Source: Candidatus Poribacteria bacterium (GTDB taxonomy: Bacteria; Poribacteria; WGA-4E; WGA-3G). From it: 64,000 bases of DNA. Both the position numbers and the translations under genes were made by a program. Shown in pieces: positions 1 through 64,000 of this stretch. The stretch's first letter is position 1. Every line of letters starts with the position of its first letter. The stretch lies in the NCBI GenBank assembly GCA_965242965.1, contig OZ251518.1, forward strand, positions 5,056,001 to 5,120,000. The letters run 5' to 3'. The notes beneath the pieces are model-generated. The model did not search any database and was not told the DNA's origin. It saw only the letters and a list, made by a program, of their open reading frames with translations.

Positions 1-212
1 TGATTTTCACGAACGTGCATGCCTAACGGCACGACAAGGTTCGTGCTAATATCTCCGTGTTCCACTGAGGTTGGCGACATTTGTACGGCTTCTCCTTTTA
101 CGTATTCATACCTCCCCAGGTCGCTTTCAAGAAACTCCTCCAGCGTCATCGTCGTGTGTTCGGGAGGCAGCAATTCTTGCGCGAAAGGGTGGAGGTTAGG
201 TGAATTCATCAT
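1..212 (-). CDS. Uma2 (DUF820) family endonuclease, 3' end truncated by the window edge; not in ORF track
   Basis: Hand translation MMNSPNLHPFAQELLPPEHTTMTLEEFLESDLGRYEYVKGEAVQMSPTSVEHGDISTNL matches the Uma2 N-terminus (MTLEEF...YEY..G....M.P...H). AGGAGG RBS upstream. Confidence 0.8.
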   Translation of the reverse strand, partial: MMNSPNLHPFAQELLPPEHTTMTLEEFLESDLGRYEYVKGEAVQMSPTSVEHGDISTNLVVPLGMHVREN

Positions 213-267
213 TTCGTTCCTCCTGACGGTAGCGATAGAGTTGCAGGGTTGTTTTATTGTATAAATA

Positions 268-297
268 ATTATACACGCAATGTCTAGGCGATGTCAA
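268..297 (-). promoter_or_regulatory. sigma70-type promoter for the Uma2 gene
   Basis: TTGACA-18 nt-TATAAT on the minus strand. Confidence 0.65.
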
Positions 298-317
298 CTC
301 TTTTTTGACGTAATCCC

Positions 318-612
318 CAGTAGGAGAGACCTCCTGGTCTCGATGCAATATGCCCGGGGCCGCGGCGGCAGAAAGCCTCCCCTGCATCGTAGCGCGAGGG
401 CCCTCGCAGGTTTCCCTCGCCATGCGTTTTGCTGTCAAACCTCCTCACCCCTGTAGGTCAAGATCGCCTGATCTTGACCCGTTCGGGATCAGGCGATCCC
501 GAACTACAGAGGTAGACCCGATGCCTTCCGGTAGGCGGGACATCCTTGTCCCGATATGCACCCCATCGAGAACGGGAGGTCTCTCCTATCGGGAGCTGTC
601 CCTCGCCATCGC
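318..612. repeat. Mosaic cluster of GTAG-REP-like palindromes
   Basis: Contains GTAGGAGAGACCTCCTGGTCTCG, GTAGGTCAAGATCGCCTGATCTTGACC and GTAGGCGGGACATCCTTGTCCCG units that recur across the window. Confidence 0.85.
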
Positions 613-614
613 AC

Positions 615-1127
615 CTAAAAATAGGCATGTATCCCCGCGCCGACGTAAACGCCAGCCAGCGGATTTGATTCAGTTCTCGTGGTTTCCCTGCCGAACCCTT
701 GGCCGATTCCTAGGTTCAAACCGAGTGGGATGCCACCAAGTGAAAACACCAATTCGCCGCCGAACGCCAATCCGGCACCGAGCGTCGTTGTCTGGAGGGT
801 TTCCTCTGTATTATATCGCCAACCGCCTTCCAAGGCGAAGTAAAGTCTAGCGATGTTCAAGCGCGTTTGCTTCTCAAAGATGGCGTATGAGACACCCGCT
901 CCCAACATGTGGTCGCGCTCCTGGTCGCGGAGGATAAACCGCCCGACAGTCTGTAGATAGACAGGCGCGAGCCCACAATAGCGAAAACTAATTCCGCCAA
1001 ACGCGGGCGTAGCACCATGAAAACCGATTGCGTAATCTTTGACAAGTTCTGCCTCTTTTGCCTCCACCGAGAAACTGAGGATTAACCCCAAAAAGATGCA
1101 TAAGAGGAAAGAAATTAAGCGTGTCAT
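615..1127 (-). CDS. Secreted or outer-membrane beta-barrel-like hypothetical protein
   Basis: Signal peptide (MTRLISFLLCIFLGLILSFSVEA), alternating beta-strand pattern, C-terminal aromatic (GIHAYF), AGGAG RBS. Confidence 0.7.
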   Translation of the reverse strand: MTRLISFLLCIFLGLILSFSVEAKEAELVKDYAIGFHGATPAFGGISFRYCGLAPVYLQTVGRFILRDQERDHMLGAGVSYAIFEKQTRLNIARLYFALEGGWRYNTEETLQTTTLGAGLAFGGELVFSLGGIPLGLNLGIGQGFGRETTRTESNPLAGVYVGAGIHAYF

Positions 1128-1149
1128 GTTTTTTCTCCTTTTGATTTGA

Positions 1150-2742
1150 TTATCGGGCAATCAGAGTTATCACCCGATGCGGCTCGGTAGACGAGGGATG
1201 ATGCATGAGGATATCCTGCTTGCCATCCTTGTTGAAATCTACCAGCCATGTGTATTCTTCATGCGGCATCTCAACCTTTACCTTCTGAGGCCGCTTTGCA
1301 AACAACGCCGGTCCCTGCACCCCTAGAAAGACGCGCAACTCCTTCTCGCCTTTCTGTATCAGCAGGTCCGCGCGTTCATCGCCGTTCACATCCCCGATAA
1401 GCACAGAGGGATAGAGCGATCTTTCGCCTGTCCTGCCAGTCGTTTCCACTCGGATGGAACGGGAGATGGTGGGTTTGTCGGGGTAACTGCCGTTTTCCAT
1501 GCGATAAAACGTGAGTTCCATTGATACCGACCCGGTTACCAGTGAGTCAATAATCATGCCGATTGCCTTGAAGACGCGCGGTTTGAGGATTGTGAACATC
1601 AAGTCGGTCTGGCCGTCAAAGTCAAAATCGTGCTGCTCCATGCCAAACTGAATGCCATCAGACAGGAGTTCAGTGCTGACTTCCGGCGAGAACACGGTGC
1701 CGCCTGCGGGTGTCAGGTAACCGAAATGCACCGCGTAGATGGCGTGCATATCCCATAAACCGCCGTGCAGTGAAAACACCCCGAGGTCGGCGATGTTATC
1801 ACCGTTCATATCGGTGAACGCGTGGAGCACGCTTCCTGTCATTTTTCCGGTCAGCCCGTGGTCCTTCCTTCGTTGGCGGGTCCTGTGCGGTGCTGCAAGC
1901 GACGCAAGCGCGTCGGAGTCAAACGCCACGTCGGTAGTGAACGTCTCGGCTACCGGATTAAACACTCCCTGCGCGTTTTGGAGATGCACCTCAAAATGGG
2001 TTCCGTTCCAGAATCCCAAGTCGCCGCGTCCATCTCGGTTGTAGTCCATCTCGTGGATGCGGCTCTGCGTCCACGGTTGATGTCGATAGCCATCAACTGC
2101 ATAGAGGCTATTCATCTCGGTGGAGGTGCCGAGTTTCATGGGTTCAGCGAACGCGCTGTCGTTCAGTTGAACGAACACCCAGAAACCATCGAGGACTGGC
2201 ACCACCAGGTCATCGAGGCCATCGCCGTTTACATCATGAGTGATGTCGACATGCGGGATTGCGCCTGCGGGAGGTGGGTTGATAAACGCGACTTCCACCA
2301 GCACGTGTTCCGTTGCCGATTCAGGTTCAAACCAATTGAGGCGACCAGGGGTATAGGTAATCAGTCGATCTCGGCCGCCGATGTTCGCTACATCGACGAA
2401 GGACACTTCGGGATGCAGCGTTGCGTTGAATTTCGGCACCCAGGTCCCTTCGTCAAATTCATAAATGCGCACGCCCCGGTCACCGTTTACTACGACAATT
2501 TCCGCGACGGGACCACGGAGCAGGAACCCGGTCAAAATAGTCTGCTGTTTGGCGGTGCCGGTGATAACCTCGCTCTGTTGAAAAGCGAATTCCGCGGTGA
2601 CTACGGATGGCTGGAATCTGTCTCCCGCTTGCCCCATGCATCCCGATAGAAAGATGCCAAGTGCCAGGATGGGGCACCAGATTCGAGCACAGTTGGTTTT
2701 TGCTGAACGTCTGCGTTTGTGCAATACGTTTTGTTTTTTCAT
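1150..2742 (-). CDS. FG-GAP/VCBS-repeat lipoprotein
   Basis: Lipobox LSGC; repeated DVNGDGLDDL, DYNRDGRGDL, DMNGDNIADL, DFNKDGKQDI motifs. Confidence 0.85.
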   Translation of the reverse strand: MKKQNVLHKRRRSAKTNCARIWCPILALGIFLSGCMGQAGDRFQPSVVTAEFAFQQSEVITGTAKQQTILTGFLLRGPVAEIVVVNGDRGVRIYEFDEGTWVPKFNATLHPEVSFVDVANIGGRDRLITYTPGRLNWFEPESATEHVLVEVAFINPPPAGAIPHVDITHDVNGDGLDDLVVPVLDGFWVFVQLNDSAFAEPMKLGTSTEMNSLYAVDGYRHQPWTQSRIHEMDYNRDGRGDLGFWNGTHFEVHLQNAQGVFNPVAETFTTDVAFDSDALASLAAPHRTRQRRKDHGLTGKMTGSVLHAFTDMNGDNIADLGVFSLHGGLWDMHAIYAVHFGYLTPAGGTVFSPEVSTELLSDGIQFGMEQHDFDFDGQTDLMFTILKPRVFKAIGMIIDSLVTGSVSMELTFYRMENGSYPDKPTISRSIRVETTGRTGERSLYPSVLIGDVNGDERADLLIQKGEKELRVFLGVQGPALFAKRPQKVKVEMPHEEYTWLVDFNKDGKQDILMHHPSSTEPHRVITLIAR

Positions 2743-2781
2743 TTGCCTTCTCCTTAAATCGTTGATCCGTGGCATGTTATT

Positions 2782-3082
2782 GAGGGTGTTTCATAAATCG
2801 CTCAACGTCGCGGGGACAGGCCCCGCGCTACGGTGAAAAAACGCCGCCCTTTCACGTAGGGCGAGGGCCTGTCCCTCGCCATGCCACACGCGCAGGCGAG
2901 AGGGTTTCCCTCGCCGGGCGTTTTGCTGTCAGACCGCATCACCCCTGTAGGTCAAGATCGCCTGATCTTGACCTGTTCGGGATCGGGCGATCCCGAACTA
3001 CAGAGGTGGGCCCGAGGGCTTCTGGTATTCGACAGCCTTCCAAGGCGGGATAAATACCGAAACGGAGTTATGAAACACCCTC
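2782..3082. mobile_element. MITE-like element with REP cargo
   Basis: Terminal IRs GAGGGTGTTTCATAA / TTATGAAACACCCTC; perfect 8-bp direct repeat ATGTTATT at 2774-2781 and 3083-3090. Confidence 0.8.
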
Positions 3083-3299
3083 ATGTTATTGTAGGCGGGA
3101 CATCCTTGTCACGATGTATACGCAATCGAGACCAGGAGGTCTCGCCTACTGGACGCGCCTAGCGGACCTGTTTTGTGTCTGTTTCACTCTATAGAGTCAT
3201 CTCAGGCGAAAAAGGATAGTAAAAAACAGCCTAAACAAAATTTGCATTTTAAATCGCGTTTAAGGTATCATAACAGAAAATTGCACGAAAGGAGCATTA

Positions 3300-3695
3300 A
3301 TGACGCAACACTCCAACTACGACAACTTACAAACAGATATCCGTCAACTGAAAACGCCTGCGATCGAGACGTGGGAGAACCAATATCCGCATCGCGATTA
3401 TACGATTGAGATAACGCACCTAGAGTTTACAGCTGTCTGTCCGAAAACAGGGTTGCCCGATTTCGCCACACTGCGCATTACCTACGTGCCAGATAATGCC
3501 TGCGTTGAGCTCAAATCCTTAAAGGAGTATCTGCTTTTCTATCGGGATGTCGGCATTTTTCATGAGCATGTCGTTAATAAGGTGCTTGAAGATGTCGTCG
3601 CGGCATGCCAACCGCGGAAGGTGGAAGTGGTTGGCGATTTTAATGTGCGGGGTGGGATTAAAACGGTTGTTCGCGCGAGTTATCAGAAAACGTAG
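3300..3695 (+). CDS. queF: NADPH-dependent 7-cyano-7-deazaguanine (preQ0) reductase, unimodular type
   Basis: EFTAVCPKTGLPDF, ELKSLKEYL, FHEH and RGGI motifs; AGGAG RBS. Confidence 0.95.
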   Translation: MTQHSNYDNLQTDIRQLKTPAIETWENQYPHRDYTIEITHLEFTAVCPKTGLPDFATLRITYVPDNACVELKSLKEYLLFYRDVGIFHEHVVNKVLEDVVAACQPRKVEVVGDFNVRGGIKTVVRASYQKT

Positions 3696-3740
3696 GGCGA
3701 GGGAAACCTGTCCCTCGCCCTAAGCATCGGGAGGGTCGAT

Positions 3741-4769
3741 TCACGCAATCGGCACGGAGCGGCCGATTCTCGCCGATTCGTAGAGCGCGTCGAAGATTTT
3801 CGCGACGTTCAACACCTCTTCCGCTGGCACCGGTGACGATAACCCATCGCGAATTGCGGTGTGGAACGATTCAAATTCACCCGGCAATCCTTTGAGGAGT
3901 TCGGGTGTGTAGTTCACCATCTCGTCTTTCTTGTCGAGGTAGATTTGGAGGGGTTCATAAGTCGCGCCTGCCAGATCTCCCATGAAGAAGGTGCCGCCGA
4001 TATTCGCAATATGCGATGCCCACGCTGTCTCTAACGTCACCGTGAGCCCGCCTTCAAAGCGGATAGTTCCCATCGCGAAGTCTTCCACCTCAAATTGCTC
4101 GGGGTCCCATTTGCCCCAAGGGTTGATAACATCGGCGCGATGCCCGAATTTCTTCGCTGTCATCCCGAACGCCTCAACCGGTTTCGGGCAGCCTATCATC
4201 CATAGCAATACATCGAGGATATGCACGCCGATGTCAATAAGCGGCCCGCCGCCAGCAATAGCCTTGCTTAGGAACGATGGCGATGCTGGGACACCGCGTC
4301 GCCGCATCGACATGGCGCGGGCGTAGTAGATGTCGCCGAAGAAACCTTCATCATAGAGTTTCCTCAGCGTGCGGGATCCGGCGCGGAAGCGGGATTGCAA
4401 TCCGATTTGGAGCACTTTCCCGCTTGCTTTCTGCGCGTCTACCATCGCTTGTCCGTCAATAGCGTTCCCCGCAATCGGCTTTTCGCAAAGCACGTGTTTG
4501 CCAGCGTTGAGCGCGGCGATAGTCGGACCGGCGTGGAAATTGTTCGGCGTGCAGACGCTCACCGCATCAAGTTCGTCCATCTCAACCAGTTTCTCGTAAT
4601 TGGTGAAGACATGCGAGATCTCGTGTTTTTGGGCGAACGCCTTCGCGCGCGTCTCGTCAATGTCACACGCGGCGATAATCGAAACGCCTTTGACGTTTTG
4701 ATGGCCGGGGAGGTGTTTGCCGCCCGCGATGCCACCGCAACCAATAATACCGACTTTAATCTCTTTCAT
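3741..4769 (-). CDS. Gfo/Idh/MocA family oxidoreductase
   Basis: GIIGCGGIA Rossmann motif, CEKP, GGGPLIDIGVH; start moved to MKEIK after an AGGAG RBS. Confidence 0.92.
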   Translation of the reverse strand: MKEIKVGIIGCGGIAGGKHLPGHQNVKGVSIIAACDIDETRAKAFAQKHEISHVFTNYEKLVEMDELDAVSVCTPNNFHAGPTIAALNAGKHVLCEKPIAGNAIDGQAMVDAQKASGKVLQIGLQSRFRAGSRTLRKLYDEGFFGDIYYARAMSMRRRGVPASPSFLSKAIAGGGPLIDIGVHILDVLLWMIGCPKPVEAFGMTAKKFGHRADVINPWGKWDPEQFEVEDFAMGTIRFEGGLTVTLETAWASHIANIGGTFFMGDLAGATYEPLQIYLDKKDEMVNYTPELLKGLPGEFESFHTAIRDGLSSPVPAEEVLNVAKIFDALYESARIGRSVPIA

Positions 4770-4792
4770 TTTTTTTCTCCTCTGTTTTGCTC

Positions 4793-5641
4793 CTATTGGA
4801 AAACAACTTGCGGAGCCTGTTCTAACTTCACCTGATGCGCCGCCGCCCATTCCGTGCCAGCCCAATGGACACCGTTCATATCTCGGCGGCCCTGCGTATC
4901 TTCAGCCGCGCCGAGAAACTGCCTACCCAGGTCATCGAGATGAGCAACTACCGACGCGTCAGGTTGCAGCGTGTCGTTGTAATACCGCAGATAATAGTCG
5001 GGCTTTACCCAGCGATAGTGGTAACCGTAAATGGCAACTTTAGACACGTTCGCAGTGAAATTCAACCCGGCGGCGTGATAGATACGGCTCTCGAAGAGGA
5101 ACGCATCTCCTGCGCGGAGGAGCGGTTCGTCATATTTCGGCGGATCCACTTCACCCGCAGCGATGCGCAACGGTTCACGCAGGACATGGCTTTTCCGCAC
5201 AAACCACGTCGCGCCGGAATTCGGCACGCTAAAATCAGTAAGGCAATATCCCACCTTCAACCCGACGCGCGGACATCCTTCGTGCCCGACATCTAAATGC
5301 ACGCCGACATCCCGATGCCAGTTGCGGTTTTCGGGTTGCGCCGGCGGTTGCGGGTGTTTATAGATGAGCGCGGTGTTGGTGATATGGATATTTGTGCCGA
5401 GCAGTTGCAGAATGAGCGGCACCGCCTTTGATTGCGTAGCGAGTTCGGCGAAGGCAGGTTCTTGCACCAAGCCGTCCCGCCGATGCGCGTAATAGCCGTG
5501 GTATTCAAACGCCTCCATGAGCCGGTCACCGGTTTCGGTGAGTCTGCGAATCATATCGTCATCAATCGCCTCACGCACGATAAGGTAGCCGTTTTCGTCA
5601 AATTCTTGGCGTTGCGCGGCTGTCAACTGAACAAATTCCAT
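4793..5641 (-). CDS. Phytanoyl-CoA dioxygenase (PhyH) family 2OG-Fe(II) enzyme
   Basis: FDENGYLI start, WHRD iron motif, distal His (IYHAA). Confidence 0.88.
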   Translation of the reverse strand: MEFVQLTAAQRQEFDENGYLIVREAIDDDMIRRLTETGDRLMEAFEYHGYYAHRRDGLVQEPAFAELATQSKAVPLILQLLGTNIHITNTALIYKHPQPPAQPENRNWHRDVGVHLDVGHEGCPRVGLKVGYCLTDFSVPNSGATWFVRKSHVLREPLRIAAGEVDPPKYDEPLLRAGDAFLFESRIYHAAGLNFTANVSKVAIYGYHYRWVKPDYYLRYYNDTLQPDASVVAHLDDLGRQFLGAAEDTQGRRDMNGVHWAGTEWAAAHQVKLEQAPQVVFQ

Positions 5642-5732
5642 AGGGATTCTCCTTCGTCTGTCTGCATCAGGATTTACAAGATTATAGGATTAGCAGGATT
5701 ATAGCATATTCGCGCGAACGGTAGACCGAGAC

Positions 5733-6118
5733 ATGGCGAGGGACGTTCTGTCAAGAAGATGTCCGGATACCGTAGCGCGGGGGCCTGTCCCCCGCGAGCG
5801 TGAAGAAACCGTCCGGTTCCCGTAGCGCGGGGGCCTGTCCCCCGCGAACGTCCCGTAGGAGAGCCCTCCCGGTCTCGATTCCCGCGAACGTCCGATGGCG
5901 CGCGGTAGAAGAGTCAGACCTCCTCCCCCCCTGTAGGTCAGGATCGCCTGATCCTGACCCGTTCGGGAGCAGGCACTCCCGAACTACAGAGTTATGAAAC
6001 ACCGTCCGGTTACCGTAGCGCGGGGGCCTGTCCCCCGCGAGCGTCCCGTAGGAGAGACCTCCTGGTCTCGATGCAAGTGATGTCCCTGTAAGAAAGCCCT
6101 CCCGGTCTCTCCTACTGG
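5733..6118. repeat. REP-like palindrome cluster including one MITE terminal IR
   Basis: Three GTAGCGCGGGGGCCTGTCCCCCGCG copies, GAGACC- and GATCGCCTGATC-type units, TTATGAAACACC near 5992. Confidence 0.8.
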
Positions 6119-6148
6119 GGAAACGGAATCGTTTCTGCAGAGGGCATC

Positions 6149-7621
6149 TCAGAGATATGTCTGCTCCCCGCCATAATGCCGCGCCGCCTTCGGACGCTCA
6201 TCTATCTGCCACGGCAACTTCACCGGCATAAGCCCATCCGTAAAATAGGCATCTGTTACCTGCCAGAATTGCAAACGCGGGTATCTTTTGCCGTTATGCT
6301 CAATTGTCCCTTCTGCTTCGGCGAGATTGCGCATCCCGCGCGTGACAGGGTGCAGCGTAATGAAAATACCCATGGCGGCGTTCGCGTCTTGCATCGCCGT
6401 GCGGAACGCGCGCACCTGATTCAGGTTCAAGCTCCTCCCCGATTTCACTTCGGCGATAACCGGCAGCTGCATCGCCGCGCGGCTGTTTTCCCAAAGCAGC
6501 ACCTTCCCCGTGCCATCAAACCCGCCATCGTTGCTGTTCGCCGTCGGAGAAAGTCCCAATCTCGTGACGGCCCAGTTTGCAAAATCGTGCGGATTCTGCT
6601 CGGCGAGGAGGATGGCATCCTGACATGTCGTCGGGTATCCCTCAATGTCATAATCCACTTTGGGGGTAAGTCCGTGACGTTCGCGCAGCCGCCGTTCCAT
6701 CGGTTCCAAAGCGAGCACCGTCAAATCGATGCCTATCCAGTGCCTGCCAAGTCCATGCGCGGCATCTAACGCCGTACCACAGCCACAAAACGGATCGAAG
6801 ATGATGTCGCCGGGGTTAGAGGAGGCTTTGATGATGCGTTCCAAGAGCGCGAGCGGCTTTTGTGTCGGATATCCAAGTCCTTCCTTTGAGACATTGCGAA
6901 TGGGAGGAATTTCCCAAACATCATCGCACAATCTCCCAAGTGGGTTCAACTTTGCCTCATACTTGCCAGCGAACACCACAGGTCTCTCATAACGCTTTAC
7001 CGTTTTCGCGTCATAAGGTTGACGAACAGCATCGGCGTTAAATGTCCAACTATCGGTTTTGACATACCGAAGGAGGACATCGTGCTTCCGTGCAAAGTCC
7101 CGCTTGGAATTACCGGTGTGTTTGTAGTGCCAGATAATCTCGTTGCGGAACCGCGGATGCCCGAAAATCGTATCCATTATCACCTTCAGATAATGACTCG
7201 CGTGCGGGTCGCAGTGCAGATACACACTCCCGTCCGGCGTTAGTAAACGCCAAATCTCCGCGAGGCGCGGTGCCATGAAGGCGAGATAGGCACGCATCGA
7301 ATCCGCATCATTTTTGCCCTTATACCCCCCCTTCAAAATATTGTCAAATCCTGTTAAACAATCCGACAAATTGCCCATGGTTTCAACCAGTTCAGGGTGC
7401 CGCCCATCGTAGTGAAGGACAGCGGCTTGGTTGTCGCGCGCGGTGTCGTCCCATCGCCAGATGTCGTCAAACGCTTTGCGTTGCGCTTTTGAGCCGGCGA
7501 GGAAGATGTTATAGTTGCGGCCGCTGTTAAACGGCGGATCGAGGTAACAGGTGTGGTAGCGCGCGGTTTGCATCTCGCGCATCACCTTGAGGTTATCGCC
7601 GAAGTAAAGTGTGTTTCTCAT
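6149..7621 (-). CDS. N6A/N4C DNA methyltransferase (beta class) fused to a C-terminal Mrr-like restriction endonuclease domain
   Basis: LYFGDNL, YLDPPFNS, YPTQKP and DPFCGCGT motifs; C-terminal DGGFDG...AEVKSG...GIFIT. Confidence 0.85.
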   Translation of the reverse strand: MRNTLYFGDNLKVMREMQTARYHTCYLDPPFNSGRNYNIFLAGSKAQRKAFDDIWRWDDTARDNQAAVLHYDGRHPELVETMGNLSDCLTGFDNILKGGYKGKNDADSMRAYLAFMAPRLAEIWRLLTPDGSVYLHCDPHASHYLKVIMDTIFGHPRFRNEIIWHYKHTGNSKRDFARKHDVLLRYVKTDSWTFNADAVRQPYDAKTVKRYERPVVFAGKYEAKLNPLGRLCDDVWEIPPIRNVSKEGLGYPTQKPLALLERIIKASSNPGDIIFDPFCGCGTALDAAHGLGRHWIGIDLTVLALEPMERRLRERHGLTPKVDYDIEGYPTTCQDAILLAEQNPHDFANWAVTRLGLSPTANSNDGGFDGTGKVLLWENSRAAMQLPVIAEVKSGRSLNLNQVRAFRTAMQDANAAMGIFITLHPVTRGMRNLAEAEGTIEHNGKRYPRLQFWQVTDAYFTDGLMPVKLPWQIDERPKAARHYGGEQTYL

Positions 7622-7634
7622 GTTTAAGTGACCT

Positions 7635-8180
7635 GTGGGTGTTTCATAACTCGTTGTTATCAAAATGGTTTCGTGAGACTTCCGAACAATTTTGTTTCCG
7701 CGGTAGGCGAGACCTCCTGGTCTCGATGCCACGGGGGACAGGCCCCCGCGCTACGGTAGCCAGAACGGCTTCTTTTCCCGTAGGGCGAGGGCCTGTCCCT
7801 CGCCATGCTGCGGTCTATCAAACGCTCGCGGGAGACAGGCCCCCGCACTACGGTAGAGGAGGCGGCAGCGCGCTTGATCCGTTCGGGATTAGGCGAGCCC
7901 GAACTACAGTCTCTGGGGCACGCGAACGATCGCGGGGGACAGGCCCCCGCGCTACGGTAGCCAGAACGGCCTCGCTTACCGTAGGGCGAGGGCCTGTCCC
8001 TCGCCATGCTGCGGTCTATCAAACGATCGCGGGGGACAGGCCCCCGCGCTACGGTAGCCAGAACGGTTTCGCTTACCGTGCGGGAGCAATCGAGGCCGGG
8101 AGGTCTCTCCTACCGGGAAAACAGAATCGTTCGGGGTGTCACGAGACTAGTTTTACAACAACGACTTATGAAACACCCTT
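7635..8180. mobile_element. MITE-like element with REP cargo
   Basis: GTGGGTGTTTCATAA ... TTATGAAACACCCTT ends; degenerate flanking repeat AAGTGACC/AAGTAACC; internal duplication of a REP block. Confidence 0.7.
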
Positions 8181-8194
8181 AAGTAACCCAAGTA

Positions 8195-8223
8195 TTGACA
8201 CGCGCGCAGAAATATGTTATCAT
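8195..8223 (+). promoter_or_regulatory. sigma70-type promoter
   Basis: TTGACA-17 nt-TATCAT with extended -10 TG. Confidence 0.65.
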
Positions 8224-8261
8224 AAATGCAGAATAATGTCTAATGCAAATTGCACATCACA

Positions 8262-9410
8262 ATGAAAATCGCTTTTATCTGTTTTATCTTCATAGTTTTC
8301 TTATCCGAAGTTCCCTCTTATCGCGCCGATGTGAGCGAGGCGCAGCACGCCTATCAGGCTGGGATGCAAGCACTTTCCAAGCAAGAGACTCGCGAGGCTT
8401 TTGCCGAATTTCAGCGCGCGATAACACTTGAGCCATCGTTCGCGGCGGCACACTACCAACTCGGGCTGCTCTACGGACAGCAATCGCAGTGGAAACCAGC
8501 TGTGCAAGCGTTCCAAACGGCAATTCGCATTGATGCGGATTTCGCCGATGCACACTGCCGCCTGGGTGAAGCATACCTGGTCGGATTAGCACAGGCGAAA
8601 GCGGCAATACCACCGCTGAAACGCGCCTTGCAAGCGCAGCCAGACATGGAACGGGCGCGAAGACTGCTCGGCACCGCCTACCTCCGTCAAAACCGAATTG
8701 ATGATGCTATCCAGCATCTGAAGCAGGCATCGGATACAAAAGCGCGGTATCTCCTCGGGCTCGCCTATTTCCAAAAGAGTGATTTTGCGAAAGCCATTTC
8801 GCACTTTGAAGCAGTGATTCAACGCGACAAACGGCACGCGAAAGCACACTTTAACCTCGGAAACTGTTATCTGCGCACCGGCAAAGTTGCAAAAGGGCGG
8901 CATGCCTTGCACACTTTTGAGAAACTAACGCAAGAAGAGGAGCAACTCGCCAGACTTCGGCGGGCAATTCGGGATATGCCCGAGCGGTGGGAAAACCGCT
9001 ATCAACTCGCCGAGCTCCTCATCAAAAGAGAGGAATGGGATGCCGCTGTTGTGGAACTCAAGGCGTGCATCGCTATCGCACCGCGCGATGAAAACGGATA
9101 TGAACTGCTCGGTTATATCTATCTGCAAACGGAAACTTACACCGCTGCGCGTGAAATCTACGGGCATCTCGTTGAATCGCGTCCCGAAAGCGCGGTGTAT
9201 CGGAATAGCCTCGGCGTTGTCTATATGATGCTAGAGAAACCGCGGCAGGCAGTTGTGCAGTTTGAGACAGCTGCGCGCCTGGCTCCGAATAATCCACAAG
9301 TTTATAGGAATCTGGCGAACGCTTACCGCCAAATCGGCGAGCAGACAAAGGCGAAACAAGCTTATCAACGCTATCGCTCGCGAAACGAGAAACATCGTGA
9401 ACAAAAATAG
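8262..9410 (+). CDS. Secreted tetratricopeptide-repeat protein
   Basis: Signal peptide; many TPRs (AHYQLGLLY, AHFNLGNCY, YRNLANAY). Confidence 0.9.
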   Translation: MKIAFICFIFIVFLSEVPSYRADVSEAQHAYQAGMQALSKQETREAFAEFQRAITLEPSFAAAHYQLGLLYGQQSQWKPAVQAFQTAIRIDADFADAHCRLGEAYLVGLAQAKAAIPPLKRALQAQPDMERARRLLGTAYLRQNRIDDAIQHLKQASDTKARYLLGLAYFQKSDFAKAISHFEAVIQRDKRHAKAHFNLGNCYLRTGKVAKGRHALHTFEKLTQEEEQLARLRRAIRDMPERWENRYQLAELLIKREEWDAAVVELKACIAIAPRDENGYELLGYIYLQTETYTAAREIYGHLVESRPESAVYRNSLGVVYMMLEKPRQAVVQFETAARLAPNNPQVYRNLANAYRQIGEQTKAKQAYQRYRSRNEKHREQK

Positions 9411-10926
9411 GCACGCGAGAGAAACTGTCGACGTATGCGTTATCGGTTCAGGAGCGGGCGGCGCGGTTATCGCCAAAGAGCTCGCCGAAGCTGGACTCTC
9501 TGTCGTCATTTTAGAGGCAGGCGAGCATCATGAACCGAGCACCTTCACCGAATATGAACCCGACATGTTGCCCCGCCTTTTCTGGGATAGCGGCTTGCGT
9601 CGGACGCGCGACGGTGCCATCGTTATCTCGCAAGGCAGAGGTGTCGGTGGTTCGACGGTGCATAATCTCTGTTACGCAGTGAGGCCGCCGCAGCCATTAT
9701 TGGACAGATGGGGACTTCCGGATATATCCAACGCTTTCGCGCGCGTGGAGCAAACGCTTAACGTTAGGCAGATTCAAGAATCCGAAGTGAACCGCCTTAA
9801 CGCTGTCATCCGGCGCGGTTGCGAGGCGATGGAATGGCGCGGCACTGTGCAACGGCATAATCGCGGCGCGTGCACTGCGTGCGGCGCGAGGTGTCTTTTC
9901 GGATGTCCGAATTCCAAAACAGGCATCGGCAAGCAAAGCATGGCTGTCACCTATATCCCGTTGGCACTTGCGGCTGGCGCGCGCCTCTATAGCAACTGCC
10001 TCGCGGAGACGGTGCTAGTTGAAAACGATAAAGCCGTTGGCGTTTCTGCGAACTTGCTTTCAGGACGACTGACTATCCAAAGCAAGGCGGTTGTTTTGTC
10101 CGCCGGCGCGATTAATTCGCCGCAACTCTGGTTAAAAAGCCGCTTGCCGAATCCAAACCGACAGGTTGGACAAAACCTGCATCTGCATCCAGCGGTGTTT
10201 GTCGGCGGCATTTTTGATGAGATTATTGATGGCCACCTCGGCATCCCGCAAAGTTATTATATTCATGAGTTTCTGGATTTGGGGGACACCTCGGGCGTTG
10301 GGAAAACGGGTGCATATAGAAATCCCCCCGGACAATCCACACCAAAACTAGACAGCGGATACCTGCTTATGCCGGCGTTTGGCTCACAGTTGATAGTCGC
10401 AGCGAGTCTACCGGGGTTTGGCAAAAGCCATCGCGAATTGATGGAACGCTACCGCCACATCGCCGCGCTCCTCGTGCTTTTGCATGACACGACATCGGGA
10501 CGCGTATCCCTCAATCGTGATGGCACGCCGCGCATCGCGTATCGCTTGAATCGCGAGGATAAAGCGGTATTGGTTGAAGGCGCAATCAACGCCGCGCGAC
10601 TGCTACTCGCCGCAGGGGCAACGGAAATCTTGATGCCTTACACCCAACATGTCCGCATTAAAACGGAGGCAGACTTGGCGGATATCCATCGGCGCGGTAT
10701 CGTGCCAAACGATGTGATGCTGGCTTCGAGTCATCCGCAAAGCACCCTCCGCATGGGCGAAGACGCGGCGACTTCTGTCGTCACTTTTTCTGGAGAAGCG
10801 CGCGCCGTCCGGAACCTCTTCGTCGCCGATGCGAGTCTGTTTCCGGCTTCAATTGGCGTGCCACCGATGCTGACTATCGCCGCTTTGGCAGATTATGTCG
10901 CGCATCAGATTGTCAGAAAATTGTAA
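9397..10926 (+). CDS. GMC family oxidoreductase
   Basis: DVCVIGSGAGG FAD motif, GRGVGGSTVHN, VGQNLHLHP, NLFVADASLFP; probable GTG start overlapping the TPR gene. Confidence 0.9.
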   Translation: MNKNRHARETVDVCVIGSGAGGAVIAKELAEAGLSVVILEAGEHHEPSTFTEYEPDMLPRLFWDSGLRRTRDGAIVISQGRGVGGSTVHNLCYAVRPPQPLLDRWGLPDISNAFARVEQTLNVRQIQESEVNRLNAVIRRGCEAMEWRGTVQRHNRGACTACGARCLFGCPNSKTGIGKQSMAVTYIPLALAAGARLYSNCLAETVLVENDKAVGVSANLLSGRLTIQSKAVVLSAGAINSPQLWLKSRLPNPNRQVGQNLHLHPAVFVGGIFDEIIDGHLGIPQSYYIHEFLDLGDTSGVGKTGAYRNPPGQSTPKLDSGYLLMPAFGSQLIVAASLPGFGKSHRELMERYRHIAALLVLLHDTTSGRVSLNRDGTPRIAYRLNREDKAVLVEGAINAARLLLAAGATEILMPYTQHVRIKTEADLADIHRRGIVPNDVMLASSHPQSTLRMGEDAATSVVTFSGEARAVRNLFVADASLFPASIGVPPMLTIAALADYVAHQIVRKL

Positions 10927-10982
10927 ACTCACTTGCAGCATGAGTGAACGTAGTCATTGACAATGTCAATGACGGCTTAAGT

Positions 10983-11612
10983 GAGGGTGTTTCATAAATC
11001 GCTCAACGTCGCGAGGACAAGTCCCCGCGCTATTGCCGGTAGGAGAGACCTCCTGGTCTCGATGCAATACCGTAGGAGAGCCCTCCCGATCTCAATTTCT
11101 TCCCGGTAGGAGAGCCCTTGGGTTTCGATGTTCCCGTAGCGCGGGGGCCCTCGGATGCCATACGCGCATCCGAGCGGGTTTCCCTCGCGTTGTCCATCGT
11201 CAAGATGCCGTCTTAGGTCCTTTAAGTCCTACATGTCTATAGATACACGTGTCGGGCCATTTTCAAGGTCCTTTAGGTCCTTAATAAAAACCGCGCGGCC
11301 CTGGCAAAATCTATTAAGGACCTAAAGGACCTTAGTGTTCTTCGCGTTCGCGCGGGCTATAGACATTCAGGTCCTACGGACCTGAAGAGAACAAGAGACG
11401 TTTTTTCCGTAGCGCGTGTGGAAACCTGCGAGGGCCCTCGCCCTACGATGAAGGGGCTTTTTGCCGCCGCGGTCCCGGTAGGCGCGCCGCCCTATTACAT
11501 TGAGACCGGGAAGTCTCTCCTACCTCATCGAGACCAGGAGGTCTCTCCTACGGGGGCATCGCTGGCATTGAGACAGGGAGGGCTTTCCTATACAGATTTA
11601 TGAAACACCCTT
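10983..11612. mobile_element. MITE-like element with multi-family repeat cargo
   Basis: GAGGGTGTTTCATAA ... TTATGAAACACCCTT; flanks GCTTAAGT / GCTTACGT (7/8 match). Confidence 0.78.
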
Positions 11613-11659
11613 GCTTACGTAAAAAAGCATCATTGCCTCCAAAACTCTATCCGAACGCC

Positions 11660-12691
11660 ATGCGAACAACAAAAAATTCACTTCCACACCACTCTCTCGG
11701 CAACTTTCCTACCCCGGTGCATCGTCTTCGCAACCTTGGGCGTGCCATCGGCATTGACTCACTCTGGATAAAACGCGATGACTTGAGCGGCAGGCTAGGC
11801 GGCGGGAACAAGGTGCGAAAATTGGAATATCTCTTTGCGGACGCGAAGCAGAAAAATTACCAAACCCTCTTTACTCTCGGCCCCACCGGTTCAAACCACG
11901 TTCGTGCGACGGTGGTTTATGGCAAAGCGGCAGGTTTCCGCGTAGAGTGCCTCCTTTTCCGCCAGCCGCGCACTGAATATTCTGATATGAACTACCAAAC
12001 GATTTATGAACACGCGGCGCAGGTATCCGAGGTCAGACGCATGAGCACCTTGTTTGCCTATTATGCATACCAAAAGACGAGGCACGCCTTTGGCAGCGGA
12101 CCGGAACGTTATTTCATCGCCGCGGGCGGTTCGTCGCCGCTCGGTTCTGTGGGATACGTGACAGCGGTTATGGAACTCAAATCGCAGATTGATGCGGGCA
12201 TTTTACCCGAACCGCGGTTTATCTTCGTGCCTGTCGGCACTTGCGGCACGATGGCGGGGTTGATGGCAGGTGTGCGGCTTGCAGGGTTGCGAAGTCAAGT
12301 CGTCGGTATCCGCGTCTCCGATTGGATAATCGCGAATCCATGGGCGGTTTCCCGAATGGAACGGCGTATCCTGCGTCTCCTCGGCGCGACAGATGGTGGA
12401 TTTATGAACCCGCGTCCTGTTGAGCTCTGGCATCACGATTTCGGCAAAGGCTACGCTGTCCCGACAGAAGCAGGCACGCGCGCCGTAGAAATGATGATGG
12501 AATACGAGGGTATCCTCCTTGAAAATACCTATACCGGCAAGACGTTAGCGGGGTTGATGCACTATGTCAAGGCGCGGGATTGCGAAGAGGAGCCGATGCT
12601 GTTTTGGCATACGTATGGAGCCAATCAAACGGATTCCAGCAAAATTACTCATCAACAGCATACCCCTCCCCAATCGCCTCATTCACCGTAA
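11660..12691 (+). CDS. PLP-dependent D-cysteine desulfhydrase / ACC deaminase family protein
   Basis: PTPVHRL, LWIKRDD, GGNKVRKLEY, SNH, GTCGT and YTGK motifs. Confidence 0.9.
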   Translation: MRTTKNSLPHHSLGNFPTPVHRLRNLGRAIGIDSLWIKRDDLSGRLGGGNKVRKLEYLFADAKQKNYQTLFTLGPTGSNHVRATVVYGKAAGFRVECLLFRQPRTEYSDMNYQTIYEHAAQVSEVRRMSTLFAYYAYQKTRHAFGSGPERYFIAAGGSSPLGSVGYVTAVMELKSQIDAGILPEPRFIFVPVGTCGTMAGLMAGVRLAGLRSQVVGIRVSDWIIANPWAVSRMERRILRLLGATDGGFMNPRPVELWHHDFGKGYAVPTEAGTRAVEMMMEYEGILLENTYTGKTLAGLMHYVKARDCEEEPMLFWHTYGANQTDSSKITHQQHTPPQSPHSP

Positions 12692-15296
12692 CCCGCCAAT
12701 TGTTTTCAAACAGCATCCGAAACGACATCGCCGCATCATTCGGACCGGCGGCGTTCATCGTGCCATACGAACTCGAATTTCGATACGCCGCCTCTAACGT
12801 ATCGATCAAACTTTGCTTGTAAGTCGTGTCGCTGTTGCCCACAAGTTGCTGTCCTTTCGTCTCGAAAATGAGCAACCGGCGCGGCTGATTTTTCTGTCCC
12901 TGCAGACAGGCGACGAAATCGGGATAGACCCGGTCGCGCCGCCAACCCTGCAGGAAATATCCCTGCTTCGCGGCGATACGATGCCACCACTGAATCGCCG
13001 ACTTTTCATCAAGATAGAGCGCGAAATCTTTCTCCAAATTGTTGAATTCCGCCTCAAAAACCGGCTCAAATAGGTTGAGTTGCAACGCATCCCCATGCAG
13101 ACGCGTCAAAGGACTTGCCCCCTGAGACAGGTTAACCTCCAGCGTTTTCTCTAATTCGTAGTTCAGCGCGACATCTGTCTCAAGCCGAAACTGAATTGTG
13201 TTAGCCGCCAATTTCTCACGGAAGATGTCCTCAGACAACTGCTCAATGCGTTCGCGCAAGCGGAGTTTCAACACCTCCGAAAGATAAAGCCGATTCTGAA
13301 ACAGCACCTCTTCGGTTGTGCCTTGCTCGCGATAGCGGTTGAGCGTTGCTTTGACGATGCGCGCCGATTGCCACGGGTTCGGCACGACATCCGCTAAACG
13401 CCGCACGAAAAAGGCGAGCTCCAAACCTGCATCGGCACCCTCTTGCCGTGCTTTTTCAATCACCGCCTCGTCTTGCAAATGGATAGTGGCACGAATCTCC
13501 TGAAAGAGTGCCGGCGATTCCAAATCCACCGGCTCCACCGCATCGAGTTGGTGCCAGGCAATCGCGCTTAAAATATCGCGTTCATAATCGAGGGCTCGCC
13601 AGCCGCGGCCTTCCTTATGCAACACGCGCGGGAGAAAAATGTCCACCTCACGGTATTCTCGCCTGCGTTGAAGCGTTTTCTGAACACGCACCGTCACAGG
13701 ACTCTCAACGTAATCGGCAAGTCCGGTTAACCCCTCCGCCTCTAATCCCTTCTTGACGTTGCCGACAGCATCGCCGACTTTTTGGTTGAAGCAGTAGATA
13801 TAGCAACTGTCCAATTTCGCGATGTTTGTGGCGCGGGCGTGCGGTTGCCGCATCACTCTCCCGATGAGTTGCGTCATCGCTGTCTTCGCAGTGGTGTTAT
13901 CCAAAAGTGCCAATAGGTAGGCAAAAGGGCAATCCCATCCCTCCTTCAGCGCATCTTTCGTGATAATGTAGCGAACGGGGCAAAACGGACTCCCCAAGTC
14001 AAATCCAGTGAGCTCGTCTTGTTCTGACGATTTCACTTTGATTTGCTCGGCTGGCACCCCGAGGGCGTTCATCAGTTCGTCGCGCGCATCTTCCGCATGC
14101 ACCCGAATGCCATCGCGCTGGTTTTTGCCTGTCCTATCTACGCGAATTACCGCGATAGGACGAATATAACGGGCATCGGTTGTCTGAAATTGCCTTGCCG
14201 TTTCCTCAAGTGCATCGCGCTCCGCCTTCGCCTGCGCAAGCGTATACTTCCAATCCGAATCCGGGAAATTCCGAAGATGGATGGGGAGTTTTATCATCTC
14301 CTCTTCCTTGAGCGCGACACCGGAAACGTTGACGAGGATGTTGCTGATGCCGAGCTGCGGCGTGGCAGAAAGCTCCAACACAAAACGCGGATTCAGGCGA
14401 TTTACAGCCGCCACGAACTGTTGATTGTTCTCCGCGTTCCTGCTGCCGTATGCCTTGTGCGCTTCGTCCAAAATTACCGTCGGACGAAGGAGTTTCAGCA
14501 CATTGAAGAGACTCTGTTTAATCAGTCTATCGGCGCGATTAACAGCGAGGATGCCGCGAAGTTGATGCGGATATCCGGAAGTTTGAGACACGGAGGGCTC
14601 TCCTACCGTCTCCAAATCTGGCTGTTTTTCGGATAGGGCTTGATGTTCCCGAAGAGCATCCTCGATTGGGAAAAAGGAGGCATAGCCGCTGCTATCACGG
14701 AACATTTTGAGGAATTCCTTGTTCCGATTTCGGTTCGTCGCGGGCAGCATGAGGAGCATGACACAGAGGTAGTCCTCAACGTCTTGCTTCGTGAACCTAT
14801 CATCTTTCTGAAGCAGTTTGACGCGCCCACCCGATGCCCTGTCGAGGCTCTGCCGATACGGATGCTCGCGGTCCCGAAAAGCATCCCACGTCTGCGTATA
14901 GATGGCTTTCGTCGGCACGAGCCACAGCAGGAACCCTTTGCCGAGTTTGAGGCGACGCACGGCTTCCACGCCGAGCAGCGTCTTCCCACCACCTGTCGGC
15001 ACTTTGAGACAGACGTGCGGAATCGGTTCACCAGACGCGGTTTCGCGCGGAATGTATCCGGGCACCTGGTCAGCGACACCCGGCAATATCCCTTTCCCAC
15101 GTAGGGCTTCCCACGCGATGCGCGGGTAATCCGTCGCTTGTTCAGCTGCAGTCGCGGCTGCCTCTCTTAAGACAGCGGGAAGTTCTTCAACGTTAACGGA
15201 GGCGAGTTCGTCTGCTTTTTTGCGCGCGTCGCTCAGTGCGGCTAAATAGCGTTCCAGTGTGTCTAATGCTTGTTGTTGATAGTCTTTGAGTTCCAT
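12645..15296 (-). CDS. res: Type III restriction enzyme Res subunit (SF2 helicase plus PD-(D/E)xK nuclease)
   Basis: PTGGGKT, DEAH, LSATP, LKEGWDCP, QLIGRVMR; C-terminal YPDF...FETKG. Confidence 0.92.
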   Translation of the reverse strand: MELKDYQQQALDTLERYLAALSDARKKADELASVNVEELPAVLREAAATAAEQATDYPRIAWEALRGKGILPGVADQVPGYIPRETASGEPIPHVCLKVPTGGGKTLLGVEAVRRLKLGKGFLLWLVPTKAIYTQTWDAFRDREHPYRQSLDRASGGRVKLLQKDDRFTKQDVEDYLCVMLLMLPATNRNRNKEFLKMFRDSSGYASFFPIEDALREHQALSEKQPDLETVGEPSVSQTSGYPHQLRGILAVNRADRLIKQSLFNVLKLLRPTVILDEAHKAYGSRNAENNQQFVAAVNRLNPRFVLELSATPQLGISNILVNVSGVALKEEEMIKLPIHLRNFPDSDWKYTLAQAKAERDALEETARQFQTTDARYIRPIAVIRVDRTGKNQRDGIRVHAEDARDELMNALGVPAEQIKVKSSEQDELTGFDLGSPFCPVRYIITKDALKEGWDCPFAYLLALLDNTTAKTAMTQLIGRVMRQPHARATNIAKLDSCYIYCFNQKVGDAVGNVKKGLEAEGLTGLADYVESPVTVRVQKTLQRRREYREVDIFLPRVLHKEGRGWRALDYERDILSAIAWHQLDAVEPVDLESPALFQEIRATIHLQDEAVIEKARQEGADAGLELAFFVRRLADVVPNPWQSARIVKATLNRYREQGTTEEVLFQNRLYLSEVLKLRLRERIEQLSEDIFREKLAANTIQFRLETDVALNYELEKTLEVNLSQGASPLTRLHGDALQLNLFEPVFEAEFNNLEKDFALYLDEKSAIQWWHRIAAKQGYFLQGWRRDRVYPDFVACLQGQKNQPRRLLIFETKGQQLVGNSDTTYKQSLIDTLEAAYRNSSSYGTMNAAGPNDAAMSFRMLFENNWRVTVNEAIGEGYAVDE

Positions 15297-15309
15297 AGCT
15301 TGTTCCTCG

Positions 15310-15722
15310 CGTGCTGGCCCGCGTGCGCGTAGCGCGAGGGCCTGTCCCTCGCGATCGTTGTGTTAACCAAGCCCTGTCCGCGTGCGCGTAGCGCGAGGGC
15401 CTGTCCCTCGCGATCCTGGCATGGCGGGGGACAGGCCCCCGCCCTACGTTAATAGAAACCTATCCGTCTATCCGTAGCGCGAGGGCCTGTCCCTCGCGAT
15501 CCTGGCGTTAACCGCGTCCTATCCGCGTGCCCGTAGCGCGAGGGCCTGGCCCTCGCGATCGTTGCATGGCGGGGGACAGGCCCCCGCCCTACGGTAATAA
15601 AAACCTGTCCGTTTATCCGTAGCGCGAGGGCCTGTCCCTCGCGATCGTGGTGTTAACCGCGCCCTGTCCGCGTGCCCGTAGCGCGAGGGCCTGTCCCTCG
15701 CGATCCGTGGCGTTAACCGAGA
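15310..15722. repeat. Tandem array of GTAG-REP units between mod and res
   Basis: About 8 copies of GTAGCGCGAGGGCCTGTCCCTCGCG or its inverted partner, with recurring GTTAACC linkers. Confidence 0.85.
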
Positions 15723-15726
15723 CACG

Positions 15727-17490
15727 TTATTCATCCATCACAGGATAGATGTTGTAAGGCAATTGACAAAACGTAATCCCCATCGCCGTCAAATCCTTCT
15801 GACTCATGAACTTATGCGCGGCCCAAACGTATGCCTTCTTCCCATCCTTCTTGCACTGCGCCGCAATCCGCGCCGCCCGATGTCCATCTAACGCCGCGGC
15901 GTTGCTCTCTAAAAAGGCGAGATTCGGTTCATAGATGAGATAGAACCGGTGGGCATCGGTTTCGCCGAAAAGATAGTCATCATGCAGCGCGATACCCTCA
16001 AGCGAACTGCCCGTTGCGATGTAGGCGATATAGTTCGCCAAGGTCTCGTAAGCCGGTAAGGTTTCACCCGAGAGCATGCCTTCCTCGTCAATGGGCTCGC
16101 CAAGTTCGCAGTAGGTAAATGAGCCACCGAGGCCCTGCCGCAGGATTGCCTCTCTCGCAGTCGGCACGCCGTTGATGACGCGTCGGATGCGTTCCGCGGT
16201 GATGTCATCGGCGTAGTCTTCGCACTCAATGAGGATGAACTTGCGATTGCCGCCATCTGCTTTGTTAAGAGCAAGAACAGCATGCGCCGTAGTGCCACTG
16301 CCAGCAAAAGAGTCAAGGACGATGTCGTTAGGACCGGTTACTGCCTCAAAGAGCGGCTTTAACACCTCTTCGTCTTTCGGAAAAGGGAAAGGCTTGCCGA
16401 GTAGAGAACGTAATCGCTTTGTCGCAGCGCGTCCATCTCTGTAGAAAACGCTGTAAGGTATTTCGTATTCAGATTCTTTCAGGTAAACTTTAACGGTTAA
16501 CACAGACGTTTCATCAGGTCCAAACCGAATCCGATTGTCAGCAATGAGTGCGTTCATTCGCTGTTCCGTATAAACCCAACCGCGCGAAGGAACAACGCAC
16601 GCCTTGCCTGTCACCGGATGGAGGACTGGATACCGTGCGCCGTTACCTCCCGGTGCAGAGGCATTAGATGCATGATAAGGTCCACGAATATCCACATGGC
16701 AGTAATGTCTATGCCGCTTGGCTGGATGGTTATCGGGGAGCCCCTTAAACCATTCTGCCAATTCGGCTTCAATTTTCGCAAAGTCTTGTCCATGTTTCCG
16801 TTGGAGTGCGGCGTGTTTTTTGTAGATGTCGTCCAATCCCTGTTTTCGGACGCGCCACGTAGTTCCCGATTGATTCAGGAATTCGTGGTTTTTGAGGTAG
16901 CACAGGATGTAGTCGTGCGAATTGGAGAAGAGTTTTGCGTTGTTTTTGCGTCCGGCCGCCCAGACAAACTGCCCGACGAAATTGCCGGCGGGAAACATCC
17001 GCTGCGCGTCGAAAATCTCATCCATGATAGCGCGAAGGAGATGCACCTCATTGTCATCAATAGAGATAAACATCACGCCATCCTCGGCGAGTAGCTCGCG
17101 TAAGAGATGCAGGCGCGGCCACATCATGCACAACCACTTGTCATGACGTTCTAAGTCTTCAACGTCAATAGGGCTGTTTGTCGTCAACCACCGCTGCATG
17201 AGTGGGCTGTTGACGTTATCGTTGTAAACCCAGCCTTCGTTGCCTGTGTTGTAAGGCGGATCGATGTAGATGCACCTGATTTTGCCGGCGTATTTTGGGA
17301 GGAGTGCCTTGAGTGCGTGCAGATTATCGCCGTGGATGATAAGATTATCCTCCAATAAAGGCGATCTGACCCCCCCTTCATAATGTGCATTTTGAAGAGA
17401 TTTGGCGGCATCTATCTCCAACGTGCGGCAAGGCACGGTGAGGTGATGAGAATAGATAAATTGCTTGCCTTTGAAATCGAGTGTAGGCAT
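15727..17490 (-). CDS. mod: Type III RM adenine methyltransferase Mod subunit
   Basis: MPTLDFKGK start, IHGDNL, YIDPPYNTG, FISIDDNE, FPFPK, LDSFAGSGTT. Confidence 0.93.
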   Translation of the reverse strand: MPTLDFKGKQFIYSHHLTVPCRTLEIDAAKSLQNAHYEGGVRSPLLEDNLIIHGDNLHALKALLPKYAGKIRCIYIDPPYNTGNEGWVYNDNVNSPLMQRWLTTNSPIDVEDLERHDKWLCMMWPRLHLLRELLAEDGVMFISIDDNEVHLLRAIMDEIFDAQRMFPAGNFVGQFVWAAGRKNNAKLFSNSHDYILCYLKNHEFLNQSGTTWRVRKQGLDDIYKKHAALQRKHGQDFAKIEAELAEWFKGLPDNHPAKRHRHYCHVDIRGPYHASNASAPGGNGARYPVLHPVTGKACVVPSRGWVYTEQRMNALIADNRIRFGPDETSVLTVKVYLKESEYEIPYSVFYRDGRAATKRLRSLLGKPFPFPKDEEVLKPLFEAVTGPNDIVLDSFAGSGTTAHAVLALNKADGGNRKFILIECEDYADDITAERIRRVINGVPTAREAILRQGLGGSFTYCELGEPIDEEGMLSGETLPAYETLANYIAYIATGSSLEGIALHDDYLFGETDAHRFYLIYEPNLAFLESNAAALDGHRAARIAAQCKKDGKKAYVWAAHKFMSQKDLTAMGITFCQLPYNIYPVMDE

Positions 17491-17547
17491 GCGGTTTTCC
17501 TGATGTTGTCCTCGCTGTTATCCGCAACAGCGAGGACAGGTTGGAAG

Positions 17548-18111
17548 TTATACGGTGTTTTGGTTCTCGCGCGCTTTGTCGAGATTGATGGGGAGGCCGG
17601 CATTCTTCATTTCCCGCCCTAGTTTCGTCTGCCATCCATTGGCAGTGTCCATTGGCACATAGACTAGGCCGTGGATATCTGATGGCCGTTCAACACCTTC
17701 TTTGTATAGCACGCAAATTCGCTCGCTCCCTAGTTTGCTCAAAAAATAGCCGAGTTCAAAGATAACGTGTTGAGAGGCTCGGGGTTTGTGTTCCTCCACC
17801 GCTTCATTTTTCGAGGCACCGATGTCGTCGGGGGTTAGCAAGACAACGGCAAACCCTACATCGGTTGAGATTTCCTCAAACGCTTCAAAGATGGATTGCC
17901 CGTCGCTAGGTTGTTCGTGAAAGCTGACAGATCTCAATCCTAATTCGTCAACGAACCGTTTGACAGTTGTTTTCGTTTCATCGTCACGTCCATGCACGAT
18001 GAACACCGCGTCGACGGAGGCACGCTCCGGTTTTTTGGGAGATACCGTTTTGCCACGCACAAATGGTGGATTTAGGCGATGAGTCTCCACAACGTGATTC
18101 TTCGCGTTCAT
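17548..18111 (-). CDS. Stand-alone CAP12/Pycsar-type TIR-like nucleotide-binding protein
   Basis: VFIVHGRD, FAVVLLTPDD, RASQHVIFELGYF and PSDIHG family motifs. Confidence 0.88.
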   Translation of the reverse strand: MNAKNHVVETHRLNPPFVRGKTVSPKKPERASVDAVFIVHGRDDETKTTVKRFVDELGLRSVSFHEQPSDGQSIFEAFEEISTDVGFAVVLLTPDDIGASKNEAVEEHKPRASQHVIFELGYFLSKLGSERICVLYKEGVERPSDIHGLVYVPMDTANGWQTKLGREMKNAGLPINLDKARENQNTV

Positions 18112-18204
18112 AAGTTTTCTCCATTCCCGCCCTGATGCATCGATGCATCGCGGAAGTGCCGAGTGACAATCGCCACTGAAAAGATAAAGTTAAATACTGA
18201 ACCA

Positions 18205-18234
18205 ATTATAGCATTAATCCACAAATGAAGTCAA
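18205..18234 (-). promoter_or_regulatory. sigma70-type promoter upstream of TIR-mod-res
   Basis: TTGACT-18 nt-TATAAT with TGn on the minus strand. Confidence 0.6.
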
Positions 18235-18342
18235 ATTCTATCCGAAAATCCAGAACGATTCAGTTATCCCCTCGCTATAGGTTGCGCTCGCCCATCGCAA
18301 CCGGGTCAAGAGTGTTTTGGCAATCGTGCCAGAACTTCAGAA

Positions 18343-18795
18343 CTATAAAAGTCTGTTGAGATCAACAGATAGTCCTGCCCGGTTCATCTCTCGTGCCAAC
18401 TTGATTTGCCATCCACTGAATTCATCCATTGGGACATAGACTACGCCGTGGATATCCGAGGGGAGTTCAACGCTCTCTTTGTGGAGGACACAGACTTTCT
18501 CTGGGAGTTCCGATAAGAAATAGCCGAGTTCCAAGACAACGTTTTGGCGAGCCCTTGGTCTTTGTTCTGCCGGTTTATCTTTTCGCGAGCCAATATCGTC
18601 GGGCGTTAGCAAAACAATGGCAAAACAGGCCTCGGATGCGTGTAGTTTAAACTTATCAATGATCGTTCGTCCTTCGCTTGGCTGCTCGTCAAGGACGATT
18701 GGTTCTAAGTTTAAACCAACTTTATCCAGAAAAATAACGACAGCGAGTTTTGCCGCTTCGTCATGCCCATGCACGATAAACACTTTTTCATTCAT
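18343..18795 (-). CDS. Stand-alone CAP12/Pycsar-type TIR-like nucleotide-binding protein
   Basis: KVFIVHGHD, TIIDKF, FAIVLLTPDD, RARQNVVLELGYF, LPSDIHG. Confidence 0.9.
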   Translation of the reverse strand: MNEKVFIVHGHDEAAKLAVVIFLDKVGLNLEPIVLDEQPSEGRTIIDKFKLHASEACFAIVLLTPDDIGSRKDKPAEQRPRARQNVVLELGYFLSELPEKVCVLHKESVELPSDIHGVVYVPMDEFSGWQIKLAREMNRAGLSVDLNRLL

Positions 18796-19055
18796 TAGCG
18801 TTCCTCAATTAATGCTGTATCCTCTTTGCGGGGGCGCGTGTTGGCGATTTGGATCGGGACTTCCTGATACCCAGTTTCCGCATCTCGGATAGCTTCTTCT
18901 CGATTGGATTCTATTGTTTCGCGAAGCGTGATTTCCAGCGTCTCCAGCAAAGCATCACGAGTGCATTCCTGGCAATTGACACCGGGAATCTCTTGTATCC
19001 AACCGAGCCACCATCCATCACTCTGTTGGATAACGGCTGTGTAAGTTTGGGACAT
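18795..19055 (-). CDS. hicB: Short HicB-like (UPF0150) antitoxin
   Basis: YTAVIQQSDGWWLGWIQEIPGVNCQ..TRDALLETL; stop overlaps the TIR start (TAATG). Confidence 0.82.
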   Translation of the reverse strand: MSQTYTAVIQQSDGWWLGWIQEIPGVNCQECTRDALLETLEITLRETIESNREEAIRDAETGYQEVPIQIANTRPRKEDTALIEER

Positions 19056-19075
19056 TTCTTGCTCCTTTTCGACGT

Positions 19076-19322
19076 GCCGCGTGCCCGTAGCGCGAGGGCC
19101 TGTCCCTCGCGATCGCCCGCATGGCGGGAGACAGGCCCCCGCCCTACGTTGATAGAAACCTGTCCGCGTGCCCGTAGCGCGAGGGCCTGTCCCTCGCGAT
19201 CGCCCGCATGGCGGGAGACAGGCCCCCGCCCTACGTTAATAGAAATCTGTCCGCGTACCCGGGGCGCGAGGGCCTGTCCCTCGCGATCGCCCGCATGGTG
19301 GGGGACAGGCCCCCGCCCTACG
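19076..19322. repeat. Three tandem REP doublets of about 85 bp
   Basis: Repeated GTAGCGCGAGGGCCTGTCCCTCGCGATCGCCCGCATGGCGGGAGACAGGCCCCCGCCCTAC. Confidence 0.85.
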
Positions 19323-19344
19323 TTCCAAAGACGTTATCCATCTG

Positions 19345-19530
19345 TCACACGATGGATGTTGTTTGTTTTGCTTGCTGCGCGTCATAGTCCAAGATATCAA
19401 GAAGCGCGGATTGCAGACTTTCCAATAGTTCTTCGCGCGTCCGTTCTTGGCAATTCACGCCAGATATTTCACGGATCCATCCAATCCACCATTCGCCGGT
19501 GTATTGGATTTGCGCGGTATAATGTGACAT
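19345..19530 (-). CDS. hicB: Second short HicB-like protein, possibly truncated
   Basis: MSHYTAQIQYTGEWWIGWIREISGVNCQERTREELLESL, paralogous to 18795-19055; GAGGAG RBS. Confidence 0.75.
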   Translation of the reverse strand: MSHYTAQIQYTGEWWIGWIREISGVNCQERTREELLESLQSALLDILDYDAQQAKQTTSIV

Positions 19531-19597
19531 TTCCAATCTCCTCTGTTAGTTCGTGAAATTATTATCATATAAATGCACGGTTTTGTCCAATTTAAAT

Positions 19598-20044
19598 GAG
19601 AGTGTTTCATATCTCGTTGTTGTCAAAATGGTTTCGTGATACCCTGAACGCTTCCGTTTCCCCGGTAGGAGAGCCCGCCTGGTCTCGATGCAACCTCCCC
19701 GTAGGAGAGCCCTCCTGGTCTCGACACGCCGGTAGGCATTGGGCCCACCTCTGTAGTTCGGGATCGCCTGATCCCGAACGGGTCAAGATCAGGCGATCTT
19801 GATCTACAGGGCCTGGCGCACACACGATGGCGAGGGACAGGCCCTCGCCCTACGTGAAGGGCAGCGTTTTTTTTCGTAGTGCGGGAGGCTGCCCCCGCGA
19901 GCGTTGGGATACGCGTGCACGCACGATGGCGGGGGATAGGCCCTCGCCCTACGATAAAATCGAGACCAGGAGGTCTCTCCTACGGGGACATCGCTTGCAC
20001 CGAGACCTGGACGGCGCGCCGACACGGATTTATGAAACACCCTC
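19598..20044. mobile_element. MITE-like element with REP cargo
   Basis: GAGAGTGTTTCATA ... TTATGAAACACCCTC; no clear target duplication. Confidence 0.65.
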
Positions 20045-20110
20045 AGGTAACCAATAAACATGATAATTCAATTATCGCATTAATTGCGCAATTTTGTCAA
20101 GTTAAAAATG

Positions 20111-21283
20111 TCAAACCCGCACGCCGAGTGCAAACGCATCAATCGCCTGCCGGATATCCGCATCTCTATGCGATGCCATCACCGTAACGCGCAAGCGGCT
20201 TGTCCCCGATGGCACAGCCGGCGGCCGAATCGCCGGGGCAAATACGCCTGCCGAAAACAACGTCTCCGCAACTTGCACTGCGCGCTGCGGCGTGCCAAGC
20301 ACCACAGGTAAGATTTGCGTTTCACTCGGCAGGAGTTCAAACCCTAACGCCACTAATGCAGTTTTAAGGTGTTTCGCGTGCGAAAGTAGGCGGCACCGCA
20401 ACTCTGGCGTGGAACGCATTACGTCTAGTGCAGCTATCGCGGCGGCTAATGTCGCGGGCGGGAGCCCTGTCGTGAAGATGAAGCCGCGTGCCCGGTTAAT
20501 GAGCAACTCAATTAAGGCAGTGCTTCCCGCTATATAGCCGCCAAGTCCGCCGATTGCCTTGCTGAGCGTGCCCATCTGGATAAGGAACTTTTCCTGTTGC
20601 AACCCGAAATGTTCAACGGTGCCGCCGCCATGTTCGCCTAAAACACCGAACCCGTGCGCGTCATCTACCAATACCATCGCATTATGTTGCGCGGCGACTT
20701 CGCAAATATCGGGCAGCGGCGCGATGTCGCCATCCATGCTGAAAACGCCATCGGTGATAATCAACCGTCGCTGAAAGCCCGCGGCTGCCGCCAATAATTC
20801 CTTCAGATGCGCGACATCGCAATGCCGATAGACTTGCTTCGTGGCGCGGCTGAGTCGGCATCCGTCTATGATACTCGCGTGGTTGAGTGCATCGCTCAAA
20901 ATCAAGTCGCCTTCGCCGGCAAGCACTGGGATAGTGCCGGTATTGGCGGCGTAACCTGAACTGAAGACGAGAGCCGCCTCCGTGCCTTTCGCCTGTGCGA
21001 GGGCGGCTTCCAGCGTCGCATAGAGTTCGCTGTTCCCGGAAATGAGGCGTGAGCCGCTCGCACCTGTGCCGAATGCAAGCGTCGCCTCCACCGCAGCTTC
21101 CAGCACTTTTGGGTGTGTGCTTAAACCGAGGTAGTTGTTCGAGGCAAGATTGATGACTTCGCGGCCATCAAGGACAATTCTGCCAGTCGGCGCGCTCATC
21201 ACGGCGCGAAGGTGGCGTGATAAACCTGCCTGTTTAAGGGCTGCGTATTCTGCTTCTAACCAATCGTCAGATAGATATGACAC
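20111..21283 (-). CDS. bioF: 8-amino-7-oxononanoate synthase
   Basis: ASNNYLGL, SGSRLISG, FSSGYAAN, NHASIIDG, DGVFSMDGD, DDAHG, GTLSKA, IRPPAVP. Confidence 0.92.
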   Translation of the reverse strand: MSYLSDDWLEAEYAALKQAGLSRHLRAVMSAPTGRIVLDGREVINLASNNYLGLSTHPKVLEAAVEATLAFGTGASGSRLISGNSELYATLEAALAQAKGTEAALVFSSGYAANTGTIPVLAGEGDLILSDALNHASIIDGCRLSRATKQVYRHCDVAHLKELLAAAAGFQRRLIITDGVFSMDGDIAPLPDICEVAAQHNAMVLVDDAHGFGVLGEHGGGTVEHFGLQQEKFLIQMGTLSKAIGGLGGYIAGSTALIELLINRARGFIFTTGLPPATLAAAIAALDVMRSTPELRCRLLSHAKHLKTALVALGFELLPSETQILPVVLGTPQRAVQVAETLFSAGVFAPAIRPPAVPSGTSRLRVTVMASHRDADIRQAIDAFALGVRV

Positions 21284-21316
21284 GGTAGTGTTCCTAAAGA
21301 TTCATTTCGTTTAAAT

Positions 21317-21611
21317 GAGGGTGTTTCATAAATCAATGTCTTCCCGGTAGGAGAGACCTCCCGGTCTCGATGCAATAGGGCGGCGCGCCTACTGGGGCAG
21401 CGGCGGCAGAAAGCCCCTTGAAAAAACGTCTCTTAGGTCCGTAGGACCTAAAACGCCATTTCTTGCCGATGGCGATCGCGGGGGACAGGCCCCCGCGCTA
21501 CGATAAAAAACGGTTCTTGAGCCATCGCGGAGGACAGACCTCCGCGATACGGGAACATCGAGACCGGGAGGTCTCTCCTACCGGGAAGCCATCGAGATAT
21601 GAAATACCCTC
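21317..21611. mobile_element. MITE-like element with REP cargo
   Basis: GAGGGTGTTTCATAA ... TATGAAATACCCTC; flanks GTTTAAAT / ATCTAAAT. Confidence 0.7.
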
Positions 21612-21765
21612 ATCTAAATGGTGAAGTCTTGACAACAAGACTGCATGCTAAAACAACGCCTATTAAACCACCGCTAGGCAATACAAAAATTTTATTTCAA
21701 AACTAATGAAAATATGATATAATTTTTTTTAGCAATAAACAAGGAAAAGTGGAGGAGAGCGAACC

Positions 21766-22605
21766 ATGACACCTGAACAACGCTATCTGTTTGACGTGAC
21801 AGGTTACCTGCACATCGAAAACGCTGTCACCGGCGATGCATTGAAGGAAGCGCAGGCGGCTGTTGACAGATATATCCATACACCGATTGACGCGAGACCG
21901 GCGGGGTTCACCACGCGTCCGCGCGACTTGGAACCCGGCAAAGGCGGTAGATACGAGCACGGCTTCGCCTTCGACCGGGCATTGGAGGCGATGACGGTGC
22001 ATCCCGCTATCTGGCCCCTCGTCAAGGAATTCACCTTTGATAAACCGAGATTCGTCACCGGCACGCTCACGCTGGAACAGCACAATCCGGATAGACAACC
22101 GATGGGGACGAATCCGGCCGGGCTGCACTGCGCACGCGAGGGACGACACTGGACAACACGATATGAGATTAAAGATGGCAGCATCTACTGCAACGATTTC
22201 GTCGCCTTCTTTTATCTCACCGATGTCCATCCCGGCGATGGCGGGCTCATCGTAATTCCGGGTTCGCATAAGAGTCAGTTTGAACGCCCGGAGGAACTTC
22301 TTACACCCGGGCCCGACGGCATCGATCCGGAGCCCGATGATGTCTTTACTAACATCACGCCGAAGGCAGGCGATTTTGTTGTCATTTCCGAGCTCCTAAC
22401 GCACGGAGTCTTGCAGTGGAGACCGGGGGACAGGGACAGACGCTTCCTCATCTTGCGGTATCGTCCGCAGTACGACGGCAAACCGAGTTTGCCGGACGCA
22501 ATCATCGAGCGGTTATCACCGGAGGTTCAGGAATTGGTGCAGACTGCGTCGTATCAACACACGAAGGAAATTGTGAAACGAGATGTCGTGACGTTGACAG
22601 GTTAA
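21766..22605 (+). CDS. PhyH family dioxygenase
   Basis: YLFDVTGYL, GGLIVIPGSHK, LTHG; GGAGG RBS. Confidence 0.85.
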   Translation: MTPEQRYLFDVTGYLHIENAVTGDALKEAQAAVDRYIHTPIDARPAGFTTRPRDLEPGKGGRYEHGFAFDRALEAMTVHPAIWPLVKEFTFDKPRFVTGTLTLEQHNPDRQPMGTNPAGLHCAREGRHWTTRYEIKDGSIYCNDFVAFFYLTDVHPGDGGLIVIPGSHKSQFERPEELLTPGPDGIDPEPDDVFTNITPKAGDFVVISELLTHGVLQWRPGDRDRRFLILRYRPQYDGKPSLPDAIIERLSPEVQELVQTASYQHTKEIVKRDVVTLTG

Positions 22606-22743
22606 CTAGTTTCCGTAGTGCGAGGGCCTGTCCCTCTTTTTCGTAGCGCGAGGGCCTGTCCCTCGCGAAGCCAGACGAATTTCCGTAGCGCGAGGGCCTG
22701 TCCCTCGCGAACGCTACGCGTTTAAACAAATGGAGAAAATCCC

Positions 22744-23787
22744 ATGGCTACCCCTGAATACCGCGTCTGTATCGTCGGCTGCGGCCGGATGGGCGGCACG
22801 ATTGACGAAGAAGTCCGCGCCACGCCGCACGGTGCTTTACCTTACTCGCATGCCGCAGGCTACACCGCATGTGAACGGACAACCATCGTCGCAGCGGCGG
22901 ATGTCGTCCAAGAAAAGGCGAAATATGTCTGTGACAAGTGGGACATCCCCAAACTTTATCTGGACTATCGCGAGATGATAGCGCGAGAGAAACCGGATAT
23001 CGTCAGCATCGCCACGCGCCCGGGGAATCACGCCGAGATTACGCATTTCGCTGCCGAAAACGGCGTGAAAGGCATTTATTGCGACAAACCGCTCTGTGCT
23101 TCAATGGCGGAAGCGGATGCGATGGTGACAGTGTGCGAAAAGTATAATGTCAAGTTCAACCTCGGCACGCAACGCCGTTTCACGCCGGGTTACCTCAAAA
23201 TGCGCGAGATTCTTGAGAGTGGGCAGCTCGGTGAACGGCGCGCGGTTATCGCCTATTCCGGGGGTGCCGCGCTCTGGGGATACACGCACGCCGCCGATAT
23301 GCTCCTTTTTTTAGCGAGCGATTCGCCGATTGATTACGTGCAGGGAAACGTCGCCGTTGACGATGCAGATTTTGACGACAACCGCACCGAAGCAGACCCG
23401 GGCATTGTGATGGGATTTGTCCAATTTCAGAACGGTATCCGCGGTATCAGCATTCCCGGTACCGCTTATGAATTTGAGGTGAATTGTAGCGAAGGCACAG
23501 TGCGTTCACTCAACAACGGACTTGACTTCCAACTCCGCAAACGGCAGGGACAATTCAGTGAGATTTTAGACGCGCCATTCCCGCATTTTGAACGGAAAAG
23601 CGGCACCGTCGGCTGCATCGAGGACATCATTGAGGCGATTGAGACGGATACCGAGACGCTGGGGAATATCCATCTCGCGCATCGAAGCACCGAGATGGTG
23701 TTCGCTATCGTGGACTCGCAACGTCAAAACGGCGCGCGGGTGCAACTGCCGATGAAAAACCGGGAACTCTATCTCGGAAGGTGGTGA
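22744..23787 (+). CDS. Gfo/Idh/MocA family oxidoreductase
   Basis: IVGCGRMG, EKPDIVSIAT, CDKPL. Confidence 0.9.
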   Translation: MATPEYRVCIVGCGRMGGTIDEEVRATPHGALPYSHAAGYTACERTTIVAAADVVQEKAKYVCDKWDIPKLYLDYREMIAREKPDIVSIATRPGNHAEITHFAAENGVKGIYCDKPLCASMAEADAMVTVCEKYNVKFNLGTQRRFTPGYLKMREILESGQLGERRAVIAYSGGAALWGYTHAADMLLFLASDSPIDYVQGNVAVDDADFDDNRTEADPGIVMGFVQFQNGIRGISIPGTAYEFEVNCSEGTVRSLNNGLDFQLRKRQGQFSEILDAPFPHFERKSGTVGCIEDIIEAIETDTETLGNIHLAHRSTEMVFAIVDSQRQNGARVQLPMKNRELYLGRW

Positions 23788-24533
23788 AACTGATGTTCAG
23801 GAAACCCAATATTTTCGCTGGCATCGCGGGCGTGGTTCTCTTATTGAGTTACGTCGCGAGCGCGCTTCCCGAACGTCCCGCGAGCACGCGGTATGAGCAG
23901 CGCTCGCCAAGCCGTGATGGCATCGGGAAATTTTACATGGGACGTGAAATCTCGCAGGTGATGGGGCACCTCGGCGCGGGATGGCTTGAACGTCCCGAAC
24001 GCGAACGCGAAGAGATGCCGAATCGCCTCATAAAATTGCTGAACCTTAAACCGGGCGATGTCGTGGCTGATATCGGTGTCGGCACCGGTTACATCGCCCG
24101 GCGCATCGCACCGAAAATTGGCGACGAAGGCATCGTCTACGGCGTTGACATTCAGCAGGAGATGCTGGATTTGCTCGCCGAACAAATGGCAGCGGCTGGC
24201 ATCACGAACGTCAAAGGCGTGCTAGGAACTATCACAGATCCGAAGTTACCGGAGAATTCGGTAGATGTGGCAATTATGGTAGATGTCTACCACGAATTCT
24301 CGCATCCGTATGAAATGATGCAGCACATCTGTCGCGCGCTGAAAACGGGCGGCCGCGTCGTCTTCGTGGAATACCGCGCGGAGGACGATACCGTGCCGAT
24401 TAAGCGGCTCCACAAAATGAGTGAGCTGCAGGTAATCAAGGAGGCAACGCCGCATCCGCTAGTCTGGGTGGATACGCACGATGATTTACCGTGGCAGCAC
24501 GTTATCGTTTTTGAGAAAATTGATGAACAGTAA
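23781..24533 (+). CDS. Class I SAM-dependent methyltransferase with N-terminal signal or TM segment
   Basis: VADIGVGTG, VDIQQEML, DVYHEF, LKTGGRVV. Confidence 0.9.
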   Translation: MVKLMFRKPNIFAGIAGVVLLLSYVASALPERPASTRYEQRSPSRDGIGKFYMGREISQVMGHLGAGWLERPEREREEMPNRLIKLLNLKPGDVVADIGVGTGYIARRIAPKIGDEGIVYGVDIQQEMLDLLAEQMAAAGITNVKGVLGTITDPKLPENSVDVAIMVDVYHEFSHPYEMMQHICRALKTGGRVVFVEYRAEDDTVPIKRLHKMSELQVIKEATPHPLVWVDTHDDLPWQHVIVFEKIDEQ

Positions 24534-24547
24534 TGTCAAAAAAATGT

Positions 24548-24576
24548 TTGACAAAAAATCCGCATTTGCGTAAAAT
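24548..24576 (+). promoter_or_regulatory. sigma70-type promoter
   Basis: TTGACA-17 nt-TAAAAT. Confidence 0.7.
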
Positions 24577-24628
24577 GTAGAATCACGCGAAAACGTTTGG
24601 CTCATTGAGAAAATAGGAGAGAGTTATC

Positions 24629-27600
24629 GTGAACATTGCTAAAAACACCGTTCCACTACTACTCGCGTTGGTGTGCTGCCTCGCCATCTTACCGATGGCA
24701 TCCGCTGAACCCGGCAGACAACCCGCGCAAGCGGAACTGAATTACAACCTTGACATCCGTCCGATTCTCGCAGATAACTGCTATGCTTGTCACGGGCCGG
24801 ACGAAAAAGCCCGGCAAGCAGAACTGCGGCTGGATACGAAAGCAGGCGCGTTCTCGGAACCGAGCGGGTATCCGATAATCGTCCCCGGAAACCCGGATGA
24901 GAGTGAACTCTATCGGCGCATCATCTCTGAAGATGACAATTATCGGATGCCGCCGGCAGATTTCAATAAGACGCTCACGCCCGAGCAAGTAGAGACGCTC
25001 GCGCAGTGGATACGCGAAGGCGCAACATGGGCGGAACACTGGGCATTCACAACACCGACGCGCCCAACGCCGCCGACTGTCAAAAATGGAGACTGGGTGC
25101 GTAATCCCATCGATGCGTTCATCCTCGCGCGGTTAGAAGCAAACGGATTAACGCCCGCGCAAGAAGCTGACAAGCGGACGCTCATCCGACGGCTCAGCTT
25201 CGATCTCACCGGTTTACCGCCGACGCGTGAAGAGGTGCATCAGTTCCTCGCAGACGATTCTCCCGAGGCGTATGAAAAACTCATCGATGCCTTCATGGCG
25301 AAGCCTGAATACGGCGAACATACCGCTCGGTTCTGGCTCGATGCGGCGCGCTATGGCGATACGCACGGACTGCATCTGGATAACTACCGCGAAATGTGGC
25401 CCTATCGAGACTGGGTAATCGATGCCTTCAACGCTAATATGCCGTTCGATCAGTTCACAACTGAGCAGCTCGCAGGCGATTTGCTGACTGAACCGACGCT
25501 TGAACAGCGCATCGCCACCGGCTTCAATCGATGCCACGTCACCACGAGCGAAGGGGGTTCGATTGACGAGGAATACTACGTCCGATACGCCGTAGATAGG
25601 GCGAATACGACTGGCACTGTTTGGATGGGGTTGACCGTCGGATGCGCACAATGCCATGACCACAAGTATGACCCGATTACGCAGAAGGAGTTCTATCAAC
25701 TCTACGCGTATTTCAACAACATCACCGAAAATGCGATGGATGGCAACCGCAAGGATTCACCGCCTGTCGTGAAATTGCCGACACCCGAGCAGGAAGAAGA
25801 ACTCGCCGCGTTTGACGCGCAAATCGGTGAACTAGATGCACAGACGAAGGCACCTCTCCCCGGTGTTGATGCAACGCAAATCGCTTGGGAAAATAGGATG
25901 CCGCGCTGGACGCTCCTGAAACCTGCCGAGATGCACTCAAAAGGCGGCGCGACGTTGGAGCTGCTTGAGGATAATTCTATCCTCGTCAGCGGCACGAACC
26001 CGGAACAGGAAGTTTATGAAATCGTCGCGGAGTTGCCTTCCGGAAGCCAATGGAGTGCGATTCGGTTAGAAGGCATCACGCACAAATCTCTGCCGAAAGG
26101 CGGCGTTGGCAGAAGCGATAATAGCAACGTCGTCCTCACCGATTTTTCACTGGAAATCGCCACGGCGGCTCCAACAACAAATACGGAGGCTGACGTAGAA
26201 ACCGAAGAACCGGAGGCTGACGTAGAAACTGAAGAAATAGAGGCTGACGTAGAAGCCGAAGAGATGGAGGCTGACGTAGAAGCGGAAGAAACGTGGACAC
26301 CGATTCCGATAGTGCATGCCTGGGCAGACCACGAGCAGGCCGGCGGGGACTTTGCCGTCGCAAACGCGATTGACGACAAACCGGAAACGGGATGGGCTCT
26401 GGACAGACGACAGGCAAATCGACAGGCAATCTTCCTCGTTGCAACACCCTTTGGAAAGGAAGGCGGCACATTGAAGATGCGCCTCAAGCACGAGTATGAC
26501 TTGCGGCACAAGCAGTTCGGCAGATTCCGGCTTGCTGTTACGGACGCGCCGACGATTTATCCGATCGGTTCTAAAATCACGTTGGGAGATTGGCACGCTG
26601 TCGGGCCGTTCACTGCAGAGCACGGCAACATCGCCTTCTATCAAACTTACGAACCTGAAACGAAACCTGTCGGGACAGGCGATAAATTCACCTTCGGTGA
26701 CAAAACCTTGAAGTGGGAAAAGCAGACGCATTGGATTGATGCACAGGTGCATAACGACATCGTCGGTGAAAACAGTGCGACTTATCTCTTTCGGAACATC
26801 AGTTCTGTCACGCAGCAGAAAGCACTCCTGCATATCGGCAGCAACGATGCGCTGAAGGTTTGGTTGAACAACACCGAGGTCTTCGCCAAAAACGTCCAGC
26901 GCGATGCAGCGGCGGACCAGGAACGAATTCAGGTGCAACTCAAACCCGGTAACAATGCTTTGCTCCTCAAGGTTGTCAACTATTCCGGTCCTTCGGGTTT
27001 CTACTTCCGCATTGAAACCGATGCGCCGATGGTGCCGGCGGACATTGTCGATATCGCCGGGGTCGCCCGCGGTGAGCGTGAAGAGACGCAGCAAGCACAG
27101 ATTCGGGACTATTACCGGAATAACGTCACGCAGGATGCCGATTTGAAGGCACTCTTTGCAGCGTTAGCCGATGTGCGGCAAAAACGGAATACGCTGGATG
27201 CTTCGCTGACGACGACGCTCGTCATGCAAGAGCGGACAGAACCCCGCGGGGCTTATGTCTTGGAACGGGGTGAGTATGAACGCCGCGGTGAACAGGTGTA
27301 TCCGCAAACGCCGGCAGTGCTACCGCCGATGGCCGCCGATGCTGCACCGAATCGCCTCTCCCTCGCGGAGTGGTTGCTTTCACCGGAACATCCCCTCACG
27401 GCGCGCGTGACGATTAACCGGTTCTGGCAGAACGTCTTCGGCACGGGCATCGTGAAAACCGCCGAGGACTTTGGCACGCAAGGCATACCGCCGGTGCATC
27501 CGGAACTCTTGGATTGGCTCGCCACCGAATTCATCGCCTCCGGATGGGATGTCCAGCAGATGCTGAAGTTGATGCTGACTTCAGCCACTTATCGGCAGAG

Positions 27601-28303
27601 CGCGCAGGTAACGGCGCGAAAATTGGAATTGGATGCGGATAATCGCCTCCTCTCGCGTGGACCAAGGTATCGGTTTGATGCCGAAACCTTGCGCGATAAC
27701 GCTCTCGCTGTGAGTGGTTTGTTGTATACGCATATCGGCGGACCGAGTGTCAAACCACCACAACCGGATGGACTTTGGGCCGCTGTTGGATTTACCGGTT
27801 CTAATACCGACAAGTTTGTCCAAGATACAGGGGCTGATAAAGTGCATCGCCGGAGTTTCTATACGTTCTGGAAGCGCACCTCACCGCCGCCACAGATGAA
27901 CATCTTGGACGCGCCTTCACGCGAATCCTGCACCGTCAGACGCGAACGCACTAATACGCCGATGCAGGCGTTGATGCTGATGAATGACCCGCAGTATTTT
28001 GAGGCTGCGCGTGCTTTCGCAGAACGTATCCTAAAAGAAGCCGGAACGACATCGCAGGAACGCATCGCCTACGCCTTTGAGATAGCCACGGCGCGACTAC
28101 CGAAATCAGACGAAGAAGCACTGATTCTCGCGATGTTGGAGGCGCAAACGGAAGAACTTGCAGCCAATCCAGAGGCGGCAGAAGAACTCGTCCAAGTTGG
28201 CGAATCGGCACCTGATGAGACTTTAGACGCTGTTGAAGTCGCCGCATGGACGATGATCGCGAACCTGATTCTGAACCTAGATGAAGTGATGAACAAGGGG
28301 TAA
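24629..28303 (+). CDS. Planctomycete-type cytochrome c / DUF1549 / DUF1553 (PSCyt-PSD1) protein
   Basis: Signal peptide; CYACHGPD and [12 protein letters not shown] heme motifs; [32 protein letters not shown]. Confidence 0.92.
26185..26292 (+). repeat. Intragenic 27-bp tandem repeat x4 encoding EADVE(T/A)EEx
   Basis: GGAGGCTGACGTAGAAACCGAAGAACC and three variants. Confidence 0.9.
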
Positions 28304-28446
28304 GCCTTAATCGAGACCGGGAGGTCTCGCCTACCGGTATTCGGATGAAAATCACGTGCAGTAGGCGGGACATCCTTGTCCCGAACGCATCGCGACCGGG
28401 AGGGCCCGCCTACGGAGATGGATTTGGTATTACGGGGGTAACATCC

Positions 28447-29928
28447 ATGGATCCGATTAAAGAATATCTAAAACTAGAAACGCGCCGCCAATTTTTTGGC
28501 AAATGCGCGACAGGGCTCGGCGGCGCGGCACTCGCTACACTGCTGCCGAACACCGTTGTGAACGCGCTTGAAAGCCATGCTGCTGCACCACGCTTCGGTG
28601 GGTTGCCGGAGCTGCCGCACTTTGCGCCGAAGGCGAAGCGCGCGATTTACCTTTTCATGTCCGGCGCACCCTCACAACTCGACCTGTTTGACTACAAGCC
28701 GAAAATGGGGGAATGGTTTGACACAGATCTGCCGGAGTCTATCCGCATGGGGCAACGCCTCACAACGATGACATCGGGACAAGATAAGTTCCCCATCGCG
28801 CCGTCTATCTTTGAATTCAAGAAGTATGATAACGGCGGCGACGGAGTCTGGCTGAGCGAGTTGCTGCCGCATACCGCCACGATGGTGAAAGATTTGGCGT
28901 TCATCAAAACGGTGCATACGGAGGCGATTAATCATGACCCGGCCATCACCTATATTTGCACGGGTGACGAGAGTCCGGGGAAACCGAGCCTCGGCGCGTG
29001 GCTGAGTTATGGGCTCGGCAGTGAAAACCGCAACTTACCCGCCTTCATTGTGATGAACGCGACCTGGTCTGGGCCAAAGGGCGCGCAGGCACTCTACAAC
29101 CGCTTGTGGGGCTCTGGATTCCTGCCTTCTGAACACCAAGGCGTGTTACTCCGCAGCCACGGCGACCCGGTGCTATTTCTCTCAAACCCGAAAGGTGTCA
29201 GTGAGAATGCTCGGAAGCGGATGCTGGATGCCCTCGTGGACTTGAACCAGAAACTCTATGAGGAAGTAGGAGACCCGGAGACGCATGCGCGCATTTCGCA
29301 GTATGAAATGGCGTTCCGGATGCAGTCTTCTGTCCCGGAGCTCATCGACCTTAAAGATGAACCGTCAAACGTCTTGGAGATGTATGGGCCCGATGTCCAT
29401 AAACCGGGCACGTTTGCGCATTGCTGTATCCTTGCACGCCGGATGATGGAGCGGGATGTCCGTCTCGTCCAAATTTTCCACCGCGGGTGGGATCAGCACG
29501 GCGACTTGCCCAAGAATATCCGGAATCAGGCACGCGACATCGACCAGCCGTCAACCGCGCTTGTCCAGGACCTGAAACAACGCGGCATGCTGGATGAAAC
29601 GTTAGTCGCCTGGGGTGGCGAATTCGGACGCACGGTTTATTGCCAAGGCAAACTCAGCCGCGATAATTATGGGCGAGACCATCATCCGAAATGCTTCACG
29701 CATTGGATGGCAGGCGGCGGTATCAAAGGCGGAGTCGTTCACGGTGAAACCGACGATTTCAGTTACAACATCGTCCGGGATCCCGTTCACATCCGAGACT
29801 TGAATGCCACGCTTCTGCATCAACTCGGCATCGATCACGAACGCTTAACGTTCAAGTTCCAGGGGCTCGATCATCGGTTGACAGGCGTTGAGGACAAAGC
29901 GCGGATTGTCAGCGAGGTGTTATCATAA
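28447..29928 (+). CDS. DUF1501 family protein (Tat-exported, sulfatase-like)
   Basis: TRRQFF Tat motif, [41 protein letters not shown]; typical partner of PSD1 proteins. Confidence 0.92.
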
Positions 29929-30123
29929 ACCTCCGTGGGGGCCCGCAACGGTTTGCACCCTGTCTCGAAAAAGGCGGTAGGCGGTACAAGGGTGTCCCGC
30001 CTACCGAAACTTGCGGGATAAGTCCCCGTAGGAGAGACCTCCTAGTCTCAATTCCCCGTGGGAGTGTCCCGCCTACCGAAACTTGCGGGATAAGAAGATT
30101 CCACATCTTGTAGGGAGATGTAG

Positions 30124-31290
30124 ATGCTGATTTACCAGAATATCGAAGATAAAATTGATGCCGCTACCTTACATGAAGTGCTGGCAGGTGAATACGAGAG
30201 CATCTTCTTAACCAGTTGCACTATTGAAGGTGTTGTTGACATCGCTTCCCTCTCGCTTGAAAAGGACGAGGACGGCGCGTTCATTCTGGATAAAGACATC
30301 GTGTGTATTCACTGCACCTTTGAAAACCTCGTCAAATTCCCCAAAACTGCGTTCCAGAAAGAGCTTGTCTTCAGCGAGACTGTGTTCAAGGAGCCTGTCG
30401 ATTTTCGCGGTTCTAAGTTCCAAGGGCACTGCGATTTCGGACAAGCCGACTTCCGCGCGCGCGTCAGTTTTCGGAGTGCTGTTTTCTACGACGAGGTAAA
30501 CTTCTGGCAGGCGAAATTTCACAACCTGGCGGAATTCAACGAAGTTGAATTCCAAGACAACGCGATTTTTGGGAAAACGCACTTCCACGGCGTGGGACAT
30601 TTTGGACAGACTGTTTTCCAACAGCAGTTGGACTTCAGTTACACGCGCTTCCATGATACTGTCACCTTTGAGCAAGCGACGTTCGGCACCGAAGCGGACT
30701 TTACTTCGGCGCGCTTTGCGTTTGTCGCCTCCTATCGCGACATCAGTTTCATGTCCGATACGCTACAACAATGGTTTGTGAACAAGTGGAAGCGCGATAA
30801 GCACCCGCCAACTGAATTCTATTTAGATAGCCACCATGTTGACGAAGTCTCTAATCCATTCTTCAAGCGGTATGTGGCAGACCAGCAGTTCATCCGTGTT
30901 TTCAAGGAGCGGAGCCCTTTCGGCGCACGAGTCTGGCGATGGAGCTCCGATTACGGACGCAGCTTAGGGCTTTGGGCGTTCTGGTCCTTCCTACTCGCCG
31001 TTGTGTTCGCTTTCGCCTATTCCATTTTTCCACCGGTGTTGGAGAACTTTGCGTTGGGTGATTTTGCCCCCAATATCATTCAAAACGCTGGAGACGCTGC
31101 TGGCAACCAACTCACATTTGGAAGTGCTTTTTACTTTAGCGTCGTCACCTTTACCACACTCGGATTCGGTGATGTCGTCGCAGAAAACGGCCCCGCGCGT
31201 TTCCTGGTCACGCTTGAGGTTATCTTAGGCTATATCATGCTTGGTGGGCTCATCAGCATCTTCGCCAATAAGTTAGCCAGCCGGAGTTAA
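30124..31290 (+). CDS. Pentapeptide-repeat protein with C-terminal two-TM potassium channel domain
   Basis: (A/T)xF repeats; SDYGRS; FYFSVVTFTTLGFGD pore motif. Confidence 0.85.
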   Translation: MLIYQNIEDKIDAATLHEVLAGEYESIFLTSCTIEGVVDIASLSLEKDEDGAFILDKDIVCIHCTFENLVKFPKTAFQKELVFSETVFKEPVDFRGSKFQGHCDFGQADFRARVSFRSAVFYDEVNFWQAKFHNLAEFNEVEFQDNAIFGKTHFHGVGHFGQTVFQQQLDFSYTRFHDTVTFEQATFGTEADFTSARFAFVASYRDISFMSDTLQQWFVNKWKRDKHPPTEFYLDSHHVDEVSNPFFKRYVADQQFIRVFKERSPFGARVWRWSSDYGRSLGLWAFWSFLLAVVFAFAYSIFPPVLENFALGDFAPNIIQNAGDAAGNQLTFGSAFYFSVVTFTTLGFGDVVAENGPARFLVTLEVILGYIMLGGLISIFANKLASRS

Positions 31291-31304
31291 CGTTTGCCTT
31301 AAAC

Positions 31305-31606
31305 GGTAGGCGCGCCCGGAATCGCTTCCCGGTAGGAGAGACCTCCTGGTCTCGACTCTTCCGGTAGGAGAGACCTCCTGGTCTCGATGCAATGCTGCTT
31401 TTCCGGTAGGAGAGACCTCCCGGTCTCGAAAAATGCGATATCGGGACAAGGATGTCCCGCCTACCCAGATATCGGTAGGAGAGACCTCCCGGTCTCGATG
31501 CCCACCGTATCGGGACAAGGATGTCCCGCCTACCCAGACTAGGTCGGTATCGGGACAAGGATGTCCCTCCTACCGGGGAAACATCGGGACAGGGATGTCC
31601 CTCCTA
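31305..31606. repeat. Cluster of GAGACC- and GGGACA-type REP palindromes
   Basis: Four GTAGGAGAGACCTCC(T/C)GGTCTCG units plus four inverted TCGGGACAAGGATGTCCC(G/T)CCTAC units. Confidence 0.85.
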
Positions 31607-31668
31607 CTCGGACAGAAGATGAATTGCTATTGCCCAACATCCACACTAGCAAAAGGATTTTCAACGGA

Positions 31669-32817
31669 ATGCTCTCAAACCAATTAACGGCAGTCATTGT
31701 TGGCGCAGGCTGGTCAGCCGAGGGACACACCAAGGCTTTTCAGCATTACGGCGTTGAAGTTCTCGCCTTATGTGCACGCAAACCTGATGTCGTGCGAAAA
31801 CACGCCGACCGGTTAGGTATCCCCGATGCCTCAATTGATTGGCGCGAAAGCCTGCTCAAACACCGACCGGACATCGTCGCTATCACGACTCCTGCGATTT
31901 TGCGCAGTGAACCGATCGAATTAGCGGCACAACTCGGGTGCCATATTATCTGCGAAAAGCCGCTGGCACTCACTGCTACGGAAGCAGGAAGACTCTACGC
32001 GCGCGTCAAAGATGCCGGTGTGAAACACGCCTTCGCCGCGACGCATCTGTATGACCCGAGCGTGGTGTATGTCCGACACCTGATTACGCAGCAACGGTGC
32101 ATCGGCGAACTCAAAGAGGTCGATATTGGATACACCCGCCGACTTCCGGGAACTCCGACGAACAAAGTGAAGCCGTGGAATTGGATGAGTTCCCTTGCGC
32201 ACGGCGGCGGCGCGCTCAACAATGGGCTCACGCATCAACTCGGTATGCTTGAAAAGATGACCGGGGCGAAAGTGATTTCCGCTGTTGGTGAGGCGCGATT
32301 CGCGCCGAGAAAAGCACCTGTTATGCCAGAGATACGCGACTTTCGGGTGTGGCGTAGCAGAATGATTACGATGGAAGAAGCCTCTAAATTGCAGTGGCGC
32401 GAGTGCGACGCGGAGGTGGGATATTCAGCACTCTTCAAATTAGGAGGAACGGAGAATCCTGTCCTCGTGACGATGCGGCCGAAGCCGGGTGCGCCGACGC
32501 AATCCCCGACTGGCGGCTGGTATTTCTACGGGACAGAAGGCACACTTGTCGGACGAGGCGGACACATCTTATCGCCGATTACCCAACACCGCGGGGATGC
32601 GGTAGAGGAATTATCTATTCCGCAGGCGTTTTCGGATGCCCTTCCGCGCATCGGCGATGACATCCAAAACAAGTGGACCGCGCTCGTCCGCGACTTCCTC
32701 GCCGACATCCAGAATTGTCCCCATGAACCGTATCTAACGCTTCATGATGGGTGGCGTTATCAAATTGCTATTGATGCAATTCGGGGGCGCGCGGGGTGGA
32801 CAGAGGTCCCTGTCTGA
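31669..32817 (+). CDS. Gfo/Idh/MocA family oxidoreductase
   Basis: IVGAGW, PDIVAITTP, CEKPLA, GGGALNN; start trimmed because the ORF-track N-terminus is repeat-derived. Confidence 0.88.
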   Translation: MLSNQLTAVIVGAGWSAEGHTKAFQHYGVEVLALCARKPDVVRKHADRLGIPDASIDWRESLLKHRPDIVAITTPAILRSEPIELAAQLGCHIICEKPLALTATEAGRLYARVKDAGVKHAFAATHLYDPSVVYVRHLITQQRCIGELKEVDIGYTRRLPGTPTNKVKPWNWMSSLAHGGGALNNGLTHQLGMLEKMTGAKVISAVGEARFAPRKAPVMPEIRDFRVWRSRMITMEEASKLQWRECDAEVGYSALFKLGGTENPVLVTMRPKPGAPTQSPTGGWYFYGTEGTLVGRGGHILSPITQHRGDAVEELSIPQAFSDALPRIGDDIQNKWTALVRDFLADIQNCPHEPYLTLHDGWRYQIAIDAIRGRAGWTEVPV

Positions 32818-32870
32818 AGCAGGATTCACAAGATTGGCAGGATAATATCCCTCGCTGCGCCGTTTTCACC

Positions 32871-33505
32871 GTAGCGCGGGGGCCTGTCCCCCGCGATCGC
32901 TCAGGCAAACCTAAAACCATCCGTAGCCCGAGGCCCCGGCGGTTTCTGTCCCGTCCGATGCGTGGCGAGGGACAGGCCCTCGCCCTACGGGAAGGGGCGC
33001 GATTTGAGCATGGCGAGCGATTGCTCAGGCAAAAACAAAAGCCGCCGTTTTCACCGTAGCGCGGGGGCCTGTCCCCCGCAATCGTTCAGGCAAACCGGAA
33101 ACTGTCCATAGCCCCGAGGTCCTCGGCGGTTTCTGTTACGTCCGGTGCATGGCGAGGGACAGGCCCTCGCCCTACGGTATGGAGCGCGATTTTGGCATGG
33201 CGAGCGATTGCTCAGGCAAAAACAAAAGCCGCCGTTTTCACCGTAGCGCGGGGGCCTGTCCCCCGCAATCGCTCAGACAAACCGCAAACCATCCGTAGCC
33301 CCGAGCCCCCCGGCGGTTTCTGTCCCGTCCGATGCATGGCGAGGGACAGGCCCTCGCCCTACGGTATGAGAAGCGATTTTGGCATGGCGAGGGACAGGCC
33401 CTCGCCCTACGGTATGGAGCGCGATTTGAGCATGGCGAGGGACAGGCCCTCACCCTACGGTAAGGAAAAGCAATTTGGTCAAATGGCGCGGGACAGGTTT
33501 CCCGC
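32871..33505. repeat. Tandem ~185-bp REPIN-like units
   Basis: Three GTAGCGCGGGGGCCTGTCCCCCGC ... GGCGAGGGACAGGCCCTCGCCCTAC units plus extra singlets. Confidence 0.85.
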
Positions 33506-33539
33506 GTCCGACACGAATGATAAATCAAAGGAAGCGAAC

Positions 33540-34367
33540 ATGCAAACCCACGAACACCCCAACTCCCAGGTCCAAGCATACATCAACAACGGCTATCTGA
33601 TGCTGCCAGACATCATCACACCCGAAGAATGTGACAAACTCAAGGCAGAAATGCTGAAGATTTTCCGCGGCGACTATGCATGTGAGGCGATTCCGCCGAT
33701 GCCCGAAACCGCTACCGAAACCGAAGTCCTTGACAGGATTATGTGCGTCGGTGAACCGCACGTTTTGAGTCCCCTCGTGCGCCATTACGTTGCGCATCCG
33801 AAAATTTGTGAAGTACTACAGGAGATAGTCGGCGCGCACATCCCGTTTTGGGATGGCGGCGTGAAATGCATGCAATCGATGATGCTCAGCAAAGTGCCGG
33901 GGCATACCGGTAACCCGTGGCATCAGGATGAACACCCCATCCCAACCCGCGACCGGTCACTTATCGGTGTTTGGATGACGCTGGACGATGCGACGCTTGA
34001 AAACGGCTGTCTCTGGGTGCTACCGCATAGCCATCGCACTGGCATAATTTACGACAGGTTTCCGCACAACAAACGCGATGAATTTGATAGTTGTCACGAG
34101 GCACGCGGTTTTGACGACAGTGCCGAGATGCCAATTGAAATGAAGGCAGGTAGCGTTCTCTTTTTCAACGGCTATCTGCTACACCGGTCCAAAAAGAATC
34201 GGAGCAACACGTTCCGGCGCATCCTGGTCAGCCACTACTGCTCAACGGCATCGTGGTTAGGATGGAAAGGACAGCGGAACTACCGCGGTATCGTCACCGT
34301 CTCTGGCGACGATCCCTACGCCGATGAAGGCACCGTCACGCCGAACGTCTGGGCGCGATGGGAGTGA
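33540..34367 (+). CDS. PhyH family dioxygenase
   Basis: YINNGYL, PWHQD, LDDATLENGCLWVLPHSH, LLHRS. Confidence 0.92.
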   Translation: MQTHEHPNSQVQAYINNGYLMLPDIITPEECDKLKAEMLKIFRGDYACEAIPPMPETATETEVLDRIMCVGEPHVLSPLVRHYVAHPKICEVLQEIVGAHIPFWDGGVKCMQSMMLSKVPGHTGNPWHQDEHPIPTRDRSLIGVWMTLDDATLENGCLWVLPHSHRTGIIYDRFPHNKRDEFDSCHEARGFDDSAEMPIEMKAGSVLFFNGYLLHRSKKNRSNTFRRILVSHYCSTASWLGWKGQRNYRGIVTVSGDDPYADEGTVTPNVWARWE

Positions 34368-34382
34368 GAGATTATCCACTGC

Positions 34383-37175
34383 CTACTTCAAAATCACCAT
34401 CCGCCGCGTCGTCTGGAAATCACCAGCAATAAACGTATAAAAATAAATTCCGCTCGCGACGCGGATGCCGGATGCGTCTTTTCCATCCCAATATGCCGCC
34501 TTCTCGCGACTCCGATAACTACCCGGTGCCTGTAACCCCAGAGCCAAGTGCCGCACCAGCCGCCCATGCACATCGTAAATACGCACTGTCACCTCCGCCG
34601 GTTCCGCCAAATGGTAAGGGAGCCATGTCTCAGGGTTGAACGGGTTCGGATAATTTTGGAAGATGGTGGTCCGTTTGATGCTGCCCAGCGTGGTGAGCGT
34701 CCGATCTGCGGCATCAACAGCAAAGGGCACCTCTTCGGAACGGAACCCGAGGTCGATCGGGTTATAGACGAAGGCGGAGCCGGCATTATCGCCCGCGCTA
34801 TCATTGCCAGCGGAGCCGACGATGGCAAACGCGCCGCGAATCCCAACCGATGCCCCAAACCGGTCTGCCCGGTTCGTCCCACTCGCAACGATCCGCCGTT
34901 TCTGAATCCACGACAAATCTTCCAGCAAAAAGGAATACGCTGAACCTTTGTCTACCTCAATGCTCGGGTCGATGCCTTCACCAAGCGGATGGTCATCCTT
35001 CCAAGCACCGACTAGCGCGGTGTCTTCATGAATCGCCACAGCGGAGCCGAATTCATCACCCGCTTCACCACCGAGAGCGGCAAGTTTCGCCTGCTGCACC
35101 CACGTGGTATTCGTCTTGACAAAGATGTAGGCGGCACCCATGTCCTCTTCATGCCTGTCCTCCTTCGGCGCGCCGATGATAGCGGCACCTTCCGTCAGAG
35201 CCACCGCATAGCCGAATGTATCGCCGACACCAATATCGTTTGGAATGAGGACGAGTTCCTCACTCCATGAATTCCCGCTGCGAGTAAACAGATAAGTCAC
35301 CCCAGAATCCGGGCCAGTCGCATCACTCAAAGGTGTGCCTGCGAGAACAGTGTCGCCATGAACAGCGACAGAAAAACCGAACCGGTCGCCTTGCACGGCG
35401 TTCCGCTGTGTCAGTTTCGCTTGTTGCGTCCAATTCGTGCCATTTCGGACGAAAATGTAGATTGCACCGGAATCAGGACCTGCTTCGTCTTTCCCGTGCG
35501 CGCCAATCACGACAGTGTCTTCATGCAAGGCGACGCTTGAACCGAACCGGTCGAAAATGCCGATATCCGCGCCGATCAGTTTCGCTTGTTGGACCCACTC
35601 GTCGCCCGCGCGGACGAAAACATAGGCAGCCCCGGACTCCGGCCCCGCGTCGTCAACCCCAATCGCGCCGATAACGACGGTTTCACCAGCCAGCGCGATT
35701 GTGCTCCCAAACAGATCTCCCGGCTGCGCATCGGCAGCGGTGATTTTTGCACGTTGGAGCCATAAGGAACTGCTCCGCTCAAAAACATAAGCAGCCCCCG
35801 CGTTCGGCGCGACATCGTCATCTTGCTGCGCGCCGGAAATGGCGAGATTGCCATCAATCGCAACCGCTATCCCAAACTGGTCTTCGGACGCAGTCTCGCC
35901 ATCGCTCAACTTAACCGTTTCTACCCACGTCGCATCCTCGCGCTGTTGAAAAATATAGGCAGCACCAGACGAAAGTCCACCCGCGCTGTGCTTCGGCGCG
36001 CCCGTGATAACTTCCGTGCCGCTGATAGCTACCGAAAATCCCACCTGGTCTCCAGCACGTCTATCGCCGGTAGCAAGTTTCGTGTGTTGATTCCAAAATG
36101 GGGGTTCATTGCGCGTGAAGACATAGGCTGCGCCGACAGGTTCATCGCCGACAATGCCCCCGGTCGCGCCGATGACAGCAATATCTCCCTCAATAGCAAC
36201 GGAAGTGCCGAAGCTGGTTGCACCATCCGGATCGATGGGAATCATCCGGATGCGGACACGGTTTCTCTGTTGCACCCATCGCTCGCCACTGCGCTCAAAA
36301 ATGTAAGCCGCACCGCTGCTTTGCAAGCCGCGACTTTTATTATACGGCGAACTGACAATCGCAAAATCGCCGTCAACGTCCACGGCATACCCAAATCTAT
36401 CCCCCTCTTTGGTGTTATTGCCGATGAGTTTCGCTTGGTGCGTCCATTGGAATCCGGTGCGGACGAAAACGTGGGCGGCACCCGCATCGATGCCTTCCTC
36501 TTTATCACGAATTACTCCAACGATGGCAGTATTGGCATCCAATCCAACAGAAAAGCCGAAGTATGAGAAATGCGACGCGTCGGGAGCAGTGAGCTTCGCT
36601 GTCTGATTCCAGACCGCGCCGATGCGTTCAAAAACGTAGACAGCACCTGAATCGGCAAACCTTTCTGAATTCGCACGATGCGCACCGACCAAGACGGTGC
36701 TTCCGTCTATCGCGACAGAGATACCGAAATAGTCGCCGCGCGTCTCGTCAGCCGCACTCAGCTTTGCCTGCTCCACCCACTCCGTGCCTTGTCGGACAAA
36801 AATGTAGGTCGCACCGGAACGTCTGCCGGCTCCCGATTTCCTCGGCGCGCCGACGATAACGTAATTTCCGCTCACAGCGAGGGTCGCGCCGAACTCGTCG
36901 TTGTCTTCTGCATCGCTGGCGTGCAGTTTCTGATGCTGAACCCACCCAGTCTCGCTTCGGAAGAAAATTTGGACTGAGCCGGCGTTTCTGCCGTTGTCGG
37001 TATCATCTTTCGGCACGCCGACGAGCGCGTAATCGCCGCTGATGCCGACACTCGCGCCGAGATTGTCGTGGAGGACAGCCGCACTCGTGTTGAGCTGCAC
37101 CCTATCCGCGCCGCTGTGTGTCGCGAAACTCATGCATAAAAAAAGAGTAAGTATCCCCGTTTGCAGTCTATTCAC
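34383..37175 (-). CDS. FG-GAP (integrin-alpha-like) repeat protein with C-terminal T9SS-A/FlgD-Ig-like domain
   Basis: About 14 repeats FGxSVAIxGxxxxVGA...GAAYxF; QNYPNPFNPETWLPY...WDGKD...SGIYFY...RRMVILK; probable GTG start with signal peptide. Confidence 0.9.
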   Translation of the reverse strand: MNRLQTGILTLFLCMSFATHSGADRVQLNTSAAVLHDNLGASVGISGDYALVGVPKDDTDNGRNAGSVQIFFRSETGWVQHQKLHASDAEDNDEFGATLAVSGNYVIVGAPRKSGAGRRSGATYIFVRQGTEWVEQAKLSAADETRGDYFGISVAIDGSTVLVGAHRANSERFADSGAVYVFERIGAVWNQTAKLTAPDASHFSYFGFSVGLDANTAIVGVIRDKEEGIDAGAAHVFVRTGFQWTHQAKLIGNNTKEGDRFGYAVDVDGDFAIVSSPYNKSRGLQSSGAAYIFERSGERWVQQRNRVRIRMIPIDPDGATSFGTSVAIEGDIAVIGATGGIVGDEPVGAAYVFTRNEPPFWNQHTKLATGDRRAGDQVGFSVAISGTEVITGAPKHSAGGLSSGAAYIFQQREDATWVETVKLSDGETASEDQFGIAVAIDGNLAISGAQQDDDVAPNAGAAYVFERSSSLWLQRAKITAADAQPGDLFGSTIALAGETVVIGAIGVDDAGPESGAAYVFVRAGDEWVQQAKLIGADIGIFDRFGSSVALHEDTVVIGAHGKDEAGPDSGAIYIFVRNGTNWTQQAKLTQRNAVQGDRFGFSVAVHGDTVLAGTPLSDATGPDSGVTYLFTRSGNSWSEELVLIPNDIGVGDTFGYAVALTEGAAIIGAPKEDRHEEDMGAAYIFVKTNTTWVQQAKLAALGGEAGDEFGSAVAIHEDTALVGAWKDDHPLGEGIDPSIEVDKGSAYSFLLEDLSWIQKRRIVASGTNRADRFGASVGIRGAFAIVGSAGNDSAGDNAGSAFVYNPIDLGFRSEEVPFAVDAADRTLTTLGSIKRTTIFQNYPNPFNPETWLPYHLAEPAEVTVRIYDVHGRLVRHLALGLQAPGSYRSREKAAYWDGKDASGIRVASGIYFYTFIAGDFQTTRRMVILK

Positions 37176-37797
37176 ACTTGCCTCCTGCCGCGAGTTGACA
37201 AATCGCCTGGCCTTTGTCATCGCCATACCACAAGTGGGTGCCGTCCCATGTGAGGCCGTGCGGCTCGGTCGGACAAGAGACTGCATCCAAAGTTTCACCG
37301 GTATCGGGATGGACGCGATAAATTGCCCAGGCATTCGTGTCCACGTTCCAGAGTGCTTCGCCGTCCCAAGCGAGTCCGTGCGCGCGCCCACCGGGAGTCG
37401 GCAATTCCGCGAGAATCTCTCCTGTCTCCGGACACTGCTTCACGAACCGACTCGTGTTCATGTCTACACTCCAGAGATGCTCGCCATCCCATGCCAATCC
37501 GTGCGGGCCCTCCCCAGGCGAAGGAAAGGTTGTGACGACTTCCAATGCCGGCACCGTCAGTTTGTAAAAGGTCTGCTGCCAGATGCTGTTGTACCAGAGA
37601 TATTCGCCATCCCATTCCAACCCCGAGCTGCCCGGATACGGTGGTGTAAGCGTGAGCAAAACTTCACCGGTTTCCGGTTCGATTTTGTGGACGGGACCAG
37701 GTCCTTCAACACTCCAGAGAAATTCTCCCTGCCACGCGAGCCCGTTAGTGCCAGCACCAGGGGCGGCAAATTGATGTGCAATGATTCCTTTGTGCAT
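37168..37797 (-). CDS. Beta-propeller repeat protein (glutaminyl-cyclase/NHL-like GLxWDGxxLW repeats)
   Basis: Five repeats GLAWQGEFLW, GLEWDGEYLW, GLAWDGEHLW, GLAWDGEALW, GLTWDGTHLW; GGAGG RBS. Confidence 0.8.
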   Translation of the reverse strand: MHKGIIAHQFAAPGAGTNGLAWQGEFLWSVEGPGPVHKIEPETGEVLLTLTPPYPGSSGLEWDGEYLWYNSIWQQTFYKLTVPALEVVTTFPSPGEGPHGLAWDGEHLWSVDMNTSRFVKQCPETGEILAELPTPGGRAHGLAWDGEALWNVDTNAWAIYRVHPDTGETLDAVSCPTEPHGLTWDGTHLWYGDDKGQAICQLAAGGKCE

Positions 37798-37889
37798 TGT
37801 TCTTATCCTCCCTACAAACGCAGGACTTTTCGTTTTCCATCCGCTCCCCTATCTGTCTTTACTGTGTCTACAAAAATTTAAACGTTCGG

Positions 37890-39197
37890 CTACAAACCCG
37901 CCAACGCCTCCTGAATTTCTGCGATAACCATCGGTTCGTTTTCAACGGCTAACCGAGTTTGCAGCAGCTTCGCGGCTGTCTCGCCGCCAATTTGCCCGAC
38001 TGCCCATGCGGCGTGACTCCGAACGAGGGGTTCGTCGTCAGTTAATGCGATTTTGAGCGCGGGCAACGCTTTGCGCGCCCCCCAATTGCCGATAGCGACA
38101 AGCACATTCCGCAAGAATCCGCGGCGTTTGGCACGCTTGATAGGACTGCCTTTAAACCGCCGGCTGAACTCTATCTGTGTCATGTTGACAAGCGATAGCA
38201 ACTCCGGTGCGAGATTACCCTCGCGCGGGTGGAACGCCGATTCAGTTGTAGGCACTGCCTTGCTGTTCCACGGGCAAACCTCTTGGCAGATGTCGCATCC
38301 AAAGATAAGGTTCCCCATTTTCGGGCGAAGTGCTGTCGGGATGCTTGCCTTTAACTCAATAGTGAGATAAGAGATGCACAAACGCGAATCCAAGACGTTC
38401 GGTGCAACAATCGCGTCTGTCGGGCATGCCTCGATGCATCGGGTGCAGGTGCCGCAACTGCCTCGCGGTAATGCCGGTGTCTCGTATCTGTCATCATCCC
38501 CGTAGCGCGGGGGCCTGTCCCCCGCGATCTGCCGAACGGTTCCATCATCCCCGTAGCGCGGGGGCCTGTCCCCCGCGATCTGCACAGGCCACTGAGATTC
38601 CACCGTCAATTCCAACGGAACATTAACAAGCACCTCAGCCAGAAAATACCACGAACCAGAACGCCAATTGATGAGATTCGTATTCTTGCCTATCCAACCG
38701 AGTTGTGCCTTCTGTGCATATTCCCTCTCCAGAATTGGTGCAGTATCTACACAGATGCGGCTGTCGGGTTCGGTTTCAGCAAACCGCTGCCGAATAAATT
38801 CAACGAGTTGCCGAAGGCGTTCGCGGATAACTTCGTGATAGTCGTCACCCCAGGCGTAGCGCGAGATTTGCCCGCGCCCCGGGTCTTCCGCCAGGAGTTG
38901 AGGAGTGTCTAGCGTGTAATAATTCATCGCGAGACTGATGACTGATTTCGCCTCCGCGAGGAGCCGCCTCGGGTCTTCCTTGAGCGGCAGATGTCTCTCA
39001 AGGTAGTCCATCTCCCCTGCGTATCCGTTTTCAAGCCAGTCCCGGTAACGCTGGAGAGTCTGGCTCCGTTCCGCCGGTGTAATCCCGACGAGCGCGAAAC
39101 CGAGTTCGTGGGCGCGCCGCTGGATCTGGTGTGTCAACGAGAGAGTAGCAGGATTTCCAAGATTTCTAGGATTTCCAGGATTACGTTTTCTGTTCAC
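37890..39197 (-). CDS. queG: tRNA epoxyqueuosine reductase with C-terminal HEAT repeat and an in-frame REP insertion
   Basis: GEMDYL, SRYAWGDDYH, VDTAPILER, GWIGKN, CGTCTRCIEACPT, CISYLTIE, GCDICQEVCPWN. Confidence 0.95.
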   Translation of the reverse strand: MNRKRNPGNPRNLGNPATLSLTHQIQRRAHELGFALVGITPAERSQTLQRYRDWLENGYAGEMDYLERHLPLKEDPRRLLAEAKSVISLAMNYYTLDTPQLLAEDPGRGQISRYAWGDDYHEVIRERLRQLVEFIRQRFAETEPDSRICVDTAPILEREYAQKAQLGWIGKNTNLINWRSGSWYFLAEVLVNVPLELTVESQWPVQIAGDRPPRYGDDGTVRQIAGDRPPRYGDDDRYETPALPRGSCGTCTRCIEACPTDAIVAPNVLDSRLCISYLTIELKASIPTALRPKMGNLIFGCDICQEVCPWNSKAVPTTESAFHPREGNLAPELLSLVNMTQIEFSRRFKGSPIKRAKRRGFLRNVLVAIGNWGARKALPALKIALTDDEPLVRSHAAWAVGQIGGETAAKLLQTRLAVENEPMVIAEIQEALAGL

Positions 39198-39212
39198 GGC
39201 CAGTCTCCTCGC

Positions 39213-39435
39213 GTCCTATCATCAACCAGGGTTATAGTTGAAGGAGATTGCGAGGGACAGGCCCTCGCACTACGATAAGTCCCATCAACTAGGGTTATGG
39301 TTGAAGAGATTGCGAGGGACAGGCCCTCGCACTACGATAAGTCCTATCATCAACTAGGAGTATAGTTGAAGGAGATTGCGAGGGACAGGCCCTCGCACTA
39401 CGATAAGTCCTATCATCAACTAGGAGTATAGTTGA
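39213..39435. repeat. Tandem ~62-67 bp units, each a copy of the pheA 3' end plus a REP
   Basis: Four copies of TCATCAACTAGGAGTATAGTTGAA-like sequence separated by TTGCGAGGGACAGGCCCTCGCACTAC. Confidence 0.85.
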
Positions 39436-40522
39436 AAGCACCTCGCGGATATGAACCCAGACTCTTGACACTCCGACATAATTCTTCAAGCCGTTCCACA
39501 GCAGCGCGAACATGCGGTTCAGCGAGATGTCCATCCATCTCCACGAAGAAAATATATTCCCACGGTTCCGTGCGCGATGGCAAGGATTCTAGGTAACTCA
39601 TATTGAGCCCATGCTGCTGTAAAACGCCAAGCACCTGATACAGCGCGCCGACTTTATCACGAATCGTAAAAAAGAGGGATGTCCTGTCCGCGCCGCTCGG
39701 CTGCGCGTCGCACTCCCCGATAACGAAAAACCGAGTCGTGTTATTGGGCTCGTCCATGATGGAGTCGGCGACAACCGGCACCTGATAAATGTCGCTGGCC
39801 AGTTTGCTGGCGATGGCACCTGTCATCGGTTCCGCCGCCGCACGCTGTGCCGCGACAGAGGTGCTGACAACCTCTACCTGCTCCGTCGCTTTCATAAATC
39901 GGTTTAACCAGACACGACACTGCGCAAACGGCTGCGGATGCGAGTAAATCTTCTGGATTTCCGAGAGCGGCGACTTTGAAAGTAGGTGCTGTTTCACCGG
40001 TTGATAAATCTCGGCGCAAATCTTCAGCGGGGTGCCTTGGAAACGTTCCAACACATCGCGCACCGTCCCTTGCACCGAGTTTGCAATCGCTACCACCCCG
40101 TAGTCCGCGCGTCCCGCTTCGACTTCGGTGAAGATGTCGATTTGCGGCTGCACCGGGATGAGCGCAACCGATGAACCGAAATGACATAGACTCGCAAGGT
40201 GCCCGAAACTCCCGACAGGACCGAGGAACGCCACCCGTTCCGGGGCCTGCAGCGCGCGAGAAGCAGATAAAATCTCCGTCCAGACAGCCTCCACCGCAGC
40301 ATCGGAAAACGCCCCCTGTTCACCGTAGACTCGGTTGCACACCTTCAAGCGTTCAATAACTTCCCGATGTCGATGCGGAACATAGACGTTTGAGGTGCCT
40401 GCCTCTGTCTTGAAAGCACCTACCTGTTTAGAAATTTCCGCGCGTTTTTGTAACAGGGATAAAATCCTGTCGTCAATGTCGTTAATGGTGTCGCGATAAT
40501 TTTCGAGTTCAGAATTGTTCAT
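39416..40522 (-). CDS. pheA: Chorismate mutase / prephenate dehydratase (P-protein)
   Basis: N-terminal CM domain (YRDTINDID..LLQKR); FLGPVGSF, SHPQP, NTTRF; ACT domain ESLPSR..PWEYIFF. Confidence 0.95.
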   Translation of the reverse strand: MNNSELENYRDTINDIDDRILSLLQKRAEISKQVGAFKTEAGTSNVYVPHRHREVIERLKVCNRVYGEQGAFSDAAVEAVWTEILSASRALQAPERVAFLGPVGSFGHLASLCHFGSSVALIPVQPQIDIFTEVEAGRADYGVVAIANSVQGTVRDVLERFQGTPLKICAEIYQPVKQHLLSKSPLSEIQKIYSHPQPFAQCRVWLNRFMKATEQVEVVSTSVAAQRAAAEPMTGAIASKLASDIYQVPVVADSIMDEPNNTTRFFVIGECDAQPSGADRTSLFFTIRDKVGALYQVLGVLQQHGLNMSYLESLPSRTEPWEYIFFVEMDGHLAEPHVRAAVERLEELCRSVKSLGSYPRGAFNYTPS

Positions 40523-40561
40523 TTGATCTATCGTTTATCCGGTTTTCGGTTTGCGTGAGTG

Positions 40562-41045
40562 ATTGCGGGGGACAGGCCCCCGCGCTACGGTGCGAGTGGC
40601 GGCTGTCGTTGCATCCGGCGGAAAACCCCTCTTCTGTCCGTAGGGCGAGGGCCTGTCCCTCGCCATGCAGCGAACAGTTAAACCCCTCTTCTGTCCGTAG
40701 GGCGAGGGCCTGTCCCTCGCCATGCAGTGAAAGGCTAAACCCCTCTCGTGTCCGTAGGGCGAGGGCCTGTCCCTCGCCATGCATTGAGCGTGACAGAAAC
40801 CGTCTGGGCCCTCTGGGCTGCGGATGGGTTTCGCGCGGATCGAATGATCGCGGGGGACAGGCCCCCGCGCTACGGGGAAAACGGCGGCTTTCGTTGCATA
40901 CGGAAAAACCCCTGTCGCGTCCGTAGGGCGAGGGCCTGTCCCTCGCCATGCCCTGGGGCCCCCGAACGATCGCGGGGGACAGGCCCCCGCGCTACGGGCC
41001 AAGGACGGTATTCCTGTCCGTAGGGCGAGGGCCTGTCCCTCGCCA
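40562..41045. repeat. REP-like palindrome array
   Basis: Five GTAGGGCGAGGGCCTGTCCCTCGCC units plus three inverted GCGGGGGACAGGCCCCCGCGCTAC units. Confidence 0.85.
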
Positions 41046-41053
41046 CTCTGAAC

Positions 41054-41299
41054 CTACGCATTGAGTTTCTGCATGGCGGCAATCATCTCCTCGTCTGAGG
41101 GATTGCTTTCCACCATCTCAACGAACGCATCAGCGGTTAACTTGTGTTCCTCCAGGAACATCTTATCCTGCGGTCACGGGTAGATATACTCACCGATGAT
41201 GCCCTGCCGTTTCGCATTGGCTTTATCGGCAATTCGGGCTAACCACGGGATATTCCCGATGATCATATCCCGATGCCTCGGTTTCCAATCGAGTGACAT
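41054..41299 (-). CDS. DUF5069-like small protein, candidate selenoprotein (UGA = Sec at codon 42); not in ORF track
   Basis: AGGAGG RBS; MSLDWKPRHRDMIIGNIPWLARIADKANAKRQGIIGEYIYP[TGA]PQDKMFLEEHKLTADAFVEMVESNPSDEEMIAAMQKLNA*; TGA at 41174-41176 sits where I recall the family having YPCP. Confidence 0.8.
41145..41160 (-). promoter_or_regulatory. Putative bacterial SECIS hairpin
   Basis: UGUUCC-UGGA-GGAACA stem-loop; loop starts 19 nt after the UGA and has G at its second position. Confidence 0.65.
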
Positions 41300-41320
41300 G
41301 AATTTCACCTCCTTTCAGGT

Positions 41321-44300
41321 TTAGCGCGCGTTTTCCTCAAGTTGCCTCAAGGTTTGTTCTAAAAGTTCAAGATAACGGCCATATTCACCCCACTTCCCTG
41401 TCTGCTGCGCAGTTTGCGCCTGCTTAAAATAGCGATTCGCCTGCTCAACGAGTGCAGGCATGGACGTTTCGTCAGCAGACAGCGCGGGAACTTCTGTTCC
41501 GGGGCGCGTCGCCTCCGGCACAGCAGGAGTATCCACGCCGAACATCTTGATCAGTGCCTCGTCAAGGCTTTCACCCCAGACGACGCTCTCTTCGTAACCG
41601 ACAACAACACGCCGCAATTCCGGTATCGCTGTCTTCTCATCTTCCGATTGGATATAGATGGGTTCAACGTAAAGGAGCGAGTTGTTCATCGGCATAATCA
41701 GCAGATTGCCGCGGAGAACCCGCGAACCTTGCGTGTTCCAAAGGCTGATTTGCTGCGAGATATCGGGCTCTTGGCTGATAAAGTTTTCTACCTGCATCGG
41801 ACCGGATACCAATTTCCCCTTCGGGAAACGGTAGACGAGAAGCTGCCCGTATTGCGGAAGATCACACCGTGCCGCCAACCACGCTGTGAGATTCGGTTTG
41901 TTGCGCGGTGTAAACGGCAACATCAACATGAACTCCGCCTTCTCCTCGCCCGGCAGTTTGTTGACAACGTAGTAAGGTTCAACATCCTGCACGTTTGAAG
42001 GTGAACGTTGAACTACCTGAGGTTGCTGCGTAAACGGATTCGTTGACTGTGGCGGCGCGGGTTGCAGAAATTGCGGATCGGTGTTGTCATACAACTCCCT
42101 ACCGACTTCCCACTGGTCTTCGCCCGCATAGAATGTCACCGGATCGATCATGTGGTAATCCCTATAAACGTTCGCTTGGATAAGGAACATCCCCATCGGA
42201 TAGCGGATATGCGCCTTCAACTCCGCCGGCATCTCCGAAAACGGTTTGAAAAGATTCGGGAAAATCTTTTCGTAGCACGCCGCAATCGGGTCCTGCGCCT
42301 GAGCAACGTGGTAAAAGTTAACCGTGCCATCATACGCATCAACGACGACCTTCACCGAATTTCGGATGTAGTTCCCCCACGGCTCTCCATCGCGCTGGGT
42401 AGGCGGCACGGGCCCGAAAGTCCGCCGACGCGGTGTGAGCTCTCGCATGGACAGCGAATAGGGATACCGGTGCGTGACGGTATAAGCGTCAATCATCCAC
42501 ACGAGTCTGCCGTTGTGAAGGATAATGTAGGGATCTCCATCGTAGCGCAGGAAAGGTGCGATTTTACGAACGCGCTTCTTGATATTACGTTCATAAAGAA
42601 TCCGGCTCGTCGGCGTAATTTCGCCCGGCAAGATAATGTTGATTGCGTTATCAAACTTCAGCATGTAAACCAACTTGCGCCAGAACGACGCAAGCGGCAC
42701 CCCGCCTTTGCCTTGATACGCATTCGTGGCGTATTGCTGCCCCTCTTGCGGGTAATCGAACTCAAGCACGTTCTCACGCCGGTTCGGATGCACGATGACA
42801 TACCGGTCGGTGCGTTCACCATAGTAGATACGCGGACCCGGGTCATCGCTGAACCGGTGCGGCCAGTTATCCTCGTAGTCAATCGGCGGCAAGCCTTGGA
42901 TATACATATTCGGCTTGCCGTTATCGATCTCGTTGACAGGACTCAAAACCGCGCCATACCCGTGCGTATAGGTATAAGTCTGTTTATACCAATCGTTTCT
43001 AATTTCGGGCGGGAGTTCGTTGATGTTGAGTTCGCGCGCCGACAACATCACCTGCCGGATCTCGTCTCCAACCGCATATCTATCAATGTCAACATCGTAG
43101 AAGTCATATTGCGAACGCAATTCTTGCAGCTGCCGGAAGGTTCGGCGCAACGGCCGCCAATCCCAGAGACGAATGCTGTTAATCACCGCGGCATTGTCAG
43201 GCCCCGTGATGTCGCTGTAAGCGAGTTCCTCCGTGAGCGGATATTCCTGTTCTGTCACGGTATCCCCCTCTAACCCGTAAGCTTGGAGCGTCGCCTTGAT
43301 GTTATAGTTGATATAGTCTTTCTCCAACTCCTGTTTTTTCGGTTCAACCCGCCACGTCTGAACGAGCGTTGGGTAGAGTTGGCCGAGGATACCCGCCACG
43401 ATGAAGACTGCCAATCCGCCGAAGGCAAGCCTGTTTCGCCGCAAGAAGATGCTGATGAGGAATACCACAGCGCACAGCACTGTAAGCCCGAGCAGGAGAT
43501 ACAAAATCGGCAGGCGCGCTTTCATCGCCGCGTATCCGCCGCCAGCGCGCACCACATCGTTTGACGTATAGAGCAGGTCGAACATCGCGAACCGATAGTT
43601 CCACGCCCGGAAAAAGAGCGTGATGGCGACGAGGACGAACAGATGTGCCTTCACCGCAGGCGGCGGACGAAACTGAAGCTGGCTCGTATCGCCGGTGATG
43701 AGCCCATGAAAAAAATAGACGACGACAGAAAATAGCGTGACTAACAAGAACATCCCGAAGAACGTGCCGCAAATATACCGTTCCAGCGGCATCTTGAAGA
43801 CGTAGTAGGCGACATCCTTGCTGAAAATCGGGTCGCGAGCCATTGAGGTGAAAACCGCTTTCTGTCCTGCCTCTATCTGGATAGGCGTATCCAATTGGAG
43901 CGCGTTTTCTAGCACCGCTGCCACGCGCGCAGTCTGGCTATCTCCGCCATCAACTTGAACGTTGATTTCATCGCCGACTTGGAACTTCTTCGCCTGCGCT
44001 TCCAGCGGCGGGACCGGAATTTCGGTGGCATTGAGGGAGTCCTCTCCTGTGAGAATAGGCGTAGCCGACTGGAATTCCAGTCCATCGGCGTTCTGATAGC
44101 GCAACCAGAGTTCCCACCGGTCGCTGGCGGCATAACCCATGAAAATGCTGAAGAGGACCGCGAGCAGTGCCAACCCGCCGTAAATGAGTTGGCGCGTGTC
44201 GCTGCCACTTCCCAAGGAACCGCCGGTGAATTCCGTGCCGCCCATGAAAGCAGGGCTCAGATGCGCCGGTGTGAACCGATAGAGCAGCGCGAGGTTCGTC

Positions 44301-44500
44301 AAGAGAATTATCGCATAGACGACACCGACAATTATTCCCATGCCGAGTTGTGTCCAGAGGATTTTAGCGTAAACCCCGAGGTAGTTCACCATCTCGAACC
44401 AGAGGAAATCGGGATAGATGTTAATCCACGCGGCGAGACTGCCGACGAGCACCGCGAGAATGATAAATGTGATAATAGAACGTTTCATCCGTGAATCCAT
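41321..44500 (-). CDS. UPF0182 family membrane protein
   Basis: DFLWF, DPIFSKDVAYYVF, IRLWD, DVDIDRY, YTHGYG, PRIYYGE, NYIRNSVK, VLRGNLL, YVEPIY. Confidence 0.93.
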   Translation of the reverse strand: MDSRMKRSIITFIILAVLVGSLAAWINIYPDFLWFEMVNYLGVYAKILWTQLGMGIIVGVVYAIILLTNLALLYRFTPAHLSPAFMGGTEFTGGSLGSGSDTRQLIYGGLALLAVLFSIFMGYAASDRWELWLRYQNADGLEFQSATPILTGEDSLNATEIPVPPLEAQAKKFQVGDEINVQVDGGDSQTARVAAVLENALQLDTPIQIEAGQKAVFTSMARDPIFSKDVAYYVFKMPLERYICGTFFGMFLLVTLFSVVVYFFHGLITGDTSQLQFRPPPAVKAHLFVLVAITLFFRAWNYRFAMFDLLYTSNDVVRAGGGYAAMKARLPILYLLLGLTVLCAVVFLISIFLRRNRLAFGGLAVFIVAGILGQLYPTLVQTWRVEPKKQELEKDYINYNIKATLQAYGLEGDTVTEQEYPLTEELAYSDITGPDNAAVINSIRLWDWRPLRRTFRQLQELRSQYDFYDVDIDRYAVGDEIRQVMLSARELNINELPPEIRNDWYKQTYTYTHGYGAVLSPVNEIDNGKPNMYIQGLPPIDYEDNWPHRFSDDPGPRIYYGERTDRYVIVHPNRRENVLEFDYPQEGQQYATNAYQGKGGVPLASFWRKLVYMLKFDNAINIILPGEITPTSRILYERNIKKRVRKIAPFLRYDGDPYIILHNGRLVWMIDAYTVTHRYPYSLSMRELTPRRRTFGPVPPTQRDGEPWGNYIRNSVKVVVDAYDGTVNFYHVAQAQDPIAACYEKIFPNLFKPFSEMPAELKAHIRYPMGMFLIQANVYRDYHMIDPVTFYAGEDQWEVGRELYDNTDPQFLQPAPPQSTNPFTQQPQVVQRSPSNVQDVEPYYVVNKLPGEEKAEFMLMLPFTPRNKPNLTAWLAARCDLPQYGQLLVYRFPKGKLVSGPMQVENFISQEPDISQQISLWNTQGSRVLRGNLLIMPMNNSLLYVEPIYIQSEDEKTAIPELRRVVVGYEESVVWGESLDEALIKMFGVDTPAVPEATRPGTEVPALSADETSMPALVEQANRYFKQAQTAQQTGKWGEYGRYLELLEQTLRQLEENAR

Positions 44501-44546
44501 AAGTCTCCTATAAGCATTTTTAAGATAGACAGAGAACGAATCTAGT

Positions 44547-44604
44547 AGGTGCGGTTTGCAACCGCGCGGGCTTCAGTCAAGCGCGCGTTCCAAGCGCGCC
44601 TACC
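44547..44604. repeat. REP doublet (GCGCGGTT..AACCGCGC family)
   Basis: GTAGGTGCGGTTTGCAACCGCGC ... GCGCGTTCCAAGCGCGCCTAC. Confidence 0.7.
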
Positions 44605-44637
44605 AGTCCTTATACCTCTTGCCTGTGCCTCCTGCAT

Positions 44638-47604
44638 TCAAAAAGCTTGTCCTAACCCTAAATGGTATTTAAAACCGGGCTCCAATCGTGTCAAATCGGT
44701 ATTTCGCGCCGCGGCGAAGTCAATGGAAAACAGCCCCAGCTGCAAGCGCAGCCCTAACCCGAGCGATGCTTTCACATCGCCAAGCCGGATGCGGTTGTTC
44801 TCCCAGTGAAAAATCTCAAACGGATTGTCCGAACCGTACTGCCAGTCAGACCAGGCACCGCCAATATCGGCGAAGATAATCCCTCGGATGCCGCCAATTG
44901 TCCATTGGATAGGCCAGCCGAAATGGAGAATGTCGATAAACGGAATGCGCACCTCAGCGTTGAGCAAACCGATGCGTGTCCCGACAAACTCTTCATACTG
45001 ATACCCGCGGATAGTATCAATACCGCCGAGGTAGAAGTAGGAACGCGCGTCGCCGAAACTACCTCCCCATAAAAGCCGCAACGCCAGCGTTGAACGCCTG
45101 CCGAGGCTGAGATAGCGGCGCGCGTCAAAAACAACGTTCGTGAACGATAACTCGCTGCCAAGCGCGGGGAACGAACGTTCCACTTCCAAGCGATAGCGCG
45201 CGCCGGTATACGGATAGAACTCTCGCCACATCGTCGTATCCCCAACGAATGCCACCGAACCGACAGAAAGTAACCCGCGGTTATCGTAAGGATCCAGCGG
45301 TTCACTCGTCTGGAAGTTGAACAGAAATGGCTTGGTAAACATTGAGAAACCGAAGTCAATCCGGCGATACCGGTCAAACGGATAGGAGAGATACCCACCC
45401 ATCCCAGTAATTCGTTGTAAAATGCCGCGGCGACTCCGAATCGCACCTAACACATGGTATTCATGATAGTTGTAGACGCTCGCGCCCATATCGGCGCGAT
45501 GCGTCAGGAGGCCATATTGCGCGATGAAATTTGGCGCAAGATAGGCGGACTGATTCATCACTTGGATGCCAATGCGATGGTTGCCCAACATATCGCTACC
45601 GATAATCTGCACGCTGCTTCGGAGGAGGCCATCTGCACCGAAACTGAAATCGGGAAAAATGGCATCTAATGCGAAGGACGAGCGCGTGCTGTATTTGCGC
45701 TTGGAAACCCGAAAGAGGGGTGCCTCGTCGCGCTCACTGTCCACTTCAACAACCTCGGTTATCGGCATCTGTTCCTCAACCGGCTCGTCAACGGATTTCG
45801 TCATGTCCATGACACAGACATCGTATTTGCCGTTCTGATACGCCGTAAACAGCAAGGATTTTCCATCAGGCGACAGACTCGGATTGAAACAGCCTGTCAT
45901 CATGTTTGTGAGCCGCGTGAGTCGGTTTCCATCGTCCGCAAGTGCCAATTTATAGACATCGTAAACACCCTGCCGGTCCTCGCAGTAGATAAGCGCGTCG
46001 CCATCTTGCGCCCAGGTGGGACTAATCGCGTTGAACTCGCCATCGGTGAGCAACCGTTCGGTTTTACGCGCTGCAGGCTCGGTGACATCAAGCAGCACGA
46101 GCCGATTTTTTGGCCCGCGTTCGGAGGCATAGACAACCTGGTCCTTCTCCGGATGCCAAGACGGATGCGTATCGTTAAAGACATCATTCGTCAGCGGCGT
46201 GATTTCGCCGGTAGACAAGTGAATAATAAAGAGATCTGTCTGTCCTTCCTTCAAGGCGGAAAAGACGATGCGTTCGCCATCGCCATCGTAATCCGGCGAG
46301 GCGATGTTGTCAAACTCCACATTTTCATAATCAAGTTTGAAGTAGTGCGTAATCTCCCGCGTCAGAATATCCACCTCAATCAGGTAGTTGGCGTGGTGAT
46401 GCTTTGCGACAAAGGCGATTCTGTCACCATCGGGTGCCCACGCGAGACTCCGGCCGAACCCGCTGAAGTCTGTCCGAATCTCCTCGTATTTGTTGCGAAA
46501 AAACTTTCTGGTTATCCGATGCAGCCGTTCCCCTGTCTTCGCGGACATAAGGACAATCTCAAGGAAACCGTCATTCCCGGTGACATAAGCGATGATGTCC
46601 CCACTTGGTGCCCAGACGGGCTTGATGTTATGCGAGTATTTCGCCGCCGCTGTCAAATTCTTTGAAACCAGGTCTGGCAGTTCGCGTTCCTGTATGAGAG
46701 GCCAATAACGTTTGCGCACCGTCTGCCGCCACGCCTTGTCAAAATCCTCTAGGGAGACATTGAGGACTTCGCGGAAAACCTTGTCCAAGTCTTTCGTGCG
46801 GCTTTGGCGTAGCCCTTGCAAGATATCGGCGATTTTCTCGCGGCCGTAAGTCTCGCAGAGATACGCAACCGCGAGTTGGCCCAGTTTATACCCAATGAAC
46901 GGGGAAGTGAGGCGGTTGAAATTATGCAACTGCGTGAGCGGGACGATGTTGTTATTGATGCTGGCATCCCGCAGCACCATTTCGCCGATAGCGTCGTTAT
47001 CCTCGGCGAAGTAATCCGCCATCCCCTCAATAAACCAGATAGGCGCGGAGTAGAGGAACTCGCCGCTATAGATGCGCATGTGCGGTTTCTGATAGATAAT
47101 ATCGTATTGAAAGACATGGATGAGCTCATGGAAAATCACCTCACGAAACGCCGCAATCGAACCCGTAAACGGGATAACGACGCGGTGTTTGAAGAGCTCA
47201 GCGAACCCACCGATGCCTTCGTGGAGTTCCTGCAGGATGATGTTCGTCTCCTGAAAATCCCGATGCGACTTGTAAAGGATGAGCGGTGTCCTGTCCTGCA
47301 ACTCGTGTTCAAAATCTTCGCTGTGCTTTTCGTAAGCTTCCTCGGCGATGGATGCCATAAGCGGCACGAGCTTTGCTTCACTCGGATAATAGTGGATGTC
47401 AAAGTGCTCCGTGCGGTGAACGTGCCAATCGAAGCGTTGCCCAGTAATCTTGTTTTTCCCGAAGCCTTGCCCCCAAGCCGTCGTCGCTTGCATTAGGACG
47501 AACAGGAGAACAATAGACACTGGTAGGCGCGCGTTCCAAACCGCGCCTCCCTGACTCGTGCCGCGTTCACCCTGAGGCTGTTGTGTTTTCGTCAAATATC
47601 TCAT
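44638..47604 (-). CDS. Omp85/BamA-TamA family outer-membrane protein with N-terminal peptidase-MA (gluzincin) domain and TolB/PD40 propeller
   Basis: FGKNKI, HELIH plus WFIEGMA, WAPDG/PSWHP repeats, LGGIDTIRGY, C-terminal GQAF. Confidence 0.88.
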   Translation of the reverse strand: MRYLTKTQQPQGERGTSQGGAVWNARLPVSIVLLFVLMQATTAWGQGFGKNKITGQRFDWHVHRTEHFDIHYYPSEAKLVPLMASIAEEAYEKHSEDFEHELQDRTPLILYKSHRDFQETNIILQELHEGIGGFAELFKHRVVIPFTGSIAAFREVIFHELIHVFQYDIIYQKPHMRIYSGEFLYSAPIWFIEGMADYFAEDNDAIGEMVLRDASINNNIVPLTQLHNFNRLTSPFIGYKLGQLAVAYLCETYGREKIADILQGLRQSRTKDLDKVFREVLNVSLEDFDKAWRQTVRKRYWPLIQERELPDLVSKNLTAAAKYSHNIKPVWAPSGDIIAYVTGNDGFLEIVLMSAKTGERLHRITRKFFRNKYEEIRTDFSGFGRSLAWAPDGDRIAFVAKHHHANYLIEVDILTREITHYFKLDYENVEFDNIASPDYDGDGERIVFSALKEGQTDLFIIHLSTGEITPLTNDVFNDTHPSWHPEKDQVVYASERGPKNRLVLLDVTEPAARKTERLLTDGEFNAISPTWAQDGDALIYCEDRQGVYDVYKLALADDGNRLTRLTNMMTGCFNPSLSPDGKSLLFTAYQNGKYDVCVMDMTKSVDEPVEEQMPITEVVEVDSERDEAPLFRVSKRKYSTRSSFALDAIFPDFSFGADGLLRSSVQIIGSDMLGNHRIGIQVMNQSAYLAPNFIAQYGLLTHRADMGASVYNYHEYHVLGAIRSRRGILQRITGMGGYLSYPFDRYRRIDFGFSMFTKPFLFNFQTSEPLDPYDNRGLLSVGSVAFVGDTTMWREFYPYTGARYRLEVERSFPALGSELSFTNVVFDARRYLSLGRRSTLALRLLWGGSFGDARSYFYLGGIDTIRGYQYEEFVGTRIGLLNAEVRIPFIDILHFGWPIQWTIGGIRGIIFADIGGAWSDWQYGSDNPFEIFHWENNRIRLGDVKASLGLGLRLQLGLFSIDFAAARNTDLTRLEPGFKYHLGLGQAF

Positions 47605-48386
47605 TGGACCAGGTACCTGTCCTCGCGTTCGTAGTGCGGCGAAATGCTGCGCGTAAATTCGGCAATCGCGCGCCGGCTAAGCTCTCTCAGCGTGTTTTCC
47701 TGCGGCCCGGCCTGTGAAAAGATGAAGGAGCCGAGGGTATGTGCTTCCGCGGTGCCACGCCGATATGTCTCGTCCCAAATAATCTTCTCTGTCTCCACAT
47801 CAATAATTAGGATACGCAGCGTCAAAAAATAGGTTTTCTGCATGTAATCCTGATAGTTCATGACATACCGCTGCCGTTGGACAGAGTAGCGTTCGCCATA
47901 ATAGCGTCTCGGCCGGCTATCGGTGTCAAACCGGTAGTTTCCGATGATAACCGCTTTCACCTCAAAATATTTGCCGAGTTGACTGAGATGTTCGGTATCG
48001 GTGAGCCATTCTTCGGAGATGGTTTCACCGGTGAGGAGACGCGTTGTCTCCTGCGTGCTGACTACCTCAAAATGCTTTTGGCGCGCGAGCCCGCGGCGGA
48101 GGATAGAAGCGACTTCCGTACCGATGCGCTGCGGCAGTGCCTCGTCACGTGAAACGCTGGCAGACTGCACAAAAGGCAAAACGGCGAAGTTAGAATAGCG
48201 GGTAATGTCAATCTCAGATTGAACCTTCACCGGAATAGAGACGCGCGTGATTGTGCGGCCACACCCGCACCAGAACAGCCCTATGAGCCCTATGAGGACT
48301 ACGAGGACTATGCCGAGGCACGCGCTGACCGGGAAACCGCGTCTACCACTCCTCTTCAGGGGCAAATTCCAATTGTTCGTCTCCAT
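47601..48386 (-). CDS. Membrane-anchored CsgG/LpoB/TolB-N-like protein
   Basis: TM helix followed by GCG; FAVLPF, FEVV, IIDVETEKIIW. Confidence 0.65.
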   Translation of the reverse strand: METNNWNLPLKRSGRRGFPVSACLGIVLVVLIGLIGLFWCGCGRTITRVSIPVKVQSEIDITRYSNFAVLPFVQSASVSRDEALPQRIGTEVASILRRGLARQKHFEVVSTQETTRLLTGETISEEWLTDTEHLSQLGKYFEVKAVIIGNYRFDTDSRPRRYYGERYSVQRQRYVMNYQDYMQKTYFLTLRILIIDVETEKIIWDETYRRGTAEAHTLGSFIFSQAGPQENTLRELSRRAIAEFTRSISPHYEREDRYLVQ

Positions 48387-48750
48387 CTTCCGGAATCCCT
48401 CTTCGGCGGACATGTATCCGGCACCGCCGATAGTTCAGTCGATAATATTGATTATCCGGCGCGAGTTCGGTTGCGCGCTGATAAGCGGCAATAGCATCGT
48501 CAGTCTTGCCGAGTGCCTCGTAAGCGACACCGAGGTTGTTGTATGCCTTGGCGTTAGTCGGTTCCATCACGACTACCTGTTGCCATCGGAAAATCGCCTC
48601 GTTCCATAATTCTGCCTGCGCAGCTCTTATCGCAAAACGGTTGTAGTCTGAGACGCGCGTCCTATCGCGCGATGTCGCGCAGCCTAACAGCGTCAGTAAT
48701 GTAACCGCGGATATGAGCACAAATACGTTCTGCTTTAACAATTTTATCAC
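48343..48750 (-). CDS. TPR lipoprotein
   Basis: LLGC lipobox; NAKAYNNLGVAYEALG...AYQRATELAP. Confidence 0.85.
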   Translation of the reverse strand: MIKLLKQNVFVLISAVTLLTLLGCATSRDRTRVSDYNRFAIRAAQAELWNEAIFRWQQVVVMEPTNAKAYNNLGVAYEALGKTDDAIAAYQRATELAPDNQYYRLNYRRCRIHVRRRGIPEDGDEQLEFAPEEEW

Positions 48751-48869
48751 CTCAATATAGATATTTTACACGGATTCACATTTTTTGTCAAGAAAAATGC
48801 GTTTTATTTTTTTTGTGAAAATGCTATTCCCTGTCGATAGGGGGGATTTCTACAGCGCAATGCCTTTCC

Positions 48870-49862
48870 CGGTAGGCGAGACCTCCGCGCAATCCGACGC
48901 TCGCGGGGGCCTGTCTCCCGCGCTACGGTGAAAAAAAACGTGCCGCGGCCCGTAGGGCGAGGGCCTGTCCCTCGCCATGCCTCGATCGGGGAAACGGCCT
49001 TTGTCGGCGTGCGTTTTTCGCGCAGGTCGAACGATCGCGGTAAAAAAAGCGTGCCGTTTACCGTAGGGCGAGGGCCTGTCCCTCGCCGTGCCTCGATCGG
49101 AACGAGAAACGGCGTTAGTCGGTGTGCGTTTTTCGCGCAGATCGAACGCTCGCGGGGGACAGGCCCCCGCGCTACGATGAAAAAACGTGCCGCTTACCGT
49201 AGGGCGAGGGCCTGTCCCTCGCCGTGCCTCGATCGGGAGGGAAACGGCCTTGGTTGGTGGACGATTTTCGCGGAGATCGGGCGATCGCGGGGGACAGGCC
49301 CCCGCGCTACGGGCCCGGAAGGGGTTCGTCTCGCCATGTGCCGTTCGGGAGCAGGTGCTCCCGAACTACAGTCTCCTATAGGTCCGTAGGACCTTAATGT
49401 CTATAGCACGCGCAGCCCGCCAAGTCAGCAAGGTCCTTTAGGACCTTAATGTTTTCCTGCGGCGGTGCGTGTGCTGTCTATTAAGGACCTAAAGGACCTT
49501 AGCGTTTTTTTTCGGTCGGGATTACTATAGACATGCAGGTCCTAACGGACCTGAAGAGGTTTTTTCACGGGTGCAATCGCGGGGGCCTGTCCCCCGCGCT
49601 GCGGTTAAAAAAAACGTGCCGTTTCCCGTAGGGCGAGGGCCTGTCCCTCGCCATGCTATCGGAATGGAAACGGCGTTGGTTGGCGTGAGTTTTTCGCGCG
49701 GGTCGAACGATCGCGGGGGACAGGCCCCCGCGCTACGGTAGATGAGGCGGCCTCGCTCTTGACCCGTTCGGGAGCGGGCACTCCCGAACTACAGTCTCCT
49801 CAAGGTCCGGAGGACCTTAATGTCTATAGCACATGCAGACAGCCAAGTCCTCAAGGTCCGTT
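48870..49862. repeat. ~1-kb multi-family repeat mosaic
   Basis: Many GTAG-REPs, GTTCGGGAG..CTCCCGAACTAC hairpins and AGGTCC/GGACCT elements. Confidence 0.85.
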
Positions 49863-49931
49863 CGGGTTTGAGCAGGCGCGTCTTATAGAGGTGATACGAC
49901 TGTTTTCGGCGCGAGAGTGAACTAGCGGCCG

Positions 49932-50597
49932 TCACTCTGGTAACTGATACCCTTGCTCGGCAAACTTCTCTAAATACTTCTCCCACATCCGTTCCACAAA
50001 ATCCGGCGTTTCAGCGAGTATTTCTTCACTCTCTGGCGGTAATTGATCCACCAACCCGGCACGGAGTTCCGATAAGAATTTCCGTTGCTCCTCTGGCGAG
50101 AGCGTGTTCAGATGTTCAACAAGCGCGGCAATAGCCAGATCTGCCGTTTGCTCTGCCTGGCGGTTGAGCTCCTCGGACGCGGCGCGGGCACTGTCCGCAG
50201 CTGCCGCATCGGCTGCTGCCTCTTCGGCTGCCTCTTGCTTCTTTATCCGAGCTTCCTCCAATAACTGGGTATGGGATACCTCTTCTTCCGATTCAGACGC
50301 ATCTTTCTGGGAAGTGACAGATTCGGCATCGGCATCATTCCGCACGCTGTCGGCTTCTTCAGTTTCAACACTTGACTCGGGTGCGTCGCGGCGTGTTTCC
50401 ACTACGGGTGCCGATTTCTCCGAGGTTGTTGACTTCGCCGGTGTCGCGCTATACGTTTTCGTCTCCGATGCCATCCGCTTCGCCTGACGCGGCCGGAGAT
50501 ACCCGTAATAGACAGCAGCGGCGATAGCGCACAAAACGAGTGCAGAAAAAATATAGATACCCCCTTTGCGTTGCGGGGAACGTTGCCTCGCATTCAT
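49932..50597 (-). CDS. Membrane-anchored acidic hypothetical protein
   Basis: AAGGAG RBS, single N-terminal TM, low-complexity linker, helical C-terminus. Confidence 0.75.
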   Translation of the reverse strand: MNARQRSPQRKGGIYIFSALVLCAIAAAVYYGYLRPRQAKRMASETKTYSATPAKSTTSEKSAPVVETRRDAPESSVETEEADSVRNDADAESVTSQKDASESEEEVSHTQLLEEARIKKQEAAEEAAADAAAADSARAASEELNRQAEQTADLAIAALVEHLNTLSPEEQRKFLSELRAGLVDQLPPESEEILAETPDFVERMWEKYLEKFAEQGYQLPE

Positions 50598-50730
50598 AAA
50601 AGTCTCCTTTTTCGGTTATGAGTTCCTTCGCACTTCGGATTCGCCCGGCAAATGCTAGCCGGACACACCTTTCACAGCCACCCCTGACCGCGGCACGCGC
50701 GGACAGGGATGAACTATAGGCGACCACTCA

Positions 50731-51141
50731 CTAGTAATGGTCACAGTTCTGAAAGCCTTCGAGCGCGGGGCCAACGGCCGCCCGAGCCGTTGCTAATGCA
50801 CTCTGTTTCAGGTTCACGAATGCTTGCGCTATGGCTATCCATGATGGCGCGAAAGCGATTTGCCACGGATCGCCCGAAGCCACAGCGTTCGCTGCATCAG
50901 CTCGCGCCTGCCGCAGATTCGCCTGCGCCTGAGTCAGCGCAGCTTCAGCATCGCGCACCGCGTACGTAGCATTGCGCCAAGTGTGATAGAGGGGCAAACA
51001 ATTTCCTTTCCCTATTGGATGTGCGAGAGCCGCTGCGGTGACAAACGTCATGGTGCCGAGCACCATAAGGGTAAGCAGACTGAGCAAATTCACGTTGAAC
51101 TTGAACAGCCGCATCGATTTCCGGTCTAACAATCTTCTCAT
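50731..51141 (-). CDS. Small secreted Ala-rich helical protein with a Cys pair
   Basis: AGGAG RBS; signal peptide ending ALA-H; C...C at the mature termini. Confidence 0.65.
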   Translation of the reverse strand: MRRLLDRKSMRLFKFNVNLLSLLTLMVLGTMTFVTAAALAHPIGKGNCLPLYHTWRNATYAVRDAEAALTQAQANLRQARADAANAVASGDPWQIAFAPSWIAIAQAFVNLKQSALATARAAVGPALEGFQNCDHY

Positions 51142-51386
51142 GATTCTTTCTCCTATCTCATGCTCCCTCTTGGGGAGCGGAAGGGATTTTTGACAATGCA
51201 ACTACATTCCAATCGCTGGCAGTTGCATGCCCTATGATAATACACGCGCACGCAGAATGCAAGAAAAACCAATTTTCCCAAACTATCAGGTGGCATGTCA
51301 TTTCTGCTTGCTTATGTTATTATACACCCCACCTGCGAAAAAGTTCCCGAAAAAACGCAATTTCTTCAATGTGCAGCAAAATACCC

Positions 51387-52010
51387 GGTAGGAGAGACCT
51401 CCTGGTCTTGATGCAGTAAGGCGGCGCGCCTACCGGAGCAGCATCGGCAGAAGGGCCCCTTTCACCGTAGGGCGAAGTCTGTCCCTCGCCATCGCTAGCG
51501 CAATCCAACGATCGCGGGGGACAGGCCCCCGCGCTACGATAAAAAACGCCACCCCCTCACCGTAGGGCGAGGGCCTGTCCCTCGCCATTGTCCGCGCGAT
51601 GGAAAAAACGTCTCTTAGGTCCGTAGGACCTTAATGTCTATAGCACGTGAGGCTGCGAGGAACGCTAAGGTCCTTTAGGTCCTTAATGTGTTTTGCCATG
51701 CGTCGCGTTTTTTTATTAAGGACCTAAAGGACCTTGAAAACGGGCCGGCACGTTTTTCTATAGACATTAAGGACCTAAAGAACCTAAGACAGCATCTTGA
51801 CAATGGTCATCGCGGGGGACAGGCCCCCGCGCTACGATAAAAAAAACGGTTCTTGAGCCATCGCGGGGGAAACCCGCTCGGATGCGCGTGTGGCATCCGA
51901 GGGCCCACGCGCCACGGGAAAATCAAGACCCGGAGGGCTCTCCTACGGAGGGGAATCGAGACCAGGAGGTCTCTCCTACCGGGAAGAAATCGAGGTATGA
52001 AACACCCTCA
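51387..52010. repeat. Repeat mosaic ending in a MITE terminal IR
   Basis: REP and AGGTCC families; TATGAAACACCCTC at about 51996-52009. Confidence 0.8.
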
Positions 52011-52131
52011 AGAGAAACGAAAAAAAAGGATTCGGATAGGGTTTTCACCTCAATCACTTTTGCAACTTTTATGCCTTGCAAAGAATCTGTTTTTATGCTA
52101 AAATTATCCCAAAGTGTCATGACAATTTAAG

Positions 52132-52333
52132 CCCACCTCTGTAGTCCGGGAGTGCCCGCTCCCGAACGGGTCAAGATCAGGCGATCTTGACCTACAGGAG
52201 TGATGCGGTCTGCCACCAAAACGCATGGCGAGGGAAACCCGCTCGCCTGCGCGTGTGGCACCCGAGGGCCCCAAACCCTACGATGAAGGGGGGGCTTTCT
52301 GCCGCCGCGGCTAACGAAATATGAAACACCCTC
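52132..52333. mobile_element. One-ended MITE remnant
   Basis: Right IR TATGAAACACCCTC; AATTTAAG direct repeat on both sides (52124-52131, 52334-52341). Confidence 0.6.
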
Positions 52334-52356
52334 AATTTAAGGAGAACCCCACAACA

Positions 52357-53457
52357 ATGTCAAACACAACACCTGTTCGCACCGTGATTGTCGGATGCGG
52401 TATGATTGCTGCAGGAGGCTATCAACCTCGGTGCCAAGCGTATCCGCATCGCATTGAACTCGTTGGCTACTATGACCAGGATGAAACCCGCGCCGCCGCG
52501 TTAGCCGAGAAATCTGGCGGCCGCGTCTACAAATCGCTTGAAGAAGTGCTGAACGATGCCAACGTAGAGGCGATTGTCAACCTGACTATCCATATCTCTC
52601 ACTACCCGGTCTCCTTGGCTGCCCTGAAAGCAGGGAAACATGTCTATTCCGAAAAGCCGATTTCCATCCACACCGATGAAGCGAACGAACTCGTTGAAAC
52701 GGCGGAGGCGATGGGCTTAAAACTAGCCTGCGCGCCCTCGGCGATACTCGGATACGTGCAGCAGAACGTCTGGAAACGGATTCGCGAAGACGAAATCGGC
52801 GAGGTGATTTCCGCCATCGGTAACTTCGGCGGCCCGCTGGAGCATTGGCACCCGAACGCGGATGCGTTCCTGATGCACGCCGGCCCCTTCCGCGATGTCG
52901 CACCCTATCCCTTAACGGCGATGACGACGATGATTGCCCCTGTCAAAACCGTTCACGGGTTCGCCAGAGTCGCTGTGCCGAAGCGGATGTTGCACCAAGG
53001 ACCGCGCAAAGGCACCGAGTTTGAAGTCACTGAGAAGGACCACGGGTTCGCCGTGTTAGAGTTTGAAAACGGCGCACATGGACTCATCTATCACAGCTTT
53101 ACCGTCGCATCCGGTATTCCACCTTACGAAATCCACGGCACGAAAGGCGGGTTCTCTTTGCAAGCGCACGATGACGGCCGCGGCATCCAAAAGTTCACGC
53201 CCGAAAACCGATGGACAGACGAAGATTCGCCGCCAAAGGCATACACAGGATTAGACTGGGGCAAAGGTGTCGCCGATTTCGCCGATGCAATTCGGAATAA
53301 CCGTGCTCCCCGTTGCAACGGCGCGCAGGCTCGGCACGCGCTGGAAGTCTGCGAACGTGTCATTGAATCCTCCGAACTCGGCAGACCGGTTGATGTCATC
53401 AGCCGTTTTCCTGCACCGCCTCCAGTTGGCGGGGTTGCACCGTGGGAGGAAAACTAG
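52357..53457 (+). CDS. Gfo/Idh/MocA family oxidoreductase
   Basis: IVGCGMIA, AGKHVYSEKP, WHPN..F..AGPFRD.APY; AAGGAG RBS. Confidence 0.9.
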   Translation: MSNTTPVRTVIVGCGMIAAGGYQPRCQAYPHRIELVGYYDQDETRAAALAEKSGGRVYKSLEEVLNDANVEAIVNLTIHISHYPVSLAALKAGKHVYSEKPISIHTDEANELVETAEAMGLKLACAPSAILGYVQQNVWKRIREDEIGEVISAIGNFGGPLEHWHPNADAFLMHAGPFRDVAPYPLTAMTTMIAPVKTVHGFARVAVPKRMLHQGPRKGTEFEVTEKDHGFAVLEFENGAHGLIYHSFTVASGIPPYEIHGTKGGFSLQAHDDGRGIQKFTPENRWTDEDSPPKAYTGLDWGKGVADFADAIRNNRAPRCNGAQARHALEVCERVIESSELGRPVDVISRFPAPPPVGGVAPWEEN

Positions 53458-53460
53458 GTA

Positions 53461-54172
53461 AAGGTGTTTCATAAATCCGTTTCGGCATTTATCCCCTTGG
53501 AGAGCGGCGACTCCCGCGCCCTCTTGGTAGGAGAGACCTCCTGGTCTCGATGCAATTGATGTCTCCGTAGGCACGCCCTCCTGGTCTCGATGCAATAGGG
53601 CGGCGCGCCTCCCGGGGCCGCGGCGGCAGAAAGCCCCTTCATTGTAGGGCTTGGGCCCGCGCAGGTTTCCACACGCGCATCCGAGCGGGTTTCCCTCGCC
53701 ATCGTCCGCGCAATCCAACGATCGCGGGGGACAGGCCCCCGCGCTACGGACAGAGAAAACCCCCTTTCACCGTAGGGCGAGGGCCCTCGCATGCCACACG
53801 CGCAGGCGAGCGGGTTCCCCTCGCCATCGTTCCCGCTACGGAAAAAACGTCTCTTGTTCTCTTCAGGTCCTTTAGGTCCTGAATGTCTATAGCACGCGCA
53901 CCAGCGAAGAACCCTAAGGTCCTTTAGGTCCTTAATGTGTTTTGCCATGCGGCGCGTTTTTTTATTAAGGACCTAAAGGACCTTGAAAACAGAACGACAC
54001 GTGCTGCTATAGACATGTAGGTCCTAAAGGACCTAAAACGCCCCTCTTGACGATGGAGTTCGCGGGGGCCTGTCCCCCGCGCTACAGGAACATCGAGCCC
54101 CGAGGTCTCTCCTACCGGCAGAAATTGAGACCAGGAGGTCTCGATGCCCCCGCGCTTACAAACCGCGCCTAC
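53461..54172. repeat. Repeat mosaic beginning with a MITE terminal IR
   Basis: GGTGTTTCATAAATC followed by REP and AGGTCC families. Confidence 0.8.
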
Positions 54173-56886
54173 TGCGTCGTTTTCCCGAGACTCAGCAAAT
54201 TGACGAACAGACGATACGCGCCTTCCACACCGGCTGGCAACTGCCGATAAAAAGCATACGCGGCGTAAGTGTAAGTTCCTTGTCCGTATTGCGCGTGGAG
54301 GAGGCCGCCGAGTTGCGGCTCCTGCCCCCGGTCGTTGCAGGAGAGGAGTGCCTGATAGTTCTCATCCCATTCGGTTAAGAATTTTGAACCGCGCTCCTCT
54401 ACCCAGGCTTCAAAATCGGCTTCCGTAATCCGATGGGGTTTCCGCAATATCGGATGCATCGGTTCCAAAATACGCACCGGTGCATCCTCTTCGGATACCT
54501 CCTCCGGTCTTCTGCCCATCGTATAGGGATAAGGCCCGAAGGGTGCCGCGTCAAATTCCGGTGTCTGATATTGGACGATGAGGTTGCCGCCTTTCTGCAC
54601 GTAATCGAGAAGCCTGCCGTTATAGGCGACGAGATCTCGGCGCACAGCATACGCGCGAATGCCAATGAGAATCGTATCAAAGATGCTCAAATCGCTGGTG
54701 CGGAGTTCATCCCTGTCCAGCAGTTGCACGTCGACACCGAGTTGTTGTAGTGCCTCCGGCACCTTATCTCCGACACCCATGACATATCCGACGCGCAAAT
54801 CCTCAGGGACGACAACATCAACAGTGTGGAGCGTCATCGTGGCAGGCCGATAGAGATGATGCGGTTCTAAATCCCGATGCGCGATTACCTGATACCCAGT
54901 GGTGTATTCCTTTCCGTTGAAGGTAGCGACAGCCTGAATTGTGTAACTTCCGCTAGTCTTTATCTCCTGCGCCGAGACGCGGAACGCCACGGTCTGACTC
55001 GCGCCTTCGTGTGTGAAAGCGAAAGGTGCAGATGCCGGTTCCGCACTCCAGCCTTCAGGCAGTTTCAGCGTGACGACACCTTCCGCTGCCCCTTTGACGT
55101 TATTGAGCAGTTCCACTGCCACGGGTATCTGCGCTAGATTTCCATGCGCATCTTCCTGTAGGGACGGATTTCTATCGCCGCCCGCCGGTATAACCCCAAT
55201 GCGCGGGGACACCGACACGCTAATCGCCGGTGCAACCGTTAGCAAACGCCTCTTCTCTCCCCAGGGTCTGTCAATGGAGACTGTCTGTGCGGGTTGCCAC
55301 AATTCAAATTCCACACCTTCCACGCGATAGGTTAAGGCTCCATAAACTTCGGGCGGCGCGAAGGGTAAAAAGCGGAATTCTGGGTTCTCAAGCGTATAGA
55401 CAGCGTCGTGGTATTCGGATGCGCGCGTCCAATAAGGCTGCGTATAGGCATCGGTATCCTGAGGCACTTCCACCTCAAATTGGATAGACACCGGTTCGTT
55501 TTGCTTCACAGTCGGAAGTTCGCGCCTAGCGGCACGGACAGTCCAACCGTCAGGCGTGCTAAGCGAGGCGTATTTCAACGCAATATCCACCGCTGTCGGG
55601 TTTACCAACCGCATCGCAATCGCAAAGGTTTGGCCCGGAATTGCCACGGAGAAAGTCTCTGGCGAACGGAAAAAAGATTCGTCTGCGCCTTTCGGCTGCA
55701 CCAGCACCTCCAACGAGAGCCCTAACGCAGCGTTCGCCGCTGTCATCAACTCCTGTTCCTTGTTCCGTAGGAGGAACAGCAAATGCGCATGCGCTGGCAA
55801 ATGCGCTGCTTCATCAACGCTAACGCTTTCGATTAAACCGCGCGTCGTTTTGAGTCCCGCGGCGAGGTGTGGGACGACTTTCCACGGTGCGCGGGCATCG
55901 AAAGCATTTATCGCGGTGTCCACACTCTCCTGAAGTTGCGCGAAATCAGCGGTCAACTCCGGCAGGTGGGCAATTTCTGCCATGCCTATAAGCGTCGTGT
56001 CCAGTCCGTCAAAGAGACTCTGTTCCGCAGGCGAGGGTTGCACTCCCGCCGCTGTCTCCACTAAACGCAACTCAGCGATGGAAGCCCCTTTAGATGCCAG
56101 CGTCTGTCCTGCGCCTTGCGAACGTTGGTAACTCAACCCTTTGCGCGCGATTTGCGCGTAAGAGAGCCCGAGCAACGGATTGTATTCACCCGTATCAATT
56201 TTGAGGAGCGGCGTATCCGCCGCGTCAGTTTCGCTGCGCCGCCATCTTGAACGCGTAATGTAGAGTTTCTTCGGTTGCCACGGATGCAAACCTGCCTCAA
56301 AGTGTTCAGGAAACCGATTTGCATCCCCCGCCGCACGAAACGCCTCGAACGTGACAACCCCTGAAACCTGATGGTGCCCGTGTCCATCCTGCTGGTTCCC
56401 CTGAAACCGAGAGATGATGACATCGGGACGGTACTGCCGAATAAGGCGCACCATATCCTCCAGCAGCATCTCCTTATCCCACTTCTCTAACGTTTCGTCC
56501 AGCCGTTTAGAATAGCCGAAGTCTACTGCCCTGCTGTAAAAGAGCTCAATCCCGTAATAGCGCGCCGAAGCGAGATGTTCTGCGGTTCGGACAATCCCCA
56601 GCGCGTCGAACAACTCCGAACCGATGAGATTCGCGCCGCCTTCGCCGCGCGTCGTGGAATATAACCCCGTTCTGACTCCCTGTCCGCGGCTGAGCCACGT
56701 CAACAACGGGCCATTTTCATCGTCCGGATGAGCGACGGTGTGCAGGACGGTAGCAGTTGTCCGTAAGCGTTGCAACGCGCGCCAAACTTCCGCTGCGTTC
56801 GTCATCCCGACTCTTTCGTCTGTATCTGCCATTGTCAAAGTGCCTCCGATTGCAAACGTTAAGATTAAGATAGCGATATATTTCAT
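54169..56886 (-). CDS. PIG-L/LmbE family deacetylase with NEW3-like Ig and class I glutamine-amidotransferase-like domains
   Basis: AHPDDE, TRGEGGAN, DFGYSK, HGHH, VGYVMGVGD, GIRAY, FYRQLP; signal peptide. Confidence 0.9.
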   Translation of the reverse strand: MKYIAILILTFAIGGTLTMADTDERVGMTNAAEVWRALQRLRTTATVLHTVAHPDDENGPLLTWLSRGQGVRTGLYSTTRGEGGANLIGSELFDALGIVRTAEHLASARYYGIELFYSRAVDFGYSKRLDETLEKWDKEMLLEDMVRLIRQYRPDVIISRFQGNQQDGHGHHQVSGVVTFEAFRAAGDANRFPEHFEAGLHPWQPKKLYITRSRWRRSETDAADTPLLKIDTGEYNPLLGLSYAQIARKGLSYQRSQGAGQTLASKGASIAELRLVETAAGVQPSPAEQSLFDGLDTTLIGMAEIAHLPELTADFAQLQESVDTAINAFDARAPWKVVPHLAAGLKTTRGLIESVSVDEAAHLPAHAHLLFLLRNKEQELMTAANAALGLSLEVLVQPKGADESFFRSPETFSVAIPGQTFAIAMRLVNPTAVDIALKYASLSTPDGWTVRAARRELPTVKQNEPVSIQFEVEVPQDTDAYTQPYWTRASEYHDAVYTLENPEFRFLPFAPPEVYGALTYRVEGVEFELWQPAQTVSIDRPWGEKRRLLTVAPAISVSVSPRIGVIPAGGDRNPSLQEDAHGNLAQIPVAVELLNNVKGAAEGVVTLKLPEGWSAEPASAPFAFTHEGASQTVAFRVSAQEIKTSGSYTIQAVATFNGKEYTTGYQVIAHRDLEPHHLYRPATMTLHTVDVVVPEDLRVGYVMGVGDKVPEALQQLGVDVQLLDRDELRTSDLSIFDTILIGIRAYAVRRDLVAYNGRLLDYVQKGGNLIVQYQTPEFDAAPFGPYPYTMGRRPEEVSEEDAPVRILEPMHPILRKPHRITEADFEAWVEERGSKFLTEWDENYQALLSCNDRGQEPQLGGLLHAQYGQGTYTYAAYAFYRQLPAGVEGAYRLFVNLLSLGKTTQ

Positions 56887-57058
56887 ACGTCTTCCTCCCT
56901 TTCCCCGTAGGCGAGCCCTCCCGGTCTCGATAACCTCTTCGGTAGGAGAGACCTCCTGGTCTCGACTCGCCGTAGGCGAGCCCTTCCGGTCTCGACGCCC
57001 CGTAGGAGAGCCCTCCCGGTCTCGATTTCTCGATTTTTCCATGCCGCAAAACCTACCA

Positions 57059-57955
57059 TTATCCGAGCGCGCCCCGGAGCAACTCCACACTTTGCTGCAC
57101 CCCCGTGTGCGCATCCGCCTTCCCCTCAAATTCAATCGAGACATACCCCTGAAATCCCACCGACTTCAGGATTTGCCCGATTTTCGCATAATCAAGCTCC
57201 AACGTATACCATTCCCCGCCGCCGTAATAGGTTTTGGCGTGAACAAGCACCGCTTCCGGCGCAATCTGCGCCAACTTTTCATACGGAACAGTAGGAGAGA
57301 CCTCCCGGTCTTGACTCCCCGTAGGAGAGACCTCCTGGTCTCGACTCCCCTCTCCGCTTGAATGCGAGAGAAAATTCCCGCAATCCATCGTCACTTTCAA
57401 CCATTCCGAGTCAATAGCCGACACGATGCGGTTCACACCTTCCGGCGTGCATGTCAACCCCCAGTGGTTTTCCAAAGCGAGGATAACCCCGGATTTCTCT
57501 GCATCCGGCAGGCACTCCTCAATAGCGGCGATAACCCAAGTGAACGCCTCATCTTCAGTGTGGCCGGGGAGCACCGGTTCATGTCCTTCCATCCGCATCA
57601 ATTCGTTAAAAGAGCCCGCGGTGCCCCATCGTCCGGAATTAAGCCGAATCGCGGGAATGCCGAGCTCGTGTGCCAAACGGATGCAGTGGACAGTGTGATT
57701 GATATTTTTCTGCCGCGTCTCCGCGTCTGGCGAAACGAAGCCTTGATGAATGGAGAGCGCGTAGAGATCGAGCCCGTGAATGAACGCGAGCCGCTTCAGG
57801 TTCTGCAGATACGAATTCGCCTCAGATGCCATCTGTTGATGCAGGATTTCAACGCCATCTAATTCCATGCGTGCGGCTTCCTCAATGACATGCTCAATCG
57901 GGACGCGTTCGGGGGTAAAATGCCAATATGAATACGTAGATACGCCAAGTTTCAT
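57059..57955 (-). CDS. Sugar phosphate isomerase/epimerase (xylose-isomerase-like TIM barrel) with an in-frame REP insertion
   Basis: STYSYW, DGVEIL, LENHWG, D.GNF, VHAK, SIEFEG. Confidence 0.9.
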   Translation of the reverse strand: MKLGVSTYSYWHFTPERVPIEHVIEEAARMELDGVEILHQQMASEANSYLQNLKRLAFIHGLDLYALSIHQGFVSPDAETRQKNINHTVHCIRLAHELGIPAIRLNSGRWGTAGSFNELMRMEGHEPVLPGHTEDEAFTWVIAAIEECLPDAEKSGVILALENHWGLTCTPEGVNRIVSAIDSEWLKVTMDCGNFLSHSSGEGSRDQEVSPTGSQDREVSPTVPYEKLAQIAPEAVLVHAKTYYGGGEWYTLELDYAKIGQILKSVGFQGYVSIEFEGKADAHTGVQQSVELLRGALG

Positions 57956-58243
57956 CTATCACCTCTAATTGGTTGTTGGAGATATGATAACATCATTTGC
58001 AGTATAAAATCCACACTTTTTTCCCACCCCTCACCGTAGGGCGAGGGCCTGTCCCTCGCCATGCTCCGACCTGAGGATTATGATTTCGTTCTCTATTTCC
58101 CCACACTCCTTCCCTTGCCGTAGGGCGAGGGCCTGTCCCTCGCCACGCTCCGACCTAAGGATACAATTCTTTCAATAAATCCCCGAATTTCGTAGAGCGA
58201 AGGAGCTTTCCTTCGTCCGTCCTTCGCCATGTCCCGATTTCAT

Positions 58244-58283
58244 AAAAAAAACCGCCGCGTGCCTCTATGACACACGGCGGTTT
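58244..58283 (-). terminator. Intrinsic terminator
   Basis: CCGCCGTGTGTC-ATAGA-GGCACGCGGCGG stem followed by T8 on the minus strand. Confidence 0.8.
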
Positions 58284-58300
58284 GGGAAATAAACCGATTT

Positions 58301-58594
58301 CTACCTCCCCTTTTTATTTTTCCGTTTTTTTTGTTCCAATTGCCGAGTTTCTGCCTCTAGTTCCATTTTCCTGATTTTCATTTCTGCCTTTAGTTCCAAT
58401 CTTGTGATTTCAAGCTGCACCTCGCTTTTTAGTTGCTCGCACTTAAAGTGGCAGTTGAAACCAATCCAAAATATGACAAGTATTACTAAACCTATAAACA
58501 CAACATTAGGGTTGGCATTTTCAACAATAATTTTCAGCATCCCTAATGCCGTTCCAAGCACTCCTTTTTTTAAAAGGAATTTTCTAAATTTCAT
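58301..58594 (-). CDS. Low-GC small membrane protein with coiled-coil basic tail
   Basis: GAGGAAGGA RBS, TM helix, own terminator, AT-rich codon usage. Confidence 0.6.
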   Translation of the reverse strand: MKFRKFLLKKGVLGTALGMLKIIVENANPNVVFIGLVILVIFWIGFNCHFKCEQLKSEVQLEITRLELKAEMKIRKMELEAETRQLEQKKRKNKKGR

Positions 58595-58867
58595 GAGTTC
58601 CTTCCTCTATTTTTTAATATGTAGAGCCAAGTTTGAGTTCAGTCTCCACCCATAGTAAATTCTCACGTTGCTTTAAACTTGCTGATATGAAGTCCGTAGA
58701 CTTTTTGGTTAATATTCGCACCCCCTAATGTATGTTATGTCAACTCTAATTTCAATACCGTATACGCCTAGTGATGAGTAAAAATCACTATTAAGTTAGA
58801 CGAGAAAAAGAGGAAAAGGTTTAAAATTTTCATGAAATCCCTCTTTCGCAGTGATACCAAATTACGT

Positions 58868-59357
58868 GAGGGAGTTTCATAACTCGCTCAACGTCGCGGG
58901 AACAGGCCCCGCGCTGCGGGAAAAAACGCCACCCCTTCACGTAGGGCGAGGGCCTGTCCCTCGCCATGCCTTGATCAGGGAAACGGCCTTGGCTGGCGTT
59001 TTTCGCGTAGGTCGAGCGATCGCGGGGGACAGGCCCCCGCGCTACGGTAGATGAGGCGACCTTGCTCTTGACCCGTTCGGGAGCAGGTGCTCCCGAACTA
59101 CAGTCTCTTCAAGGTCCGTAGGACCTTAATGTCTATAGCACGCGCAGGCTGTCGCGTCCTCAAGGTCCGTAGGACCTTAATGTCTTCTGCGGCGTTACGT
59201 GTGCCGTTGATTAAGGACCTAAAGGACCTTAGGATTCTTCGCGGGCGCGCGAACTATAGACATGCAGGACCTAAAGGACCTGAAGAGGTTTTTCACGTGA
59301 ACGATCGCGGGGGACAGGCCCCCGCGCTACGGGCCCGGAAAGGGGTTCGCCTCGCCA
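58868..59357. repeat. Repeat mosaic beginning with a MITE terminal IR
   Basis: GAGGGAGTTTCATAACTCGCTCAACGTCGCG, near-identical to the start of the 2782 element. Confidence 0.8.
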
Positions 59358-59362
59358 TATCT

Positions 59363-60232
59363 CTAGGGATCTGAGCGTTCCTTGGGCGCGCTGTCACGCT
59401 GTCTTAAATGCGGCGGTAAGCGCACTCTTTGATGCCTGTCAACGGTGGAATAGACACTGGCGAGAAACGTCTCATCCGTGGTAAACGCATAGAGAATGCT
59501 GTTGAAAAGAATGGGATCTTGGAGAGCTATCCAGAGGCTCCCCTCGGCTGTCCCATGTTTTTCAAACACGGCTTTTATCCAGCGTCTATCCTCGGAGAGA
59601 TGTGTCTCCGCCACACTTGACAGCGGCATTTTGAAATACCGGACAATCAGGGTCCACTCTGCCGGCATTAACTTAATAGTTGCGGGAATGCCGAAACGGC
59701 GTTCCAGCATCTCTCTCGCCGCCGAGGTTGCCATGAGTCGAGGCCCCGTGCGCGGGGAAAGAACGAACTCCCCAGTGCGCTCAGAGTTCGGTAGATCTCC
59801 GCCCTCATTCCTAGCTCTGTACATCCAAGCCCCTGTCACCTCAAAGTGGACGAGGAAATGTTCCGCAGCCGTTATCTCGTCAACGCTATCAACGCCGAGT
59901 TGCTCCCAGTAGGAGGAGAGGTAGCGTTCTTTCGGTGGCAAAATCCTGTTGCTAATCTTCTCAAAGTCAATAATCGTCTCAAACGCATTCACCGGTGCCG
60001 CGTCCGGATGCGCCTCCGCGAGGAAAGCGAGATATTCGGGACTCTCGGCGAGTCTGCGGAACGTTTGGAGGTTCACATCAAGGATGTCGCCGGGGAACTT
60101 CTGTCTGAGGCGCGTGAACGCCGCTTGCTCTAGTGCGGTAGGTTCTCTGTCCTCGTGCAGGTAGTCGGCTGCAGCGGTGAACACACCGCCGCTGACCCAA
60201 GCGAGCAGCACGAGCCATGCTAAGGTTTTCAT
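59363..60232 (-). CDS. Secreted hypothetical protein
   Basis: AGGAGG RBS, signal peptide ending AAA-D. Confidence 0.75.
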   Translation of the reverse strand: MKTLAWLVLLAWVSGGVFTAAADYLHEDREPTALEQAAFTRLRQKFPGDILDVNLQTFRRLAESPEYLAFLAEAHPDAAPVNAFETIIDFEKISNRILPPKERYLSSYWEQLGVDSVDEITAAEHFLVHFEVTGAWMYRARNEGGDLPNSERTGEFVLSPRTGPRLMATSAAREMLERRFGIPATIKLMPAEWTLIVRYFKMPLSSVAETHLSEDRRWIKAVFEKHGTAEGSLWIALQDPILFNSILYAFTTDETFLASVYSTVDRHQRVRLPPHLRQRDSAPKERSDP

Positions 60233-60261
60233 GAGAATGCCTCCTATGTGGCTTATTCTGA

Positions 60262-61314
60262 TTAATTCTCCGCCGATTTTTGCTGCAGCAGGCGTTCTAC
60301 CTGGGCAGCCACCTCGGGGTCTGCTGTTTTCAACCGGCGGAGCCCCTCTTCAGGGCCGTATTGATTCAACATCTGTATCGCACGCGTGAAACGCTGCGGT
60401 GAAAACTGCGCCCGGAGTGCCTTTTCAACAGTCACATCGGTAGGACGTTCGGGTGCTGTCGGCAGCAGTTCCTCGGTGAGTGCCGCCTTGATTTCCGCCT
60501 CGCTTTCGGGTATCCGTTCCCTCTCCTCAAGCGATGGCGCGGCTTCTCGCGGCGGGAGCGTGTCAGCAGGTTCCTCGGCAACATCGGTTGTGCCGGTGTC
60601 ACTCAGGCTCTCGGCATCGGTTGCCGGCGGCGACGTGTCAACATCCCACGGCGTTGGCTCGGCGACGATGCTAGCAGCATTTTGGCGGATATCGTCGCCC
60701 CACTCGTATTCGCCTTCATAACCATTGAAGTAGCCGTGTCTCCAGACCTGATTTGCAAAGTCCGCGTTAAACCGACGCAGCACATCGGCTGTACTCTGGG
60801 CTGGATCTTCCAAGGCAATCTCTGCGACGCGGCGGCGCATCAAGGGCTCATAATCGGCGTATTCGCCACCGTCCGGAAAGTATTTTTGGAAAAACTCCGC
60901 TTGGACACGCCTGCCGGTATGCGGGATACCTAGCGATTCATGGAGTTCCCACCACAAAACGGCATTGAAGCCCGGTTTCGCTTCCTGCTTCCTGACGTAT
61001 TCCAGATAGGCAGGGGAATTCAAGACTTCCTGCAATTGCTGCATGCGGGGTTCGTCGTCCTGCCACCCTAAAGCACGCATCAGGTCAAGGTGCCCTTCCT
61101 TTTTTCTTTCTGCCCTTTCTTCAAGCGTCTCCTCTTGACGTTCCTCAGCGGATTGCGCCGTTTGCGATGTCTGCACGTCGCGCTGTTGGGGAGTGGGAGC
61201 TTTGTAGATAACCACGGGTCCCATCTTTTTCGGCTGAAACAGCAGCCATCCGCCTGCGCAGAGTGCCAGGACGATGGCGATGATGCCGAAGGTCTGTAAG
61301 GGTTTTATCTTCAT
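60262..61314 (-). CDS. Membrane-anchored hypothetical protein
   Basis: N-terminal TM, acidic linker, C-terminal helical domain (FSPQRF...YGPEEGLRRLKTADPE). Confidence 0.78.
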   Translation of the reverse strand: MKIKPLQTFGIIAIVLALCAGGWLLFQPKKMGPVVIYKAPTPQQRDVQTSQTAQSAEERQEETLEERAERKKEGHLDLMRALGWQDDEPRMQQLQEVLNSPAYLEYVRKQEAKPGFNAVLWWELHESLGIPHTGRRVQAEFFQKYFPDGGEYADYEPLMRRRVAEIALEDPAQSTADVLRRFNADFANQVWRHGYFNGYEGEYEWGDDIRQNAASIVAEPTPWDVDTSPPATDAESLSDTGTTDVAEEPADTLPPREAAPSLEERERIPESEAEIKAALTEELLPTAPERPTDVTVEKALRAQFSPQRFTRAIQMLNQYGPEEGLRRLKTADPEVAAQVERLLQQKSAEN

Positions 61315-61439
61315 GACGCTAGGTTCCTCTCTATTGGGGAGCAGTTGCGTCTATGAGCGTAACTGCAGGTTAAATTGCGGGTGTTTCATAAATCGCTCAC
61401 TTCTCTTCTTCTAGATAATCTACGTCAACCTTAAATGAC

Positions 61440-62093
61440 TTACCTCCTTGATAGATCGAGAAATTCGTAAGGGTCGATACCTCCTTCATCAAAAGGCACC
61501 TGTTTGATATCTGGTGGAATGTCAGCCGCGGTAAAATCCATTCTCCTTTCGTCCATAATAGCAGTCAAACGCTCACAAGCGGCAGGATCGCCGGCAAGAT
61601 CGGAGATATAGGGGTGATTACCCGCTGTCTCCCATCTAATATAGACGGTATCTTTGAATGTGGGGTATACCAAGCCATCCTCCATGATAGCACCGTAAAC
61701 TTGTCTCCCCTGAGAGATAAGTTTTATCTCTACGCGTGCCGTTAATTCATGCTCAGATGAAAGACAGGGCCACGTTTCAGGTGGCCACCCATCCGGCAAT
61801 GCGGGATATGGCCCAAATCCGAAGGGGGAGACAAAGCGCGAGACAGTTTCGTCCCCGGATTTTGAGAAATCTTCAGTAGATAGAGAATCTTCGGGAGCAT
61901 CGGCGGGGATAGTTTTTGCGTTGGATTCCTCAAGTATTCGCCTTTCTTGACGCTGTTTGAGTTCTTTGATTTCAGCATCCAGTTTTCCAATTCTGTAGTA
62001 GAACCAAATGCTGAAACTCCCAGTTATCACGAATAAAATGAGAAGCGCGCCGATCATCGTTCGGACATAAAAAGGTTTCATGTTTTGATACAT
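61440..62093 (-). CDS. Membrane-anchored hypothetical protein
   Basis: N-terminal TM plus coiled coil; VSPFGFGPYP...GGIDPYEFLDL. Confidence 0.75.
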   Translation of the reverse strand: MYQNMKPFYVRTMIGALLILFVITGSFSIWFYYRIGKLDAEIKELKQRQERRILEESNAKTIPADAPEDSLSTEDFSKSGDETVSRFVSPFGFGPYPALPDGWPPETWPCLSSEHELTARVEIKLISQGRQVYGAIMEDGLVYPTFKDTVYIRWETAGNHPYISDLAGDPAACERLTAIMDERRMDFTAADIPPDIKQVPFDEGGIDPYEFLDLSRR

Positions 62094-62222
62094 TTGCGAG
62101 AATAGCCAGACAGAAATTCCGTAATCGCTGTCTTGGCTACAATCGCGCTACGGTATCGGTGGTATCGGTGGTATCGGTAGACGCGATTATCGCGCCTACC
62201 GGTCCATTTACCGAGTCAAAAC

Positions 62223-63701
62223 CTATTCAAAACCGCCAACTTTGGCAGCCTCAGGCGCACGCGTCGGAAGTTCTTTCTTCGCCAACGTGTCCTCAGGCAC
62301 ATAGCCGGAGTAGTCGGAAATCGAGCCGTGCGTCAACGCATACACGACGACGTTCGTCATGAAACGATACACACCCGGCGAATAGTGGACACTCCGCGTC
62401 GGGAGACTTACCGATTCCATCGCGCACATATAGTCACGACGGACAACGATGACAGACAACTTCTCGCCGACGGAGATACCTTCGAGGTAGTTCCGCTTCG
62501 GCGGACGCGTCCCCCACCAGAAGATGTCAAAACCAACCGGCGGGCCGCCCATTTCGTAGAAGTTATCGTAGACCTCGTGGTCATTTTCGATTCGTTCGAT
62601 CTGGTATTCCGGCATGACATAACGCATCTGCGCGAGGAAGAGACGAATCATCGCCTGCGCGGGCGCGTTCACACCGCAGTCGTCAAAGACGAGGAACCCG
62701 CCTTTTTCGACGAGATACCGGCGCATGCCAGCGGCTTCGGTTTCAGTGAGCCGGCTGTCCATTTTACCGCCGCCATACTGTCTACCGAGCAAGTTCCGAG
62801 AACGCGTGAGGGAAGGATCGTGCCCTGTCATGAAGACGAAGGGTGTCTTGAAGAGGTTCGCATCGGTGAGTTTCAATGCGCCACCCTCAACGTTCATGTC
62901 CGTCTTGATTTTCGTCCGTTCGTTGAGCCACTTCGTCAAAGCGTTCAGCGAGGATGCATCAGCCCACCAGTCAGAAAGACTGTGACGGATACGCGTGAAA
63001 CGGAAGACACCGCGGATGTCGCGGCCTTTACCGATGACACGGCCACCGGGTTCGCCTCTGGGCAGCGGCGGCACTTCAACGTTACCGAGGGTGATGTTTT
63101 CAACGACATCGCCGAGAGCGTCGCGCGCGGCACCAACGTGCTCAACCATCGCGAGGCCAGGCGGCCGTTCAAAAGCGACTTTCACCTGCACTGCGCCGCC
63201 TGCTACACCGCGGCCGATATTCGCCGGGCCAGCGGAGGGAGCGGTTGCAACGGGTGCAGAGAACGCCAGCGCACCGGGTGCATCGGATACCGGCAGGTCT
63301 GTGTGAGTAACCACCTGCGGCACGGGCGCGTTTGGTGTGACAACTTTCGGCACGTTCGGATTAATCGGCGCGTCTACCTTCACCGCGGTGTTGGAAAATT
63401 CCAATACCGTCTGCGGCTGGAAGTTGGACTTCGCAGTAAACGCAGTGGTGACACGCGGCTGCACTTGGACTTGTTCCACGACGACAGTATTCTGCGTCGG
63501 AACGGTAGGTTTGATAACAGGCTTGACAACGGGCTTACGCACCTTCGGCTTCGGCGGTTCCTTCGGTTGAAGGACTTCGGCACCAACCAGGTCTTTGAAC
63601 TTTTCAGTCTGGGTAACGAGATAGATACCCGCTATGAAAGCGATGACCGCGTGTAGCACGAGCGAAGTCATGAAGGCACCGGAAGTTCTTTTGGCACTCA
63701 T
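62223..63701 (-). CDS. DUF4159 domain protein with N-terminal TM and Pro-rich TonB-like linker
   Basis: SLVLH TM motif, PKEPPKPK linker; PFVFMTGH, LRRYL-like ..GGFLVFDDC, NVVVYALT; GGAGG RBS. Confidence 0.82.
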   Translation of the reverse strand: MSAKRTSGAFMTSLVLHAVIAFIAGIYLVTQTEKFKDLVGAEVLQPKEPPKPKVRKPVVKPVIKPTVPTQNTVVVEQVQVQPRVTTAFTAKSNFQPQTVLEFSNTAVKVDAPINPNVPKVVTPNAPVPQVVTHTDLPVSDAPGALAFSAPVATAPSAGPANIGRGVAGGAVQVKVAFERPPGLAMVEHVGAARDALGDVVENITLGNVEVPPLPRGEPGGRVIGKGRDIRGVFRFTRIRHSLSDWWADASSLNALTKWLNERTKIKTDMNVEGGALKLTDANLFKTPFVFMTGHDPSLTRSRNLLGRQYGGGKMDSRLTETEAAGMRRYLVEKGGFLVFDDCGVNAPAQAMIRLFLAQMRYVMPEYQIERIENDHEVYDNFYEMGGPPVGFDIFWWGTRPPKRNYLEGISVGEKLSVIVVRRDYMCAMESVSLPTRSVHYSPGVYRFMTNVVVYALTHGSISDYSGYVPEDTLAKKELPTRAPEAAKVGGFE

Positions 63702-63823
63702 CTTTTTACCTCCAAGGGATGTTGGTTTCGCGGCACGTATCCGCGTAGGCATGCTTTAGCAGCGCGCCTACGAGATGCCGCGAAAATTCCTAGAAAAAAT
63801 AAAATTGTTGATGCAAATTAGAT

Positions 63824-63839
63824 AGCAAATTGTATGCCA
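63824..63839 (-). promoter_or_regulatory. sigma54 (-24/-12) promoter
   Basis: TGGCATACAATTTGCT matches TGGCAC-N5-TTGCW. Confidence 0.6.
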
Positions 63840-64000
63840 ACTCATTTGCGCCTATTTCGGCATCAAAACCGGAAAATTGCACGAAAAGGGGCAATATTCT
63901 TTCCATACTGCACAAAAAGGTGCAATTTCCGATTTAGCCGGTAGTTGGGAGTCGCTTCGGGCAGCAACTCGGTGCGTCAGGGTGAATGAAAATCCACCCT

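Follow-up and report, generated by a model that had tools for sequence, protein, structure and literature searches.

A predicted selenoprotein family of short DUF5069 proteins in Candidatus Poribacteria and other bacterial phyla

A single unannotated gene at 41299..41054 on the minus strand of a 64,000-nucleotide stretch of Candidatus Poribacteria DNA (the window: assembly GCA_965242965.1, contig OZ251518.1, positions 5,056,001 to 5,120,000) is predicted, from sequence comparison and with a probability of roughly 0.93, to encode an 81-residue selenoprotein in which the UGA at codon 42 is read as selenocysteine (Sec). Such a reading, first suggested by the original prediction, is now backed by conservation of the TGA and of a hairpin that follows it, by Cys-containing homologues, by selection on the downstream half and by the presence of the Sec machinery. 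The family would extend the bacterial selenoproteome with a member that is near-universal in one phylum of sponge symbionts and is also found in Chloroflexota, Latescibacterota and Gemmatimonadota, and the Sec position singles out one residue, in a domain of unknown function with a solved crystal structure, as the likely active site, a Cys-to-Sec exchange being among the few signs of a catalytic or redox role that can be read from sequence. The gene and its surroundings are laid out as follows.

41054..41299, minus strand: coding sequence of the predicted 81-residue short-form DUF5069 selenoprotein (ATG, 41 codons, UGA as Sec42, 39 codons, TAG)
41299-41297, minus strand: start codon ATG of the DUF5069 gene, read from the sequence
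41174..41176, minus strand: in-frame TGA (codon 42) within the motif Y-I-Y-P-U-P-Q-D, from frame reading and orthologue alignment
41145..41160, minus strand: SECIS-like hairpin, with stem UGUUCC (41160-41155), loop UGGA (41154-41151) and stem GGAACA (41150-41145), from sequence and comparison
41056-41054, minus strand: TAG stop of the DUF5069 gene, after 39 sense codons past the TGA
41308..41313, minus strand: Shine-Dalgarno-like AGGAGG, 8 nt upstream of the ATG, from the sequence
41321..44500, minus strand: upstream neighbour, UPF0182 membrane protein gene (Pfam accession: PF03699, 810 bits)
39416..40522, minus strand: downstream neighbour, pheA (chorismate mutase / prephenate dehydratase / ACT; Pfam CM_2, PDT, ACT)
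40920..41044, minus strand: span of two copies of the REP-like repeat GGCGAGGGACAGGCCCTCGCCCTACGGA (41044-41017 and 40947-40920), outside the gene, from the sequence

The ribosome-binding site AGGAGG, the 41 codons to the TGA and the 39 further codons to the TAG were all found in the sequence as claimed, while the distance from the UPF0182 stop to the ATG is 21 nt and not the 22 previously given. The TGA is also present in independent sequence data, contigs from four public runs (four studies) over 41046-41400 being identical at both the TGA and the hairpin. The 14-mer GTTCCTGGAGGAAC has a single occurrence in the 5.7 Mb genome.

Assignment of the product to DUF5069, initially made from a family motif, is upheld by a match to Pfam PF16798 that crosses the TGA (residues 7-77; E 9.8e-13; score 48.9 bits, cut-off 27), and by the motif itself, for which 90 relatives give the consensus WLxRMIDKARA...GxYxYPCPxD, their residue at the TGA column being Cys throughout. 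The protein does not comprise a full DUF5069 domain, covering profile positions 4-74 of 133 and ending at residue 81, and a short form of 80-100 residues is common to many relatives. An AlphaFold2 model built with the 90 relatives (pLDDT 94.5) places a beta hairpin at residues 13-18, followed by four helices (20-32, 43-51, 56-65 and 69-80), and the modelled product accordingly corresponds to the N-terminal half of the DUF5069 fold. Residues 3-81 of the model match 3omd (VIA Z 12.8, rmsd 1.2 Å over 79 residues; Foldseek E 7e-4, TM 0.85), a Cys-type DUF5069 protein from Leptospirillum rubarum, and beyond 3omd the fold searches gave no functional lead, with the next Foldseek match at E > 3 and the next VIA match at Z 3.5 (TetR-like noise). 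Cys-type DUF5069 proteins, 3omd included, share the fold and the motifs WLxRxxDKxRA and Y-x-C-P-x-D with the window protein, which differs from them in its predicted Sec in place of Cys and in ending after the first half of the domain.

Within the phylum, the DUF5069 gene was found in 169 of 176 species genomes, and among the matches listed all but one (G009) have a single in-frame TGA, at identities as low as 68%. A TGA-type orthologue set (n = 45) was assembled from two extractions, contributing 43 of 44 and 2 of 10 loci. Across 78 pairs, dN/dS is 0.094 for codons 2-41 and 0.144 for codons 43-79, the latter value indicating that the half past the TGA is translated and under purifying selection; the downstream half is thus conserved, and both the Pfam match and the fold extend across the TGA. 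In the sister family f8, codon 42 is TGC in seven and TGT in one of eight genomes. As selA is present in seven of these eight, the Cys forms sit in selA-bearing genomes, and Sec is therefore not obligatory for function.

Relatives outside the phylum were drawn from a protein library of 1.84 billion representatives, which yielded 162 relatives at E ≤ 0.001 and 175 aligned domain rows. The proposed alignment of the TGA with a family Cys holds here, as 113 of the 175 rows, and 3omd, have Cys at the TGA column; 12 rows show W, and 13 stop precisely at residue 41. Since all W rows come from short contigs, W at this column probably reflects gene callers applying code 4 to the TGA. Among species genomes, a scan gave 80 loci, with TGA in 27, TGC in 46 and TGT in seven, the TGA forms belonging to Chloroflexota, Candidatus Poribacteria, Latescibacterota, Gemmatimonadota and further bacteria. 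A tree of 114 distinct proteins, built on 77 columns and with many forks unresolved, requires at least four Sec/Cys changes, of which at least three are forced by well-supported branches, and places the Poribacteria records among the 80 loci inside the clade of the window gene.

The hairpin was originally described as a perfect UGUUCC-UGGA-GGAACA stem-loop; it is present in the window gene as described, although only five of its six base pairs are conserved in relatives. Its loop starts 19 nt past the UGA, or 22 nt where one codon is inserted, and GTTCC-TGGA-GGAAC occurs at equal distance in all TGA-type Poribacteria orthologues (n = 45), with a single GTTCT variant in which a G.U pair is kept. 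The hairpin is missing from all eight Cys-form Poribacteria genomes of family f8. Both TGA and hairpin are thus retained in relatives, within Poribacteria and in other phyla, as would be anticipated for a Sec gene. The F-L-E-E residues encoded by the hairpin are themselves conserved in Sec forms, so that nucleotide conservation is in part a protein constraint and the argument rests on synonymous sites. Among 44 distinct coding sequences, the synonymous entropy of codons 48-51 (TTC CTG GAG GAA) is 0, 0.16, 0 and 0 bits, whereas all other degenerate, conserved codons have 0.27-2.2 bits, and the sole synonymous change in the hairpin codons, CTG to TTG, preserves a G.U pair.

Folding energy gives no comparable signal, the region around the hairpin being no more stable than expected by chance against shuffles (z -0.54 for 76 nt, -0.67 for 51 nt), and the case for the hairpin consequently rests on comparison, not thermodynamics. 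The minimum-energy fold is a competing CAGGA:UCCUG pairing at -11.2 kcal/mol, against -6.4 kcal/mol for the hairpin. This pairing was rejected as a candidate structure, being unconserved, with codon 44 as CAA in 15 of the 37 sequences that have Gln there. No lower stem was detected by RNAalifold in 41 sequences.

As the hairpin is invariant within Poribacteria, covariation evidence comes from other phyla only. All non-Chloroflexota TGA forms carry NNN-UUCC-UGGA-GGAA-NNN, and those of Latescibacterota and Gemmatimonadota have the same loop and upper stem with compensatory changes in the lower stem. Over 34 distinct sequences, base pair 5 is GC in 28, CG in four, AU in one and GU in one, and is never unpaired; the covariation score of 0.200 compares with 0.068 in shuffles (none of 500 reaching 0.200) and with at most 0.079 in slid-partner controls. 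A different hairpin, GTGCTCGGTGAG (GCUC-GGU-GAGC), is found at the equivalent place in all six Chloroflexota TGA forms, whereas the 31 Cys forms that encode the same VLGEL use 18 codon strings, only one of the 31 having the string of the TGA forms. Two different hairpins are thus each tied to the TGA, and a single family would hold two unrelated SECIS solutions.

Sec insertion in bacteria depends on SelB-GTP, which, loaded with Sec-tRNA(Sec), binds a hairpin of the mRNA immediately 3' of the UGA; E. coli fdhF is the prototype of a selenoprotein gene whose intragenic SECIS is read by SelB. By the same route, SelB-GTP carrying Sec-tRNA(Sec) would bind the GUUCC-UGGA-GGAAC hairpin just 3' of the UGA of the DUF5069 transcript; the bound SelB would deliver Sec at codon 42, and translation would run on to the TAG. 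The gene resembles those of the fdhF type in its in-frame UGA, in a downstream stem-loop whose first two loop positions include G, in the existence of Cys orthologues and in the presence of selA, selB, selC and selD in the genome. It differs from them in that the hairpin has just 5-7 bp, a 4-nt loop and no conserved lower helix, and in that the DUF5069 family uses two hairpin types in different phyla. The bSECISearch description gives a distance range of ~16-37 nt for bacterial SECIS elements, into which the 19 nt (or 22 nt) of the DUF5069 forms falls, and the DUF5069 hairpin, at its -6.4 kcal/mol, is presumably weaker than the energy limit of the bSECISearch model.

The full machinery for Sec insertion, on which the original prediction depended, is encoded in the genome, with selA (577 bits), selB (331 bits), selC as a tRNA-Sec (78 bits) adjoining selB, and selD (358 bits), which has its own in-frame TGA at the canonical site, all over curated cut-offs; selA is over its cut-off in 163 of the 176 genomes of the phylum. 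Six more Sec sites were recognised in five other genes, each with a Pfam domain spanning the TGA. These six sites have hairpins of 5-7 bp with GG-containing loops that start 16-23 nt past the UGA, a shape shared with the DUF5069 hairpin, and when Sec-type SelD is taken with the five genes, the small GG-loop hairpins lie 12-23 nt past the UGA. In coordinates of the window's own genome (G000:C1), these genes are listed below.

G000:C1:1196316-1197120 and 1012925-1013725: AhpC/TSA selenoproteins (T-U-GFC and W-U-PFC), by Pfam
G000:C1:4286325-4287968: PSCyt1-WD40-HMA selenoprotein (GMT-U-GAC), by Pfam
G000:C1:1192428-1193675: exported protein of five HMA domains, the first two of which bear Sec, by Pfam
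G000:C1:3011286-3012266: thioredoxin-like selenoprotein (T-U-GAC), by Pfam
G000:C1:58854-59813: Sec-type SelD, by profile score

The genome scan from which they derive, combining TGA, hairpin and a crude coding score, was noisy (976 and then 243 candidates), and as the five genes were picked by hand and confirmed by Pfam, the list is an incomplete selenoproteome to which further genes may belong.

That the UGA is instead a true stop, with a 41-residue peptide as the only product and the downstream 39 codons untranslated or belonging to a separate element, is very unlikely, even though public annotation does end such genes at this point (13 library proteins stop at ...YIYP, one of them an NCBI record of 42 residues) and the hairpin is thermodynamically weak. 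Against it stand the dN/dS of the downstream frame, the dependence of both the Pfam match and the 3omd-like fold on the downstream half, and the continuity of the two halves in all Cys forms; a second open reading frame would, moreover, have neither a start codon nor a ribosome-binding site there. Read-through of the UGA as an amino acid other than Sec, whether as Trp under code 4 or 25 or as Cys or Trp by near-cognate suppression, would agree with the W shown at the TGA column by ENA gene calls in 12 relatives, but is likewise highly improbable. TGA is the stop of 659 of the 2561 open frames of at least 300 codons in the genome, from which it follows that the code is standard and TGA otherwise an ordinary stop; the aligned family residue is Cys rather than Trp, the W rows having the short-contig origin described above, the TGA is always accompanied by a hairpin at SECIS distance, and a complete Sec machinery and further Sec genes are encoded in the genome.

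Seen in one genome, a lone in-frame stop in a small open reading frame resembles a decaying gene, and a pseudogene or an assembly or sequencing error might be suspected. Such an origin is extremely improbable, given that the TGA recurs in all but one of the matches listed across the phylum and in four other phyla, that contigs of four independent runs contain it, and that both halves are under selection. Insertion of Sec at the UGA is the reading with which the conserved TGA, the hairpin and the Cys homologues all agree.

No publication naming DUF5069 or PF16798 was found among the papers searched, in keeping with the initial impression that the family has not been described as a selenoprotein. 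In a May 2026 survey of the prokaryotic selenoproteome (PMC13188914), Table 1 lists 119 families, none of them with a PF16798/DUF5069 domain or motif. Entries of that table defined by NCBIfam only are ruled out because the 81-residue protein matches no NCBIfam model at E ≤ 1. Neither DUF5069 nor PF16798 was found in the accessible part of the BSepDB supplement. From these sequence-based comparisons, short DUF5069 proteins very probably form a selenoprotein family missing from the newest inventory of 119 families. The closest parallels in that table are predicted single-Sec families (for example hypothetical proteins GOS_B, DG and DF), which are likewise small, of unknown function, marked by conserved UGA/Cys pairing and frequent among uncultured marine bacteria. 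The DUF5069 protein differs from the widespread UxxC and CxxU types in having no second Cys or Sec near its Sec.

Public records (P0002-P0018 and P0095) mishandle the family in two ways. On short ENA contigs, W is printed for the TGA, and other records end at ...YIYP, including an NCBI record from a Chloroflexota metagenome-assembled genome (MAG), sometimes with a false N-terminal extension. The annotation fault is thus systematic, the protein being either cut at 41 residues or given Trp for its UGA.

The predicted Sec42, originally proposed to belong to a redox or metal-binding site, lies directly before helix 2 of the model, in the invariant motif Y-P-(U/C)-P-x-D. The alignment of 90 relatives shows no variation at position 42 (as Cys) or D45 and almost none at R22, D25 and K26, a setting that makes Sec42 the probable reactive residue. 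As there is no second Cys or Sec, the site is not a CxxC-type redox centre, and Sec42 is likely, on the modelled structure, to act as a lone nucleophilic selenol or thiol at a helix start. In the three-domain DUF5069 protein of the same genome, the position equivalent to Sec lacks Cys (YGxxSGxD), which makes the Cys/Sec residue peculiar to one DUF5069 branch.

That three-domain protein is encoded at G000:C1:1522077-1523315 by a 423-codon frame with three tandem full-length DUF5069 domains (YGESSGLD, YGDASGQD and YGADSGMD). A still longer repetitive arrangement is found in library protein P0019, which has 13 matched DUF5069 repeat stretches in 2574 residues (14 domain rows on re-alignment). Domain fusions among 24 longer relatives are scattered and suggest no common theme: Cupin_2 occurs in three, and DUF2249, CO_deh_flav_C, DLH, a methyltransferase and a fragment of AA_kinase in one each.

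A lead towards function, albeit one of low probability, comes from a kinase-like gene. In 58 of 75 non-Poribacteria loci, an open reading frame of 300-360 residues lies directly upstream of the DUF5069 gene on the same strand, in at least five phyla (loci from Chloroflexota, Bacillota, Latescibacterota, Gemmatimonadota, Opitutales and further bacteria), its stop a median of 52 nt ahead of the conserved [WF]xPR motif. The encoded protein has the invariant Lys, Glu and D-x-N-x-x-N pattern of protein-kinase-like enzymes; Pfam APH matches it weakly (two of nine tested, E 1e-7 to 1e-8), NCBIfam gives faint matches only, and no curated Pfam or NCBIfam family claims it. Its profile matches corramycin phosphotransferase at 1.3e-9, and its model (pLDDT 90.1) resembles APH, choline-kinase and homoserine-kinase folds at TM ~0.5. 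With APH/choline-kinase-like enzymes such as corramycin phosphotransferase (8agy), APH(3')-VIII (4h05) and homoserine kinase (2ppq), the partner has in common the Lys/Glu/D-x-N-x-x-N residues and a two-lobe fold, and it is unlike these relatives in being claimed by no curated family.

Adjacency of the two genes is absent from Poribacteria, at 0 of 54 loci from the phylum genomes and 0 of five named Poribacteria loci, and the kinase is missing upstream in 15 of the 27 TGA-form loci of the 80-locus set. A full-length kinase homologue is nonetheless encoded in the window's own genome (G000:C1:2215752-2216858, hhalign probability 99.9), unlinked at 2.88 Mb from the DUF5069 gene and adjoining rpsB and tsf. 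Across the 176 phylum genomes, 166 have both genes, six have neither, three have the small gene only and one the kinase only; the six lacking both fall in three families and so represent few independent events, and one of these families, f5, is also without selA.

With low confidence, the short DUF5069 protein may act in one pathway with the APH/choline-kinase-like kinase, as its substrate, regulator or redox-sensitive partner. A more specific version, doubtful at present, would make it the selenol/thiol partner or substrate of the unnamed APH-like kinase in a two-gene module of at least six phyla, with phosphoryl transfer and a single reactive Sec/Cys acting on one shared small molecule or on one another. 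Were this so, the module would be a new kinase-coupled selenoenzyme system, in which the change of Cys to Sec, on at least two occasions and with two different SECIS hairpins, marks the residue as catalytic; the linked kinase offers a concrete experimental entry point for DUF5069. In three Chloroflexota Cys-form loci of one clade (L084, L093 and L104, ~2040-3025), the order on one strand is APH-like kinase, short DUF5069 and NIF3/DUF34.

Other neighbours were considered as functional clues and set aside, pheA being confined to Poribacteria, UPF0182 to family f1, and the surroundings elsewhere varied. Among 30 loci of family f1, 28 have UPF0182, originally proposed as a probably co-transcribed gene, on the upstream side; of the 10 loci from f6, f7 and f8, none does. 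Downstream, pheA is found on the same strand in 36 of 40 Poribacteria loci, including all eight Cys-form loci, and is thus a neighbour kept across the class; among the 80 loci of other records it occurs in four, all Poribacteria. Neighbours in other phyla differ, and include NIF3, GT2, MFS, OYE, SucC and RsmD, among others.

Between the DUF5069 gene and pheA, a 530-nt gap is partly filled by the pair of palindromic REP-like repeats. The REP-like core reads GCGAGGG-ACAGG-CCCTCGC, and an ACAGG loop occurs in 158 of the 976 TGA-plus-hairpin candidates genome-wide. Over 40950-41045, summed contig depth exceeds that of the DUF5069 gene by orders of magnitude, an excess indicating that the REP-like repeat belongs to a very abundant family.
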